This document shows, piece after piece, positions 1 to 64,000 of a stretch of 64,000 bases of DNA (position 1 is its first letter; the number at the start of each line of letters is the position of its first letter). This stretch comes from Mytilus trossulus. Taxonomy: Eukaryota. The position numbers and the translations under genes are program-made. The notes below the pieces were generated by a model. That model worked only from the letters and a program-made list of their open reading frames with translations. It did no database searches and had not been told where the DNA came from. The stretch covers positions 46,252,001 to 46,316,000 of the forward strand of contig NC_086374.1 of assembly GCF_036588685.1 (NCBI RefSeq), written 5' to 3'.

Positions 1-160
1 TCACGGATTTGACTATACTTTTTGGAACTTTTGGATTAAAGCTCTTCGTCTTTTGTATAAGCTTTGGATTTTTAATATTTTGGACACGAGCATCACTCAA
101 GAGACATGCATTGTCGAAATGTGCATCTGGTGCAGGAATATTGGTACCGTTAATGTTATT
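1..160 (+). mobile_element. Retrozyme subfamily 2 fragment with hammerhead at 88-133; a second fragment lies at 24216-24259
   Basis: GCAUCA-CUCAAGA-GACA(UGCAU)UGUC-GAAA-U(GUGC)A-UC-UGGUGC. Same fold with different stems and one core substitution. Confidence 0.65.
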
Positions 161-1282
161 ATAACATATATAATCAAATTCTCTTTTAATTTTTCAATAT
201 GTTTTTATTATTAATATTAACTAGACTGCTTACTTTTTTTTAACTAATGATCAATTGCACTTCTGTGAAGAACAATTCAAGTCAGGAAAATGGCCATTGT
301 TATATTATAGTACGTATCTGTGTGTATAATATTTTAATGTTATTTCTAATATGCCGTTGTTCTCCTCTTACAATTGATGCGTTTCCCTTAGTTTTAGTTT
401 GTAACCCGGGTTTGTTTTGTTCTTAATCGATTTATGAGTTTCAAACAGCGGTATAATATTGTTGCCTTTATTTAGCAAGCATTAAAAAGTTCCATTTGTC
501 AATGTTTTCGATCATTCATCAACTAGATTACCAATCTATATTTTGATTATAGGAGTGTTAAACGCCCTTACAGAAAAGAAAAGAAAGACGATAAGAAATA
601 CATGTTAATTGCATAACATGAAATGAATATGATATAAAGTTTACTAGTAAATTGAATGAGATGAGACTTCAAAAGGAACGATGAGTGACCTCCAAAACGA
701 TATACATTTTTTAAAGATTTTGGCACCGTCGAAATGTATATAACCTTAATATGAACTCGACTGAGTCATTTAGGATCAAGAATGACAAAATAATTTTACA
801 GATGTTTTCCTGCATAGAAGGTCTCTCCTTAAGTTAACCATTCGCTAAAGACCGTTACCAAGGATTTATTGCGTATTTGATAAATCTTATAACCTTGCAT
901 GGTAATTTGTATTCGTCGGCTTGAATACTTTTGTCAAATTCCTAACCCCAAGGGTTCCCTCAAGGGTGTTGAAGATTGATACAGTCTTAAGCCGTCGGAT
1001 GGAATTGAAAAGTCGAGTAATCCTATTTGGATTCTGATAAATAAAAACACATTATTCATTTATTGTCGTTGTAATCAATTTTCGTGGAATGCTGAAAAGT
1101 TTCCTATTCGTGGATATTTGATTTCGTGGTATTGCATATCGCTGTATACAAAGACTTTTGAAAATATGTAATTCGTTGAACATTTGAATGCGTGCTTCAC
1201 CTGTATCCACGAAATCCACGAAAATTGGTATACAACGAATAATAATGAATCTACAGTAATACTTATGATATAATGCACCCAC

Positions 1283-1468
1283 CAAAGAATGTGTCAAAGC
1301 CTCTGTTTGTTGGCAAATATTCTTCTTTGCGAAATCCAAGATGCCATTTGTCAACTGCATGAGTGGCATTACCTGCCGACTTCATCTTATCAGCTATAGT
1401 TTGAATTTCAAGTGGTAGGCCATTGCTTGTCTAGGATGGATAACACCATGTTGCAGTCCTGTATGAAT
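1283..1468 (-). pseudogene. Degenerate exon-2 equivalent of a second arylsulfatase B-like paralogue
   Basis: Bounded by AG and GT. Reads [14 protein letters not shown]-[1-nt deletion]-NGLPLEIQTIADKMKSAGNATHAVDKWHLGFRKEEYLPTNRGFDTFFG. It is 186 nt versus 187 nt for the intact exon (12260-12074), and GKWHLG has become DKWHLG. Confidence 0.85.
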
Positions 1469-2040
1469 CTAAAACATGAAGCTGTTATAATATATGTTGT
1501 TGCATTAACTGTAAAGCTCCTAGATTAACTGTTTGGTAATTTGCCAGCGACAAGACACTTTGGCAAAACCTTAAACAGTGTTTCCGTCAGTTTTAGTTTG
1601 TAACCGGCCGGATTTGTTTTCTCTCAAGCGATTTTATGGCATTTGAACAGTGGTATACTTCTGTTGCCTTTATCAACGCATGGAGTAAGCGTGTTCAGTT
1701 ATTAAAAGGAAAATAATGTAAACATTGAAAGTAAAACACGTGCACATAAGGACGACAATAGTATACTGCTGTTAAGAAGACATAGATCGATTAAGCGAAA
1801 ATAAATCCGGGACAAAAACCAAAACTGAGGGAAACACATCAACTATAAGAAAAAAAACAAAGAAACACTGAACTGCTACACAAACAAACACGAACATACG
1901 TAGAAACGAACAATTTTAAAAAGAAACTGTCACATTCCTGACTTGGTAGAGGACATTTTAACAATGGTTGAGTCTTATATAGACGGAACGCGCGTCTGGC
2001 GTACTAAATTATAATCCTGGTACCTTTGATAACTATCTCC

Positions 2041-3070
2041 ACACTGACATTGCCATCCTAAACTTCTCCAAAGTCTTCGACACAGTACCCAATAAGAAGC
2101 GCTTTAAAAAAAAACTGACGAATATATGAAATATATAGGTCAAATACACAACTGTCCGAATATGTTCTTTACAAACAGAGATGAAAGTAGAAGTAGAACA
2201 ATCTAAAGAAGTAACAGTGGAGTCTGGTGTATCATAAGGCACAGTCCTAGAACCGTTACTCTTCTTTTGACATATAAATGACCTTCCAGATGACTTCCTA
2301 CTACACAGACCGATAAAGACAGACAAACCATGACACACTCCAAGAAGATCTTTAGAACCTAAGAGTATGGGCAAATAATTGAGGTAAGTGGTTCAACACA
2401 AAGAAATGCTACATTCTAAGCATGAAAAAACAAGAGCCAAAAATTACAGTTTAAACAGACATATTCTACAACAAGTCTAAAATAAACCATTCTTGGGCCA
2501 ACAAATTCTAGATGACTTGAAACGAACTACCAATATTTCCAACATAGCGAAGACGGCAAACTAAGCACTAGGCTTCCTGTGTAGGAATTTTACCAGGTGC
2601 CGATTTGACTTGTACCCGTCAGGTCAACAATGGAGTATGGAGCAATAGTATGTGACCCCTTCACACCTCGAACATCAACAAACTGTGAGATTAATTACAG
2701 GAGACTACAAATCCAGAGAAAATAGTTGGGTCTCTAATATGCTCGCCAAACTGGATTACAAGTCGCTAAAGACGGAAGATAATATTTTTGTACAAAGAGA
2801 TTAAGGGGCTGGTTACTGCTAAAGAACCAGACAAATATTAAGAAAAGCACTTTCCAAAAGAATTATGACTGCCAAGAAATTTCTCAATTACCATATAATG
2901 AATATTGTGGAATTTTAAGTCACGAACAACTCAAAGGGTTTTGATACTCCAGCGAGCATTATTTCAACTTTTTCCTCGTAAAAGCAGTGATCGAGTAAAC
3001 ATACTTTTAAGACACTGTAGTGCGCACACCGAGCGTTGAGAGTTTCAACACTGCTCTTGTGTAACGTCAA
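2041..3070 (+). mobile_element. Degenerate 3' part of a CR1/L2/jockey-group LINE (reverse transcriptase)
   Basis: Translates with stops and frameshifts to TDIAILNFSKVFDTVP, SGVS*GTVLEPLLFF*HINDLP, DDFLLHRPI and WANN*GKWFNTKKCYIL, which match non-LTR RT motifs. Confidence 0.85.
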
Positions 3071-3122
3071 TTAATCGATGGCGTTGTATTAAAGCCATTA
3101 TTGGTATCCTCAAAGTATTCAA

Positions 3123-3390
3123 TAGTTATCAAAGTACCAGGATTATAATTTAGTACGCCAGACGCGCGTTTCATTTACATAAGACTCATCAGTGACGCTC
3201 ATATTTAAATATTTTAAAGCCAAACAAGTAGTACAAAGTTGAAGAGCATTGAGGATTCAAAATTCCAAAAAGTTGTGCCAAATACGACTAAGGTAATCTA
3301 TGCCTGGAATAAGAAAATCCTAAGTATTTCAAAAACTTCAAAGTTTGGTAAGAGGAAATTTATAAAAATGACCACATTATTGATATTCAT
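3123..3390 (-). mobile_element. Retrozyme-type repeat with hammerhead at 3154-3200 (core intact, stem II weakened); a more degraded copy follows at ~3620-3905
   Basis: Near-identical to 16299-16540. Core reads CUGAUGA-GUCUUAUGUAAAU-GAAA-CGCGCG-UC. Confidence 0.8.
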
Positions 3391-4534
3391 GGAGACTGTC
3401 ATATGCTTTCATGAAGTCGTTTTATAGTGTGAATAGTAATTAGGTTTCGAATGAGTAGCCAGATCTGAAACCATGGTTTCATGATTTAAACAAAAACTTC
3501 CTGTCTTTCCAGATTTTTCATTAGGTGCCTGCACATAATGTGTTCAACTACTTTACAAGGGAGTTAGCTTAGAAAACACTCCTGTAGTACAGAATAAGAT
3601 GGTACAAACAAACTAATCATAGATACCAGGATTGAAATTTAATTTTTATGTCAGACACACGTTTTGTCTACAAAGGACTAATTAGTGAAGCTTGAATCAA
3701 AAAATGTTAAAGGCCAAACAAAGTACCGGTTGAAGAGCATTGAGGACCAAATATACCTAAAAGGTAATCTATTCCTAAGGTAAAAAGGCTTAAGTGTTTC
3801 AAAAATTTTGTAAACAGTAAAGTTTTAAATTAAATTATGAATATTTCAATGATTACTCAAGTCAACACTGAATTGCTGACTACTGGGCTGGCGATACAAT
3901 CAGGGTACACTTTTAACACCATGTTTAAACAAATTTTTAGAATGAAGTAGAAAAATTGTTTCTTTCTCTCTCTATTGGTAGAACATCTGAAATATTTTCA
4001 GAAAATAAATGGTGTTTTAGAGTTTCAGGATGACATCTGTTGCACCAATCTCTCATTATAGGCTAAAATATTTGTCAACATAACAAAATGATTATATAAC
4101 TTTTTTAATCTAACATATGATATACAAATTGTAAAGTAACATAAAAAATATTTTAATAAAAAATAATTGAAAACATATTATATAAAGCTCCGTCTACAAA
4201 ATGCATAGTTATATATGTGGAATGTTTTTTAAAAACAATACAAGTGAGATTCATTTAAAGGAAATAATTCCAAAAATTTCAAAAATAATACCATCACCTC
4301 ATTGACGTAAACAGTCTATTAAATAACTACAAGATTTTCATTCCTCTGTCATACAATGAGCACACACATAAAGTATTCTACAAAATGTAAGGTTAAGTAA
4401 TTTAGAATAGCAAACACCATTACAGTCAATTAGAACTGCAAACTTTATTAGTCAATATAAACTTTGTTTTTGAGTAAATGCAACATATTGCACAAGTCCT
4501 GGTACTTTTAACACACAATATCAAGGCTATGATA

Positions 4535-7500
4535 TTACATCCATGGACCCCAGTAGCCACCAAGAAGTTCAGGATTGCCTCTCTTATCTTCCTTAGGATA
4601 ATAGCATGGGACAGAACTATGGTTAAACCCTTGTAACATGTCTAACATTGTCTTTACAATTTCTGGGTATTTATTGGATAAATCAGTATGTTCAGTTGGG
4701 TCTTCAGCAATATCAAACAGCCAGATATTTTTCTTTTCACTTTCATACTGGTTTATTACTGACAGATGTGAGGATGGTTCAGGTATCCAACTACCATTTC
4801 CTGAAAAGATAAAGGTAGCATGTATTTTATATAGTTTTTGTCATTCTGCTTGTGTTTCTATGTAAAACAAAAAATAAAGTGGTTATTTGGGTTATTTTTT
4901 TAATTCCATAATGTTTTTAAAGATTCAATACCTTGAAGTTCTATGGAATATCCAATGATGACTTGTGTAATTAAAACGTTCATGCTCAGCACCAGCTTTG
5001 TATCTTCCTTCTAACATTCTTGTAATAGGAGGACGCAATTAGTTTGGGTTTTTTAATTACTTGTTCATGTTGTTTGATTCTTAATTTATTGCGAGAATAT
5101 AATCATTTGTTTCAGAAGGGAGGTTAAAAAAACAGTTTGTTATGATGAAAATTTTAGTTAGAAAAAATAGAGACAACTTTTTTTGTTTCTGTATCTCATT
5201 AATAAAAGTTTATTTTTTAATATAACTTAAGGAAAAAACATCAGGAAAAAAACATGCCTTTAAGTAGGATGAAAGGTCTGTGTCTTAACTAAACCGTTTA
5301 TCAGGTAAAACAAGATAAACCAATATATTTTACCAAAAACTGATTAATGCTCTCTTTTTCAAACACTTAATTTCACTCAAAACTGGTAACTATACAATAT
5401 TTAGGAAATACATTAGAATTCCATAAATCAATTAAATTGGGAAACATCTCTGTAGCTTCTGATATGGATAAATAATTATTCAAGGTTGATTTCTTTTATT
5501 TAATGAATGGCTATCATTTATTTTGAATTTATTGAACCATAAAACTAATTTTTGACTCTTCACATTGAATAATCCGCGAAGCAGATTATGTTAAATGTGA
5601 AGAGTCAAAAATTTGTTTTATGGTTCAATAAAATCAAAATAAATTATTGCCATTCATTATAAATAAATTTCTATCAAAAATACGGCTCAAAGAACTTTTT
5701 ATATTATTTACCTTGACAATAACAACGTTCACACATGTTGGCGTATGAATACACAACGTCAGAGTGGGCGTGTCACCATAAAAATTGACAACATTGAAAA
5801 TAAAATTAATAATTTTAACCAATCAGAAGACAGTAAATACACAAAATTTATTTATTATGAAAACCATATTTTAAACCTTTGAAAATAATCTCAGTAAAAT
5901 TGAAGTTAAAAACACTTTTTAAAAAGAGACAGCCACAAAAAATACTAATCTCTGACCTTATAAAATATATCCTAAATTTTCTAATTCTTTTTTGACCATG
6001 CAATTAACATTTTTATTTACCAGAAAAATTTGTATAATTTCTGCAAAATTAAATTATTTGATCCATAATCTTAGAGGGAATTTAACCCTCAAAAATTTAG
6101 TTTGATTTGTTATTCAAATTTAAACTGTATGTTAGTTACCTGGATTTCCTGTTATTAACTTCCAATCTTTGTATCTTATGGCAGCTCTTACTCGACTATC
6201 AAATGTGTCATTGTATGCTGGTTCACCAATTGTTTTAAAAAGTGGGTCTATATTATGGAGAAGAACCTCTCTAGGACCTTCAACTCCTTCACTGAAATAA
6301 ATAAACACATAATATATTATTTTGTGAAAGTATATTTCTGTTTAAATAATATAGTTAATTTCTAAATATGTCAACAAGATATGTTTGGAAAGTGTAGCAA
6401 TCTAATCAGCCGAGAGTCTTGCATTTTTTAGTGAAGCTAAGACAGCAAATGAATGTCACACAAGGGTGATAAAGCAAAAATAATATTCATCAGATTAATC
6501 CATTTCAACTCAAAGAATTATTCTCTACAAAACAAAACAAAAATGGTTGCATTTTGCAAGAAAGATTGAAATAACCCCTAATTATTTCCAAGACAACAGA
6601 AGCCATTTTAAAAATTCTGGAATCAGATGAGACATCTGAACATGACAGGTCACATATCTATTAAATGTAAAAAAAAAATGTTTTACTATGGAAGCAGAAG
6701 CCATTTTGAAAATCCCAAGTCAAAATACGCATCTACAATTAACAGTAACTAGTTAGTGACAATGCTGTAAAGATTCTATAAGTTTGGAACACTTTTCAAT
6801 TTCTCACATATGTCCATGGTAACAGTGGTCCTTTTTAAAATGCAAATGTTAAGGCAGTTCAGGAGTGTCTTTATATAATAAGGAAATTTTGAGATGAGCC
6901 AAATAAAATAATATGAGTTTCCTATTACATCTTAAAAAAAAAGGGTAGGTAGATAGAGATTTTTATTTTATTTTGAATTTCTTTTCACATTGAGTCTATA
7001 GGAGAGAAATTCTAACTTTAACAGTGCTTATTGAAAAATGACAAAAAGACATTCAGGTAAGCTTTTTCTGAGCTTAAAATAAAGGGTATGTAGTGAAATA
7101 GGAAACACCTATATTTTTTTTTGTTGACTTGCCATTAATTCTTTGACTAACCTGATTGTTTTCCACTGATCAAAGCCATCCAGAGGTTTTGTTCCATTGA
7201 GATCTCCCCCAGCAAGACCAACCAGTGTTGGGTACCAGTCTGTTACATGCATCAATTCTTTTGTACTGGTCCCTTTATTTTTCAGCATATTGCCATGAAC
7301 GAATCCAACCCCTCTCATTCCACCCTCCCATAATGAGTGTTTCCATCCCCTCAATGGCCAATTGTTTCCTCCAGAAAGGATTTGTCCACCATTGTCTAAT
7401 CATAATTGAAAAGAGTTATTGAATATGAAGTCAAAAGAAATTAAATTTAATACACTTTTTTTAAACACTCTGCATTTGTTTGCACCTGTTCTAAGTCAGG

Positions 7501-10500
7501 AACCTGATGTTCAGTGGTTGTTGTTTGTAGATGTTTTTCCTTTCTCATTATTTTTATATAGATTAGACTATTAGTTTTTCTGTTTGAATGGTTTTACACC
7601 AGTAATTTTTGGGCCCTTTTATAGTTTGCTTTCGGTGTGAGCCAAGGCTCTGTGTTGAAGACAGTACTTTGACCTAAAATGGTCTACTTTTACAAATTGT
7701 GATTTGGATGGAGAGTTGTCTCATTGACACTCATACCACATCTTCTTATATCTACTAATAAAATAAATATAATTGTTGCTTTTTTGTTTAATGAAGAACA
7801 GGTCTTAAACAGAATTTCATGGAGTGACCTTTGAAACTCTGTACCCATGGCTGAGAACAATGTCTGCATTTTCTAAGTTGTACACAGATTTTGAAAGTGT
7901 GACAGGCATGTATTTAGAAACATTAACCATTTCTACCAAAGTTGAGCTTAATTTACATAAAAGTTTACTGATTGCACAACAGGATATGTAACACTAAAAA
8001 TCAGATTGACCAGTCCCCCTTTGAACATTATTCATTTGTGATATTAATTGGGAATATTAGAAAAATTTCATTTTTGAAAACACAGAGGTATTGTTGTTTT
8101 TATCATGAATCCATAGGTATTGATGCTTTGATCATGAACCCTGAGGTATTGATGTTTTGTAAGAACCTGTATGCTTGGATATGATTTTCGTGAACACATA
8201 TGTATTGAATGGGGAAATGTAACATGTAGAAAATCAAATGACTTGACATGTATCTATTTTATATGTGCTATCCCTACCAACTTATAAGCAGCTAGCTTAA
8301 AGGAAATTTCAAACAGACTTAAATGAAAAAATCCAAGCATTGATGCAAATTATTTTGGAATTTCAGTTGAAGAAACTCAGATTTATTTACATCTTTTTTT
8401 AGAAACATTTGCAATTCAATGATTTTGATAACAATGTTTAAGTAAATTTTTCAAATTTATAGCATATTTTTTATATTCCATCCTTAAATAATGATTGGCT
8501 TAAAAAATAATAATTTCCAGACATAGGTCCTATATCAACAACAACAAAAATTGATAACTATGTAAGTTATATATACCAGTTGAAAATACAAGTAGTGTGT
8601 TGTTCCAAAGCCCTTTCTGTTTAAATGTCTGAGTTATATTACCGACAGCTTCATCCATTGCTGATACCATACCTATAACATAATAAAATAACATAATATA
8701 ATGTATTGCCCTCTTATTGTACATCCTTAAAACATCAGATTATTATGTATTATCAACATATAGGATATTAAGAAAAATAAAAAATTCACATATTCTGAAA
8801 GAATACAATCAGTAATATTTCTGATAATAAGAGATATACATTCAATTTTCATTTTTCAATATTGGCCAAAGTTGTATGCATAATTTCACCAAAATCTGTT
8901 ACATAGCCCAACTACTGTTCCTTGACTTTGTCATAAGATACTCAATTTTATGACATTTTGCTAACATGTTCTCATCTTAATTTTTTCATTTATTTATCTT
9001 TAACTAACAAATCAAAACAAACATATACTGGAATTTCCCTTTTTTTGTGTGTGTTTCTGAATAGACCACTTTCTAGTTCATCCGTCACTGGAAAAAAACT
9101 CATCAATTGTGCACACCTTTATGATGTCATTTACCAGATAGAGGGATTCGCCAGTATCCCTGCACTATTTTAAAACTTTCATCAAGAGTCGTAGTGATCG
9201 TCATTGTGCAGGATAAACTAGAAATAATGGTTGTTCTGTAGGTACTTAATGACAATTCCCTAATGACAGCAGTGCTGATAGTCAATGTTTTAGAATTCAA
9301 TTTGCCGTATAATTCATACAACATAGAATTCTAGTTTTCAAACCACTTGCTCAACATTGGAATGGAAGTGACGACGTCCCTAAATGCACAAATGACATTC
9401 ACTAAAACCAGAGTTTTTGACAGAAATGCATCGAACTCGAAAGTTGTCTATAAATTCAGTCTATTTATATGTTGACCAGGTACTAATTTCTTCAACAGAC
9501 ATACATTCATATTGCATAACTTGCCATGGACAAAGTTTTGACCTAGACCTTGACATTAACATAATTCAAACTTACAAATGCTTAACCCAAATCTTGACTG
9601 AAAAGTAATCACCAAAAAATGAAATTCTATTGAATAACTGTAAGTTCAGAAATTATTGTGTGCATTTATTATTGCGATTTTGTCATTTTGGACTAAAATA
9701 CAATTTTAATCTTTGCAAATCTTGAGAAAAATCCTGTTTAACTCAAATTGGAAAAATCATCAAAATGCAAGTTTAAATTATGAGGATTATTACCCTGTCG
9801 CATTTTTTGCAATTTTCTATAAAAATCGTAATTATTTCTGTATTTACAGTACCTGCATATGATCTCCTGTTTCTGTCCTTAATGTTACTATAGGGAGTAA
9901 CATACTCGTCTGGTACTTGTAAGGGAGAATGTACGGCTTGGAATGGAAGGTAAATAAACAATGGCTGAAATATGTATAGAATTAAGCTTAAATATAGATA
10001 GCATTTTTACCTTAAGACATCTTATTTTCTGTATGGTTTTGTTAAAACGAACGCCTGCATTTATGGTTTTTTTTGTGTTTCAGCATTAATACAATTTTTC
10101 TAAGATATTATCAATTTGCAAATTTTAGACTTGTATCTTTAAATGCTGAAAAGCATATCAAGTGTTAAGACTATAAATTTCTTCTTTTACAAAATGACAA
10201 CTTATTAATTTTAGGTCCGTCCTATTGAAATCTCTCCATTGTCTGAAGATATGGAACTCTGTTAAAAATCTCATTTATAATAGTTTTTTTTCAAATTTGA
10301 TATAGCCCTTCAAAAACAAATATAAGGAATTTTCTCTACCTCAATTATTAATGAACATTACTTTTTCTGTTACCTTCTCAGTATTATGATTATTCACTAT
10401 ATCTATGACTTTCTCACTAAATAAGTGTGTTGAGTATTTCCCATCAGCACTTGCAGGTTTTGTGTTGTCACGGAGATCCATTCCACAAAATCCACCATAA

Positions 10501-13500
10501 CATCTTGAGTGCTTAAAATAATCTTCTGAACCAGTGAGATAGCCTAGAAAAGATAAGAACAAACTTATATCATTACATACGAAATTAAGAGATGTGGGTA
10601 ATATGTTAATTAGACAGAAACCCAGGAACACAAATACCAAAAGATGTCTAGATGTTTATTGTCAGTCCTATATCAAAAGCAAAAATGTTTAATATCATGA
10701 TCACCTTTATATTTATTTACAGACTGGTTTTTTTATCCAGATCTTGAATTTTCAGTGTTTAAAACTGTATCTTAAATACATCAATTCTTGACTTAAATAG
10801 ATAATAAACACTTTTCCATTGATTATGGCATTTGCCCACTGGATAAGGGATTGTAATGTCCAAGTACATGTATCTTTAAGTAGCTGTTTTTAATACACAT
10901 TTGTTTTGAGGATGTTTTTCAATTGCTGTTTACCTAACAACTGAAATAAAAATTGCCAGACATGTTCCTGTGAATAGGTTCCTAAAAACTGTTACTTTGA
11001 AGCCAATCTCAAATTCAAAATGGCCCCCATATTATGTAAAGGTTTACATCAAAACCATATAAGACATTACATTTTGCTTTTCCTTTTAAGAGCAGGTACA
11101 TATCTATGGAACAAAACATGCAAAATCTTCACTTGTAGGACAGGTACTTATCAAGTGTTTCTATTGGTCCTGATGAAAAGTCTAATATGGCATCAAGGGG
11201 CCAAAAAGGGGTACGAGAGGTCAAATTGTTACAGATCTTCTTATGGAGACCAACTGAACTAATTAAATCTATTTTTACTTGCCATATATGTTCAAAATGT
11301 GATTACTTGGTTTCTTTTGGTGTTTTGACAAAAATAAATCAAGGTCAGCAATTCAGGTTCAAGGTAATACCATGAATTGCTGACACTGCTAGTTTTAAAT
11401 TCAAACTAACTGCAAAACAGATCTACATGTACTTGTATTTTTTTCTTTTCTGTACAAGATTTTTCTGCTCATGGTGAGTTAAGTTCAAAAATATTTTTTT
11501 AATAAATTCATTGTACAAATGTATGTTTAGAGTAAACTTAAAGTTTACATATAAATAAAATGATGAATACATGTATGAATGCATTTTCCTTTTAAAATAC
11601 CATTCAGGGGTTCAAACTAACATTTGGTGCCGAAAGGTCCAGGACCCTTGACACTTCAAACTGAAAGGTCCACAACATAAATCCCAGATCCTACTTTCAC
11701 ATGAAATACTTCATAACTCATTAGCACACAAAATTAATGTGCTTTTGATGTTATGAAACCATGTTTTATCATATATTTGAACTGCATGTAATGTTTAATT
11801 TAAGTTAATAAATATATTGCCAGGCAACTATATATCACCAAACTGGCAGAGTCACTGTGGTCAAGTTCAATATTTTAGAGCGCTTAAAAAATGGCCTTTA
11901 GCATAAGCTGATTATACATTGGGGACCACAACAATTAAATTTCTTATAACTGCAAAACAAAACATAACACACCTGTTTTTTAATCCTAATAAAATAGTAA
12001 AGAATTATAAAATAGTCTAAAATATTTAACTGGCCTATCAGATATGAACTTAAACCTCATAGTCAAATCTCACCATAATATGAGTCAAACCCTCTGCTTG
12101 TAGGCAAATATTCCTTCTTATAAAATCCTAGATGCCATTTTCCAACTGCATGAGTAGAGTAACCAGCTTGTTTCATTTTATCAGCTATGGTTGGACTGTC
12201 TAAAGGTAAACCACTTGGTTGTAGTGGCCATATAATTCCATGTTGTAATCCAGTATGAATCTGAAGAAGAAAAAAATACAGTAATTTCCTGGTATTTAAG
12301 TTCATGAACTTTCACCTTTTTATTGGTCACATAACATCTGTATAACTTGTATTTCTTTTAATATGCAACCTAATTTTTGTTGGTGTTCTTTTTTTAATTG
12401 TTCACTGTTGATATTTATAGCCTTTCTCTTCTTCGCTGTGAATACCACTCTCACTCTAATATAATTATAATCAATTTAACTATTGTCAGTTTATTGTCTT
12501 AATTTTGTATGCCATAACCATTTAATGTAAATGTGTTTGTGGGAATAAAATATTGTCTATTGTCATATCTTTCATCAAGCATGCATGTGTATTCATTTTC
12601 ACTGTTTAATTTTATCATTACTGGTATATGTACATGTATATGTAATTTAAAACAAATTCAATGTATAAAATATAGAGATGCTTATGATTTGACAATGAGA
12701 CAACTATACGCCAGAGATCAAATGCTATTTTTAAAAAGTGACACCACCAAAATTCTAATTTGATCTGTTTGTTGAGGTATTAAGCAATGTGTAAAAGTTT
12801 CATATACCATTTGGTTGAGGCAAACTAAAGTTAGAGAAGGGAAACAAAAAATTCAGCATGTTTTCCCTGTGTAAAGGGGCATAACTATATAACGGTTAGA
12901 GTGACAGCAACAAAATTCAAACTTGATCTGTATTGTATGGTACATGTATTTAAACCTTTTTTCTTTGTCCTTAAATTTGTCTACTTGTCATTTATTTTTT
13001 CTGCTTGTCTCTTCTTCGCACTAAATTATTCTTGTCGCTAAATTGTGTGACGGTCAGACCATATGAGGTCTTGAAAAGCTATTTCAATATTTTTAAGTAA
13101 CTACCTCCTACAACACATAAATACCGAATAAGAATAAGAATTGTATTAGTTTAAAATCAAAACAATAGGATTGTTACTAAATCAAACCAATACAAAATCA
13201 AAACAAAACAAACAAACAAACAGACAGACAAATGTACATGACATAGAAGGCTTCACAGCAACAAAATAAAACATTTCAATTTATCATAATATTTCGGACT
13301 AATACAGTTCTAGATTACTGATTCCTTTTGATATTGTTAAGATGTTCAGAGTGAATTTCTGATTTGTTTAACATCAGGACACAGAATCACAAAAGGAAAT
13401 CAAATAGTTTTCAAATGTAGTTCAAATAATTATACAGTCTGGCATTCTGGGACGCCTTCCTACAATTTAGAAAGGGTCCATTTGCCCTGATTCCTGTCCA

Positions 13501-15040
13501 CTCTAGTACCTGTTCGCCCTGATACCTTTTCGCCCAGGGTCCATTCGCCCTGATTATTAATTTTTTTTATTGTTGTCTAGTTGCAGAATGTTTATTATTT
13601 GACCAGAATATGTTAAAATTTGTCAAAAATTTTCCAAGTTTCCCTTTTGATCATGTTGATTTACATAATAAAATACTGGAATACAATGTGCAATTTATCT
13701 TTATATTGGTATTTGCTGGGACTATTATACTAATAGTATAATTTTTCCAGGTATTTGTTGCCAAACCAGTCTATATTCAGTCGATTTAAGCAGTAATCTG
13801 GAGATTGCTAATCACATGTGTTAAAGTAGTTTCAGAATAAAATAATAAATGAACTTGTAAATCCTTTTCATGATTTACAACTCCGACCGTACATCTTTGT
13901 TTTTATTAATGTCAAGTTGACTACTTTATCAGAACACAATAGACAACTTTCAAGTTTGATGCATTTCCGTCCAATGTTGAGTGAGTGGTTGGAAAACTAT
14001 AATTCTATATTGTACAAAATGTACGAATTATTTTCGGCAAATTGAATTTTCAAAATTGACAATCAGCATTGCTGTTTTTAGGGAATTGTCATTAAGTACC
14101 TACAGAACAACCATTATTTCTAGTTTATCCTGCACAATAACGATCACTAAGACGCTTGATGAACGTAAATAGTGCAGGGATACAGGCGACCCCCTCTATC
14201 TGGTAAATGACGTCATAAAGGTACGTATAATTGATGAGGTTTTTTTCCGGTGATGGATGAACTCGAAAGTGGTCTATTGTTTTTGTTTATTATCATTAAT
14301 CCATCAAAGACAAGTATTTCAACAATCAGTGAGAATTACCATGTCATTAAACAAGCTTTTGATGTGTTTTTAGAAATTCCAAGAATATATATACAATATA
14401 AATATCTAAATTAGATATTAAATATGATGCTCTTCATATAATTCTTGATAATTTTTTTTTAAGTAAGGCAAACGATCCAAAGACGAACTGACCTAGGGCA
14501 AACATGTTATTAGGGCCTGATACCCTTCAAGTGTAGCTCTGTAATACACCTTATCGCTATTTGTCCGCCATTACTGGATATCACACAGGTTCCCGTAAAA
14601 TTATGACGTCATAATACAAAATAGCTGACGCCACAATGAAAAAGTGATTGTTGTTTGCGTCAAAAGTTCAAGCGGAAGGGTCAGCCGGGAATAGCGATAA
14701 GGTGTATGCATTTCCAATAAAAACTAATATACTTTCATTAGGTACCTTGGGGCTCAAAAAATCTCACCTGATACCTTCCAGATAGAAGCTGGGATCTGGT
14801 GGGTGTACATATTGGCTGCACGTAATAATTTTCTAACTTTACACCCTCACTGGCCAGTTTATCAAGATTTGGTGTTTTGATTTCTGACCCATGATAACCA
14901 ACATCGTTGAAGCCATAGTCGTCAGCCAATATGAAAATGATGTTTGGGCGTGAATCAACTTTGTCTGCTGCCTGACATAGCGAAATTCCAATGAAAACAG
15001 CTAGTATTTGAAGTAGCATCCTGAGATTGGTTGGCAACAT
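4535..15040 (-). CDS. ARSB: Arylsulfatase B-like lysosomal sulfatase, 8 coding exons: 15040-14768, 12260-12074, 10543-10374, 9964-9853, 8672-8577, 7395-7152, 6291-6140, 4800-4535 (1500 nt, 499 aa)
   Basis: All introns are GT-AG with consistent phases (0,1,0,1,1,2,1). The protein has an N-terminal signal peptide, [12 protein letters not shown], the formylglycine motif CTPTR(SQLLSGRY), [45 protein letters not shown] and a C-terminal GGYWGPWM*. The eight-exon layout resembles vertebrate ARSB more than the two-exon ARSI/ARSJ. Confidence 0.93.
5520..5640. repeat. ~120-bp imperfect palindrome in ARSB intron 7 (probably part of a non-autonomous DNA element)
   Basis: TATTGAACCATAAAAC..TTTTGACTCTTCACATT / AATGTGAAGAGTCAAAA..GTTTTATGGTTCAATA around a CCGCGAAGCAG centre. 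Confidence 0.75.
9061..9451. mobile_element. MITE family with AGAC(C/A)ACTTTCGAGTTC-type TIRs flanked by AT; further copies at 13939-14277 and 57208-57579
   Basis: Three homologous copies with terminal inverted repeats. They explain the recurring spurious ORFs '[27 protein letters not shown]'. Confidence 0.85.
9636..9851. mobile_element. Tc1/mariner-type MITE (CTGTAA...TTACAG-TA) abutting the ARSB exon-4 splice donor
   Basis: TIR CTGTAAGTTCAGAAATTATT / ATTATTTCTGTATTTACAG. Homologous to the split copy at 50266/55675. Confidence 0.75.
14544..14707. mobile_element. Short MITE with 18-bp TIR in ARSB intron 1
   Basis: ATACACCTTATCGCTATT / AATAGCGATAAGGTGTAT. Confidence 0.75.
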
Positions 15041-15050
15041 GTTGTTGGAA

Positions 15051-15075
15051 TCATGTGATTATCAAATTCCGGATG
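15051..15075 (-). promoter_or_regulatory. CLEAR/M-box-like element (TCATGTGA) plus ETS-like TTCCGGATG immediately upstream of the ARSB start codon
   Basis: TCATGTGA at 15051-15058 lies 11-18 bp 5' of the ATG. MiT/TFE-type E-boxes are typical of lysosomal gene promoters. Motif match only. Confidence 0.4.
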
Positions 15076-15599
15076 TAAACAATGGGAAGATTTGATTAAA
15101 TACCGAACATACGACACACAAAAAAGTAAAACTGGAAAGATCTTTTTTGCGAACCAAAAAAAAAAATTATTTTTATTTCGAAGTTTATCTTAAAGAAAAT
15201 TAAGTCTTATTATTGGGATATGATATATGGTGTATTGGATATGGACTTTGGGATATGGAGTATGGGATTTGGATCTGGGATCTGGGATGTGCATTCAAAA
15301 AAAATAAAAAATGAAAATATCAGTAAAAAAACGTTAAAAATTGAATAAGAATGCGAAGTCATATGTTACAGGATTAGGATGTGGGATAAGGGATTTGGGA
15401 TGGAATACACTACAAAAGACACAAATCTGTAAAGAGCAATTTTTGTCTGAATTTCCATGAAATTTTGCTCGAAAATCTTTCCTCGTTTGAATTACTTTTC
15501 AAAATTCTGAATTTATCTGATTTTTCTTGTCAAATGTCGTGACAGTACTAACATTGTGTAAAAATTTCTCTATGCGGCTCTTTCTGTTTCATCTGACAT

Positions 15600-16285
15600 G
15601 TCTGATAAGAGTCTTGATTAGTCTCAACCAATTCTTGACATTCTTAATAATGACTAAATATGTCATGACACATTATTGACAGTCTTAAAGCTGTCTGAAT
15701 ATATCTCGACACATTCTTGGCGGTCTTAATTAAAGCTGTCTGAATATATCTCAACACATTCTTGACGGTCTTAAAGCTGTCTTGACACTATCTCAACAGT
15801 ATCAATTTCGCATGAATTGTGTTATTGACACATCCCGCACTGTTTTAAAAAACACTTTGATGTTATATAACTCTACTCATTTTTATTATCGTTAAACCAA
15901 ACTTGTAACATAAATGGTAAATTCTTCTAGTGAGTTAATTCGGTTATTTTTAGAGGAGTGCGTTAACTGAATGATTTTTTTAGTTATTTCACTCTCTAAT
16001 CCAGCCTTTGATGACTTATCCGATTTGAATAGCAAAGAACGGGAGGAGCTTATATAAACCAGTGCATAAACTTCCATCTCAAAAGTTCTTTGTAAAACTT
16101 AGAATTGTCAAGTAAATTTAAGACACATTCCAGAATGTTCAGAATATATCAAGCCATACTCAGAAAAAATAAGAATGTCGAGAATCTGTCGAGAAATTTC
16201 AAGACTGTATTCAAATGTCAAGAATTTGTCAGGAAATTTTAAGACCATATTCAGAATATTGAGAATATGTGGAGTAAATTTCATA
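15600..16285. repeat. Degenerate ~40-bp tandem repeats arranged as inverted arms upstream of ARSB; a 7-bp GGATATG-like simple repeat lies at ~15212-15290
   Basis: CTTAAAGCTGTCTGAATATATCTC.ACACATTCTTG repeated at 15684-15790, with complementary degenerate units at ~16105-16280. Confidence 0.5.
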
Positions 16286-16331
16286 CAATTTTAACATAAT
16301 AGTTATCAAAGATACCAGGATTATAATTTAG

Positions 16332-16378
16332 TACGCCAGACGCGCGTTTCGTCTACATAAGACTCATCAGTGACGCTC
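16332..16378 (-). ncRNA. Minimal type I hammerhead ribozyme with intact core, within a retrozyme-type repeat (16299-16540)
   Basis: Minus strand: GCGUCA-CUGAUGA-GUCU(UAUGU)AGAC-GAAA-C(GCGC)G-UC^UGGCGU. All core nucleotides, stem I, stem II and a palindromic minimal stem III are present. Predicted GUC cleavage between 16339 and 16338. Confidence 0.85.
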
Positions 16379-17770
16379 ATATCAAAATATTTATAAAGCC
16401 AAAGAAGTACACAGTTGAAAAGCATTAAGGATTCAAAATTCCCAAAAAGTTGTGCTAAATACGGCCAAGGTAATCTATGTCTGGGATAAGAAAATTTTTA
16501 GATTTTAAATTTGGAATCAGGAAATTTATAAAAATGACATTTTTTGGTCAAGAACAATTAGGACGCAAGTCTTACTTTTGGAGAATGTCTAGTAATTGTC
16601 CATGCTTATTAATACAAAAGTTAGTCTTTTCATACTTCTTGACTTTTTTGATAGTATGAACGCAACCGGCGACCCATCCTCCCAGCGACAAAAGGATATG
16701 TTTGAAAGAGCTCTGCTCTCGGCAACCTTGTTTTTTTCAATTCGTTTTTAAAACGTCTTGGTTTCCTCATTTTGAATAATAGAAAATAAAGCGATATATC
16801 AAACGAAAACTGGATAATAAAGTGAAAAACAAGTTTCTTTCGTTAGTAAAAATTACTGCTTTACTGCTTATTTCAGAGTTCGAACCCTACACGCGTAGTA
16901 GCTTGGTTCGACTCCAATCTAAATCGACTATGATTGACAGTTTCATTGCCGAAGGTCAGTGGTTCTCTCCGGGCGTGTCAGCTTTCTACAATCAGAAACA
17001 GCTGGGCGCCATGAAATTACAAATAATGATAAAAGTGGCATTAAAGACCACTAATGAAAACATCAGATCATAGTTTTGTTAAACACGCATCTATTTATTT
17101 GAAATTGAATTTGACAATCGAATTTTTTCCCGCATCGTGTACCGATGAATCCCAAAAACACTGTGATATGTGCCGGTGGACATCAAAAAGCTTAACCTTT
17201 AAATATTTTAAATGATAAGAAAGTTAGTTAAAATTTTAAAACAGAACTATCTTAATTTTTGGCAGAGTTTTTAGGGGAAACCATTATATAATGAGAAGAT
17301 ATATAAGATTTCCAAGGATTAGACAACATAGAAGGGCATGTATCTTTAAAGGTTGGTGTGTCCATCATATTACATGTATATATATCATGCAACTATGACT
17401 TCTAACACTCGGATACATTTAATATTAAATTAATGTGTTTAAAACAATGTGTGCAGTCATTTAAAATACTTATATTGTATCTTCTTATTTGCTACACACT
17501 TATTTTTGTCGGCCATTTGCAAACTGTAAGTATTGATTTTATGCATCCAAACTTTTCATTTATTTAAGGAACGAATAATAATTCTATAATAATTGATCTC
17601 AAAGGAGTTTTATATAGAAGACGCTAACCTAAGTTAGTCTCTTTTTTCGGTTTGATTGCGCCAATATATATATTGAACCAAAACCAAAGGGCTGAATCCC
17701 TTCGCCAATTTTGCAAAATGTCTGGTCCTATCAAACATAGTTATTTTCCTCCCTCCTGACAGTTCAATAA

Positions 17771-17995
17771 TAGTTATCAAAGGTACCAGGCTTATAGAAT
17801 AATACGCCAGACGCTCGTTTCGTCTACATAAGACTTACCAGTGACTCTCAGATCAAAATAGTCAAACAGCCAAACAATTACAAAGTTGAAGAGCATTGAG
17901 GACCAAAAATTCCAAAATGTTGTGCTAAAGACGGATAAGGTAATCTATGCCTAAAGTAGAAAAGCCTTAGTATTTAAAAAATGTAAAGTTTTTAG
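17771..17995 (-). mobile_element. Retrozyme-type repeat with mutated hammerhead core (CUGGUAA)
   Basis: Homologous to 16299-16540 and ends at the same terminus. Confidence 0.75.
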
Positions 17996-18375
17996 AAAAT
18001 GATCCTTCCTTCATCCTGGTTGACTCACTTTCCAAACTTCTGAATGTATTTATTGTTATTATTTTCTCGTTCCTAATATGCATAACATATTTGGCACGTT
18101 ACTAAAAAAAAGTAATAGCCATTAATCAATTTTTACACTGACATTTGCAAGTTATGAATAAAAATGTGTATGATTACGATCCAAAACATGCAACTTATCA
18201 TCATGCAATGTAATAGTACATGCCTGATTTGTATTAATTCTCTTCATCAATCTTAAAAATAAATTTAGGAACGAATTTAAAAGAAAATATATAACTTCAT
18301 AAAAAAGCAAATATATTTGACTTGAATAAAGCAACGAGAGATATTTTTTTTCAGACTTAACGATGATAAAGAAAA

Positions 18376-19930
18376 ATGCGGAAAATTTCTTCAAATGTTT
18401 TGGTTTACTTCGCTATCTTTCACATGTCCGTATTGTTGCTGATATTTGCATTTAACCTTAGTATCAACCGAAATAAAGAGTTACCCTCTAGAAAAGAATA
18501 TACGGAACAAAGAAGCCAAACAATGGACGAAGTTGTAGGGATTGCCAATCGTATGAATGTCAAACCCCTCTTGGTGACTTTAGTTAATGAAGCTTTCTTT
18601 CCATTTGTATGTAGTTGGCTTTGTAATACAAAACACATGGGTATTCATTCACAAGTGAGTATACGTATACAGCTTGATATGCATTATGCATGCCTTGCTT
18701 GGTGAATGTTTTGAAGTTTACATGTCCAATAATTGTCATACTGGTTTCCTTTAAACAAAATTGTAATGCAAGAGCATTCAAATTGACGAGACACATTAAA
18801 TTGTAATATGCTGTAAAGTCGTCCTCTAACAGTTGATTAAGTTACATGTCTGATATATTTAAAAGTTTTAGTTACTGTCATTTTCCTGCACCAAGTCAGA
18901 AATATGACAGTTGTTATCCATTCGTTTGATGTGTTTGAACTTTCTATTTTGCCATTTGATTAGGGACTTTCCGTTTCGAATTTTCCTCGGAGTTATTTTT
19001 TTTGTGATTATTCTTTTAAGATCAATATAATAACTATTCTAGATATTAACCAATATTGATAAAACGTCAATTTTGCAAATTAATACTGTAGTTTCAGTAA
19101 AACTATATGATTTCTTGATATAAAAACACACAGCCTTTCAATGAGACAATCACTGGTTGTTTAGAGAACAACAACATTTCATCTATATACTTCAGTGTTT
19201 AATTTACTGTGAAAATAAAATGTACAAATTCTTAAAATTATAGGTATTGATTCTCACAACCGATATGGAAACAAGAAATAAAATTCAGAATCTTTGGTCA
19301 GATGTGACAGTAGTTGCTATATCAAGCAAGTCTTTTAAAGGTGAACAGGAATACAGTCATGCTGGCTATATCAGACTACTCAACTTCCGGTCACATATTG
19401 TTTTGAAGCTGCTATTCGACAATATAGAGCTTCTGTTGTTTGAAGTAGATGCAGTATGGTTTCATAACCCAATACCACTGTTGTCCAAAGAAAAAGGCTA
19501 CGATATACTGGTATCTCATGTTTCTAGCCGACCAAACCTTGTTGCAGGTGGGTTTATCTATATGTTTCCAACAATAAGAACTAAAGAATTATGGACAATG
19601 CTGGATGACAGGTTAAGTTCTCTAGATAACAAGATTTCGTCAATGCCATCAAACAAGACAATTAGTGAAGAACAGAATGACCAGGTTTATCTTTCTGGTC
19701 TAGTCAGAAAAAGATTTAGAGGAATAAGACCAAAATATTTATCACTAGAATTATTTGCAGATGGCAAATGGTACAATTTACCAGAATTAAAACGCAATAA
19801 TTCGCAACCTATTATCGTAAATAATAACTGGTTAATTGGTATTAGTATTAAAATTTCAAACGCAAAGAAATGGAGACACTGGTTCGTTGACGAGGATAAC
19901 TTTTGCAATGGTAATACTGGTAAAATATAA
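18376..19930 (+). CDS. Nucleotide-diphospho-sugar transferase family (PF03407/GT77-like) type II membrane glycosyltransferase; exons 18376-18654 and 19244-19930 (321 aa)
   Basis: Donor CAA|GTGAGT and acceptor TTATAG|GTA join in phase 0. N-terminal TM helix (VLVYFAIFHMSVLLLIFAFNLSI). Family-like motifs: LVNEAFFPFVCSWLCN, LLFEVDAVWFHNP (DxD-like EVD), AGGFIY, EQNDQVYL, IVNNNWLIG...K.W..W. Confidence 0.8.
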
Positions 19931-22900
19931 CAAGAGACGTTTTAAACAACTGTTAAGATCTCATGTTCGTTGCAAAATTCAAAATGAAGATTGCAGGGAA
20001 TGAAAATAAGGATGCTATCAAAATTTCATTCAGCCGGAGCGCATTTCTGGATTTATCAATACAGGTATTAGGAATGCTCAAATCCAGACATTTGAAAGCC
20101 ATCTGTTCATTTCACACCAAAAAGTCATTGATATCTTTTTTTTTTATAAATGGTGATCACTCTTTAGTGAAAAGAGCCGAAGGCTAGATTGAAACGTTAG
20201 TGGGCCGGCTTACATGTCAAAAAGAACACAACATGGTAAAATAAAACAATGAGACGGGTTTATAATAAATGAATAAATACTATCATATTTCGAAATAATA
20301 GTATTGATCAGTATTTTTAAAGGTTTGAAAACTTCTATCAATCTACTTTATTCTTAATTAGTATGTATTCCTTATTCGCAACATCTCTGTGTTCCTGGTT
20401 AATGAATATTTAGAAAAGTCGAATGACACAAATTCAAACAACATCCATGGAGCTCCTAGATTTAGTTATAATTATTGGCAAATGCAACAGTCTGTATTTA
20501 TGGCTTAAATTCTCAGTCTTTATGTGGAGGAGGGGGGATGGGGTCACAAAATTTATAGCTATACGGTGCAAGTATCATAAAATAAAGTTCGCATTATCAA
20601 CAATTCATGACGCAATAATATAACAAGAACATTTCCACTCTATCGCCCTCCTTGCTCTGCAATTCTTTCACACAATCCTTGACATAGTTGGAACATTTCC
20701 ATGATCATTGGCTAGCTAGTGTTAATGCGCAAATTTAGTTTTGCCAGCTGATTAAGATATGATTATCACTAATTGATTTGACAGATGATCGGTTGAATGT
20801 GATCTGTTAGATTATCAGAAAAGGGGACATATTAGCATACAAGTTGCCGGAATACTGAAATACTTCAATGAGTATGGTATGGTATAGACTGTCCCATTTT
20901 CTTAATTCTTATTTATACAAAGACTTTTTAGCGTTCTATTAGTCTAACATTCATAAATCGCGATCTGTTGTCACCCGGGCCTTGAAGAAACGGCGAGAGA
21001 AAATAATAATTTTCATATTATTCCCTCTGGTTACTTTATTTCATTTGACCCAATCGATAATCTAACGACAGTAAAAACGTTGACCCACAAATCACCTACA
21101 CCAGAGACATTTAACATGATGTAAGATTGTGTTTGTGTTAGTACATATATATCGTATATATATGCACTGTGATATACAATATACAATTGTTATGTCCAAT
21201 GTTATCTATGGATAATTTAGTCTTTAATCAATCTAAAGAAACATCAATGTGTGTTTTACATATTTTGTCTAATTGACTTTAACTAAGAGCTAAATGAGAT
21301 AGAAAGTAATGGTTTCAAGGCAAAAATAAAAAATATACACCTGAATCTTTTGTGTTTTGTGTATTCGTAATACAGATGCTTTGTATATTTAGAGAGTTGA
21401 TACTTATCGCCAAAGGTGTACTTACATGAGAAACACGGGGGGGGGGGGGGGGGCACATGAGGAGCATGATCGGATCGGATAACCTTTGGTTGTGGTTAAT
21501 GTTGTCTTTTCGTCTTTTCGTCTTTTTGTAATTTTGTTAAAGCATTGTCAGTCTTTGACAATTCGAATACGGCTCTTCAGGACACTCATTTACAAAACAT
21601 TTGGCGTTTTCACCGAACGGCATTAAATTGGAAAATATTTCAAAAACTGTTTCCCTTTAATTTACTTTTTTTAAACAAGACCCTATGTCCAATTTGACTG
21701 ATTTCTGACTTTGGCCACTGGTAGTATACTATGTATGTGTATGCATCATCCAAAATCATGTGCGTCGTTACATTTCTGTTTGGTTTTTTTAGATTGACAA
21801 TGACATGTATTTTTCCTAACTTTGATATCTTCAGTTGTTACATTCTACTCATTAGATCAAACTCAAGAATGAATGAAAAATAGCAACTTTGACTACTTTA
21901 ATATTCATATCTAAGGTGGAATGGAAAGTGCTTTGTATTACTAAATTTCTTTCACTAGCATTTTTCAGTAAAAGAGGACGAAAGATACGAGAGGGACAGT
22001 AAAACTCATAAATCGAAAATAAACTGACATCGCGATGACTTAAAATGAAAAAGATAAACAGACACACAATTTTACACATGACACAACATATAAAACTAAA
22101 GAATAAGCAACACTAACCCCACCAAAAACAAAGGGTGATGTACCAAATTATTTAGTTGAATAACTAAATGGTTCATTAGACTATGAACTAATGCATAACA
22201 TATATGTTGTAAATATTGGAGTGTTTATAAATAATAATTTACCAGTTTACCACACGTATGGTGAGAAAGTTTGCACTAAAAAAAAACTTAACATCTAAAC
22301 TATTTTTTTTAAGATTCGTTAGTTTATAATTTCTTTGGAAAAGAAACCATGACAAAATATAGTTTCAACAAAGATCATCTTCAAATTTTATAAAAGATTC
22401 ATACCTACATAATTTTTTTCATCAGCTTTAAACAAGTATGATTTGTTTGTGTATGCACTGTATATCATTTAGTGGCAAGTTAGATTAAAAAATAAGTAAT
22501 GGCGGAATAAATAAAGGCAACAGTACTATACCGCTGTTCCAAATTCATAAATTGATTGAGAAAAAAAAAACAAATCCGGGTTACAAACTAAAAACGGTAA
22601 ACGCATCAAATATAAGAGGACTACGACACAACAGAAACACAACATTAAAATGTAACACACACAGAAACGAAATGTAATATCACAATTGCCATTTGGAAAC
22701 TATTAATAGTGGGCAATCAGTATATGAACAGCAGATATTTTCATGTAACTTTTTGTTGTGAAGCACTTTATGTGTACAATTTTTCCTTCTAAAACTTCTT
22801 ATTTTGTATGCATTGGGAAGGTTAATTCCAACCAAAACCGTTTGAAAGCAGAATATAATTTGATTTAAAAAGATACATTTTACTTGACAGTGTAATATTG

Positions 22901-25900
22901 TTTATATTTAATTATGCAAACTTTACATTATGGCAGCTCAATAAACTTGATATAATAAGTCAAAATGACAACGTAGTGTTTTGTTTAGCCAATCAAAGGA
23001 TTTATACGGACATGTATTGTTGCATTGTAAAGTCTTTGTTGTAAGCGAATAACACATTTTATTTCCTCCACTTATTGGAACTGATGATGTGCACTCTGTG
23101 TTCAAATTCATATACCTGGTGTGTAAACAAAGCATTACAACCCTTGCAATATAATAATTGATTCAAAATATTTTTTGAGAAACAATCACCTATGAAGTCA
23201 CGGAGTATGAACCGTCATAGGACATCTCTATGAATGCCGTCTATAAAATTAATCTGATATGTTACAATGTATTTTTTCAAATGCATATTGGTCATATGGT
23301 GAAACCAAAGGGGCTCTTGAGGTTTAAGTCCACTAAGACTCATGGTTTTTCACTTTTAATTCTATCAATGAGAAACTTGTATGTATAAATTATGTAACCT
23401 TTTAAGTACGATCGGACTTTTTCGACAATAAGAGTCTACACAAGACAATTCTGTAACTGGAAGAATTGTATCGTATTTGATTCGTATATCGTCTTTACCA
23501 GTAAACAATAGATAACTTATCTACCAAGTGTTAAAGTTCCGCTCTAAATGGTCTGATCATATGTTAGATTCGTGTATGGAGAATGATCAAATACCGTCTT
23601 TATCTCGCATCTTATACTTTACATATCAGAAGAATCACACAACACCCTGTGACTGGAACAATGTTAAAAGACCTGGCATAAATTTTAAGATCCAAAGTGA
23701 TTTAATTAAAACAATAGGTGTTGACGTGCTAGATTATTCATTTTGTACGGTAAAAATATTTCTCAAGTTATCAAGGCTTATATATTGAGAAGAGCACGCG
23801 TGTTAAAATCAGATACCAAAAAATGCAATAATTGGCATTTTCCCAGTCAAGGCTGTTTGTATTTAGTTTGATTATAACCTTCTTTAAAGTATCAATTGTA
23901 GGTTATTCTTTATGTCTGAAATTGGTTTCAAATCTTACAAATCTTCTCTTTAAACCAAAAAAAATAAACTATAAGATTATGGCTATGAAACCAGGTTTAA
24001 TCTACCATTTTCTACATAAAGAAATACCGGTACCAAGTTAGGAATATAACAGTTGTTTTCCATTCGTTTGATGTGTTTGAACTTTTGATTTTGTTATTTG
24101 TTAAGGGACTTTCTGTTTCGAAGTTCCCTTGGAGTTCGGTATTTTTGTTATAATACTTCATACTGCAATATCTCATCAGCACATAAGTTTAGATTTTTTC
24201 AAATTGATGGACCTCGAGCATCACTTATGAAACATTTATTGTCGAAATGCGCATCTGGTTAAGAACTTGAAAAAGTAGATTCGTGTATGAAGAATGATCA
24301 AATACTGTCTTAATCTATCATCTTATACTTTACACAACACCCTGTGACTGAAAAAAGTTCTGTCCCGTAAAATTTATTTTCCCTTTCCTTTAGTTTAAAC
24401 ATATTTTATTGTCTAAATATACAATAGGATTGGATACAAGTTATAACAACTTAAGATAATCCTCTCCCTTTCCTTTGAAGTTATATACCAGAAAAAAACA
24501 AAAAAGCTCATTGGAAATAGCAAAATTGATGTCGTATGGAAATCGAAAATCAGATATCTAACTTTTCAATTCGAAATTCGAAATCGTCAATCTGAAGAAG
24601 TATTAACAGTTGTTAAATATATTTAGTTGATACGCCAATTTTGCATGTGAGAAGGCAGCGATCCTATACTTGGGGATTTAACATTTGATATTTTTTTTTC
24701 TTTCGGTTGGACATTGCCGTAAAATACGAAATGCAAATGAACACCTTATAAAAAACTCGTGTGGCAATGAATGGTTCATCACTGTACACCATTATAAACG
24801 ACAGTACTTGGACCTTGTTTTCATTTACATTCTTACAGATTGCAATTTTAAAATGATCATACAAGTGACAAGCAGTTAACTTTCAGCCAAAAAAAAACGG
24901 TTATGAGAGTCAGAACGATTAAATCGCAAATGTGTTCAATGGATTATTGAAGACACCGATTCATTGTCTATTATTCTGCTTTTTCCATCATTTGATGTCA
25001 TTAACATACTCATACTATCAAAATATTCGTGATGTATATGTATGTTTATGTTTCCTTAATAGAAATTCCAACTTATATATTCAACATGCATTTTTGCAGT
25101 TACAACTATTTAGATTTATATTTCAACTATGGCGTGGTCAGGTTTTCTTATACTTATGAGATTGAATATCAATTTGTTATTTTCCGCCTCTCTTTTAACA
25201 TCAATTAATGATTTATAATCCTAAATTTCATTATACAATGCATAACAACATAATTAATATTGCTAGTATTATAATCATAGTATTAATATCATAGTCTTCA
25301 ATGTTAAGGTTAATAAAATATAGTCTCAAGTCTTCAAAATACACAGAACATGCCACTATTTCCTATATTTATCTCTTTTAATAAACCTTTTGTGGATTTA
25401 TATCGGTATTATATCAATGTTTAGTAATCTCTGTGGAATTTCGAATTGAAAAAGTGGTTCCTTCATAAAAGGCCTAATCCTTGGTTTTTATGTATTTATA
25501 TTCTGCGGATGCAATATTAAAGAAAATAAAACAGAAATTTAATCCTTAATAAAATACACCTAGTCAACTAAATTATGCAAGTAAAAGGTAAACGAAAGCA
25601 TACAAAAGATATTAAAGGGACAATATCTTAAATTTGATAGTTTAAACAATGAGCTAAGCAAATTTCAAGATTGCGTCGAATCATTATTTACCGAAATGAT
25701 ACAAGGAGGTAATGGACAAACACAATCAGGCACATGTCTCATATCTTATATTTGATGAGATCTGACGAAGCGAGTTCGATTGAATTCTGATTATTTTGAT
25801 CTTTATCTTCCCTTTTGTGATCAATTAGCAACAGGGGGTAACATCAGTAAGAGGGTAGTTTGTGGGGTTTACTAGAACGCATGATAAACGTAGTTAATTC

Positions 25901-26488
25901 AATTGGTTTTATTTTATAAATTCTTCTTATAGAGTATATATTTATTATGATTTTAATATTATTTAAATGCATTTGTGTATTTTAATAAAACAAACTTAAC
26001 AGAGAGTTTTACTTAGTACTAATATAAATAAACTAACAGGACCCATTACTTAAATAGCTTTTGATACAATGTCATCTGGAATATAATAATTCAGCATTAT
26101 CTTATTATCTATGGTTAAAGGTCTCTTATTCAAAAGACAAATATTTTTTATCGGTCTTGGATCTTATTTAAATTTAACTGAAACAATATTTTCTATAATT
26201 GTTGATCCTATACTAAATATTATTGTTTAGTGGTGTTGCGACCGACGCATAAATTACAATTCCGGACTGGATTATCGAGATTAATCTACCAAAATCAGAT
26301 CAACTATTATCAAGCATAAAACATGAGTTATCTTTAATTTTGTTCTTGATGCGTAAATTTACCTTTGTTTAAAGTTTGAGGTATAAATTGAGCGGGGAAT
26401 CGATTGTTAGGCACTTTACAATTCTCAGTTTGGTCGCCACAGTAGGTTCCGTTTTAGTTTGTTGTCCGAAACGAGTTAAAGGAAAGCA

Positions 26489-27034
26489 ATGGGAGACAAT
26501 TTTCACGTTACACATAGATATGTCTTAGACAATGATGTACGATATATGTATAGTGGAAGTCCTTTAAGCATGATGTATAGAAATCCAGACTATCCGAACT
26601 TCGACATGCTAAGGTTAAAAAGAGAAAATACATCATTTAGGAGAAACATCCTACAAAATCAAATGAATGGAACTTTCCTAGTACCAAGGAATCCAGCTCT
26701 ACGATCATTCTCCCGTCATGACGTTAGTGGCATGGTCAACAGACTTCAACGAACGACCATTGCCAGGGTTGGAGTTTCGGAAGAAAACTTAGACAAATTA
26801 AGATGCAGGGATGATGTTATGGAACCTGATAAATCTGGATACGCTTCTTACAGAAAATTACCTAAAGCACAGGTGGACAGAATCGTGGAAAGATTACTCA
26901 AGAGTAGAACAATTATGAGCTCAATGAAGGAATACAAAGCACCATTACCGCTGATGACTGGCCTCTCTACCAGTTATACAAAATTAGCAAATTCTAAAGC
27001 TTTGCATGGAGTAGTGCCAGTTGTTAGAGTATGA
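26489..27034 (+). CDS. Uncharacterised single-exon basic protein (181 aa) with two internal copies of a V-x-x-hydrophobic-V-x-R-L...T motif
   Basis: Long ATG-initiated ORF in good context (GCAATGG), with higher GC and normal composition against an AT-rich background. No overlap with recognisable repeats. No family recognised. Confidence 0.7.
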   Translation: MGDNFHVTHRYVLDNDVRYMYSGSPLSMMYRNPDYPNFDMLRLKRENTSFRRNILQNQMNGTFLVPRNPALRSFSRHDVSGMVNRLQRTTIARVGVSEENLDKLRCRDDVMEPDKSGYASYRKLPKAQVDRIVERLLKSRTIMSSMKEYKAPLPLMTGLSTSYTKLANSKALHGVVPVVRV

Positions 27035-28689
27035 TAAAAAAAAAAGTGATATTGTAATAATGGTAAGCAAACATGATTTTATTTATATTACTGCTTTAAA
27101 TGAAATGATCATAAAAACATAAATACCATTCCTTGAATATATGTTGAGCAGGATATGCTTACCCTTTCGGAGCACCCCAGTTTTTTCAGGGGTTCGTGTT
27201 GCTTAGTCTTTAGCTTTCTATATTGTGTCTTCTATACTATTATGTGTCTGTTTGTCTTTTTATTTTTAGCCATGGCGTTGCCAGTTTATTTTAGATCTAT
27301 GCGTTTGACTGTCCCTCTGGTATCTTGTGTCCCTCTTTTAAAACATCTTTATAAAAACAAGTATCAAAATTATACCAAGCGAATAATAAAATGTTTAGAT
27401 GTAAACACGTGTGTGCAAATATATAAAATGCAATCGATGCATAATTAAGAAATGTAAATATATCAGTGATTTAAAAAAAAAAATACAATACATAGTTTGC
27501 TTATACATGTTGCAGTTGTGCTCAATTGTGTGTCTATGGAAGTGAAATGACCATAATAAAAAAAAATACAAAATGCATCATTGAATAACGATGTAAAGTG
27601 TATAAGAATTTTTTTTTTTTATTTATTAATCAAAATAAAACGTTGATTAGGAGTTCTATGTATTTGTGTTTTCAAACAGAGACATTAGAGATTGAATGAT
27701 AAACTAGAAACAATAAATTTAAACTACCGAGCATTTTAAAGGGTGTCAGGTCAGACTAACATTTTTTCTAATATATTAACACGCTATTCCAAATACCACA
27801 ACAATTAATCCGGGTTGTTCTTTTATTGTAGAATTTTTACACACGGAACCTCCCAAGAGCTGTGACGACCAACCGTTGAAGTACTTTACCAATGCTGAGA
27901 TACCATTTCATTCAAACATTGGGACTTGGCCATCAAATGAACTTATCTTATATTCTGACATTTTTTGTATGCCAATATCACTTTGCTTTTAAGTTATACT
28001 TCGACTTTATTAGCAGATCATGCATAGTCCGAAAGAAATCTGGGTTTTTTATATTGGGAAACAAAGGAATGATATTGTTCCAGTAATTTTTTATATCAAA
28101 ATTTTTGTTCTCTTCGTTTGTTGATGTTCATTCGTTTTTACCTTTTACGTTTATGACGGATAATGCTTATTCATTCTGGTCACCTTCGAATAGCGCTTAA
28201 CACTTTTTCTTCTTTTTTCTCCCCTTCATTGTATTGTATCTTGTTTTGTTTACTATGTTTAATGTGTTTTGTTTTATTTTGTTACAAAAGTTACATGCAA
28301 TAAAAATGATAGCTTATTTAGTAAATACGTTTCATGGGTTTTTTTTTCCTTTTTTGCTGGCGCCACTATTTACTCATACTTTATTTTGACAATCTGAGTT
28401 TTGAGAACTGCATTAAGAGGCGCAATATGATGTATCATAAGCACACGAATTTCTAACCCGTTCCAGAATCCTTAGGTTGCTGATGCTTTATGCTATTTTC
28501 AGGACAATTGTTTTAGTGAAAGATATGGATATATAACATTCTCTCATTTTGTTATCAACATTTAAATAACGATCAACATATCCTGTCTTTATACTGTGTA
28601 CCTATCTAGATATGTTTGACTAAATATTTTTCAAAGTTCTTATTTAAGTTAACCATAAAAACATTATGGTAACTACCTGTATCTCTTTG

Positions 28690-29135
28690 AGGGTATTATC
28701 TACCCAGTAGTCAGCACTTCTGGAATAGATTTTTTTAGTTGTATTAGCAAAACTTTCATGGATTTTTTGTCCTCAATGATCTTTACCTTCGTACTATATT
28801 TGGCCTTTTTAACATGTAGAAGTAGACGTGTAGATGAAACGAACGTCTGGTGCAAATACGAAATTTCAATTCTGGTAACAATGATTAATTTATTTACAAC
28901 CACTGGGTAGATGCCACTTCTGGTGGAGTCTTTATGCCCCGAGAGTATCACCAGCCTAGTAGTAATCATTTCTGTGTAGACATGAGTGTAGACATGAATT
29001 ATCATTGATATGGTCATAATTATAAATTAACTGTTACAAAACTTTATCTTTTTGAAATACTAAGGTTTTTCCACCTCAGAAATAGATTACCTATTTGGCA
29101 AAACTTATAGAAATTTTTGATCCTCGATGCTCTTT
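28690..29135 (+). mobile_element. Degraded multimeric retrozyme-family array; similar remnants at ~34800-34920 and ~38015-38405
   Basis: Homologous to the 16299-16540 family in opposite orientation, with sequence recurring after ~350 bp. The hammerhead is partly deleted. Confidence 0.6.
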
Positions 29136-29761
29136 CCTTCTTTCAATTTCAAAACTCATACGATACGACAGCTGCTACTCGGACTTTTTAATACGTCATC
29201 TGTTTCTTGAGAAAAATATAGAGACTAGTTTGGTCAAATGGCTTTTGACGTAACAGGGTATTTATGTATCCCGGTATTGTGTTTTTCACTTTGGGTGTTC
29301 CTGGTGCAATTGATTCCTAGGCTGCGATTCGGACTTTATTTGGATAGTTGTGATATAAGGTATGTACTATCAACCTCAAAAAAACATTTTTATCGGTGCC
29401 TTAGTATCAACTACACACACAATTTTTTGTTGTTGGCGTCTTTAGTAAATGTTTTACTAATTTAACAGATTATAAAAAAAATGTCATATTATTGGGAGTA
29501 TCCGCTTGCATTAAAGGTAAGTTTAATCCACCAATTCCTTGAAAATCCAAGTCAGGCATATGACACTTGTTTTCCACTCGTTCAGTTGGTCGATAACGTA
29601 TTTTTATTGTTGTTTTTTTTACTTTTCAAAAAATTAAACTGGAAAAAAAAATGTTTTGTATAAAGCAATACTGTTGATTCCTTGGAAACTTGTGACATGA
29701 TCAAAAGAGAACGAACATGACATTAAATATCTGAAACGGAATTCGTTTGATCAAAATTAGA

Positions 29762-32700
29762 TTTTTAGCTCACCTGGCCCAAAGGGCCAAGTGAGCTTTT
29801 CTCATCACTTGGCGTCCGTCGTCCGTCGTCTGTAAACTTTAACAAAAATCTTCTCCTCTGAAACTACAGGGCCAAATTTAACCAAACTTTAATCTAATCT
29901 TTTAATTATCTAACGTGACTTATTACCCAATTGTGACTGTTTTGCTGAATATGAATTCGTATTACTATAAAACGTGTTTCTGTACTTGTTTATCCCAAAT
30001 TCATGTATTTAGTTTACATGTTTAATGTTATATCTGTAATTCTCATCGGATTTTGTCAAATGTGTTGACGTCTTTTTATTATATTTAGGTGTTACGGATA
30101 GAAAAATTAATCACCGCCTTTATTAATTATATCTAATTTTGTACGATTAATTACGTTTGAAGTTGGATTCATAACAAACTGGACATATATATATATATTA
30201 CAGTTAATTGCTATTAATAAGTATTGCAATATGCATTTTGTTTTAATGAATTATCCGTATTTAGTTTTAATATAATCTTAAAGCAATCCTAATTCTATCT
30301 CACTTTTGAATTATAGTTTTTCATGTGTGACGTCATGCTGTTTCTAAATTTCATAAATTCAAATGTGGCGTAACGTTTGCCTTTTCGCCATCGTATGTGA
30401 CGTCATTTCTTTTAATTGCGTTGATGCCTGGACTGATTCGGGTGTGTCTATGCTGTATTGAACTTAGCATCATGTATTCGGGTTTAGTTTTCTGTAATAA
30501 GTTTATACTTCAGTTTCATTATGTATATATCTTTCATATTCATTTGTTAAAATTTACTGTTTGCAATAGCATGAATCGTTCTATATAATAATGGTGTTCT
30601 TATCCCGGGCATAAAAACAATGCTGTATTTGGCAAAACCTTTTCAACTTTTGATCTTCAATGCTGTACAACTTTGTACTTTTTTCACTTTCCAACTTTTT
30701 TATCTGGGCGTCACTGGTGAGTCTTGTGTGGACAAGACGCGTTTTTGGCGTATTGAATTTTAAACCTGATGCCTTTTGTTATCTATTCATCATGTTTTTC
30801 TTTGTCTAATGTGTTCTCCTATTTATTTGTATTGTAGTCCTGTAATATTATGTTGTCATTTCAATGTTATATTTAACTTTGCCATTAAAGTGCGAGGTTT
30901 GGCATGCCATAAAACCAGTTTCAACCCAACACTTGTATTCCCCTTTAAAAGTGTCCTGTACCAAGTCAGGAAGATGGCAATTGTTATAATATTGTTCGTT
31001 TCTGTGTGTGTTGCATTTTAACGTTGAGTCGTTTGTGTTTTCTCTTATTTATGAGATATTGAGATAAGACGTGACACGGTACTTGTCTATCCCAAATTCA
31101 CGTATTTGGTTTTGCTGTTATATTTGTTATTCTCGTGGTGTTTTGTCTGTTGCTTGGTCCGTTTCTGTGTGTGTTGCGTTTCGGTGTTGTGTCGTTGTTC
31201 TCCTCTTATATTTAATGTGTTTCCCTCGGTTTTAGTTTGTTACCCCGATTTTGTTTTTTGTCCATGGATTTATGAGTTTTGAACAGCGGTATACTACTGT
31301 TGCCTTTATTTGCCACAATCATCATTAGGGTATCTAGTTTAAAAATGTGTCCCGTGATCCGGCATACCAACCAAGATGGCCGCCACGGCTAAAAATAGAA
31401 CATAGGGGCTTATAACTAAAAAACCAAAGCATTTAGAGCAAATCTGACATATGGGGAAATGTGTTTATCAGGTCAATATCTATTTGCCCTGAAATTTTCA
31501 GATGGATCAGACAAGCTGTTGATGGTTGCTGCCCCTGAATTGGTAATTTTAAGAAAATTTGGCTGTTTTGGGTTTTTATCTTGAATATTATTATAGATAG
31601 AGATAAACTGTAACAGCAAAAATGTTCAGCAAAGTAAGATCTACAAATAAGTCAACATGACCAAAATGGTCAAGTGACCTCCTGAGGAGTTATTGCCCTT
31701 TATATTCAATTTTTAACAGTTTTTCGTAAATCTTAGTAATCTTTTAGAAAAATCTTCTCCTCTGAAACTAATGGGACAAATTAAACCAAACTTGGCCACA
31801 ATCATCATTAGCGAATTTAGTTTAAAAATTGTGTCCGGTGACCCAGCTTACCAACTAAGATGGCCGCCACGGCTAAAAATAGAACATAGTGGTAAAATGC
31901 AGTTTTTGGCTTATTACTCAAAAATTGAAGAATTTATAGCAAATCTGTCAGGGTTTAAGTTTTTATCAGGTCAAGGTCTATCTGCCCTGCAATTTTCAGA
32001 TGAATCAGACAACCCGTTGTAGGTTGCTGACCCTGAATTGGTAATTTTAAGGAAATTTTGCTGTTTTGGGTTATTATCTGAATATTATTATAGATAGAGA
32101 TAAACTGTAAACAGCAAAAATGTTCAGCAAAGTAAGATCTACAAATTAGTCAAGTGACCAAAATGGTCAATTAACCCCCTATGGAGTAATTGCCCTTTAT
32201 AGTCAATTTTTAACAATTTTTTGTAAATCTTAGTAATCTTTTAGAAAAATCTTCTCCTCTGAAACTACTGGGACAAATTAAACCAAACTTGGCCACAATC
32301 ATCATCAGAGTATTTTGTTTAAGAAGTGTGTCTGGTGACCCGGCATACCATTCAAGATGATTGCAACAGCTACAAATAGAACATAGGGGTAAAATGCAGT
32401 TTTTGGCTTATAACTCAAAAACCAAAGCATTTAGAGCAAATCTGACATGGTGTGAAATTGTTAATCAGGTCAAGATCTAACTGCCCTGAAATTTTCAGAT
32501 GAATCTGACAACCAGTTGTTAAGTTACTGTCCCTGAATTGGTAATTTTAAGGAAACTTTGCTCTTTTTGGTTATTATCTTGAATATAACTATAGTAATGT
32601 ACAGCAAAGTAAGACCTAAAAATAAGTCAACATGAACAAAATGGTCAATTGACCCCCTAAGGAGTTTCGTAAAATTTGTAAATGTTCACTAACATTTTCC

Positions 32701-32869
32701 CCTGAAGCTATTGGGCCAAGTTCATTATAGATAGAGATAATTGTAAGCAGCAAGAATGTTTAGAAAAGTAAGATCTACCAACACATCCCCATCAGCAAAA
32801 CACAATTTTGTCATAAATCTATCTGTGTCCTTTGTTTAATATTCACATAGACCAAGGTGAGCGACACAG
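29762..32869 (+). mobile_element. Non-autonomous Helentron-associated (HINE/DINE-like) element with ~497-bp internal tandem repeats, interrupted by a nested insertion at ~29890-31310
   Basis: 5' T-run plus hairpin AGCTCACCTGGCCC-AAA-GGGCCAAGTGAGCT, a (CGTC)n-type microsatellite, repeat units starting at ~29845, 31749 and 32246, and a 3' subterminal IR CAAGGTGAGC. Confidence 0.75.
29890..31310 (+). mobile_element. Helitron/Helentron-like non-autonomous element inserted at a TT site; partial copies at 39930-40535 (opposite strand), ~280-470, 1590-1675, 1755-1960 and 22510-22695
   Basis: Splits the host repeat AACCAAACTT|(G)GCCACAATC. Terminal hairpin AACAGCGGTATACTACTGTT lies a few nt before the end (GCCTTTATT). 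Confidence 0.65.
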
Positions 32870-33167
32870 TTGGGGTGAAGGTTGGTAAAGGGAGCAAACA
32901 GGTAGACAGATAGGGGATGTGGTATGATTGCTATTAAACAAAATATCCATCGGAGACATAAGCATAGGGTGAATAACAACCAATTAACAACCAATTATAG
33001 AGCTATAAAATGTCTTGATGTGACAAAATATGTATACAAACATAGATTATTTATGTTTTAAGTTTTTGTGTTTATGTTAGTTGTGTTGGTAAGTTTGTCT
33101 ATATAATGTGTAAAGCGATTTTCAACTGATTTTGTAGCGTGTTCTTGTGTTTGTGCTGTTAATAGGT

Positions 33168-33640
33168 ATAAGAAGATGTAGTATGAGTGCCAATGAGACA
33201 ACTCTTCATCCATGTTACAATTTGTAAGAGTAACCCTTTATAATTCAATGTATTGTATTCAACACGGAGCGTTGACTCACACCGAACAGCAATCTGTAAA
33301 GAACACTATATTTGAATTTTATGTAACATTGTTATTTTTTATCTTGTATTTTTTCATTAATAAATACTGTTTTAACTAAAGAGGCCCAAATTTAATAGTG
33401 TAAACCCATTCAAAAGGAAAAAAACAACGGTCTAATCTATATAAAAAACGAAAAACGAAAAACACCTATGATCCACATCAACAAACGACAACTACTGAAC
33501 ATCAGATTCCTGACTTAGGACAGTTACAAATAAATGAGGTGGGTTGAAATATTTTAATAGGACCATCTTTCACCCTTATCTGAAACAATAGTGTAACAGA
33601 ACAACATAGAAAGACACGCTATAGAATATTAATTGAAATG
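33168..33640 (+). repeat. Dispersed SINE-like repeat (AAGAAGATGTGGTATGA.TGCCAATGAGACAACT family); copies at ~7466-7752 (minus) and ~42262-42435
   Basis: Mutual sequence homology within the window. Confidence 0.6.
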
Positions 33641-33654
33641 ACTCGATCAAAAGA

Positions 33655-33850
33655 TACCGTATAGCGGGTTATTTTCGCTGATAGAATAAAATTGTCAAAA
33701 ATAAATTCCGCCAAATGAAAAGTTTACGTGCAAAGGTATTGATAAAAGTTTTGAATCCGCCAAAATAATAACCGCAACAAAAAAGTTTTATACCTTATTC
33801 AATGAAAATGGCGAAATTTTACACTCGCAAAAATAACCCGCTATACGGTA
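33655..33850. mobile_element. TA-flanked MITE
   Basis: TACCGTATAGCGGGTTATTTT / AAAATAACCCGCTATACGGTA. Confidence 0.8.
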
Positions 33851-33877
33851 TATTAACACTGATGAAGGTACACTGAA

Positions 33878-34682
33878 AAGTTAGCCATATCCTTTAACTC
33901 AACTTCCCGCTATATAGATGATGTTCTTTCATTAAATAATTCAAATTTGGTGACTATGTCGAATGCATCTATCCCATTGAACTAGAGATAAAGGATACAA
34001 CAGATACCGTTAAGTCGGCCTCATATCTTGAATGAATCTAGAAATTGACAATGAGGGTCGATTGAAAACAAAACTTTACGACAAAAGAGATGATTTCAGC
34101 TTTCCAGTTGTGAACTTTCCATTTCTAAGTAGCAACATTCCAGCAGCACCTGCATTAGGTGTATATATCTCCCAATTGATACGATATTCCCGTGCTTGCA
34201 TTTCCTATCATAATTTTCTTGATAGAGGGTTGTTGCTCACAAGGAAGCTATTAAATCAAGAGTTCCAAATGGTGAAGTTGAAATCATCTCTTCGTAAATT
34301 TTACGGACGCCATCACGAGTTGGTTGACCGTTATGAAATAACCGTTTCTCAAATAATATCGGATATGTTCCGTACATCGTAACTTCAATCCCCTTCCCTT
34401 TCATGAATGTGATTTACCGAATTAGACTATTTACCTGATGTGTTATCACATAAACAACACGACGGGTGCCACATGTGGAACAAAATTTGCGTACCCTTCC
34501 GGAGCACCTGAGATCACCCCTAGTTTTGGTGGGGTTCGTGTTGTTTATACCTTAGTTTTCTATGTTGTGTCATGTGAACCATTGTTTGTCTGTTTGTCCT
34601 TTTCATTTTTATCCATGGCTTTGTCAGCTTATTTTCGATTTATGAGTTCGCCTGTCCCTCTGGTATCTTTCGACCCTCTTTT
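33878..34682 (+). mobile_element. 5'-truncated Penelope-like retroelement (RT C-terminus/thumb plus 3' UTR)
   Basis: FNSTSRYIDDVLSLNN...IYPIELEIKDTTDTVKSASYL (frameshifted), followed by ORF LEIDNEGRLKTKLYDKRDDFSFPVVNFPFLSSNIPAAPALGVYISQLIRYSRAC. No C-terminal GIY-YIG domain. The 3' end recurs alone at ~21970-22140, 27140-27340, 42775-42900, 49725-49920 and 50640-50712. Confidence 0.8.
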
Positions 34683-35162
34683 ATAAATATTTTGGGTGGC
34701 CGTAGATTGACTTCTTGACGTCTATTCTGGTTTTATTTGTTGTTAAATTTTTGTTACATTCCGACTTACTATTTATATTTCATTATCATTTTTTATGAAC
34801 TGCCTATTTATAATACTTTCAAATGTTCGAAATGCTATGGATATTCTACCCCAGGCTTAGATTATATAGAAGGTGTTTAGCAAATCATTTTAGGAATTTT
34901 AGGTCCTCGATGCTCTTTTGTAATTATGATCTTTGTATCGTTAATGCGTATGTTTGTGTACAGTGCTTATTCTGCAGGCTTGAGTATACGGGAGGGGGTG
35001 TTGCGAAAACCTCCCATTCGTGATTAAGTATTTTAAGCAGTTAATCCAACCAGGTTTTGTTTAACATGAACAATGAACATTGCAACGTTAGCTTGTTGTT
35101 GTTTGATCTTATTTTACTGGAAACAAAACAAAACGTAAGTATTCTATTTATATGTATATCCT

Positions 35163-37148
35163 TTAACGACCCTTTACCCCATGAGGATATGGACATGGCT
35201 CGTTTTCGTTGTTTTTCATTACTGCCTTTTCCCAACACGGTACATCTTCTACAGCTTTGCAGTCTGGATGCAGATCCCCCAAAGTTATTCCCAGTCTGAA
35301 AAGAATAAAAACAGGAGACAATGCTTTATTATTTATATCTATGTATTCTGCAATCGACCATCTCCACGTTTCTAGCATTGTCTCTCCCTAACATACTGAT
35401 TTTTATATTCCGATTAAAAAGATCTTCATATGCATATATTAAGAATGTAAACAAATATCAAAACATCTCGTTTAGGTCAACTATGCCTAAGGGATTTGAA
35501 ACTTATGTATGCTGAATATTCATCTGAATGCTCATAAAACATAACATGCTATGCCTTAACATTGATTAATAAGCATATGCATTAAAGATGAACTGTCTGG
35601 GGTAATAAAATGTTATGTTTAAAACCCTTCAAAAATAGATGAGTTTTCATTTTTACACCTTTTTATCTAAAAAATTTTCCCGCAAATTGAAATATAATAT
35701 ATACGTACTGACAACAATTCAGGAAACCGTTGTTACAATTACAACTGATACAATCCTCATATGATGTATAACGTATACCATTTTTTACAAAGACTTCATT
35801 GGGTGTAGTACAGTCTGTATGAGTAAAAAATAGTACATTACTCGCAAATAAATCTTTACTAGCACTGCTTGCATTATTTATTTTGATAAAACATTACGAA
35901 AAGAATTTACCAAAAATTTCGACTTGTAGACTTTCAGCAGACGTTTTATCAAGTCTACCAATCAAATAGGCCATGTGTTGTTAAAGTCCATTACTAATTG
36001 AGAGGAAATTTCAATATAAGTGAAAATGCTTTAAAAATTGCATTCAATTTGTATTCAATCTGAGAGGTTAAAGTGTGTAATATGTCAGTAGACATTTTTA
36101 TGTTGTGTCTTGTGGACTAATTGGTCTTTTCGTGGTCTTTCTAGTATTTATTTGGTCATGTTTGTCATCTTTTTCTACTTCAACTTTCTCCCTCCCTTTT
36201 GCAATGTTCCACATCCCCGGAACTTATTTTGATTTACAAGCCGAACAAATTATTGAATTACAAATTAGAATGGTATATATAGAAAAGTGCGTTTTATTGT
36301 GATTTTAACATTTGGATTGGTTTAAATGAAGTAAAAAAAATATAAGTAATTAATTGATTGAATAACACTTTTACCGATTTTTTGGTAGCGTAAAGAATAG
36401 GATTTATTTCATAGTTGAATGTGTATTTACAATAAAGAATAAGACTGTTCATTCAAACATATATGACCAATGCTGGGAAAGGGGTGTAATGAAAGACAAT
36501 GAAAACAAGGCATGTCCGTGTCCTTATGGGGTAAAGGGTTGTGAAAGTTGATAAATAAAAATAAACAGAAATGAGAATGCTTACATTTTACGTTTTGTTT
36601 TTCTTATAATGTTCGTTACAATTGTTTTTACTTCTGATGATTTGACGAGTATTTTATAATTTGGCAACAAATGTACTTCAATATCCTTACCGTATACAGT
36701 GAGTAGCTAGCATATTTATAAATCTGTTATGATTATTTCTATATCTTATGTAAAAGGCATTGCTTTTTATTTTACTGCACCAGACACCAAATATCTTTTC
36801 AGTGATGATTGAGGCCAAACTATTCAAAAAGCCAAACTTAACATAGTTTCAACAAACATGTGCTTGAATTTAGGTTTCAACGAATCGAGGAACCTACTAT
36901 CATCTAACATAAGCAAAAATGTATAGCCATATTTGATAAAGTACCAGTTATAATTTTTCTGTAAAAAAAAAGTGAGAAAAAACATAATACAGCGATGCAG
37001 TTAAAAAATCGGACGATATAACAATCTATAAAAATCGCTTACCTATAAGACCTGGACCAGCATATGACACCCTAAAACAATAACCGTCTGCTATGGTAAC
37101 AAGACTCAGCATTAAAAATACCGCGTTCAAAATAACATTGGAAAACAT
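35163..37148 (-). CDS. Beta-microseminoprotein (PSP94)-like secreted Cys-rich protein, copy A; exons 37148-37043, 35814-35709, 35295-35163 (114 aa)
   Basis: Signal peptide MFSNVILNAVFLMLSLVTIADG, then YCFRVSYAGPGLI-DCTTPNEVFVKNGIRYTSYEDCISCNCNNGFLNCC-QLGITLGDLHPDCKAVEDVPCWEKAVMKNNENEPCPYPHGVKGR*. Ten Cys in PSP94 spacing (C..C..CxxCxC..CC..C..C..C). GT-AG introns, phases 1 and 2. Confidence 0.85.
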
Positions 37149-40100
37149 CTTGAATGCTATAAATTCAAGCCAGGTTTTGTTGTCTTATCCTTTTATAACT
37201 CTTTTCAAACTTAAGTGCTCAATTATTTTTAACATTTTATAACAACGTTATTATATTATTATCATTGATATATAACACATTTATGCAATTTATTACATTA
37301 TTGCTTGGACAGATGGTCGAGCAAAGCATCGGAGATTCATCTAAATGACAACCTATTCAAATGAATTAATTGTATGCGCAACAGTGTTAGTTTCAGTGTA
37401 AATCTATGATGGGAAATTTCTTCTTCCAAATGGAGGGTGGTGCTTACTTTATAAGAATCTTGCAAAATTTTCATTTTGTGATATGTTGGTAAATGTTTAT
37501 TTCTTGCAAAACAGTAAATGATACAACATGGAGTCTTTGAAAATGCCCGTATGACCTAATAAAAAACAGAAAAAAATAGCAAACTCCGAGGAAATTCTTA
37601 ACGAAAAGTCATTAACCAAATGGCATAATCAAAAGCTCAAACACATCAAACGAATGGATAACAATTGTCACATTCCTGACTTGGTACAGACATTTTCTTA
37701 TGAAGAAAATTGTGGATTAAATCTGGTTTTTGGTTAGCTAAACATCTTGTATGAAAGTCGCATACAATTCCGTTATATTAACAATGATGTTCGAACAAAT
37801 AAAAAAAACAGAGGATCACAAGTCAATGTTTTTTTTTGAGGATTTTACCATTTTAAATCCTCGAACATTTTGTTATGAATTACTGCAAAAACATTTTAAA
37901 AAATAAGGAGAATTTAATAATAAGAAAATGTGGCATGACAGGCTAACCCAAAGGAGATATAGGGTCCTTCAAACCTCCGTATTTTTAACATGTTCAAATT
38001 TAGTGTTAAAAACCACTTTCGGAATTTTAAGTATTCAATGTTCTTCAAATTCGTACTTTATTTTTTACCTTTTATATTGTTTTCTGTTCGAGCGTCAAAG
38101 ATGAGTATAACTAGTGTGAAGATGTCACTGCTGATGGAGGTTTCCTCCCGAAAGCATCACCAGCATAGTAGTCAACGCTTTTCTGTTGACATAGATTATC
38201 ATTCAATTATAAATTATCAAAATTAAATGTTTACAAAACTTTGAATCTTTTCAAATTACCAAGGATGTTCTACCCTATAGGACAGATTACGTTAGTTGTA
38301 TTTGGCAAACTTTGTCAATTTGATTCCAGTGTAACGAGTGAATCTTCTGTAGACGAAGTGTGTGTCAGGTATTTTCCTTTTTAAATCCTGGTACTAAGAT
38401 AAAATTATTTGTTTATGTTTTTCATAAACTAATCAATTATATGTTAAATGTTGAATCATCTTCATTGCGTGTTATAGTGATTATTTTATTACTCCTTGTA
38501 CAAGTTTATGCCATTCTTAGTAACGGGACGTAAACCATCCAATCATTGTGTTATTGTGCTATTATGAATTTTGAATTATTGACTTTCATTCTTTAATTTT
38601 TTTTAGTTGAAATAGTTATGTTTTTATAGTGATTAAATAGGTTTTATTGCAATGATTGTTGTACACCAATTTTTGACTTTTTTACCAGCTATATCTGTTT
38701 TTTGGTCACACATTGTTGTTAATATAATGGAATTATATGCGACTGACATACAAGTGAAAGCCTTAGCTAGCTATAAAACCATATTTAATTCACCATTTCT
38801 CTGCATTAGTGAGGAATTTGACAGTCGTTTCCATTCGTTTGAAGTGTTTGTGTTAGAGGACTTTCTGTTTTTAATTCCCTTAGATGTTGTTTTTATTTAT
38901 TTTCGTTTTACATAGGAAGATTCCTCAGTGGTCACCCACTCGAAAATGGTGGAAACCTATACACTTTACCACACTTTTTGTCACATCAAGATGAATGAAG
39001 TTTTCAATGCGGTTAGTCCCCAAGGAGCATCACTACAACTTGCAATTTGAAACGGAAAATCGGGCTTAAGGCATGAATTTAACATTATTTTGTCATGAAC
39101 TTTGAGGTGTGGTCTTTTTTGTATGATAAAGTTAAGATGATTTATCACTCAATTCATTTATAATATTTTAGTTTAAAGCAACTGAACGTACATGATTTAT
39201 TTGTTTTACGGTTTGACTTAGAAGATATACCATTTCAAGTCTCCTTCTAATTGTAAAGCTCATAAAAAATCAAGTCTTGATTTATCTTTGGATACTAAAT
39301 TTTGGAGTTGCAGTGTTCCAGAAGAAGGTTTATCCAGAAAACCATGTAGAACGTATCAAATATATGTTATCTTCACCATCATTTAGACGACCAACGGTGT
39401 ACGCCTAGATGTTTTTGTGATAACTTTTTAAAAAATAAAATTTAAATAGACCCAAAATGATAATATATGTAAAAGGTTATATAGATCAACAGAATTGAAA
39501 AAAATACTTTGTACAAACCTAACAGAAATAAGGCATTAAACCATAAGCTTTTCCCAAGTATGCCACGACGTGACATTGAGATAAAGAACAGCAAATTTTG
39601 CAGTTGTTGTTCCTGTGATATTTTTCAAATCACCAAAAAAACTGAACTCCGTGGAAAATTATAAAAAAGATAGTCAAATGACAAAACAAAAAGCTTAAAC
39701 ATTAAAAGAATGGATAACAACTGTCATGTTCCTGGCTTGGTAAAGGCATTTTCTTTTGTAGACAATGGTGGATAAAACCTGTTTTTATAGCTAGCTTAAC
39801 TTCTCACTTGTATGACGGTCGCATGAATTTCATTTAATGGACAACGATGTATGAACAAAACAGACATAATAAATGTCAATGTGTCAATTTTCAGATGTGG
39901 GATAAAAATCTAACCTTGTTTGAACAGAAAGGCAACAGTAGTATACCGCTGTTCAAAACTCATAAATCCATAGAAAAAAATCAAAATCGGGGCAACAAAC
40001 TAAAACCGAGGGAAACGCATTAAATATAAGAAGAGAACAACGACATAACACTAAAATGTAACACACACAGAAACGGACAATCCCACGAGAATAACAAATA

Positions 40101-43073
40101 TAACATCAAAACCAAATACATGAATCTGGGATAGACAAGTACCGTGACACGTCTTATCGCATTGTGAATTTACACTTACAAATAAGAGAAAACAAACGAC
40201 ACAACGTTAAAATGTAATACACACAGAAACGAACTATAATACAACAATTGCCATATTCCTAACTTGGTACAGGACATTTTTAAAGGAAAAAATGGTGGGT
40301 TGAACCTGGTTTGGTGGCATGCCAAACCTCGCACTTTTATGGCCATGTGAAATATAAAATCAAAATGACAACACAACACCACAGGACTACAATATGAATA
40401 AATTGGAGAACACAATTGACGAAGAATCACACGAACAACAGCCAACAAAAGGCAACAAGTTCAAAATTTTAATACGCCAGAAGTGCATTTTTCCACACAA
40501 GACCTACTAGTGACGCCAGATACAAAAGTTTGATATGCTTTACAAAAGGTATAAGATGCAGACAAAAGTAAAGAAAAACTTAACTGTTTTAAACCTCTGA
40601 AAAAAAAGTTATGCAAGTTATTTTGAATTACTCATAGAGAAAGATAGTAAATTTTGAAGTTCATAACAACATCTAAAATTATCATGATCAATGTATTCAC
40701 TGGGGTTCTTAACATTTGCGCATTAAACAAGATAACAACTTTCTTATATTTTCGTAAACCAAGACTCAGCTTAATTACTTTAAAAGTTTACATGTTGAAG
40801 CGATACTGATTTGTTCAAATAGACAAAGTGGGAACATATGTAATTTGATATAAAAAAAAAATGAAATCAAAGGTGAAATGTCACTTTACAGTAAAAATTA
40901 AATAATTTAAAATGATCTGAATGTCAACGTACGTTTAAATCAATTTCCATTTGAACATAACAGGATGGGATATGTTTTTAACTATTATATGATATTAATT
41001 CCGACCTTTTGAATCCAAGCGGGAAAATATATTATGTTTTGCACTGTATTAATTGATACCTGGTACATATCCCCAGTCAAGTTGTCAGTACTTAGGTACT
41101 GGTATAACAATACTGATATTGTTTTAATGAAATTTCCTCCAATGCAATTTTGCAAAAAGCACAGGTATTAAAATCAAAGAATATATCTTCTTTGTGCATA
41201 GCTCTGATTCCTTGTACGCCTATATTTTAATGTGTGGTCTTTTTTTGTTTTATCAACTCCTGGACATTTGAAAAAAAATATTTTGATTGTAAATTTTTGG
41301 GACTCTAACATCACTCGATTTATATTATGATTGGAAATGAGTATACTGCATTGTTACCAGTTGGTGTTATTTTACCTGAACTAGAAGAATGCATGGCTAT
41401 TTAAGTCTTCAAAAACTATAGAGCAGATTGCAAAGACAAAATATTGTATATTCGCTAATCGGTATTATTTCTGTTTACAGTGAACTGTTTCAATTGCGTT
41501 TGGAATACATGTATTATATCCGAATACTGGACTTCTGGTCTTTTCAAAGCAGTTTGCAAAATCAAGGGTCTCCCATTAATTCCTATAATTTAAAAGCTGT
41601 TATGCAGATATATTGTCTTAGAAAATTTCTTACAACTATAATTGATACTAGACTGATTTTTGTCAATTGGACTATAATCGTTACTTTTGCAAGAAGTATA
41701 GCTAGAAACCAGCTATTACTACTCAAAGTATTTTCAACACACAATAACATGTTTGCACTCTTGTTTATATGATGCTTTTCGGAATTGTTAGAAGTTTGCA
41801 GTTATGTGGCAAATGTGAATTTATGGGCAAATATGTTACAAATGTATACAATATATACAATTGAACGCAATATTTTCCTCTGTATACTGATTTGACTAAG
41901 AAGTTTTCCCCTGTTTTTATATGTTAGGCAGTGAGAGACTTTTCTTTTTTGCATGATCTTGAAGATTGTTTTTGAGATGAAGACGGAGTAAATTTAGAAA
42001 GGATTAAAGGGACGCGTAAGAGTGAATAACATATGATAGATCATAGATAAATATCAAGTCACTCAAGCAGAGTGTAAGATGGTTTATAAAAAGGTCCTAT
42101 ATACATTTGAGCCATATTGCAAATTTAAATGAAACCAAACCAAAGTTAAGATTTTCAAAAAGGATAATAAGACAAAATTTCAATTTTGAATTTAATTTAA
42201 TTTTTACACTACGGACTAGGGAGTGTATAGACCAAGCAGTAAATATTTTGTAACTTTAAAAAAGAAGATTTGGTATGATTGCTAATGAGAAAACTGTCCA
42301 TAAGAGACCAAAATGACGCAGACATTAACAACTAAAGTTCACCGTACGGCCTTCAACAATGAACAAAGCCCATACCGCATAGTCGATATGACAATGTCAA
42401 ACAATTCAAACGAGAAAACTAAAGGCCTTATTTATTTATTTCACCGAAGTGTTGACAACTGGTCTGGTGATACCCTCGGGGACGAAACGTCCAACAGCAG
42501 TTGCATCATAAGACATAAGAACGAATTATAAAAAGCAATTGAATCAGATGGACAAAACTACAAGTGGACGTGGACAATTTGCATATATAACCTTATTAGT
42601 AATAGGTATTTACCTTTTGATATATAACCAGGTAATATTTAACTACGCGATAACAATTTTTTTTTATTGTTTATGAAGTTTTTGAAAATGAAAAACCAAA
42701 ACATTTTGAACAAATCAATTTTAATTTCTGTGAAGGAGCACTTTAATTAAAGTACACTATGCTTAAACTCGTAAAAGAGAGGCGAAAGATACCAAAAGGC
42801 ATTCAAACTCATAAGTCGAAAATTAACTGACAACGACATGGCTATAAAACAGGACAAATAGACAAAACAATAGAACACAAAACACATGTACAACATAAAT
42901 GAGTATTATCATTGAGGAAATATTAAACCTGAAATCTATATCCACTTTGCCTTAACTTACCCGGTCTCCTTTTACATGTACAATCAACAATTTCAACGTT
43001 AAAACGTATAGGCTTGTTTTACTGGAAACAAAACAAAACTTGAGCATTCTCATTTCATATCAATTTTATTTTT

Positions 43074-45537
43074 TTAACGACCCTTTCCTCCATGAGGATA
43101 TGGACATGGCTCGTTTTCATTGATTTTCATTACAGCCTTTTCCCAGCATGGTCCATCTAATACAACCTTGCATTCTGGATGTAGGTCTCCCAAAGTTATT
43201 CCCATTCTGAAAAGAATAAAAACCAGAGACAATGCATTATTCTTAATTGTTATGTTCTTAAAGCTACCACCACCACGTTTCTATCCTGTTTCCCAACATA
43301 TTCATTTGTTTATTGCCTTAATAAATACCACTAAGGAAGCTCCGATTACAAAGATGTACAAATAAATATATTTCCTGTGTAAAAAAAAAATAACAAACAA
43401 AATCGTTTAGGTTAACTTTGCCTAAGGAATTGGGAACTACTTTTTGCTCAATATTCAATTGAATGTTCATAAAACATCAAATGATATACCGTAACATTGA
43501 CTTTTAAGCATATGCATTAAAGATTAACTGTTTGAGGTTATAAAATTTTGTGTTTAGAAAATAAAAAATGTTTTTAACAAATTTATCTAAAGAGTAAGAA
43601 TATTTCCGGAAATTGAACTATAACATATACGTACTGACAACAATTCAGGAAGCCGCTGTTACAATCACAACTGATACAATCCTCATATGATGTATAACGT
43701 GTACCATTTTCTACATGGACTTCATTTGGTGCAACACAGTCTGTTTATGTATGAAATAGAAAATTATTTGCAGATGAAGCTTATATTATCACTGCTTACA
43801 TTTAATTATTTTTATGAAATAAAATCTTAAAGATATAACCAAAATGTTCAACTTGTAGATTTTCAGCATAAGTTTTATTAAGTTTACCTAACACATAATA
43901 CTATTTGTAGTTAATTTCTTTATTTATGGGAGTATTCGGTATATAGCTGAAACAAATCTTGAGGTTATTTTGTTATATCGTTGAAAATATGAATTATAAT
44001 TGTCTCATCGGTAACCCTTTTTCCTCCAACCATGTTTTCCTTTGTTGTACTGTACACAAGTATGACATTAATTCTGTATATTGCAAATGTGTACTACCCA
44101 GCAACTAATTTATTGATTGGAAAGTTAAACAAATTTTTGAATTTCATATTTCAATATACATATGTAAAATTATCAAAGGTTTTTTATGGATCGCTAATAT
44201 CAAATAGTTCGTTTTCCTGTGGATTTAACATTTGGACTAGTTTAAATGACTAATAAATTGATGGAAACAACACGTTTCCGATTTCTGTTAGCGTAAGAGA
44301 CGACATATAAAAATCAATGAAGAATAAAAAACCGAATTCAAATAGTTTGGCTAGGGGGTCAAAAAAGCTGCAAGCTCGTTTTGATTTACATCGATTTTAT
44401 GTATATCCTTAATTGTCAATCAATTTTCCCCAAATTAAGTTAAGAAGGGGGTAGGGGGTCAGTGAAACAACTATATGAATTAATTTTTTTTTATCCTACA
44501 TTGAACTTTTGATGTCGTCCCTAACGAATAGGATTTAATTCGTAGTTGAATGTTTATTTTCAATACAAGATTAAACTGTTCATTTAAAGATAAAAGGTTG
44601 TGATGTAAGACAATGAAAGCAAGCCATGTTCGTATCCTAATGGAGGTCTAATGATTGGTGTAAGTAGTTACTACTGTAATGACAGTCAGCAGTGATGTTG
44701 TGAGTTAGAACCACGCTCGTGCGGGTTCACTCGACTCCAATCTAAATTGACTATAGGATTGTCAGTTTTCCTATCGAAGGTCGGTGGTCTTGTCCGAGCA
44801 CAACGGCTTCCACCACCACTAAAAACTGACCGCCACGAGATGCGGTGCTTAAAAATGTCATTAAAACACCAAAAATCAAATTTATAAAAGTAAGGTTTGT
44901 TAGAGTATAAATAAAATTGATATTAAATGAGAATGCTCACGGTTTCTTTTATTATAATTTTAATGTTCGTTACGATTGTTTTTTCTGCTGATGATTTGAA
45001 GAGTGGTTAATGATGATTTTGTTTAAATGTGCTTCAATATCCTAGAACTACACATTTAAAACAGCATGAAGTGAGTAACTAACATACTTCATAGAGCTGG
45101 TATGGTTATTTTATAAAAGCGGCATTGCTAGATATTTTTCTGCACCAGACAACAAATACCTCTTCTGTGATGCTCGAGGCCAAATTATTTGAAAATCAAT
45201 CTCAACACAGAGTTTCAGCTTAAAGATGATTCAATAAGTCCTACTGGCATCTAACATTACCAAAATGAACCGAAACGTATAGCCGAACCCGGTAAAGTAC
45301 CAGGTATATATTTTGCTATGAAGTTGTCACATACATAATACAACGATGTAATTAAAAAAAAAACGTTAAAAAGATCACACAATATAGATATATACAAGTT
45401 GTCAAATAGAAATGGATACTTAAAAGTAGCTTACCTTTTAAACCTGGACCGGCATATGACATAAAACAATAACCGTCTGCTATGGTAACAAGACTCAGCA
45501 TTAAAAATACTACGTTCAAAATAACGTTGGAAAACAT
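43074..45537 (-). CDS. Beta-microseminoprotein (PSP94)-like secreted Cys-rich protein, copy B; exons 45537-45435, 43740-43635, 43206-43074 (113 aa)
   Basis: MFSNVILNVVFLMLSLVTIADG-YCFMSYAGPGLK-DCVAPNEVHVENGTRYTSYEDCISCDCNSGFLNCC-QMGITLGDLHPECKVVLDGPCWEKAVMKINENEPCPYPHGGKGR*. Same exon phases and all 10 Cys as copy A. Confidence 0.85.
44297..44521. mobile_element. PIF/Harbinger-type MITE with TAA TSD in intron 1 of microseminoprotein-like copy B
   Basis: TIR GAGACGACAT / ATGTCGTCCC. TAA at 44294-44296 and 44522-44524. The empty site is visible in copy A (~36386-36405). Confidence 0.8.
44645..44882 (+). mobile_element. tRNA-derived SINE (V-domain-like core); second copy at ~16865-17055
   Basis: B-box-like GAGTT(A/C)GAACC and shared core GAAGGTC(G/A)GTGGT..TCTCCGGGC. 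Absent from paralogous copy A. Confidence 0.6.
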
Positions 45538-45581
45538 CTTGAATCCTATCAATTTATATAGTCACATTTTGTTGTCTTATC

Positions 45582-45589
45582 CTTTTATA
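45582..45589 (-). promoter_or_regulatory. TATA box (TATAAAAG) of microseminoprotein-like copy B; equivalent TATAAAAG near 37190-37197 for copy A
   Basis: Canonical TATAAAAG about 45-50 bp upstream of the ATG, conserved in both duplicates. Confidence 0.6.
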
Positions 45590-45771
45590 ACTCTTTTCAA
45601 ACTTAAGTGCTCAATTATTTTTAACATTTTCAATGTTATTATGTTATTATCATTAAATGTCAAACACCTTTCTGCAATTTATTACAGTATTGTCTGGACT
45701 GAAGGTCGAAAGAAACGGTTGATATTCATCTAAATGACGACCTGTTGAAATGAAGATATGTTATTCATATG

Positions 45772-46864
45772 TTTTTTGTCGAGCCTCCAACTTTTGTTGC
45801 AGAAAGCTCGACATAGTGATAGCGGCGGCGGCTACGGCGGCGACGGCGTTAGCTAACTTCTTAAAAGCTTTATATTTTAGAAGGGGGAAGACCTGGATGG
45901 TTCATACCTTGTATATAGATGCACCATGTTACGAAGTTTCTGTCAGTCACATGTCAAATGTCCTTGACCTCATTTTCATGGTTCAGTGGCAACTTGAAAA
46001 AAAAGTTCAGATTTTTTGTAATGTTGAATTCTCTCTTATTATAAGTAATAGGATAATTATATTTGGTATGTGCGTACCTTGCAATGTCCTCATGCCCGTC
46101 AGACAGTTTTCACTTGACCTCGAAACCATTTCATGGATCAGTGAACAAGGTTAAGTTTTGGTGGTCAAGTCCATATCTCAGATACTATAAGCAATAGGGC
46201 TAGTATATTCGGTGTATGGAAGGACTATAAGGTGTACATGTTCAACTGGCAGGTGTCATCTGATCTTGTCCTCATTTTCATGGTTCAGTGGTTATAGTTA
46301 AGTTTTTGTGTTTTGGTCTGTTTTTCTCATACTTTATGCAATAGGACTACTATATTTGTTGTATGGAATGATTGTAAGGTGTACATGTCTAGCGGGCAGA
46401 TGTCATCTGACCTTGACCTCATTTTTATGGTTCACTGGTCAAAGTTAAGTTTTTGAGTTTTGTTCTCTTTATCTACTCCTATAAGCCATAGGTCAACTAT
46501 ATTTTGGTGCATAGAAATATTATATGATCTATATGTCAGTGGGGCAGGTTTTATTTGACCTTGAACTCATTTTCACAGTTCATTGATCAGTGTTAGATTT
46601 TTGTGTTTTGGTCTATTTTTCTTAAACTATAAGTAATAGATAAACTATAATTGTTGTATGGAAGCATTGTTAGCTGTATATGTCTGACTGGCATGGTTCA
46701 TCTGACCTTGACCTCATTATCATGGTTCATTGGTCTTTATTTAGTTATCTTGGTTAATGTTAAGTTTATGTAACAGTTGTGATAAAGCTTTATACTTAGG
46801 ACTATCAACATAATATCAATGATTAGTAAAGAAGGCGAGACATTTCAGCGTGTGCACTCTTGTT
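45772..46864 (+). mobile_element. HINE/DINE-like element with ~147-bp tandem repeats
   Basis: 5' hairpin TGTCGAGC...GCTCGACA, (GGC)n microsatellite, TGACCTTGACCTCATTTTCATGGTTCA repeats at ~46261, 46408, 46556 and 46702. Inserted in a T-run and absent from the paralogous segment. Confidence 0.8.
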
Positions 46865-47208
46865 TTAATATTATATGATTTAAATTCCGACCTTTTGAAT
46901 CCAAAAAGAAAAATATATTATGTTTTGCACTGTATTCATATCCCCAGTCAAGTCGTCAGTAATTTGGTACTGGTATAACAATACGGATATTGTTTTTTTG
47001 AGATGTGCTCTTATATGCAATTTTGGAAAAGAACATGTAATAAAAACCTCCTTCGTGTATAGCTCTGATCCCTTGTTCAACTTTGGCTTAACTTTTGATT
47101 TTTTTGGGGTATATTTATCAACTCTTCAACATTTGAAAAAAGTTTTTGATTTTCAAATTTTTAGCATGACTGGAGATATATCATGTGATCATATGATGCA
47201 GTGGCATT

Positions 47209-47618
47209 ATAGGTTACAATACACCATTAGATTTTATGGGCGCAGCCATTTTATAACATGGGATTCAGAATTAAGAGTATGGCTAATCCTGATTGGTCGA
47301 CATGTGCGCCCGTTCTTTTTTTATTTTTAGAGACTTCGTACACTCTGCTTTATACAAAAGGCAAAATAAAAATTATTCCGTAGACCTGAAGGCACTGAGA
47401 TGACTTTTCAACGCTAGGACAAGACACGTATTTTTAAGGGCAAAATTGATAGGCATGGGAGATAAGTACAAAATACGCTAAGAAAAGCAACGCGAACCTA
47501 TATGTTTGGGACCAAAAAATACTGTCCTAATAACTTTTCTTTGATTGTAGCAAGGTTTCGTTAAAAAAATCAACTTTCTAAAGTCTGTATCTCGAAAAAG
47601 GCTACCATTGTAGCCTAT
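47209..47618. mobile_element. MITE specific to duplicate B
   Basis: TIR ATAGGTTACAAT / ATTGTAGCCTAT. No counterpart seen in duplicate A. Confidence 0.55.
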
Positions 47619-48254
47619 GGGGAAATTAATTGTTTATTTCAATCTATAACCTGATGATCTTATGTTACCGGATGTAGAAGCTAAGTGCGCAAGGCTATTT
47701 CAAATGTCTTCAAACATTATAGATCATATCGCACGAACAAAGTATTGCATATTTTCTAACCAGTAAAATTTCTATTTGCAGGGAACATTAAAATTGCGTT
47801 TTGAATACATGTATTATATCCGAATACTACTTCTGGTCTTATTAAAGCAGTTTTCAAAATCAAGGGTGTACCAGCAGAAAAGTTGTCTTAGAAAGCTTAA
47901 ACCTATTAATGACACAAGACTCATTTGTGTTGATAGAACTCTTATCCAAATCGTTTCTTTTGCTATTAAATGAACTTATTTTCACATATTAGAAACCAGA
48001 CAGTCTTGATTTCTTAAAGTATGTACAACACACGAAAATATGTTTGCATCAAATGCACTTGTTAAAAAAATTCTCTAGTTTCTTTGTCGATTTTCAGAAT
48101 GAGTTGAATGCAGCTTGCAATTGTGTGGTAAATGTGAATTTAAGGGGAAATGTGGTAAAACCGTTTTGAATATTTGAAATCGAATAATGTCTAGTTTTCA
48201 GTATAATGATTTGACTCAGAAGTTTTCCCTGTATACATATATATTAGGTAGAAT

Positions 48255-48935
48255 TTAAAAAGTCCCTTAGGCCAAGTTGGCTTTAGGTGAATTTGGCTAT
48301 TTATTTTCGGTATTTTTGACGATTTTCTTTACTTATTCATCTTCGGATTTCAATGTTTGGCTTTGAGCGTTCCTGATGAAGGTAAATTCAGAAAAGCGCT
48401 TCTAATCAGCAATAAATTATTAAACTTGTTGTTTTCCATTTTTTACATCACTGAGTCGATACCTCTGCTCGTGGACTATCAGTTCCCGAGTGTATCATCA
48501 GCTCAGTAGTCAGTGTTTCGGTACTGACATGATTTAACAAACTTATCTAAAATTGTCCGTTTATAAATTTTGAAATTATTATAAAACTAAGGTTTCAACT
48601 CCATCAGGCAAAGTTGGCTTTAGATGAGTTTGGTTATTTAAGTTCGGTATTTTTGACATAAAGCTCTTCAACGATTTTCGAGTTGGCTTTAGATGAGTTT
48701 GGTTATTTATGTTCGGTATTTTTGACATAAAGCTCTTCAACGATTTTCGAGTTGGCTTTAGATGAGTTTGGTTATTTATGTTCGGTATTTTTGACATAAA
48801 GCTCTTCAACGATTTTCGATACTTATCCATCTTCGGATTTCAAATGTTTGACTTTGAGCGTTCCCGATTAAGGTAAATCCAGAAAAGCGCTTCTAATAAG
48901 CAATAAGTTATTAAACGTGTTGTTTTCCATTTATT
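48255..48935 (+). mobile_element. Tandem retrozyme (subfamily 3) with hammerhead motifs at ~48365-48405 and ~48856-48896 and an internal 3 x 69-bp duplication
   Basis: GAGCGTTC-CTGATGA-AGGTAAATTCA-GAAA-AGCGCT-TC recurs 491 bp later. 69-bp repeats start at 48612, 48681 and 48750. A related single copy is at 55690-55845. Confidence 0.75.
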
Positions 48936-51082
48936 AAATGATCTTGAAGATTGAGAGCAAGATGGACTAACGGGAAGCGTGGGTGTCAAGTAAGTATAAT
49001 AAACCATAGAATATTTTTCATACTATTTAATGATACAGTCACTCAAGCAGAGTACGTGTAAGATGGTTTATAAACAGCCAAATTTATATATATGTAGGAC
49101 TCAAATCTATGGCAGATTTCTAAACTATGGAAAATATGACGCTACAAACGCCAAACCAATTGAAAATGAAAACATTTTTTGACCCCCTGGAATTACCCCC
49201 AAACTCAATCCAATTCATAGTATGGAACCTTGTGGTATAATTTCAGAAAGTTCCTTAAACTTGCACACATGTTATTGTCTGGGAGCTACAAAAATGCTGT
49301 TTTTGAACCCTTATTCCTAAACTGTTGGTACTATTACCCCCTGAAGCAATCCCAGCCTTCCTTTTGTGGTATTGAACCTCCTTTGTAAAATAACATAGTG
49401 ATCAATTCACTAAACATAAAGATAAGTGTCCGGAAACCGAATGTCTTCTGAATTTCAATTTTGGATTTACAATTTTTTTTTACACTACTAACTAGGGGAA
49501 ATATAGGACAAGCAGTATAATTTTGTTAATTTGTATTACTAGTAATAAACTTATTAGAAATAGGTATTTACCTTTTGGTATATATTTAGATGATATTTAA
49601 CTACATAAAGAACATTCTTTTAAATTTTATAAAAAGTTTATGAATTTAAAAACCTAAAAATTATTGAACAAATCAATTTTAATTTCTATGATGGAGCATT
49701 TTAAAGTAAAGAATAATATGCTAAAAGAGAGGCAAAAGATACCAAATGGACATTCAATCTCACAAGTTGAAAATAAACTGACAAAGCCAACAGACGAAAT
49801 AATGTACACAAACCACAACATAGAAAACTAGACTGAGCAACACGAACCCCACAAAAAAGTTGGGTTGATCTCAGGTGCTCCAGAAGGGTAAGCAGATTCT
49901 GCTCCACATTCGACACCCACTGTTTGTGTCTTGTCTGTATCTAAATGTATGTCAACAGATTATCTGTCTACTATAGATTTACCAAGCCAATAACACAAAC
50001 AAATTGCAAAGAATGTAAGAATGACAATATTTCCTAGTATAGATCTTATCTTGTTGATCATTTTTGCTATTCAAAATTTCATTCTATCTTCAATAGTGCT
50101 GTCCATAATGTGTAACTAGAGGCTCTTAAGACCTATTTTGCCATGAATCTTCAGCAATAGCCACCTTTTGGTAAAAATCGTTAAAGAAAGGGCAATGACT
50201 CTATTAAGAGTAAAATGTCAATTCCAATAGTGTTGACATATTTATATAACTATTGTCAAGCTGAATACTGTAAATTCAGAAATTATTGCGTGCATTTATT
50301 ATTGCGATTTTGTCATTTTACACTTGAATGCGATTTTAATTTTTACGATTTTGAGAAAAGTCATGCTTAAGTCAGTTCAAATATTACAAAAAGCGAGTTT
50401 TAATTATTGCGTTTACAACTCAGTCGCATTATTCGCAATAATAATCAAAGCGCGAAAGCGCTGTAAAGGCAGTTAATTACAGGTTGTGTGTATTTCTAGT
50501 CCAGTTATATCATTATCTTCCATGGATAGAACAGAGGTGGTTTGTAGAATTTAAGATTTAGAGTTCTTTTGTACCTAGTTCACCTATATCTAGTCTACTG
50601 TTTACAGTATATTTTCTGTGCCTCCCATGAAATGCATTTTTAGCCATGGCCTTGTCAGTTTGCTTTAAATTTATGAGTTTGACTGTCCCTTTGGTGTCTT
50701 TCGTCCCTTTTCTTTAGACATATAAGAACTTTTCCTTTTCAAAATATAGACTATTTTTAATTATTGATTGTATACACATATTCTATGACTCCCATAAAAA
50801 AAAGTTCACAAAGATTGACTAGTCTCTGTACTGTGTGTATAGCAAGGACATCAAGTAACATAATGGTAAATGTACATAGTAACATGTCAACTTTTTTGAT
50901 GACCATACCTGTCAACTGTCAGTTTTTGCAGAGTATTTCCCCAATCGAGCTCAAGGCTCCCAAATGGAAATTTTGTAAGGGCAATTTTGTCAACTATTTT
51001 AAAGAAAACAATTAATTTAACAATGGCTATGAACTTGCTAATGCACCAAGAAGCCAAAATCCACATTAGAATATATTTGAAG

Positions 51083-52810
51083 GGAATCCATGGCAAATCG
51101 CCCCACTTTTCACTAACTCGCCCCACTTTAAAAACAAGGGTGCACACACTGAAATGTCTTGCCTTCTTTACTAATCATTGATATTATGTTGATAGTCCTA
51201 ATAATAAAGCGTTATTACAACTGTCACATAATCTTAACATAAACCAAGAAAACTAAACATTGACCTTTGAACCATGAAAATGAGGTCAAGGTCAGATAAA
51301 CCATGCCAGGTAGACTTGTACAGCTTACAATTCTTCCATACAACAAATAAAATTGACTTATTGCTTATAGTTTAAGAAAAACAGACCAAAACACAAAAGC
51401 TTAACACTGAGCAATGAACCGTAAAAAATGAGATCAAGGTCAAATAAAACCTGTGCGACTGACATATAGATCATGAAATATTTCCATACACCAAATATAG
51501 TTGACCTATTGCATATAGTATTAGAAAAAAAGGCCAAATCTCAAAAACTTAACTTTGACCACTGAACCATGAAAATGAGGTCAAGGTCATATGACACCGG
51601 CCAGGTAGACCTGTACACCTTACAACCATTCCATACACAAAATATAGAAGACCTATTGCAAACAGTATAAGAAAAACAGACCAAAACACAAAACTTAACT
51701 ATAACCACTAAACCATGAAAATGAGGTCAAGGTCAGATGACACCTGCCAGTTGGACATGTACACCTTACAGTGCTTCCATACACCGAATATACTAGACCT
51801 ATTGCTTATAGTATCTCAGATATGGACTTGACCACCAAAACTTAACCTTGTTCGCTGATCCATGGAATGAGGTCGAGGTCAAGTGAAAACTGTCTGACGG
51901 GCAAGAGGACCTTGGAAGGTACGCACATACCAAATATAGTTATCCTATTACTTATAATAAGAGAGAATTTAACATTACAAAAATTTTTAACTTTTTTTTC
52001 AAGTAGTAACTGAACCATGAAAATGAGGTCAAGGACATTGGACATGTGACCGACGGAATCTTCATAACATGAGGCAACCATATACAAAGTATGAAGCATC
52101 CAGGTCTCCGACCTTCTAAAATATAAACCTATTAAGAACTGAGCTAACATCGCCGCCGCCGTATCACTATCCCTACAATGTATGTTGAGCTTTCTGCGAC
52201 AAAAGTCGCAGGCTCGACAAAAAAACTGCCCCAACCTGAATTACCAAATCGCCCCACTTGTGAACTGTGATAAATCCCGTTAATATTTCTCCTGCCAACT
52301 GGTCCCACCTAATGGAAATGGGTGAAATCTAGATAAATATATTATTAACCAGGATGAATTTAGTAATGCCAACTCGCCCCACTTATGGAAAAAGATGTTA
52401 TTCCATTAAATATAAGTTAAATTCCTTATATTGCATTTTGATACATTTAACTGGTTTCTTTTCAACTGTTATGCAAATAACTAAGCTTCAAAACTTACAG
52501 TTATTCTTCAACAATCAGTTTTATTTTTAGAATTATAATTTCAGTATATATCAATAATAGTAATTAAATTAATTTTCGGTTTGTTTGTATTCTGTGTAGA
52601 TTAGTTTTCGTTAAAGTGGTGCGAGTTTTTATTTTTAATTGTATATATTAATCTTAATATTACCGTTTTTTTATAAGTAGAGCGAGTTGACAGGAGTAAT
52701 ATTAAACATGATTTAACCAATTTCACATGTGGGGCGATTTGATAAATCAGTTTGTGGCAGTTTTTAAAAAAGTGGGGCGATTAGCCAGTGGGGCAACTTG
52801 TCCTGCTTCC
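51083..52810. mobile_element. Non-autonomous TIR transposon with 8-bp TSD ATTTGAAG and subterminal CGCCCCACT repeats (host of the 51133-52224 HINE)
   Basis: ATTTGAAG at 51075-51082 and 52811-52818. Imperfect TIR GGAATCCATGGCAAATCGCCCCACT / AGTGGGGCAACTTGTCCTGCTTCC. Confidence 0.7.
51133..52224 (-). mobile_element. Second full-length copy of the ~147-bp-repeat HINE-like element, inverted relative to 45772-46864
   Basis: Reverse-complement homology over the whole length, including both termini. Confidence 0.8.
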
Positions 52811-53926
52811 ATTTGAAGGCCCCCTTGAAGGTTTTGTATGACTATATTGACCATCTTTCACGTAAAACCCCCATGTGCATTTTGAAAAGTTGGCAGATAT
52901 GTTTCTAACTCCAGGCAAAATCTACCGGTATGAATGAAAAAGAAGTTTTCAATTAAAGCTCTGTGGCCATAACAACTGTCTCATTAGCATTTAACCACTT
53001 CCCATATTTGCAATTAAAACAATAGAAGAAAATTATTCAACGCAAAAACAAAACTTACTTCATGTACTTGTAAATATGAAATTCTCTTTACGGTATGAGT
53101 TTTTCTCATAGTTTGAGATTGTACAGTAGTACCTGTAACTGCTTATACCTATTTCTTATTCACTTTTGCTTGATAAACTCACTAAATATCATATACATTG
53201 TACCACATCTCCTTATTTTTATAAGCATTCCAATAACATGAACAATTGTAATTCAATTCTATATACCAAAGCAAAATGAACTGCACCACTTTCATTCACT
53301 AGTATGCATTTTTTGGCAAAATACAAGTTCTTAAATGACACAATATATATTTATTGATAAAAAAATTAAATTAAGTATACAACTCTTTAACATGTATAAA
53401 AAAAAAGCACAGCTTTGTCATAATTTGTGAAATCTGTGCTGAAAACATAGACATTGATGGTATTTGAGTAATTCCAAATGTGAAGCTCAACATTAGCTCG
53501 TCAGTTGGTGGTGGACAGTTATAGTTCCTTTCTGCAGGCTAGGATGAATGACTTTTCAGGAAAAACAATTTCACAAATCAAAACTTTCCTCTAGATTTCT
53601 CCTACAATATTCATCCAGTTTAGTTCTTTTGTTTTAATTGGACACCGTCCTGATTTTTAATTTTGCAAACCATTCAGTCTCTTGCTTGCAAATGGAGCAT
53701 GAAAAAAGGATGGGTATGGCAGTAGACAAGTCTCTTTAAAGTGGGTTTGTGCCCTGAAAAAAGGTTTTATAACTTAAGTTTTTTTTGAAACTTGTGCAAC
53801 ACACATACCTAAATAACTATAACATAGAAGAGAGCATCATTCGTGTCAATGTTTTGTTCCTGTTTACATTGTCATTGATATTTTTTCAGAAAGCCTGAGG
53901 CATAACTCGTGAATACCTGTCATTAC

Positions 53927-54293
53927 CACAGGTATTTGGGGAATGGACCCCCCCCCCCCTTTTTTTTGGACCTCACTAAAATAAAATTTTGGCGTTTTTT
54001 TTATTCATTTACAATTTTCTACAATGTATAAACATATATCAAGTCTCAACAATCCATTGCTAGTCGATTACAATAATTTTCTACTATCCATACGAGCCCC
54101 AAGTGAAAAAAGAAACTTTCACTTGGGGCTCGTATGGATAGTAAAAAAAATATTGTAATCGACTAGCAATGGATTGTTGAGACTTGATATATGTTTATGC
54201 ATTGTAGAAAATTGTAAATGAATAAAAAAACGCCAAAATTTTATTTTAGTGAGGTCCAAAAAAAAAGGGGGGTCCATTCCCCAAATACCTGTG
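53927..54293. mobile_element. Foldback MITE: ~180-bp near-perfect inverted arms, 8-bp TSD GTCATTAC
   Basis: CACAGGTATTTGGGG...CCCCAAATACCTGTG with a short central spacer. GTCATTAC at 53919-53926 and 54294-54301. Confidence 0.9.
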
Positions 54294-57174
54294 GTCATTA
54301 CATCCTAAATTAACATAATTACTGCTAGAATAATTATCAGTATGATATACGTACACTATCATTTTACAGCCCAAGTCTTCAGTACATGTATATATAATTG
54401 TTGCATTCATTCACTCCTGTGTTCAGTCGTTCAAAAATATTTAAACATCGACAAATGAACTTAAATAAGGACAAGAAAACACTAGAAAAGATACGTACAT
54501 TCAATCCGTGTTAAAGAGTATTTGAAAGAGAATTATATCTGGTTAAACGATGTATAAAGGAGAAATATATCTGGTTAAACGATGTATAAAGGAGGAAAAA
54601 TTGTAGACATTGCATTACGATGCTTTCTACCTAATAGCTCGTGGATATGTTTACATATTTAGACTTGACCCAGTATGACCCGTACCTTGTAGGCCACCGC
54701 CGTCGTTTAAACACTCGACTACAGTCGTGTAAGACAGTAAAAAGCTTAAGCCTGTACTATTTGCGTGAAGTAAATGTTTTGTTCTGTACATTTAAATTGT
54801 TTTACCTGATAGCAAGGACGTATATCTATCCGTTTCCTTCTCAATTCACTTTGTCAAATCCTTCGAGCTTCTTCAAAACATACGTATTACTGCGCCCAGA
54901 AGTGAGAAAAATATGAGAAATCCTCGTAAAATAATGCTATTTTCAATTTTGTGGAATCCATTTTGTTATATTTATTATACAAAGATAAAAAAAAAGTTAC
55001 GATTAATCATGAATTTGCATATCATTATACGGAACGTTTATGGACTATTTTTTTAGCTGTAAATCGGCCATTTTGGCGGGACATCATGTACACATACACA
55101 CGTAGATTGGCTGGTACCCGATCGTAATGTTACACATCACATATATCAAATAGCTAATACCCGGAACGTAGTACCGGGAACCAGGATAATACGTAGACAA
55201 CATACATAACTAGAAACGCTTTTACGGTTTCTCGTTCATAAACCGAATTCAGCTTTGAATTATAGAAGATGCAATATTAATCATGTTCAGTCGACTTTTC
55301 ATTGTTATATCAACGTCTGAACTAATTAAAGAATCTTTAGATGTCAGATAACACTCGAAATTGACCCGACCTCTTTCCACACGGAATACACATAATAATA
55401 GTTTGTAGTCAGGTTGACTGCTTATAATGCAAAATACACACTAATAACAAGTTCTATAAAACGAACAATACACACTGATCGTTTCTTTAGTCCCCAATGT
55501 AAATGAAAGAAACAAAAACCATATTATACCATAAAAAGAAGAGGAGAAATTCGAACATTTCCGGATCTATTTCTGGCCAAAAGACCCCCTGCAAAGATTG
55601 CGTATGAAAAGATGAACCTCATGGCCTTAAAGCACTGCCTTTAAAAACCTCGCAATAATTTCTGAATTTACAGTATTTTTTATTTGCTATTTTTAAGGTA
55701 CTTTTTGGTTACATAATTCTTCAACTGTGACGGATCTCATACATCACCTGCTTTCAAATATTCAGCTTTGAGTGTTCCTGATGAAGGTAAACTCAGAAAA
55801 GCGCTTGGGACGCATGAAATTAATTACATGTTGTTTCCATTTTACTACTAAATTCAGACAAATTAAATATCTTAGATAAATGGCACAGCCCATACATTCA
55901 GACATGAGACAAGAAAACATCGTTGTGACACAATAAGAACAAATAATAAGTAAGGCTTTTCATATATTTATATATATTTTCACAATGAAGCTGCAATTCT
56001 AAATTTGAAACATCATATACAATAATGCTAAATTGAAAAATACAAGTTTGGTTTCATACAGAATTAATATACAAAAAAAATCTTAGTGACATGATTGTAT
56101 GAAAATTGCTATTAGCATTGATTTAATCTACAATTGAGATAATGATTAAGATGTAATATCTGAAATCATGCATAAAAAGTTAAAAAAAAAATAGCTTTTC
56201 CAATCTATATGCATAAATTGTTAACAATTGTCAAGATAAATCAATCTATATTGAAAATATGTAAGTTTTCATTCATAAAAAAAATAACATGTTTAATACA
56301 TTTATTAACACCCATTATAGAAAATGTTCTTTACACCAATAACAAAAAAAATATCTGAATTAAACATCACAACATAAAATTTATATAAAATAAAATTTAG
56401 TTAAAATATATTTAATAAAATAAAAAATAAATTTACTCACAACACAAATGAGGGTATATAACATGGTAAAAAAAAAGAATCAATTCAAGCTTTGTTCTGC
56501 TTAATAAATTGAATAGTAAAATTATGAATTTCTTCAAAACAAACTTATTTTTACTTTTTTCTGTTTGAGCAAGTAAACACTCTTAAACATTTCATTCAAA
56601 TTTGAATGGAAAAAGTAAGACATAAAAATAATAAGATTTTAAGATGATTTGAAGTAAGAAATCGATTATTTGACATTAAAAAAAACATCACAGAACAACC
56701 TTAAAAGGAATTACACCAAAAACAGTGACTTTACAACATATAGTACCTGCTAAACATCAACATGGAATTTTTCAAGTTTGAGGTAAATTTATATAAATTT
56801 TTACAAGCTAATAAGTTTAACAACTCTCAACATGAAATAAACTCAAAATAATAAATGAATTACAAAAATTCATTTTTTCTTTTTAAATGGTTTATAGGTG
56901 AAATCTTATTACTAATGTTTCACTAAATTTTCAGAGCAAAATCCAAATCTTATTTAAATAATTTAAGAAATGACAGCTGTAGTTTTCCTTTTTTGGGGAG
57001 ATTCCAACCTCTTTATTGTTTTTGATTCATAATATCATGAAATATAAATTATATTAAAATCTTCAAAAGGAATACAGACTGATTTACCAAAGACCTTTCA
57101 ATTTTCTTTCAAAAAACTTTACTGATTTAATCAATCTTGGATTAATTTACTGTATAAAAGTATTATATATTTAT

Positions 57175-57809
57175 TTAAGGTGGAACCAAACACCTTGACT
57201 AAAATTAATAGACAACTTTTGAGTTCGATGCATTTCTGTCATAAACTCTTGTTTTAGTGAACATGATTTGTGCGTTTAGGGCATTGTCACTTCGTTCCAA
57301 TATTAAGCAAGTGGTTGGAAAGCTATAATTCTATTTTACATGAATTTTTCGGCAAATTGAATTCTCATAATTGACAATCAGCACTGCTGTCATTAGGGAA
57401 TTGTGATTAAGTACTTGCACAACAAACATTATTTCTAGTTTATCCTGCACAATGACGATCATCAAAACGCTTAATAGGTCAGGGATACAGGGATCCCTTC
57501 TATCTGGTTAATGATGTCATAAAAGCATGCATAATTGACAAGTTTTTCCTGGTGACAGATGAATTCGAAAGAGGTCTATTTGGTTTGTTTAATTTTCTTA
57601 ACATTTTGACAAAATATTTAATTTTACCCTTTGACAAAAATTTGAAGGTTTCAATCAACTTGAACCACACACTTTATAAGAAATTGTTCATTAGATAAAC
57701 AGCAGATTGATAAACACTTCTTTTTATCAATGAGAGGCTGAATATTTCCTTAACAACAGAGCAAGAATTTTACACAGTTATCTCCCTGTAGTGTTATACA
57801 CCACCTTAA
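57175..57809. mobile_element. TTAA-flanked non-autonomous DNA transposon (Kolobok/piggyBac-type target) hosting the 57208-57579 MITE
   Basis: TTAAGGTGG ... CCACCTTAA termini. Confidence 0.65.
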
Positions 57810-58786
57810 GAAAAGAATGTCAATGACATAGTTGGATGAAAATTTATTAATTGTTTCATATTATTTTTTATAGCTAAAGCAGTGCTTATTTAGAAGCATT
57901 GAAAACTTTCAATGAAATCTCTATTTTTTCGTCTTTCTAGCCGATACAAATAATATGCACATTAAAATGATTTTGCTAAAAAAAAAATGTAATCTAATTC
58001 TAAAAAACAATATAACATTATATGGATATGGCAGTATTTAAAAAGATAATAGCTAAGGTGATAAGCAAATAAATTGGGTATTAAAATTAAAATCAGAATT
58101 ACATCTTAAATGATACCAGTCCACTTTTGAATAGGACATAATTTTGATTAAAACTTTACTGGCATCTACACAGACAACACATATACCAAGCATTAATAGT
58201 TTATTTATAATTTCAGGTTGTTCAAAATCATGCAGACATAAATATAGTTTTATTTTTCCTAGATTGTCAGATATTTATAGCACCATAAATCATTATGTAC
58301 ATACAACAACAACAAATGATTCTTTTAAGATAGTTTTGCTGTAATTGTTATAAGTTTCATTAGAATGATTTATATCAAAATCATCAAATTCCAAACCAAT
58401 TTTCCTTGCAAAATAACTAAATGTTGTAATGGAATCCCTTTGGAAAATAGTAAAAACAGATCCAAATAAATATATTCGTATAATCCCTATACTCTCTTCG
58501 CTTAGATTGAAAATGGAAACAAAGAATGTGTCAAAGAGTCAACAAAATATTTACTTTCAAGAAAAAAGATTTAAAAATATTAAAAAATTAATCAATATAA
58601 CTCCAATTAAGGTCACATTTACAATTTATGTTTAAAAAAAAAATTGCAGTAATCATGAACAAGAAAAACCTATGTGGTTTTTTTCACAAGAATTATCATA
58701 CTGTATGCATATGTTTATGTGTAAATGCCAGACCCATAAAAAATCTAAAATAGCTATAAAATATTGCTGCAATTTTCCAAATCCCT

Positions 58787-61700
58787 TTACAAAGCCCTCC
58801 ATTCAGAATAATTAGTTGTATCCTCTCTGGTAATGTTAGATACAATAGAATTAGGCTTTTTGTTCCTGTTTATTAGTAGTACAGCACTAGACAAATAGCC
58901 ACCAGTCTTGCTGATCTCCCAAAATCCAACCTTGTGTTTGGCATATGTAATCTTTTCATCCAGTATCTATAAAGAAAAAACATATAATTAGAACATATGC
59001 ATCTTAATATATATATAATTTATATATGTTTGTAATGATAACTATAATCCAACTTATTTTGCAAAATACTTATCTTTGTGTCACTCCTTTTCTTGGATTT
59101 CAAGGCTATTTATTTCAATACTTTTCTAATTTTCTTAATTTCTATATACAAGGGAAGAATAGAAGATCCAAATTTTACATATGACTGATAATTTATGTTA
59201 GCCTAACAGTTATAATAGAGAAAGATTCAAAATCAAAATTACTCATGAAAGTAAGTTGGTTTATAGAATTGATAATACAATGTAACAAATGAATATGAAA
59301 ACTGCTACCTGCCAATGTGTGACTTTTCTATACTTGCCTTAAACTGGACAAAGATAAAATAGCTTTAATCGAGATCTCTAAAGAATGATTGGTATATAAT
59401 GAATATATGTATAACTTGCAAGTTTGATACAGCTTCTTAATTTGATTATTTTTCATAAAAAGCTTATTAATTAGTTGTAACAATGGTTAAATAACACTTC
59501 TTCCAAAAATACAATTTTGTCTTTGTAAGAAAGTTAATATCTTTTAAAGATTTTAGCAACCATTTTTAATTTGATAAAAAATGTTATCACGTAATATCAA
59601 AAGCATTGTCAAATGTTACATGAATAAAGCCAGTACATGCAAACAACAAATAAAGTTAATGAATCAAAAAACAAATGTATTCCATGCTGTTAGATTTAAC
59701 CTTTTAATAACAACATACCATAATTCTTCCATCACCACTTTTTAAACCAAAAAAAAGGGGGGAATAAAGGTCATCAAATTTCACGGTCATTTTCAATTGG
59801 GCATGATAATACATTGTAGGTTGTGCAATTTTTCTAAATACTCAGACATACTCCTGATATGCAAGAGTATATTCGAAAAATTAAATGCTTGATGGTCTGA
59901 GTACACAGTTATTTCGTAGTGCATTTCTTTTAGACAATAAATGGAAATTTAAAAAATCCCACCAGCACTTTCTCCATAATATTTTTACAGTGTGTTGTAC
60001 TACTTTTGGGACAAATTATATCAAAATTATAGAAACTTCATCAGCTCTAATTCAAAATATGGACAATTTTATGTGAAAGGGGTCTCGAAATCTTTTGACA
60101 TCTTCCGAAATGCTAATTTTTGACCTTTTTCAACTGGACCAAATCACTACTTTACATTATAATTCATGAATCAAATTTTTGTACACTGTAGTTTTATCCC
60201 CCTTCTTGCTACTTGAGGCATAAAACATAAATAATTAAATTTGGAAAGGGTATAAAAAAAATGACAAGTAACACACTGTCCGCACTAGGGACTATATTTG
60301 TGAACAACAAAAATCAAGGGACGATAACTGTGTACTCCGACCTGATGTACAAAAGTATATGATACAGTTAGTCAAAACAAATGACAAATAACTTCAAGCT
60401 ATTAATAAATATCAATATACGAATAGAGTCAACAACAAAAATATTTTAAAATAACCTAAATAAAATTGAATTATAAAAATAAACAAGCAAATAAACAATC
60501 CAATTGTCAAATAAAGAACAATGCTATTTAAAGCCGACTGAAATTCCATCCATCTCAAAATAACATGCATAGTTAACACCGAAATTTGTTATACTACCTT
60601 TCAAGGTAAGGTGGAAATAATTTTTCGATAAAGGGTATTGCCTAGTACCAACAAGACACTGCGGATGAGATTTCCACCTGATTTTGTAAGTTCCTGACAA
60701 GTAACTTCGTGATGCAGACCATTATGGTCTAAATTATCTTGTATAGCCTGTATGGAAAAATGCTAAAGCAATTAACATTTATTCAAAGCCATGTCATATA
60801 TATAATAAAACATGTACATGTATACATCTTTTCTTGTAAATGATCAAAGAGTTTATGTATTCATTTGTTCTTGCTGCATAAAGCATTTAGTCTGATTTAG
60901 AGTTATCTCCCATTAAAACAATATTATGGAATTCTCATGTAGATTTTAAAGTTTTTAACCTTAAAAGATTAGAAAGTAATATTTTAGGATTTATACAGTA
61001 AAATTCATATTCAAACTTTTATCATATAAACTTCTTAGTACTGCAATTCTATATATAAATTTACATGTTTCTTTTATGGCCTTAAGTGTTTACACTATGT
61101 AAACTATTACATTACTAGTAAATTAGTAACAATTAATAAAATCAACATTTTATAAGATTTAAATGGATGATTACATCAATTCTGTCAGATAATAGGAAGT
61201 ACAGTTTAACAATATTTATATTTCAAATATTACATAACTTTACCAAATATCATTTCAGATTAAAATCTAAACTTGTTAACACTGTAAGAATGATAGGTGA
61301 TCAAGAGTTGAACATGATTTTTAAATGATTTTTCCCTGAGGAAGGACATGCTATTACACCTGTCCAAACAGAGGCTCAAGGTTACAAAAGGTTAGAAATA
61401 AGCACAAGCCAGCCCTAATAAGCCAGATAGTAGTATCTTATGAATGTTTATATCAAATGTTTTAGCAGTTGAGTAGAACCCACCAGAATATTTCTTTTTA
61501 GTTATTATATATGTGCAAATTATTATTTATATTAGTGTAGATGTTAACAATACAGTGTATACATATATACAATATATGTGTGTAACCTTTAACAACAAAA
61601 TCAAATGTGGTGAAAGTGTGTGATACAAATACATTAAGTTGACTAACATTTCATTAAACTTTTGAACAAAATCAATTTACCACTAATTATCTCTCAAGTT

Positions 61701-63864
61701 TTAAAATTGACATGATTTTTGCCTGTTTATTTCTTATTAAAAATCAAACAAATGTAGTTTTATCTTAATTTTTTCCATTATCTGTGTTGACAATTACCTT
61801 TAAACCAACAACTGAAGTGTTCATAACGAAATATTCATGCCTTAAAAAACTGCAATAAAAATGTGTGCATGTTTAATTTACTTTTGTAAAAACATTCTTA
61901 ACATTTTTTTCATGTAGGTTTTACAGACAATATATAATACATACACTATAACTTTTTTCACCAATTTCATCTCTGCTTCTGTGTATAAGTCTACCATTTA
62001 CATACAGCATATTAGCTGCATCATCACTGTCCAGTCTCAATATACGATACTTGTACTGTGCAAGACTCTTCATTTGCTGAAATAAAATGTGATCAGGTTT
62101 CTCCATTAACATCATTTTAATCTAATCTTAATTATATATTGAATAATACATATCTATAAGGCTTAAATCTACTTCTTGTACGTTTATACTAGTTGGTCTC
62201 CCAAAGTCGTAATTAACAACCTTTGTGTAAAATTTTAAATGCATGTACATATACAAACCAGGGGCTGATCGAGCAGCTTTTATATCTAATATTGGCCACT
62301 GGAGAAAAAAAGAACACTGACTCTCGACAAGGGGTCTTTACCATCAGGCATGTTTAAAATAAGAAAGTGAAAATCGTCTCAACAATTTAAAGGAAGGGAA
62401 TTTTTTTTACATATATGTCTAAATATAGTTGACTCCACTTAATTACATACCGCTTAGTAGTAAATAACTCAAGTTCAAGAAAGAAAAAAATATATACCTT
62501 AAATGTTAGAAGAGCTTCTTCACTACTTCCAACAGCAATTATATCCCATCCTGCCATGCTGAGCATAGATTTGAGTCTTCTAGATCCTGGTACATTTATA
62601 GGTGTCACATTGTATTCTGGGAAGGCATCAACTACAGCCTGAGCACCCTTTTCATTGGTCCTTCTACCAGTTCCAATACCAACAAATATCTCTTTTCCTG
62701 AAATATAATATTATTTTTTTTACTTTCGGACTCAAAAGCAGAAAGCAGACATTTTTTTTTACAGATTTGATATGCTTGCATAAACTGGGACAAAAAATTT
62801 GGATGTATTCATAACACATCAATAAAGAAAATTCCAATATATTGCTTAATCATGTTAATGAAACATCTATAAACATTTCTGATATACAAATGTACATGTA
62901 CAGCCAGTACAGGTGTACCTTTTCTTGATTAAATAATGTCAGTAACCCATACCTGTAAATAATACATCTCCTCCTTCCACAATCGCATCAGGATCTCTAA
63001 TCTCCACAATGGTCATTTTCATCTGACTCTGTAAATATCGTCTGATTTCACTAACCTGCAAGTATATTTTAAACATGTCAATGTAGCAGGTAAAATTGAG
63101 GGGGGGAGGGGGTATAGCAAGGTATAACCATTTGTGTAAATTCATTGGCTTACTGGTTTCTTGATGCAGTAGGGTAAAACTGTTTAGGTGTTTAGAATTG
63201 ATGAACACCTTAACAACTTATTATCTTCTTCTTCTTCCGTTTATTTTACATGTTTTAAAGCTAACTAAAATGCTATCAAAAAATAATTAACACAAAAACT
63301 TTAAAAAGGGAACAGACATAAAAGAGTATGAACAAGAATTGGAGTGAAAGTGATCTTGGGCGAACAGACCCGTATTCAGTCAACAGGGGCAAATTTTAGA
63401 GCCCTTAATACCTACTTTATAAGCCTCTGTGGACTAATCAATTATTGTCAACAGGTGCTCTCTTTCCTGATGAGTTCAAGCTAGAATTGGTACCTTTGAT
63501 CAAGCATACAGAATTTGTCACGCCCTGTTATGACTTTTAATAGGTTTTATACTAGGCTTTGGCTTACCTCTCCTTGTCTAGTTTTACTTCCAGGTCTTGT
63601 TATCAGGGCCGTATTACCAATAGCTACAACACAGTCGTCAACAAATGGACATTCTGGGTATTCTTCTGTCCCATCAAGCTCAATTGTTCTCACATCACAT
63701 TTTTTTAGAGTCTCCACAAGATCTTTGTGCTCTTTACGCGCTTTTTCCATGTCAACCTCTGCCTTGGGATCAAATTTTCTTGCACTATTCTGAAAACTGT
63801 CAGGAATTCTTACCAAGATGGCAAAATTGTATTCAAACGCGTTACATTCATATCTGTTAGACAT
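58787..63864 (-). CDS. DDAH: Dimethylarginine dimethylaminohydrolase (DDAH)-like pentein-fold protein; exons 63864-63568, 63055-62953, 62697-62498, 62076-61945, 58966-58787 (303 aa)
   Basis: GT-AG introns with phases 0,1,0,0. DDAH motifs: VDMEKARKEH, EYPECPFVDDCVV, ALITRPG..TRQGEV, EGGDVLFTGKEIFVG, RTNEKGA, LKSMLSMAG, DDAANMLYVNG, EISKTGGYLSS. Catalytic His and Cys positions are substituted (see findings). Confidence 0.9.
59894..60342. mobile_element. MITE with ~19-bp TIR and 4-bp TSD TGAT, between the two alternative DDAH last exons
   Basis: GGTCTGAGTACACAGTTAT / ATAACTGTGTACTCCGACC. TGAT at 59890-59893 and 60343-60346. Confidence 0.7.
60601..60747 (-). CDS. DDAH: Alternative last coding exon of the DDAH-like gene (isoform of 292 aa)
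   Basis: Acceptor TTTTTCCATACAG in phase 0. Open frame AIQDNLDHNGLHHEVTCQELTKSGGNLIRSVLLVLGNTLYRKIISTLP*, homologous to the distal last exon (ILDEKITYAKHKVGFWEISKTGGYLSSAVLLI...). Confidence 0.75.
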   Translation of the reverse strand, partial: AIQDNLDHNGLHHEVTCQELTKSGGNLIRSVLLVLGNTLYRKIISTLP

Positions 63865-63916
63865 TCTTGCTACTTTCACTGACAGTGGTTCAGTGCTTGA
63901 TTTTGTTGTTTCCACT

Positions 63917-63948
63917 CGGAAGTGATTGGACTTCCGGTTGTGACGTCA
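63917..63948 (-). promoter_or_regulatory. Proximal promoter motif cluster of the DDAH-like gene: two ETS sites, a CCAAT box and a full CRE
   Basis: CGGAAGT 63917-63923, ATTGG 63925-63929, ACTTCCGG 63930-63937 and TGACGTCA 63941-63948, 50-85 bp upstream of the ATG. Motif match only. Confidence 0.5.
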
Positions 63949-64000
63949 TGTTTGTAAACTTTTGAAGTTGCCGGCGGCAGGTGCTTGTCAATAAAATATT

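What the first reader, a model, noticed from the sequence alone, without database searches (positions are those of the whole stretch)
58787..60747. Duplicated alternative last exons swap the nucleophile-bearing segment of the DDAH-like protein
Seen: two homologous phase-0 exons follow exon 4. The proximal one (60747-60601) reads ...ELTKSGGNLIRSVLLV...LP*; the distal one (58966-58787) reads ...EISKTGGYLSSAVLLI...EWRAL*. Both have good acceptors and open frames despite strong divergence. The canonical Cys position is Arg in one and Ser in the other. A possible donor (AAG|GTAGTA) sits 3 nt after the proximal stop, so that exon could be a 150-nt cassette spliced onto the distal exon while escaping NMD. 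Inference: splicing switches the pocket chemistry and C-terminal tail of a pseudoenzyme. I know of no such arrangement in vertebrate DDAHs.
Basis: partly seen in the sequence, partly recalled or inferred. Interest (0 to 1): 0.8.

Follow-up and report, generated by a model that had tools for sequence, protein, structure and literature searches.

The report
Two alternative tail exons, mussel DDAH-like gene
A mussel gene for a DDAH-like protein that lacks the catalytic cysteine carries two old, related versions of its last coding exon, giving two protein tails; public gene annotation already lists both forms.

Summary
A five-exon DDAH1-like gene lies on the minus strand (63864-58787). After exon 4 come two homologous phase-0 exons, 5a (60747-60601) and 5b (58966-58787). 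At the position of the human DDAH1 nucleophile Cys274, 5a has Arg and 5b has Ser.

It is not new as an annotation. Every exon translation of the window is an exact substring of two RefSeq models of Mytilus trossulus: XP_063423168.1 (isoform X1, 303 aa, 5b tail) and XP_063423169.1 (isoform X2, 292 aa, 5a tail).

Eleven mollusc isoform pairs (bivalves, gastropods, a chiton) split at this same exon border. A tree and AU test reject a mussel-specific duplication (p 0.0008).

In four laid runs, exon 4>5b is the main junction (4 of 4). The junction 61945>60747 was seen in 0 of 4. However, a 292-aa protein called on contigs of public sequencing runs, from a coruscus-like mussel, carries that junction.

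5a is therefore most likely a minor, stop-carrying cassette spliced onto 5b.

This is a new member of a known kind (tandem-duplicated alternative 3' exons). The function of the Ser/Arg swap is untested.

The parts
63568..63864 (-). Exon 1, coding part (ATG at 63864, 99 codons, phase 0 end)
   Evidence: Exact substring at residue 1 of P0277 and P0280. Pfam PF19420 E 1.9e-4, 21.2 bits, below the cut-off of 23 on its own. Joint to exon 2 in 4 of 4 runs.
62953..63055 (-). Exon 2 (103 nt)
   Evidence: Substring at residue 100 of P0277/P0280. Joints on both sides in 4 of 4 runs.
62498..62697 (-). Exon 3 (200 nt); holds ...RRLKS..., where human DDAH1 has His173
   Evidence: Alignment to 3p8p. Joints in 4 of 4 runs.
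61945..62076 (-). Exon 4 (132 nt, 44 codons), last exon common to both isoforms
   Evidence: All 11 mollusc isoform pairs diverge exactly after its equivalent.
60598..60747 (-). Exon 5a: 48 codons, TGA at 60603-60601, then 3 nt and the donor AAG|gtagta. Encodes the short tail ending ...STLP, with Arg at the Cys274 position
   Evidence: Exact tail (residues 245-292) of RefSeq isoform X2 P0277. Joint 60598>58966 in X3 and X15. Groups with the scallop 5a-type tail at 98/93 and 92/86.
58787..58966 (-). Exon 5b, coding part: 59 codons plus TAA. Long tail, Ser at the Cys274 position
   Evidence: Exact tail (residues 245-303) of RefSeq isoform X1 P0280. Joint 61945>58966 in 4 of 4 runs.
58200..58786 (-). 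3' UTR after 5b (approximate end). AATAAA hexamers start at 58254 and 58205
   Evidence: Contigs of all four runs run on from 58966 to 58400 or beyond (table 8). Hexamers found. The true poly(A) site was not determined.
60748..61944 (-). Intron between exon 4 and 5a; covered by unspliced contigs
   Evidence: table 8: X1 record 4 (60288-61962), X3 records 13 and 14, X15 record 8.
58967..60597 (-). Intron between 5a and 5b, removed in the 60598>58966 joint
   Evidence: table 5.
59894..60342 (.). Repeat element inside the 5a-5b intron, with 19-nt inverted ends (not part of the gene's coding design)
   Evidence: Inverted repeat I3, 95% complementary. Summed contig depth is in the thousands over 59896-60456 in all four runs.

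Best explanation
The last coding exon of a DDAH1-like gene was duplicated in tandem before bivalves, gastropods and chitons diverged, and both copies have been kept as alternative coding ends. In the usual mRNA, exon 4 is spliced straight to 5b, giving a 303-aa protein with Ser at the nucleophile position and a long tail. In a minor mRNA, exon 4 is spliced to 5a. 5a carries its own stop codon 3 nt before a donor and is in turn spliced onto 5b, which then serves as 3' UTR. This gives a 292-aa protein with Arg at the nucleophile position and a short ...STLP tail.

Shown here: the exons, their homology, the junctions exon 4>5b and 5a>5b, the public X1/X2 models identical to the window's exons, a protein called on a Logan contig that spans exon 4|5a, and the cross-mollusc isoform pairs.

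Inferred: that the stop so close to the last junction spares the mRNA from NMD; that the protein is a non-catalytic, ligand-binding or scaffolding DDAH-fold protein; and that the exon choice changes what its pocket can hold.
For: Exact exon-by-exon identity to XP_063423168.1 (X1) and XP_063423169.1 (X2) of Mytilus trossulus. P0284 is a 292-aa protein from Logan contigs (3 contigs, longest 1376 nt). It runs uninterrupted from exon 1 through exon 4 into 5a, which genomic DNA with its introns could not give. I could not see the contigs themselves.

Joints: exon 4>5b in 4 of 4 runs; 60598>58966 with GT..AG ends in 2 of 4 runs from two studies. No poly(A) hexamer lies within 700 nt after 5a.

All 11 of 11 isoform pairs examined share an identical core up to the exon 4 equivalent, then split into a 44-48-aa tail and a 59-69-aa tail. 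The pairs are from Mytilus (2), Pecten, Mizuhopecten, Ylistrum, Haliotis (2), Babylonia, Littorina, Physella and Liolophura.

AU test: Mytilus 5a and 5b as sisters is rejected (p 0.00084, lnL difference 26.9). All 5a-types as one clade is not rejected (p 0.448).

The 5a tails are as conserved as, or more conserved than, the 5b tails between close species: 2/47 against 10/59 for Pecten and Mizuhopecten, 2/44 against 3/61 for two Haliotis, 3/48 against 4/59 for two Mytilus.

Both tail types model confidently as the last module of the fold: pLDDT 94.1 for scallop X1 and 92.1 for the mytilid 5b form. TM-score to human DDAH1 is 0.87-0.90.
Against: The junction 61945>60747 was seen in 0 of 4 laid runs. 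The contigs that hold 5a run on unspliced into the upstream intron (X1 record 4, X3 record 13, X15 record 8). In those samples 5a-bearing RNA is therefore mostly partly processed, and the mature 5a mRNA is rare or absent.

The 5a>5b joints have a short side (28 letters) and were laid at 90% likeness, a class the tool warns about. The runs are only guessed to be RNA, and contigs cannot give ratios.

M. californianus has only the 303-aa form in the cluster. I could not see what evidence RefSeq used for X2.

The mussel 5a sits on a long branch relative to the scallop's (0.96 against 0.14), so constraint may be relaxed in mussels. No protein-level or biochemical evidence exists for either isoform.
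Confidence: 0.85

Rival explanations
1. 5a is included only as low-level splicing noise or as a regulatory, unproductive exon. Under this reading its inclusion serves to lower output of the 303-aa protein, and the 292-aa protein has no function of its own.
For: No exon 4>5a joint in 0 of 4 runs, and 5a-bearing contigs are unspliced upstream. In the P0151 cluster, 3 Logan contigs carry the 292-aa form against 15 for the 5b form (7+7+1). Contig counts are not expression levels.
Against: Conservation is at the amino-acid level: the same stop position and ...STLP end in mussels, scallops, abalones and a chiton. Close species differ little in 5a: 2/47, 2/44 and 3/48. The tail models confidently as part of the fold. 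A purely regulatory exon would not need any of this.
Confidence: 0.1
2. 5a is a true alternative last exon with its own polyadenylation site, and the 5a>5b joint is a by-product.
For: The protein databases only show that the protein ends in 5a, not how the mRNA ends. X1 record 4 runs unspliced through the 60598 donor to 60288.
Against: No AATAAA or ATTAAA between 60600 and 59900. The joint 60598>58966 occurs in two runs. The X1 contig ends at the border of a high-copy repeat, which would break any contig there.
Confidence: 0.1
3. 5a is a dead relic in mussels, and the X2 models and the Logan protein are artefacts.
For: Long branch of the mussel 5a. The M. coruscus model P0185 fuses 33 residues of 5a in frame to 5b through an internal GT that no laid run supports (0 of 4). 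This shows that models of this locus can be wrong.
Against: Open frame, acceptor, stop and donor are all intact in the window. The frame is open with only 3 of 48 changes in a coruscus-like mussel. The 5a donor is in use. A 292-aa uninterrupted ORF on a 1376-nt contig cannot arise from unspliced DNA.
Confidence: 0.05

Closest known systems
RefSeq models XP_063423168.1 / XP_063423169.1 (Mytilus trossulus DDAH1-like isoforms X1 / X2), with like pairs in 9 further mollusc species
   Same: Identical, exon by exon, to the window's translations. X1 ends in 5b and X2 ends in 5a.
   Different: These are automatic models. No paper that I could find describes the pair, the homology of the two exons or their age.
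Tandem-duplicated exon substitution / mutually exclusive exons (PMC9741552, PMC8373072: search listing and start of abstract only; PMC9013439: passages read)
   Same: Adjacent homologous exons of like size and phase. [quoted passage not shown] The event is ancient and conserved.
   Different: The pair is at the 3' end of the coding region. Exclusivity is reached through a stop codon in 5a, not by exclusion at the RNA level, since 5a is spliced onto 5b.
Mutually exclusive duplicated terminal exons of Drosophila pip and the 3' variable regions of PGRP-LC (as named in PMC9013439, passages)
   Same: Tandemly duplicated homologous 3'-terminal exons are chosen alternatively.
   Different: I saw only two passages of that paper. 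Here there are just two versions. No competing RNA structure was found: the local fold around the 5a donor has z -0.26.
Human DDAH1 (PDB 3i2e, 6szq, 3p8p)
   Same: Same fold and clear homology: E 1.7e-45 for P0277, TM-score 0.87-0.90 for the scallop 5a-type model.
   Different: The nucleophile Cys274 is Ser (5b) or Arg (5a), and His173 is Arg in Mytilus. No such exon pair showed up for vertebrates among the proteins returned here, but I did not search for one.
Non-catalytic DDAH-fold proteins: T. brucei RESC5 (PDB 8dpk; PMC9980740) and vertebrate DDAH2 (PMC10256801); both papers seen as search listing and start of abstract only
   Same: DDAH fold used without DDAH activity. RESC5 is a structural hit of the model at rank 24, E 3.7e-17.
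   Different: RESC5 shows 17% identity in that alignment, and I did not test descent. In the amphibian DDAH2 rows returned here, a Cys stands at the same place in the tail by my own by-eye register.

Membership tests
DDAH family (Pfam PF19420 DDAH_eukar; amidinotransferase-type fold) | Significant sequence match to the family | tested here: met
   Exon 1 alone scores E 1.9e-4 at 21.2 bits, under the cut-off of 23, and the other exons alone give nothing. The public protein P0277, whose sequence holds every window exon, hits human DDAH1 chains at E 1.7e-45. Precomputed Pfam for the cluster representative P0151 lists PF19420 and PF02274.
DDAH family (Pfam PF19420 DDAH_eukar; amidinotransferase-type fold) | DDAH fold | tested here: met
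   The models are of relatives, not of the window's joined product: scallop X1 pLDDT 94.1, mytilid 5b form pLDDT 92.1. Only the scallop X1 model was searched: Foldseek top hits are human DDAH1, TM-score 0.87-0.90.
Active DDAH enzyme | Nucleophile Cys (human Cys274) | tested here: not met
   Ser in 5b. Arg in 5a, by one-residue ungapped extension of the alignment.
Active DDAH enzyme | Catalytic His (human His173) | tested here: not met
   ...RRLKS... aligns with ...LHLKS.... The residue numbering is recalled; the C274S label comes from the 3p8p title.
Active DDAH enzyme | Hydrolysis of methylarginines | not testable with these tools
   Needs an enzyme assay.
Tandem-duplicated alternative exons | Adjacent homologous exons, same phase, similar length | tested here: met
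   Lengths are 147 and 180 nt with stops, both phase 0, 1.6 kb apart. BLASTP E 4e-6.
Tandem-duplicated alternative exons | Transcripts that code for one or the other version | tested here: met
   X1/X2 models and the Logan-contig proteins P0282 (5b) and P0284 (5a). In my own four runs only the 5b junction was seen with exon 4.
Tandem-duplicated alternative exons | Strict mutual exclusion in the mRNA | tested here: not met
   5a is spliced onto 5b (60598>58966) in 2 of 4 runs. Exclusion is at the protein level, through the 5a stop.
Tandem-duplicated alternative exons | Conservation of both versions across species | tested here: met
   11 of 11 pairs. Trees and AU test.
Alternative last exon with its own poly(A) site | Poly(A) signal after the proximal exon | tested here: not met
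   No AATAAA or ATTAAA in 60600-59900. This is a weak test, since variant signals exist.

The most novel reading that the evidence does not exclude
The exon choice is a conserved two-state switch of a ligand-sensing DDAH-fold pseudoenzyme, more than 500 million years old. The age is my own dating of the bivalve, gastropod and chiton split, not tested here. In this reading the 5b form (Ser at the nucleophile site) keeps an open arginine-type pocket and binds methylarginine-like ligands without hydrolysing them. The 5a form places an Arg side chain at the nucleophile site; by my by-eye register this Arg is present in mussels, abalones, Babylonia and Littorina. The Arg would act as a built-in pseudo-substrate that closes the pocket, and the short ...STLP tail would replace the long tail used for a partner.
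Probability: 0.12. Interest if true: 0.7.

Novelty: new member of a known kind. Interest (0 to 1): 0.4.

Why it matters
On its own this is a correct reading of a gene whose two isoforms are already in RefSeq, so it adds little as an annotation. The comparison across species adds two points.

First, the two tail exons are homologous copies kept side by side in bivalves, gastropods and a chiton. This makes them an old, well-conserved case of a tandem-duplicated exon substitution, and an unusual one: it sits at the coding 3' end and works through a stop codon placed 3 nt before a donor.

Second, the swapped segment is the strand that carries the catalytic cysteine in real DDAH enzymes. By my by-eye register, 5b tails have Ser there in 23 of 25 rows. 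5a tails have Arg in 6 of 11 rows, Asn in 3, and Ala and Ser in one each. The gene therefore offers a natural pair of variants for asking what a cysteine-less DDAH-fold protein does in protostomes.

Tried and rejected
Exon-by-exon Pfam and PDB searches gave nothing for exons 2 and 3, 5a and 5b, and only a chance-level Tic110 match (E 0.14) for exon 4; these pieces are too short.

The search with the exon 4|5a part of the M. coruscus model P0185 returned only P0185 itself. The whole-protein search with P0151 showed no 292-aa Mytilus form. Both at first looked like evidence against 5a use in mussels. One search showed that they were blanks of the method: the isoforms sit as members inside one 90% cluster.

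The internal donor used by model P0185 (TTG|gtacta inside 5a) has no joint in 0 of 4 runs, so I rejected it as a model artefact.

A hairpin within 5a next to its donor (inverted repeat I7) is no more stable than shuffles (z -0.26). I found no support for an RNA-structure switch, and without orthologous DNA covariation could not be tested.

DNA alignment of the two exon regions shows no similarity beyond the coding part.

The scan of metagenome contigs with 5a found no relative; I did not use the second scan that was allowed.

A bacterial promoter and terminator scan was a wasted call on a eukaryotic gene, and I make no use of it.

A search of the own genome with a Cys-bearing Lottia DDAH (P0187) matched only this gene. 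This hints that the mussel has no canonical DDAH, but the tool scores only the best candidates, so it is a hint only.

The trees rest on 59-60 columns, and their backbone is poorly resolved. I chose the rows: 41 and 53 of the proteins in hand. They comprise all 5a-type tails, their partners, other mollusc 5b-type proteins, a sample of other protostome rows and five Cys-bearing DDAHs. The remaining distant hits were left out.

I read no supplements. The evidence behind the RefSeq models may lie in records that I could not see.
Full report
THE GENE. The window is AT-rich eukaryotic DNA with no N. On the minus strand lies a five-exon gene:
- exon 1: 63864-63568 (ATG, 99 codons)
- exon 2: 63055-62953
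- exon 3: 62697-62498
- exon 4: 62076-61945
- 5a: 60747-60601 (48 codons plus TGA)
- 5b: 58966-58787 (59 codons plus TAA)

All borders have AG acceptors behind pyrimidine-rich stretches, and GT donors. Three bases after the 5a stop stands AAG|gtagta. Each was handled apart, and the joined step was left out.

5a and 5b are homologous (13 of 35 identical, E 4e-6). Each has a single copy in the 1.30-Gb genome. Alone, the short exon peptides find nothing in Pfam or the PDB, except exon 1 (PF19420, E 1.9e-4, under the cut-off) and a chance-level Tic110 match for exon 4 (E 0.14).

THE GENE AND BOTH ISOFORMS ARE ALREADY IN PUBLIC ANNOTATION. A search with exon 1 against 1.84 billion representatives gave 735 relatives at E up to 0.001. 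One was a Tegillarca protein, P0010, which I then used as a full-length query. That search listed mollusc 'DDAH1-like' proteins, several of them as isoform pairs.

The members of the 90% cluster of P0151 include these:
- XP_063423168.1, isoform X1 of Mytilus trossulus, 303 aa (P0280)
- XP_063423169.1, isoform X2 of Mytilus trossulus, 292 aa (P0277)
- an X1/X2 pair filed under further Mytilus records (P0275, P0276)
- M. californianus, with the 303-aa form only (P0279)
- Logan-contig proteins of 303 aa (P0281 and P0282, 7 contigs each)
- a Logan-contig protein of 292 aa (P0284, 3 contigs, longest 1376 nt)

A script showed that every window exon translation is an exact substring of the two M. trossulus models. 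Exons 1-4 sit at offsets 1, 100, 135 and 201 of both, 5b at 245 of P0280, and 5a at 245 of P0277. No other entry matches all exons, so the window is most likely M. trossulus.

Two earlier searches had shown no 5a-type Mytilus protein. That was a blank of the method, because the isoforms are members of a cluster and not representatives.

RNA EVIDENCE OF MY OWN. The data are Logan contigs of X1, X3, X9 and X15, from four studies and three organism codes. Their kind is only guessed to be RNA, but the GT..AG joints show spliced RNA.
- The joints exon 1>2, 2>3 and 3>4 are in 4 of 4 runs, and so is 61945>58966 (exon 4>5b).
Its shorter side is 28 letters, which the tool flags as weaker. That length is what a contig built from 31-letter words gives at a fork, and the main joint has side 30 in three of the four runs (132 in X9).
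- The joint 61945>60747 is in 0 of 4 runs.
- The contigs that hold 5a run on unspliced into the upstream intron: X1 record 4 (60288-61962), X3 record 13 (60598-61079), X15 record 8 (60598-61752).
- Contigs lie over most of the exon 4-5b intron in X1, X3 and X15. Almost none lie in introns 1-3 of X1 and X3.

In these samples 5a is therefore seen mainly in partly processed RNA, and the mature 5a mRNA is rare. Contigs drop rare variants, so this does not show absence.

P0284 gives the missing junction from other runs. Its uninterrupted 292-aa frame from exon 1 through exon 4 into 5a cannot come from unspliced DNA. It belongs to a coruscus-like mussel: 2 of 244 core changes and 3 of 48 changes in 5a against the window.

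No AATAAA or ATTAAA lies in the 700 nt after the 5a stop, whereas three AATAAA lie after 5b. Together with the 5a>5b joint, this makes 5a a stop-carrying cassette rather than a terminal exon with its own 3' end.

That a stop 3 nt before the last junction avoids NMD follows from the 50-55-nt rule known from mammals. Whether the rule holds in molluscs is not known to me.

AGE. Eleven isoform pairs were compared: two Mytilus, Pecten, Mizuhopecten, Ylistrum, two Haliotis, Babylonia, Littorina, Physella and the chiton Liolophura. In all 11, the two products are identical up to the equivalent of exon 4. They then split into a 44-48-aa tail and a 59-69-aa tail.

The short tails resemble 5a. Most end in ...STLP or a near variant, as 5a does. 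The long tails resemble 5b.

In trees of the tail segments, the window's 5a joins the scallop short tail at 98/93 and at 92/86 with more rows. No species' short tail is sister to its own long tail. The backbone is weak, as expected for 59-60 columns. The AU test rejects Mytilus 5a and 5b as one clade (p 0.00084). It does not reject all short tails as one clade (p 0.448).

The duplication thus predates at least the split of bivalves and gastropods, and by the chiton pair probably the molluscan classes.

In the annelid and nemertean rows that I looked at, the tail is short and of the ...STL(Q/D) or ...TTAQ kind. The nemertean Lineus has a separate pair of isoforms that differ over both the exon 4 and exon 5 equivalents.

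CONSTRAINT. Changes between close species, as 5a-type tail, 5b-type tail and shared core:
- Pecten and Mizuhopecten: 2/47, 10/59, 16/237
- two Haliotis: 2/44, 3/61, 20/237
- two Mytilus: 3/48, 4/59, 2/244

So 5a is kept at the protein level. In mussels both tails change faster than the core, and the mussel 5a sits on a long branch (0.96 against 0.14 for the scallop).

THE PROTEIN. P0277 and P0151 match human DDAH1 chains at E 1.7e-45 and E 1e-47. Models of the scallop 5a-type isoform and of a mytilid 5b-type protein are confident (pLDDT 94.1 and 92.1). Both show the same order of helices and strands in the last module, and the extreme tails are of low confidence.

At the place of Cys274 (labelled by the C274S variant 3p8p), 5b has Ser. 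The scallop short tail has Asn. The mussel 5a has Arg, by one-residue extension of the alignment. His173 is Arg in Mytilus.

I also read the rows by eye, in the register of the hydrophobic strand that follows:
- 5b-type tails: Ser in 23 of 25 rows, Gly in 1, Asn in 1.
- 5a-type tails: Arg in 6 of 11 rows (two Mytilus, two Haliotis, Babylonia, Littorina), Asn in 3 scallops, Ala in Physella, Ser in the chiton.

Lottia, Patella and Babylonia also have a separate Cys-bearing DDAH (P0187, P0219, P0192). In the mussel genome a search with P0187 found only the present gene, which is a hint and not proof of loss.

The protein is thus a member of the DDAH fold family by descent, but it fails the catalytic features of the enzyme. 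What it binds or does is unknown. The Ser/Arg switch of the pocket is an inference.

WHAT IS KNOWN. Tandem-duplicated exons used alternatively are a known kind. I saw PMC9741552 and PMC8373072 as search listings and starts of abstracts only. I read passages of PMC9013439, which also names duplicated, mutually exclusive terminal exons in Drosophila pip.

Four searches found no paper on mollusc DDAH isoforms. The library lacks most subscription journals, and I read no supplements.

My alignments agree with it.

VERDICT. The case is a new, well-conserved member of a known kind, and its isoforms are already in RefSeq. I therefore could not test whether the stop-then-donor layout is conserved in other molluscs.

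Noticed in passing
window 59894-60342 (high depth to about 60456): A roughly 450-bp element with 19-nt inverted ends (95% complementary) sits in the 5a-5b intron. Summed contig depth there is in the thousands in all four runs, and many contigs break at it. It looks like a high-copy MITE-like repeat.
   Followed up: partly
P0232 / P0233 (Lineus longissimus isoforms X4 / X1): The two nemertean isoforms, both 276 aa, are identical up to about residue 186. They then differ by homologous sequence over the equivalents of both exon 4 and exon 5. This looks like a separate duplication of the 3' part of the same gene family.
   Followed up: no
own genome G000, search with P0187: A Cys-bearing canonical DDAH of Lottia matched only the present gene in the 1.3-Gb genome. 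Lottia, Patella and Babylonia have both kinds. The mussel may lack a canonical DDAH, but the tool scores only the best candidates.
   Followed up: partly
P0185 (Mytilus coruscus model); window 60649/60648: A public M. coruscus model fuses the first 33 residues of 5a in frame to 5b through a GT inside 5a, and also lacks most of exon 3. No laid run shows that joint (0 of 4). It is probably a gene-model artefact.
   Followed up: yes
window 63865-63915 and beyond 64000: Several Logan-contig proteins (P0283, P0285-P0287) start 17 residues upstream of the ATG. The window has GTG at that codon, so this is probably a start chosen by the gene caller. The X3 contig with exons 1-4 runs 246 letters past the window's end, so the 5' UTR is not wholly in the window.
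   Followed up: no
Insect and nematode rows (for example P0188, P0236, P0195-P0208): By eye, many protostome DDAH-like proteins outside molluscs also lack a Cys in the register of human Cys274 (Ser in the insect rows). The cysteine-less form may be a wide protostome clade rather than a mollusc oddity.
   Followed up: no
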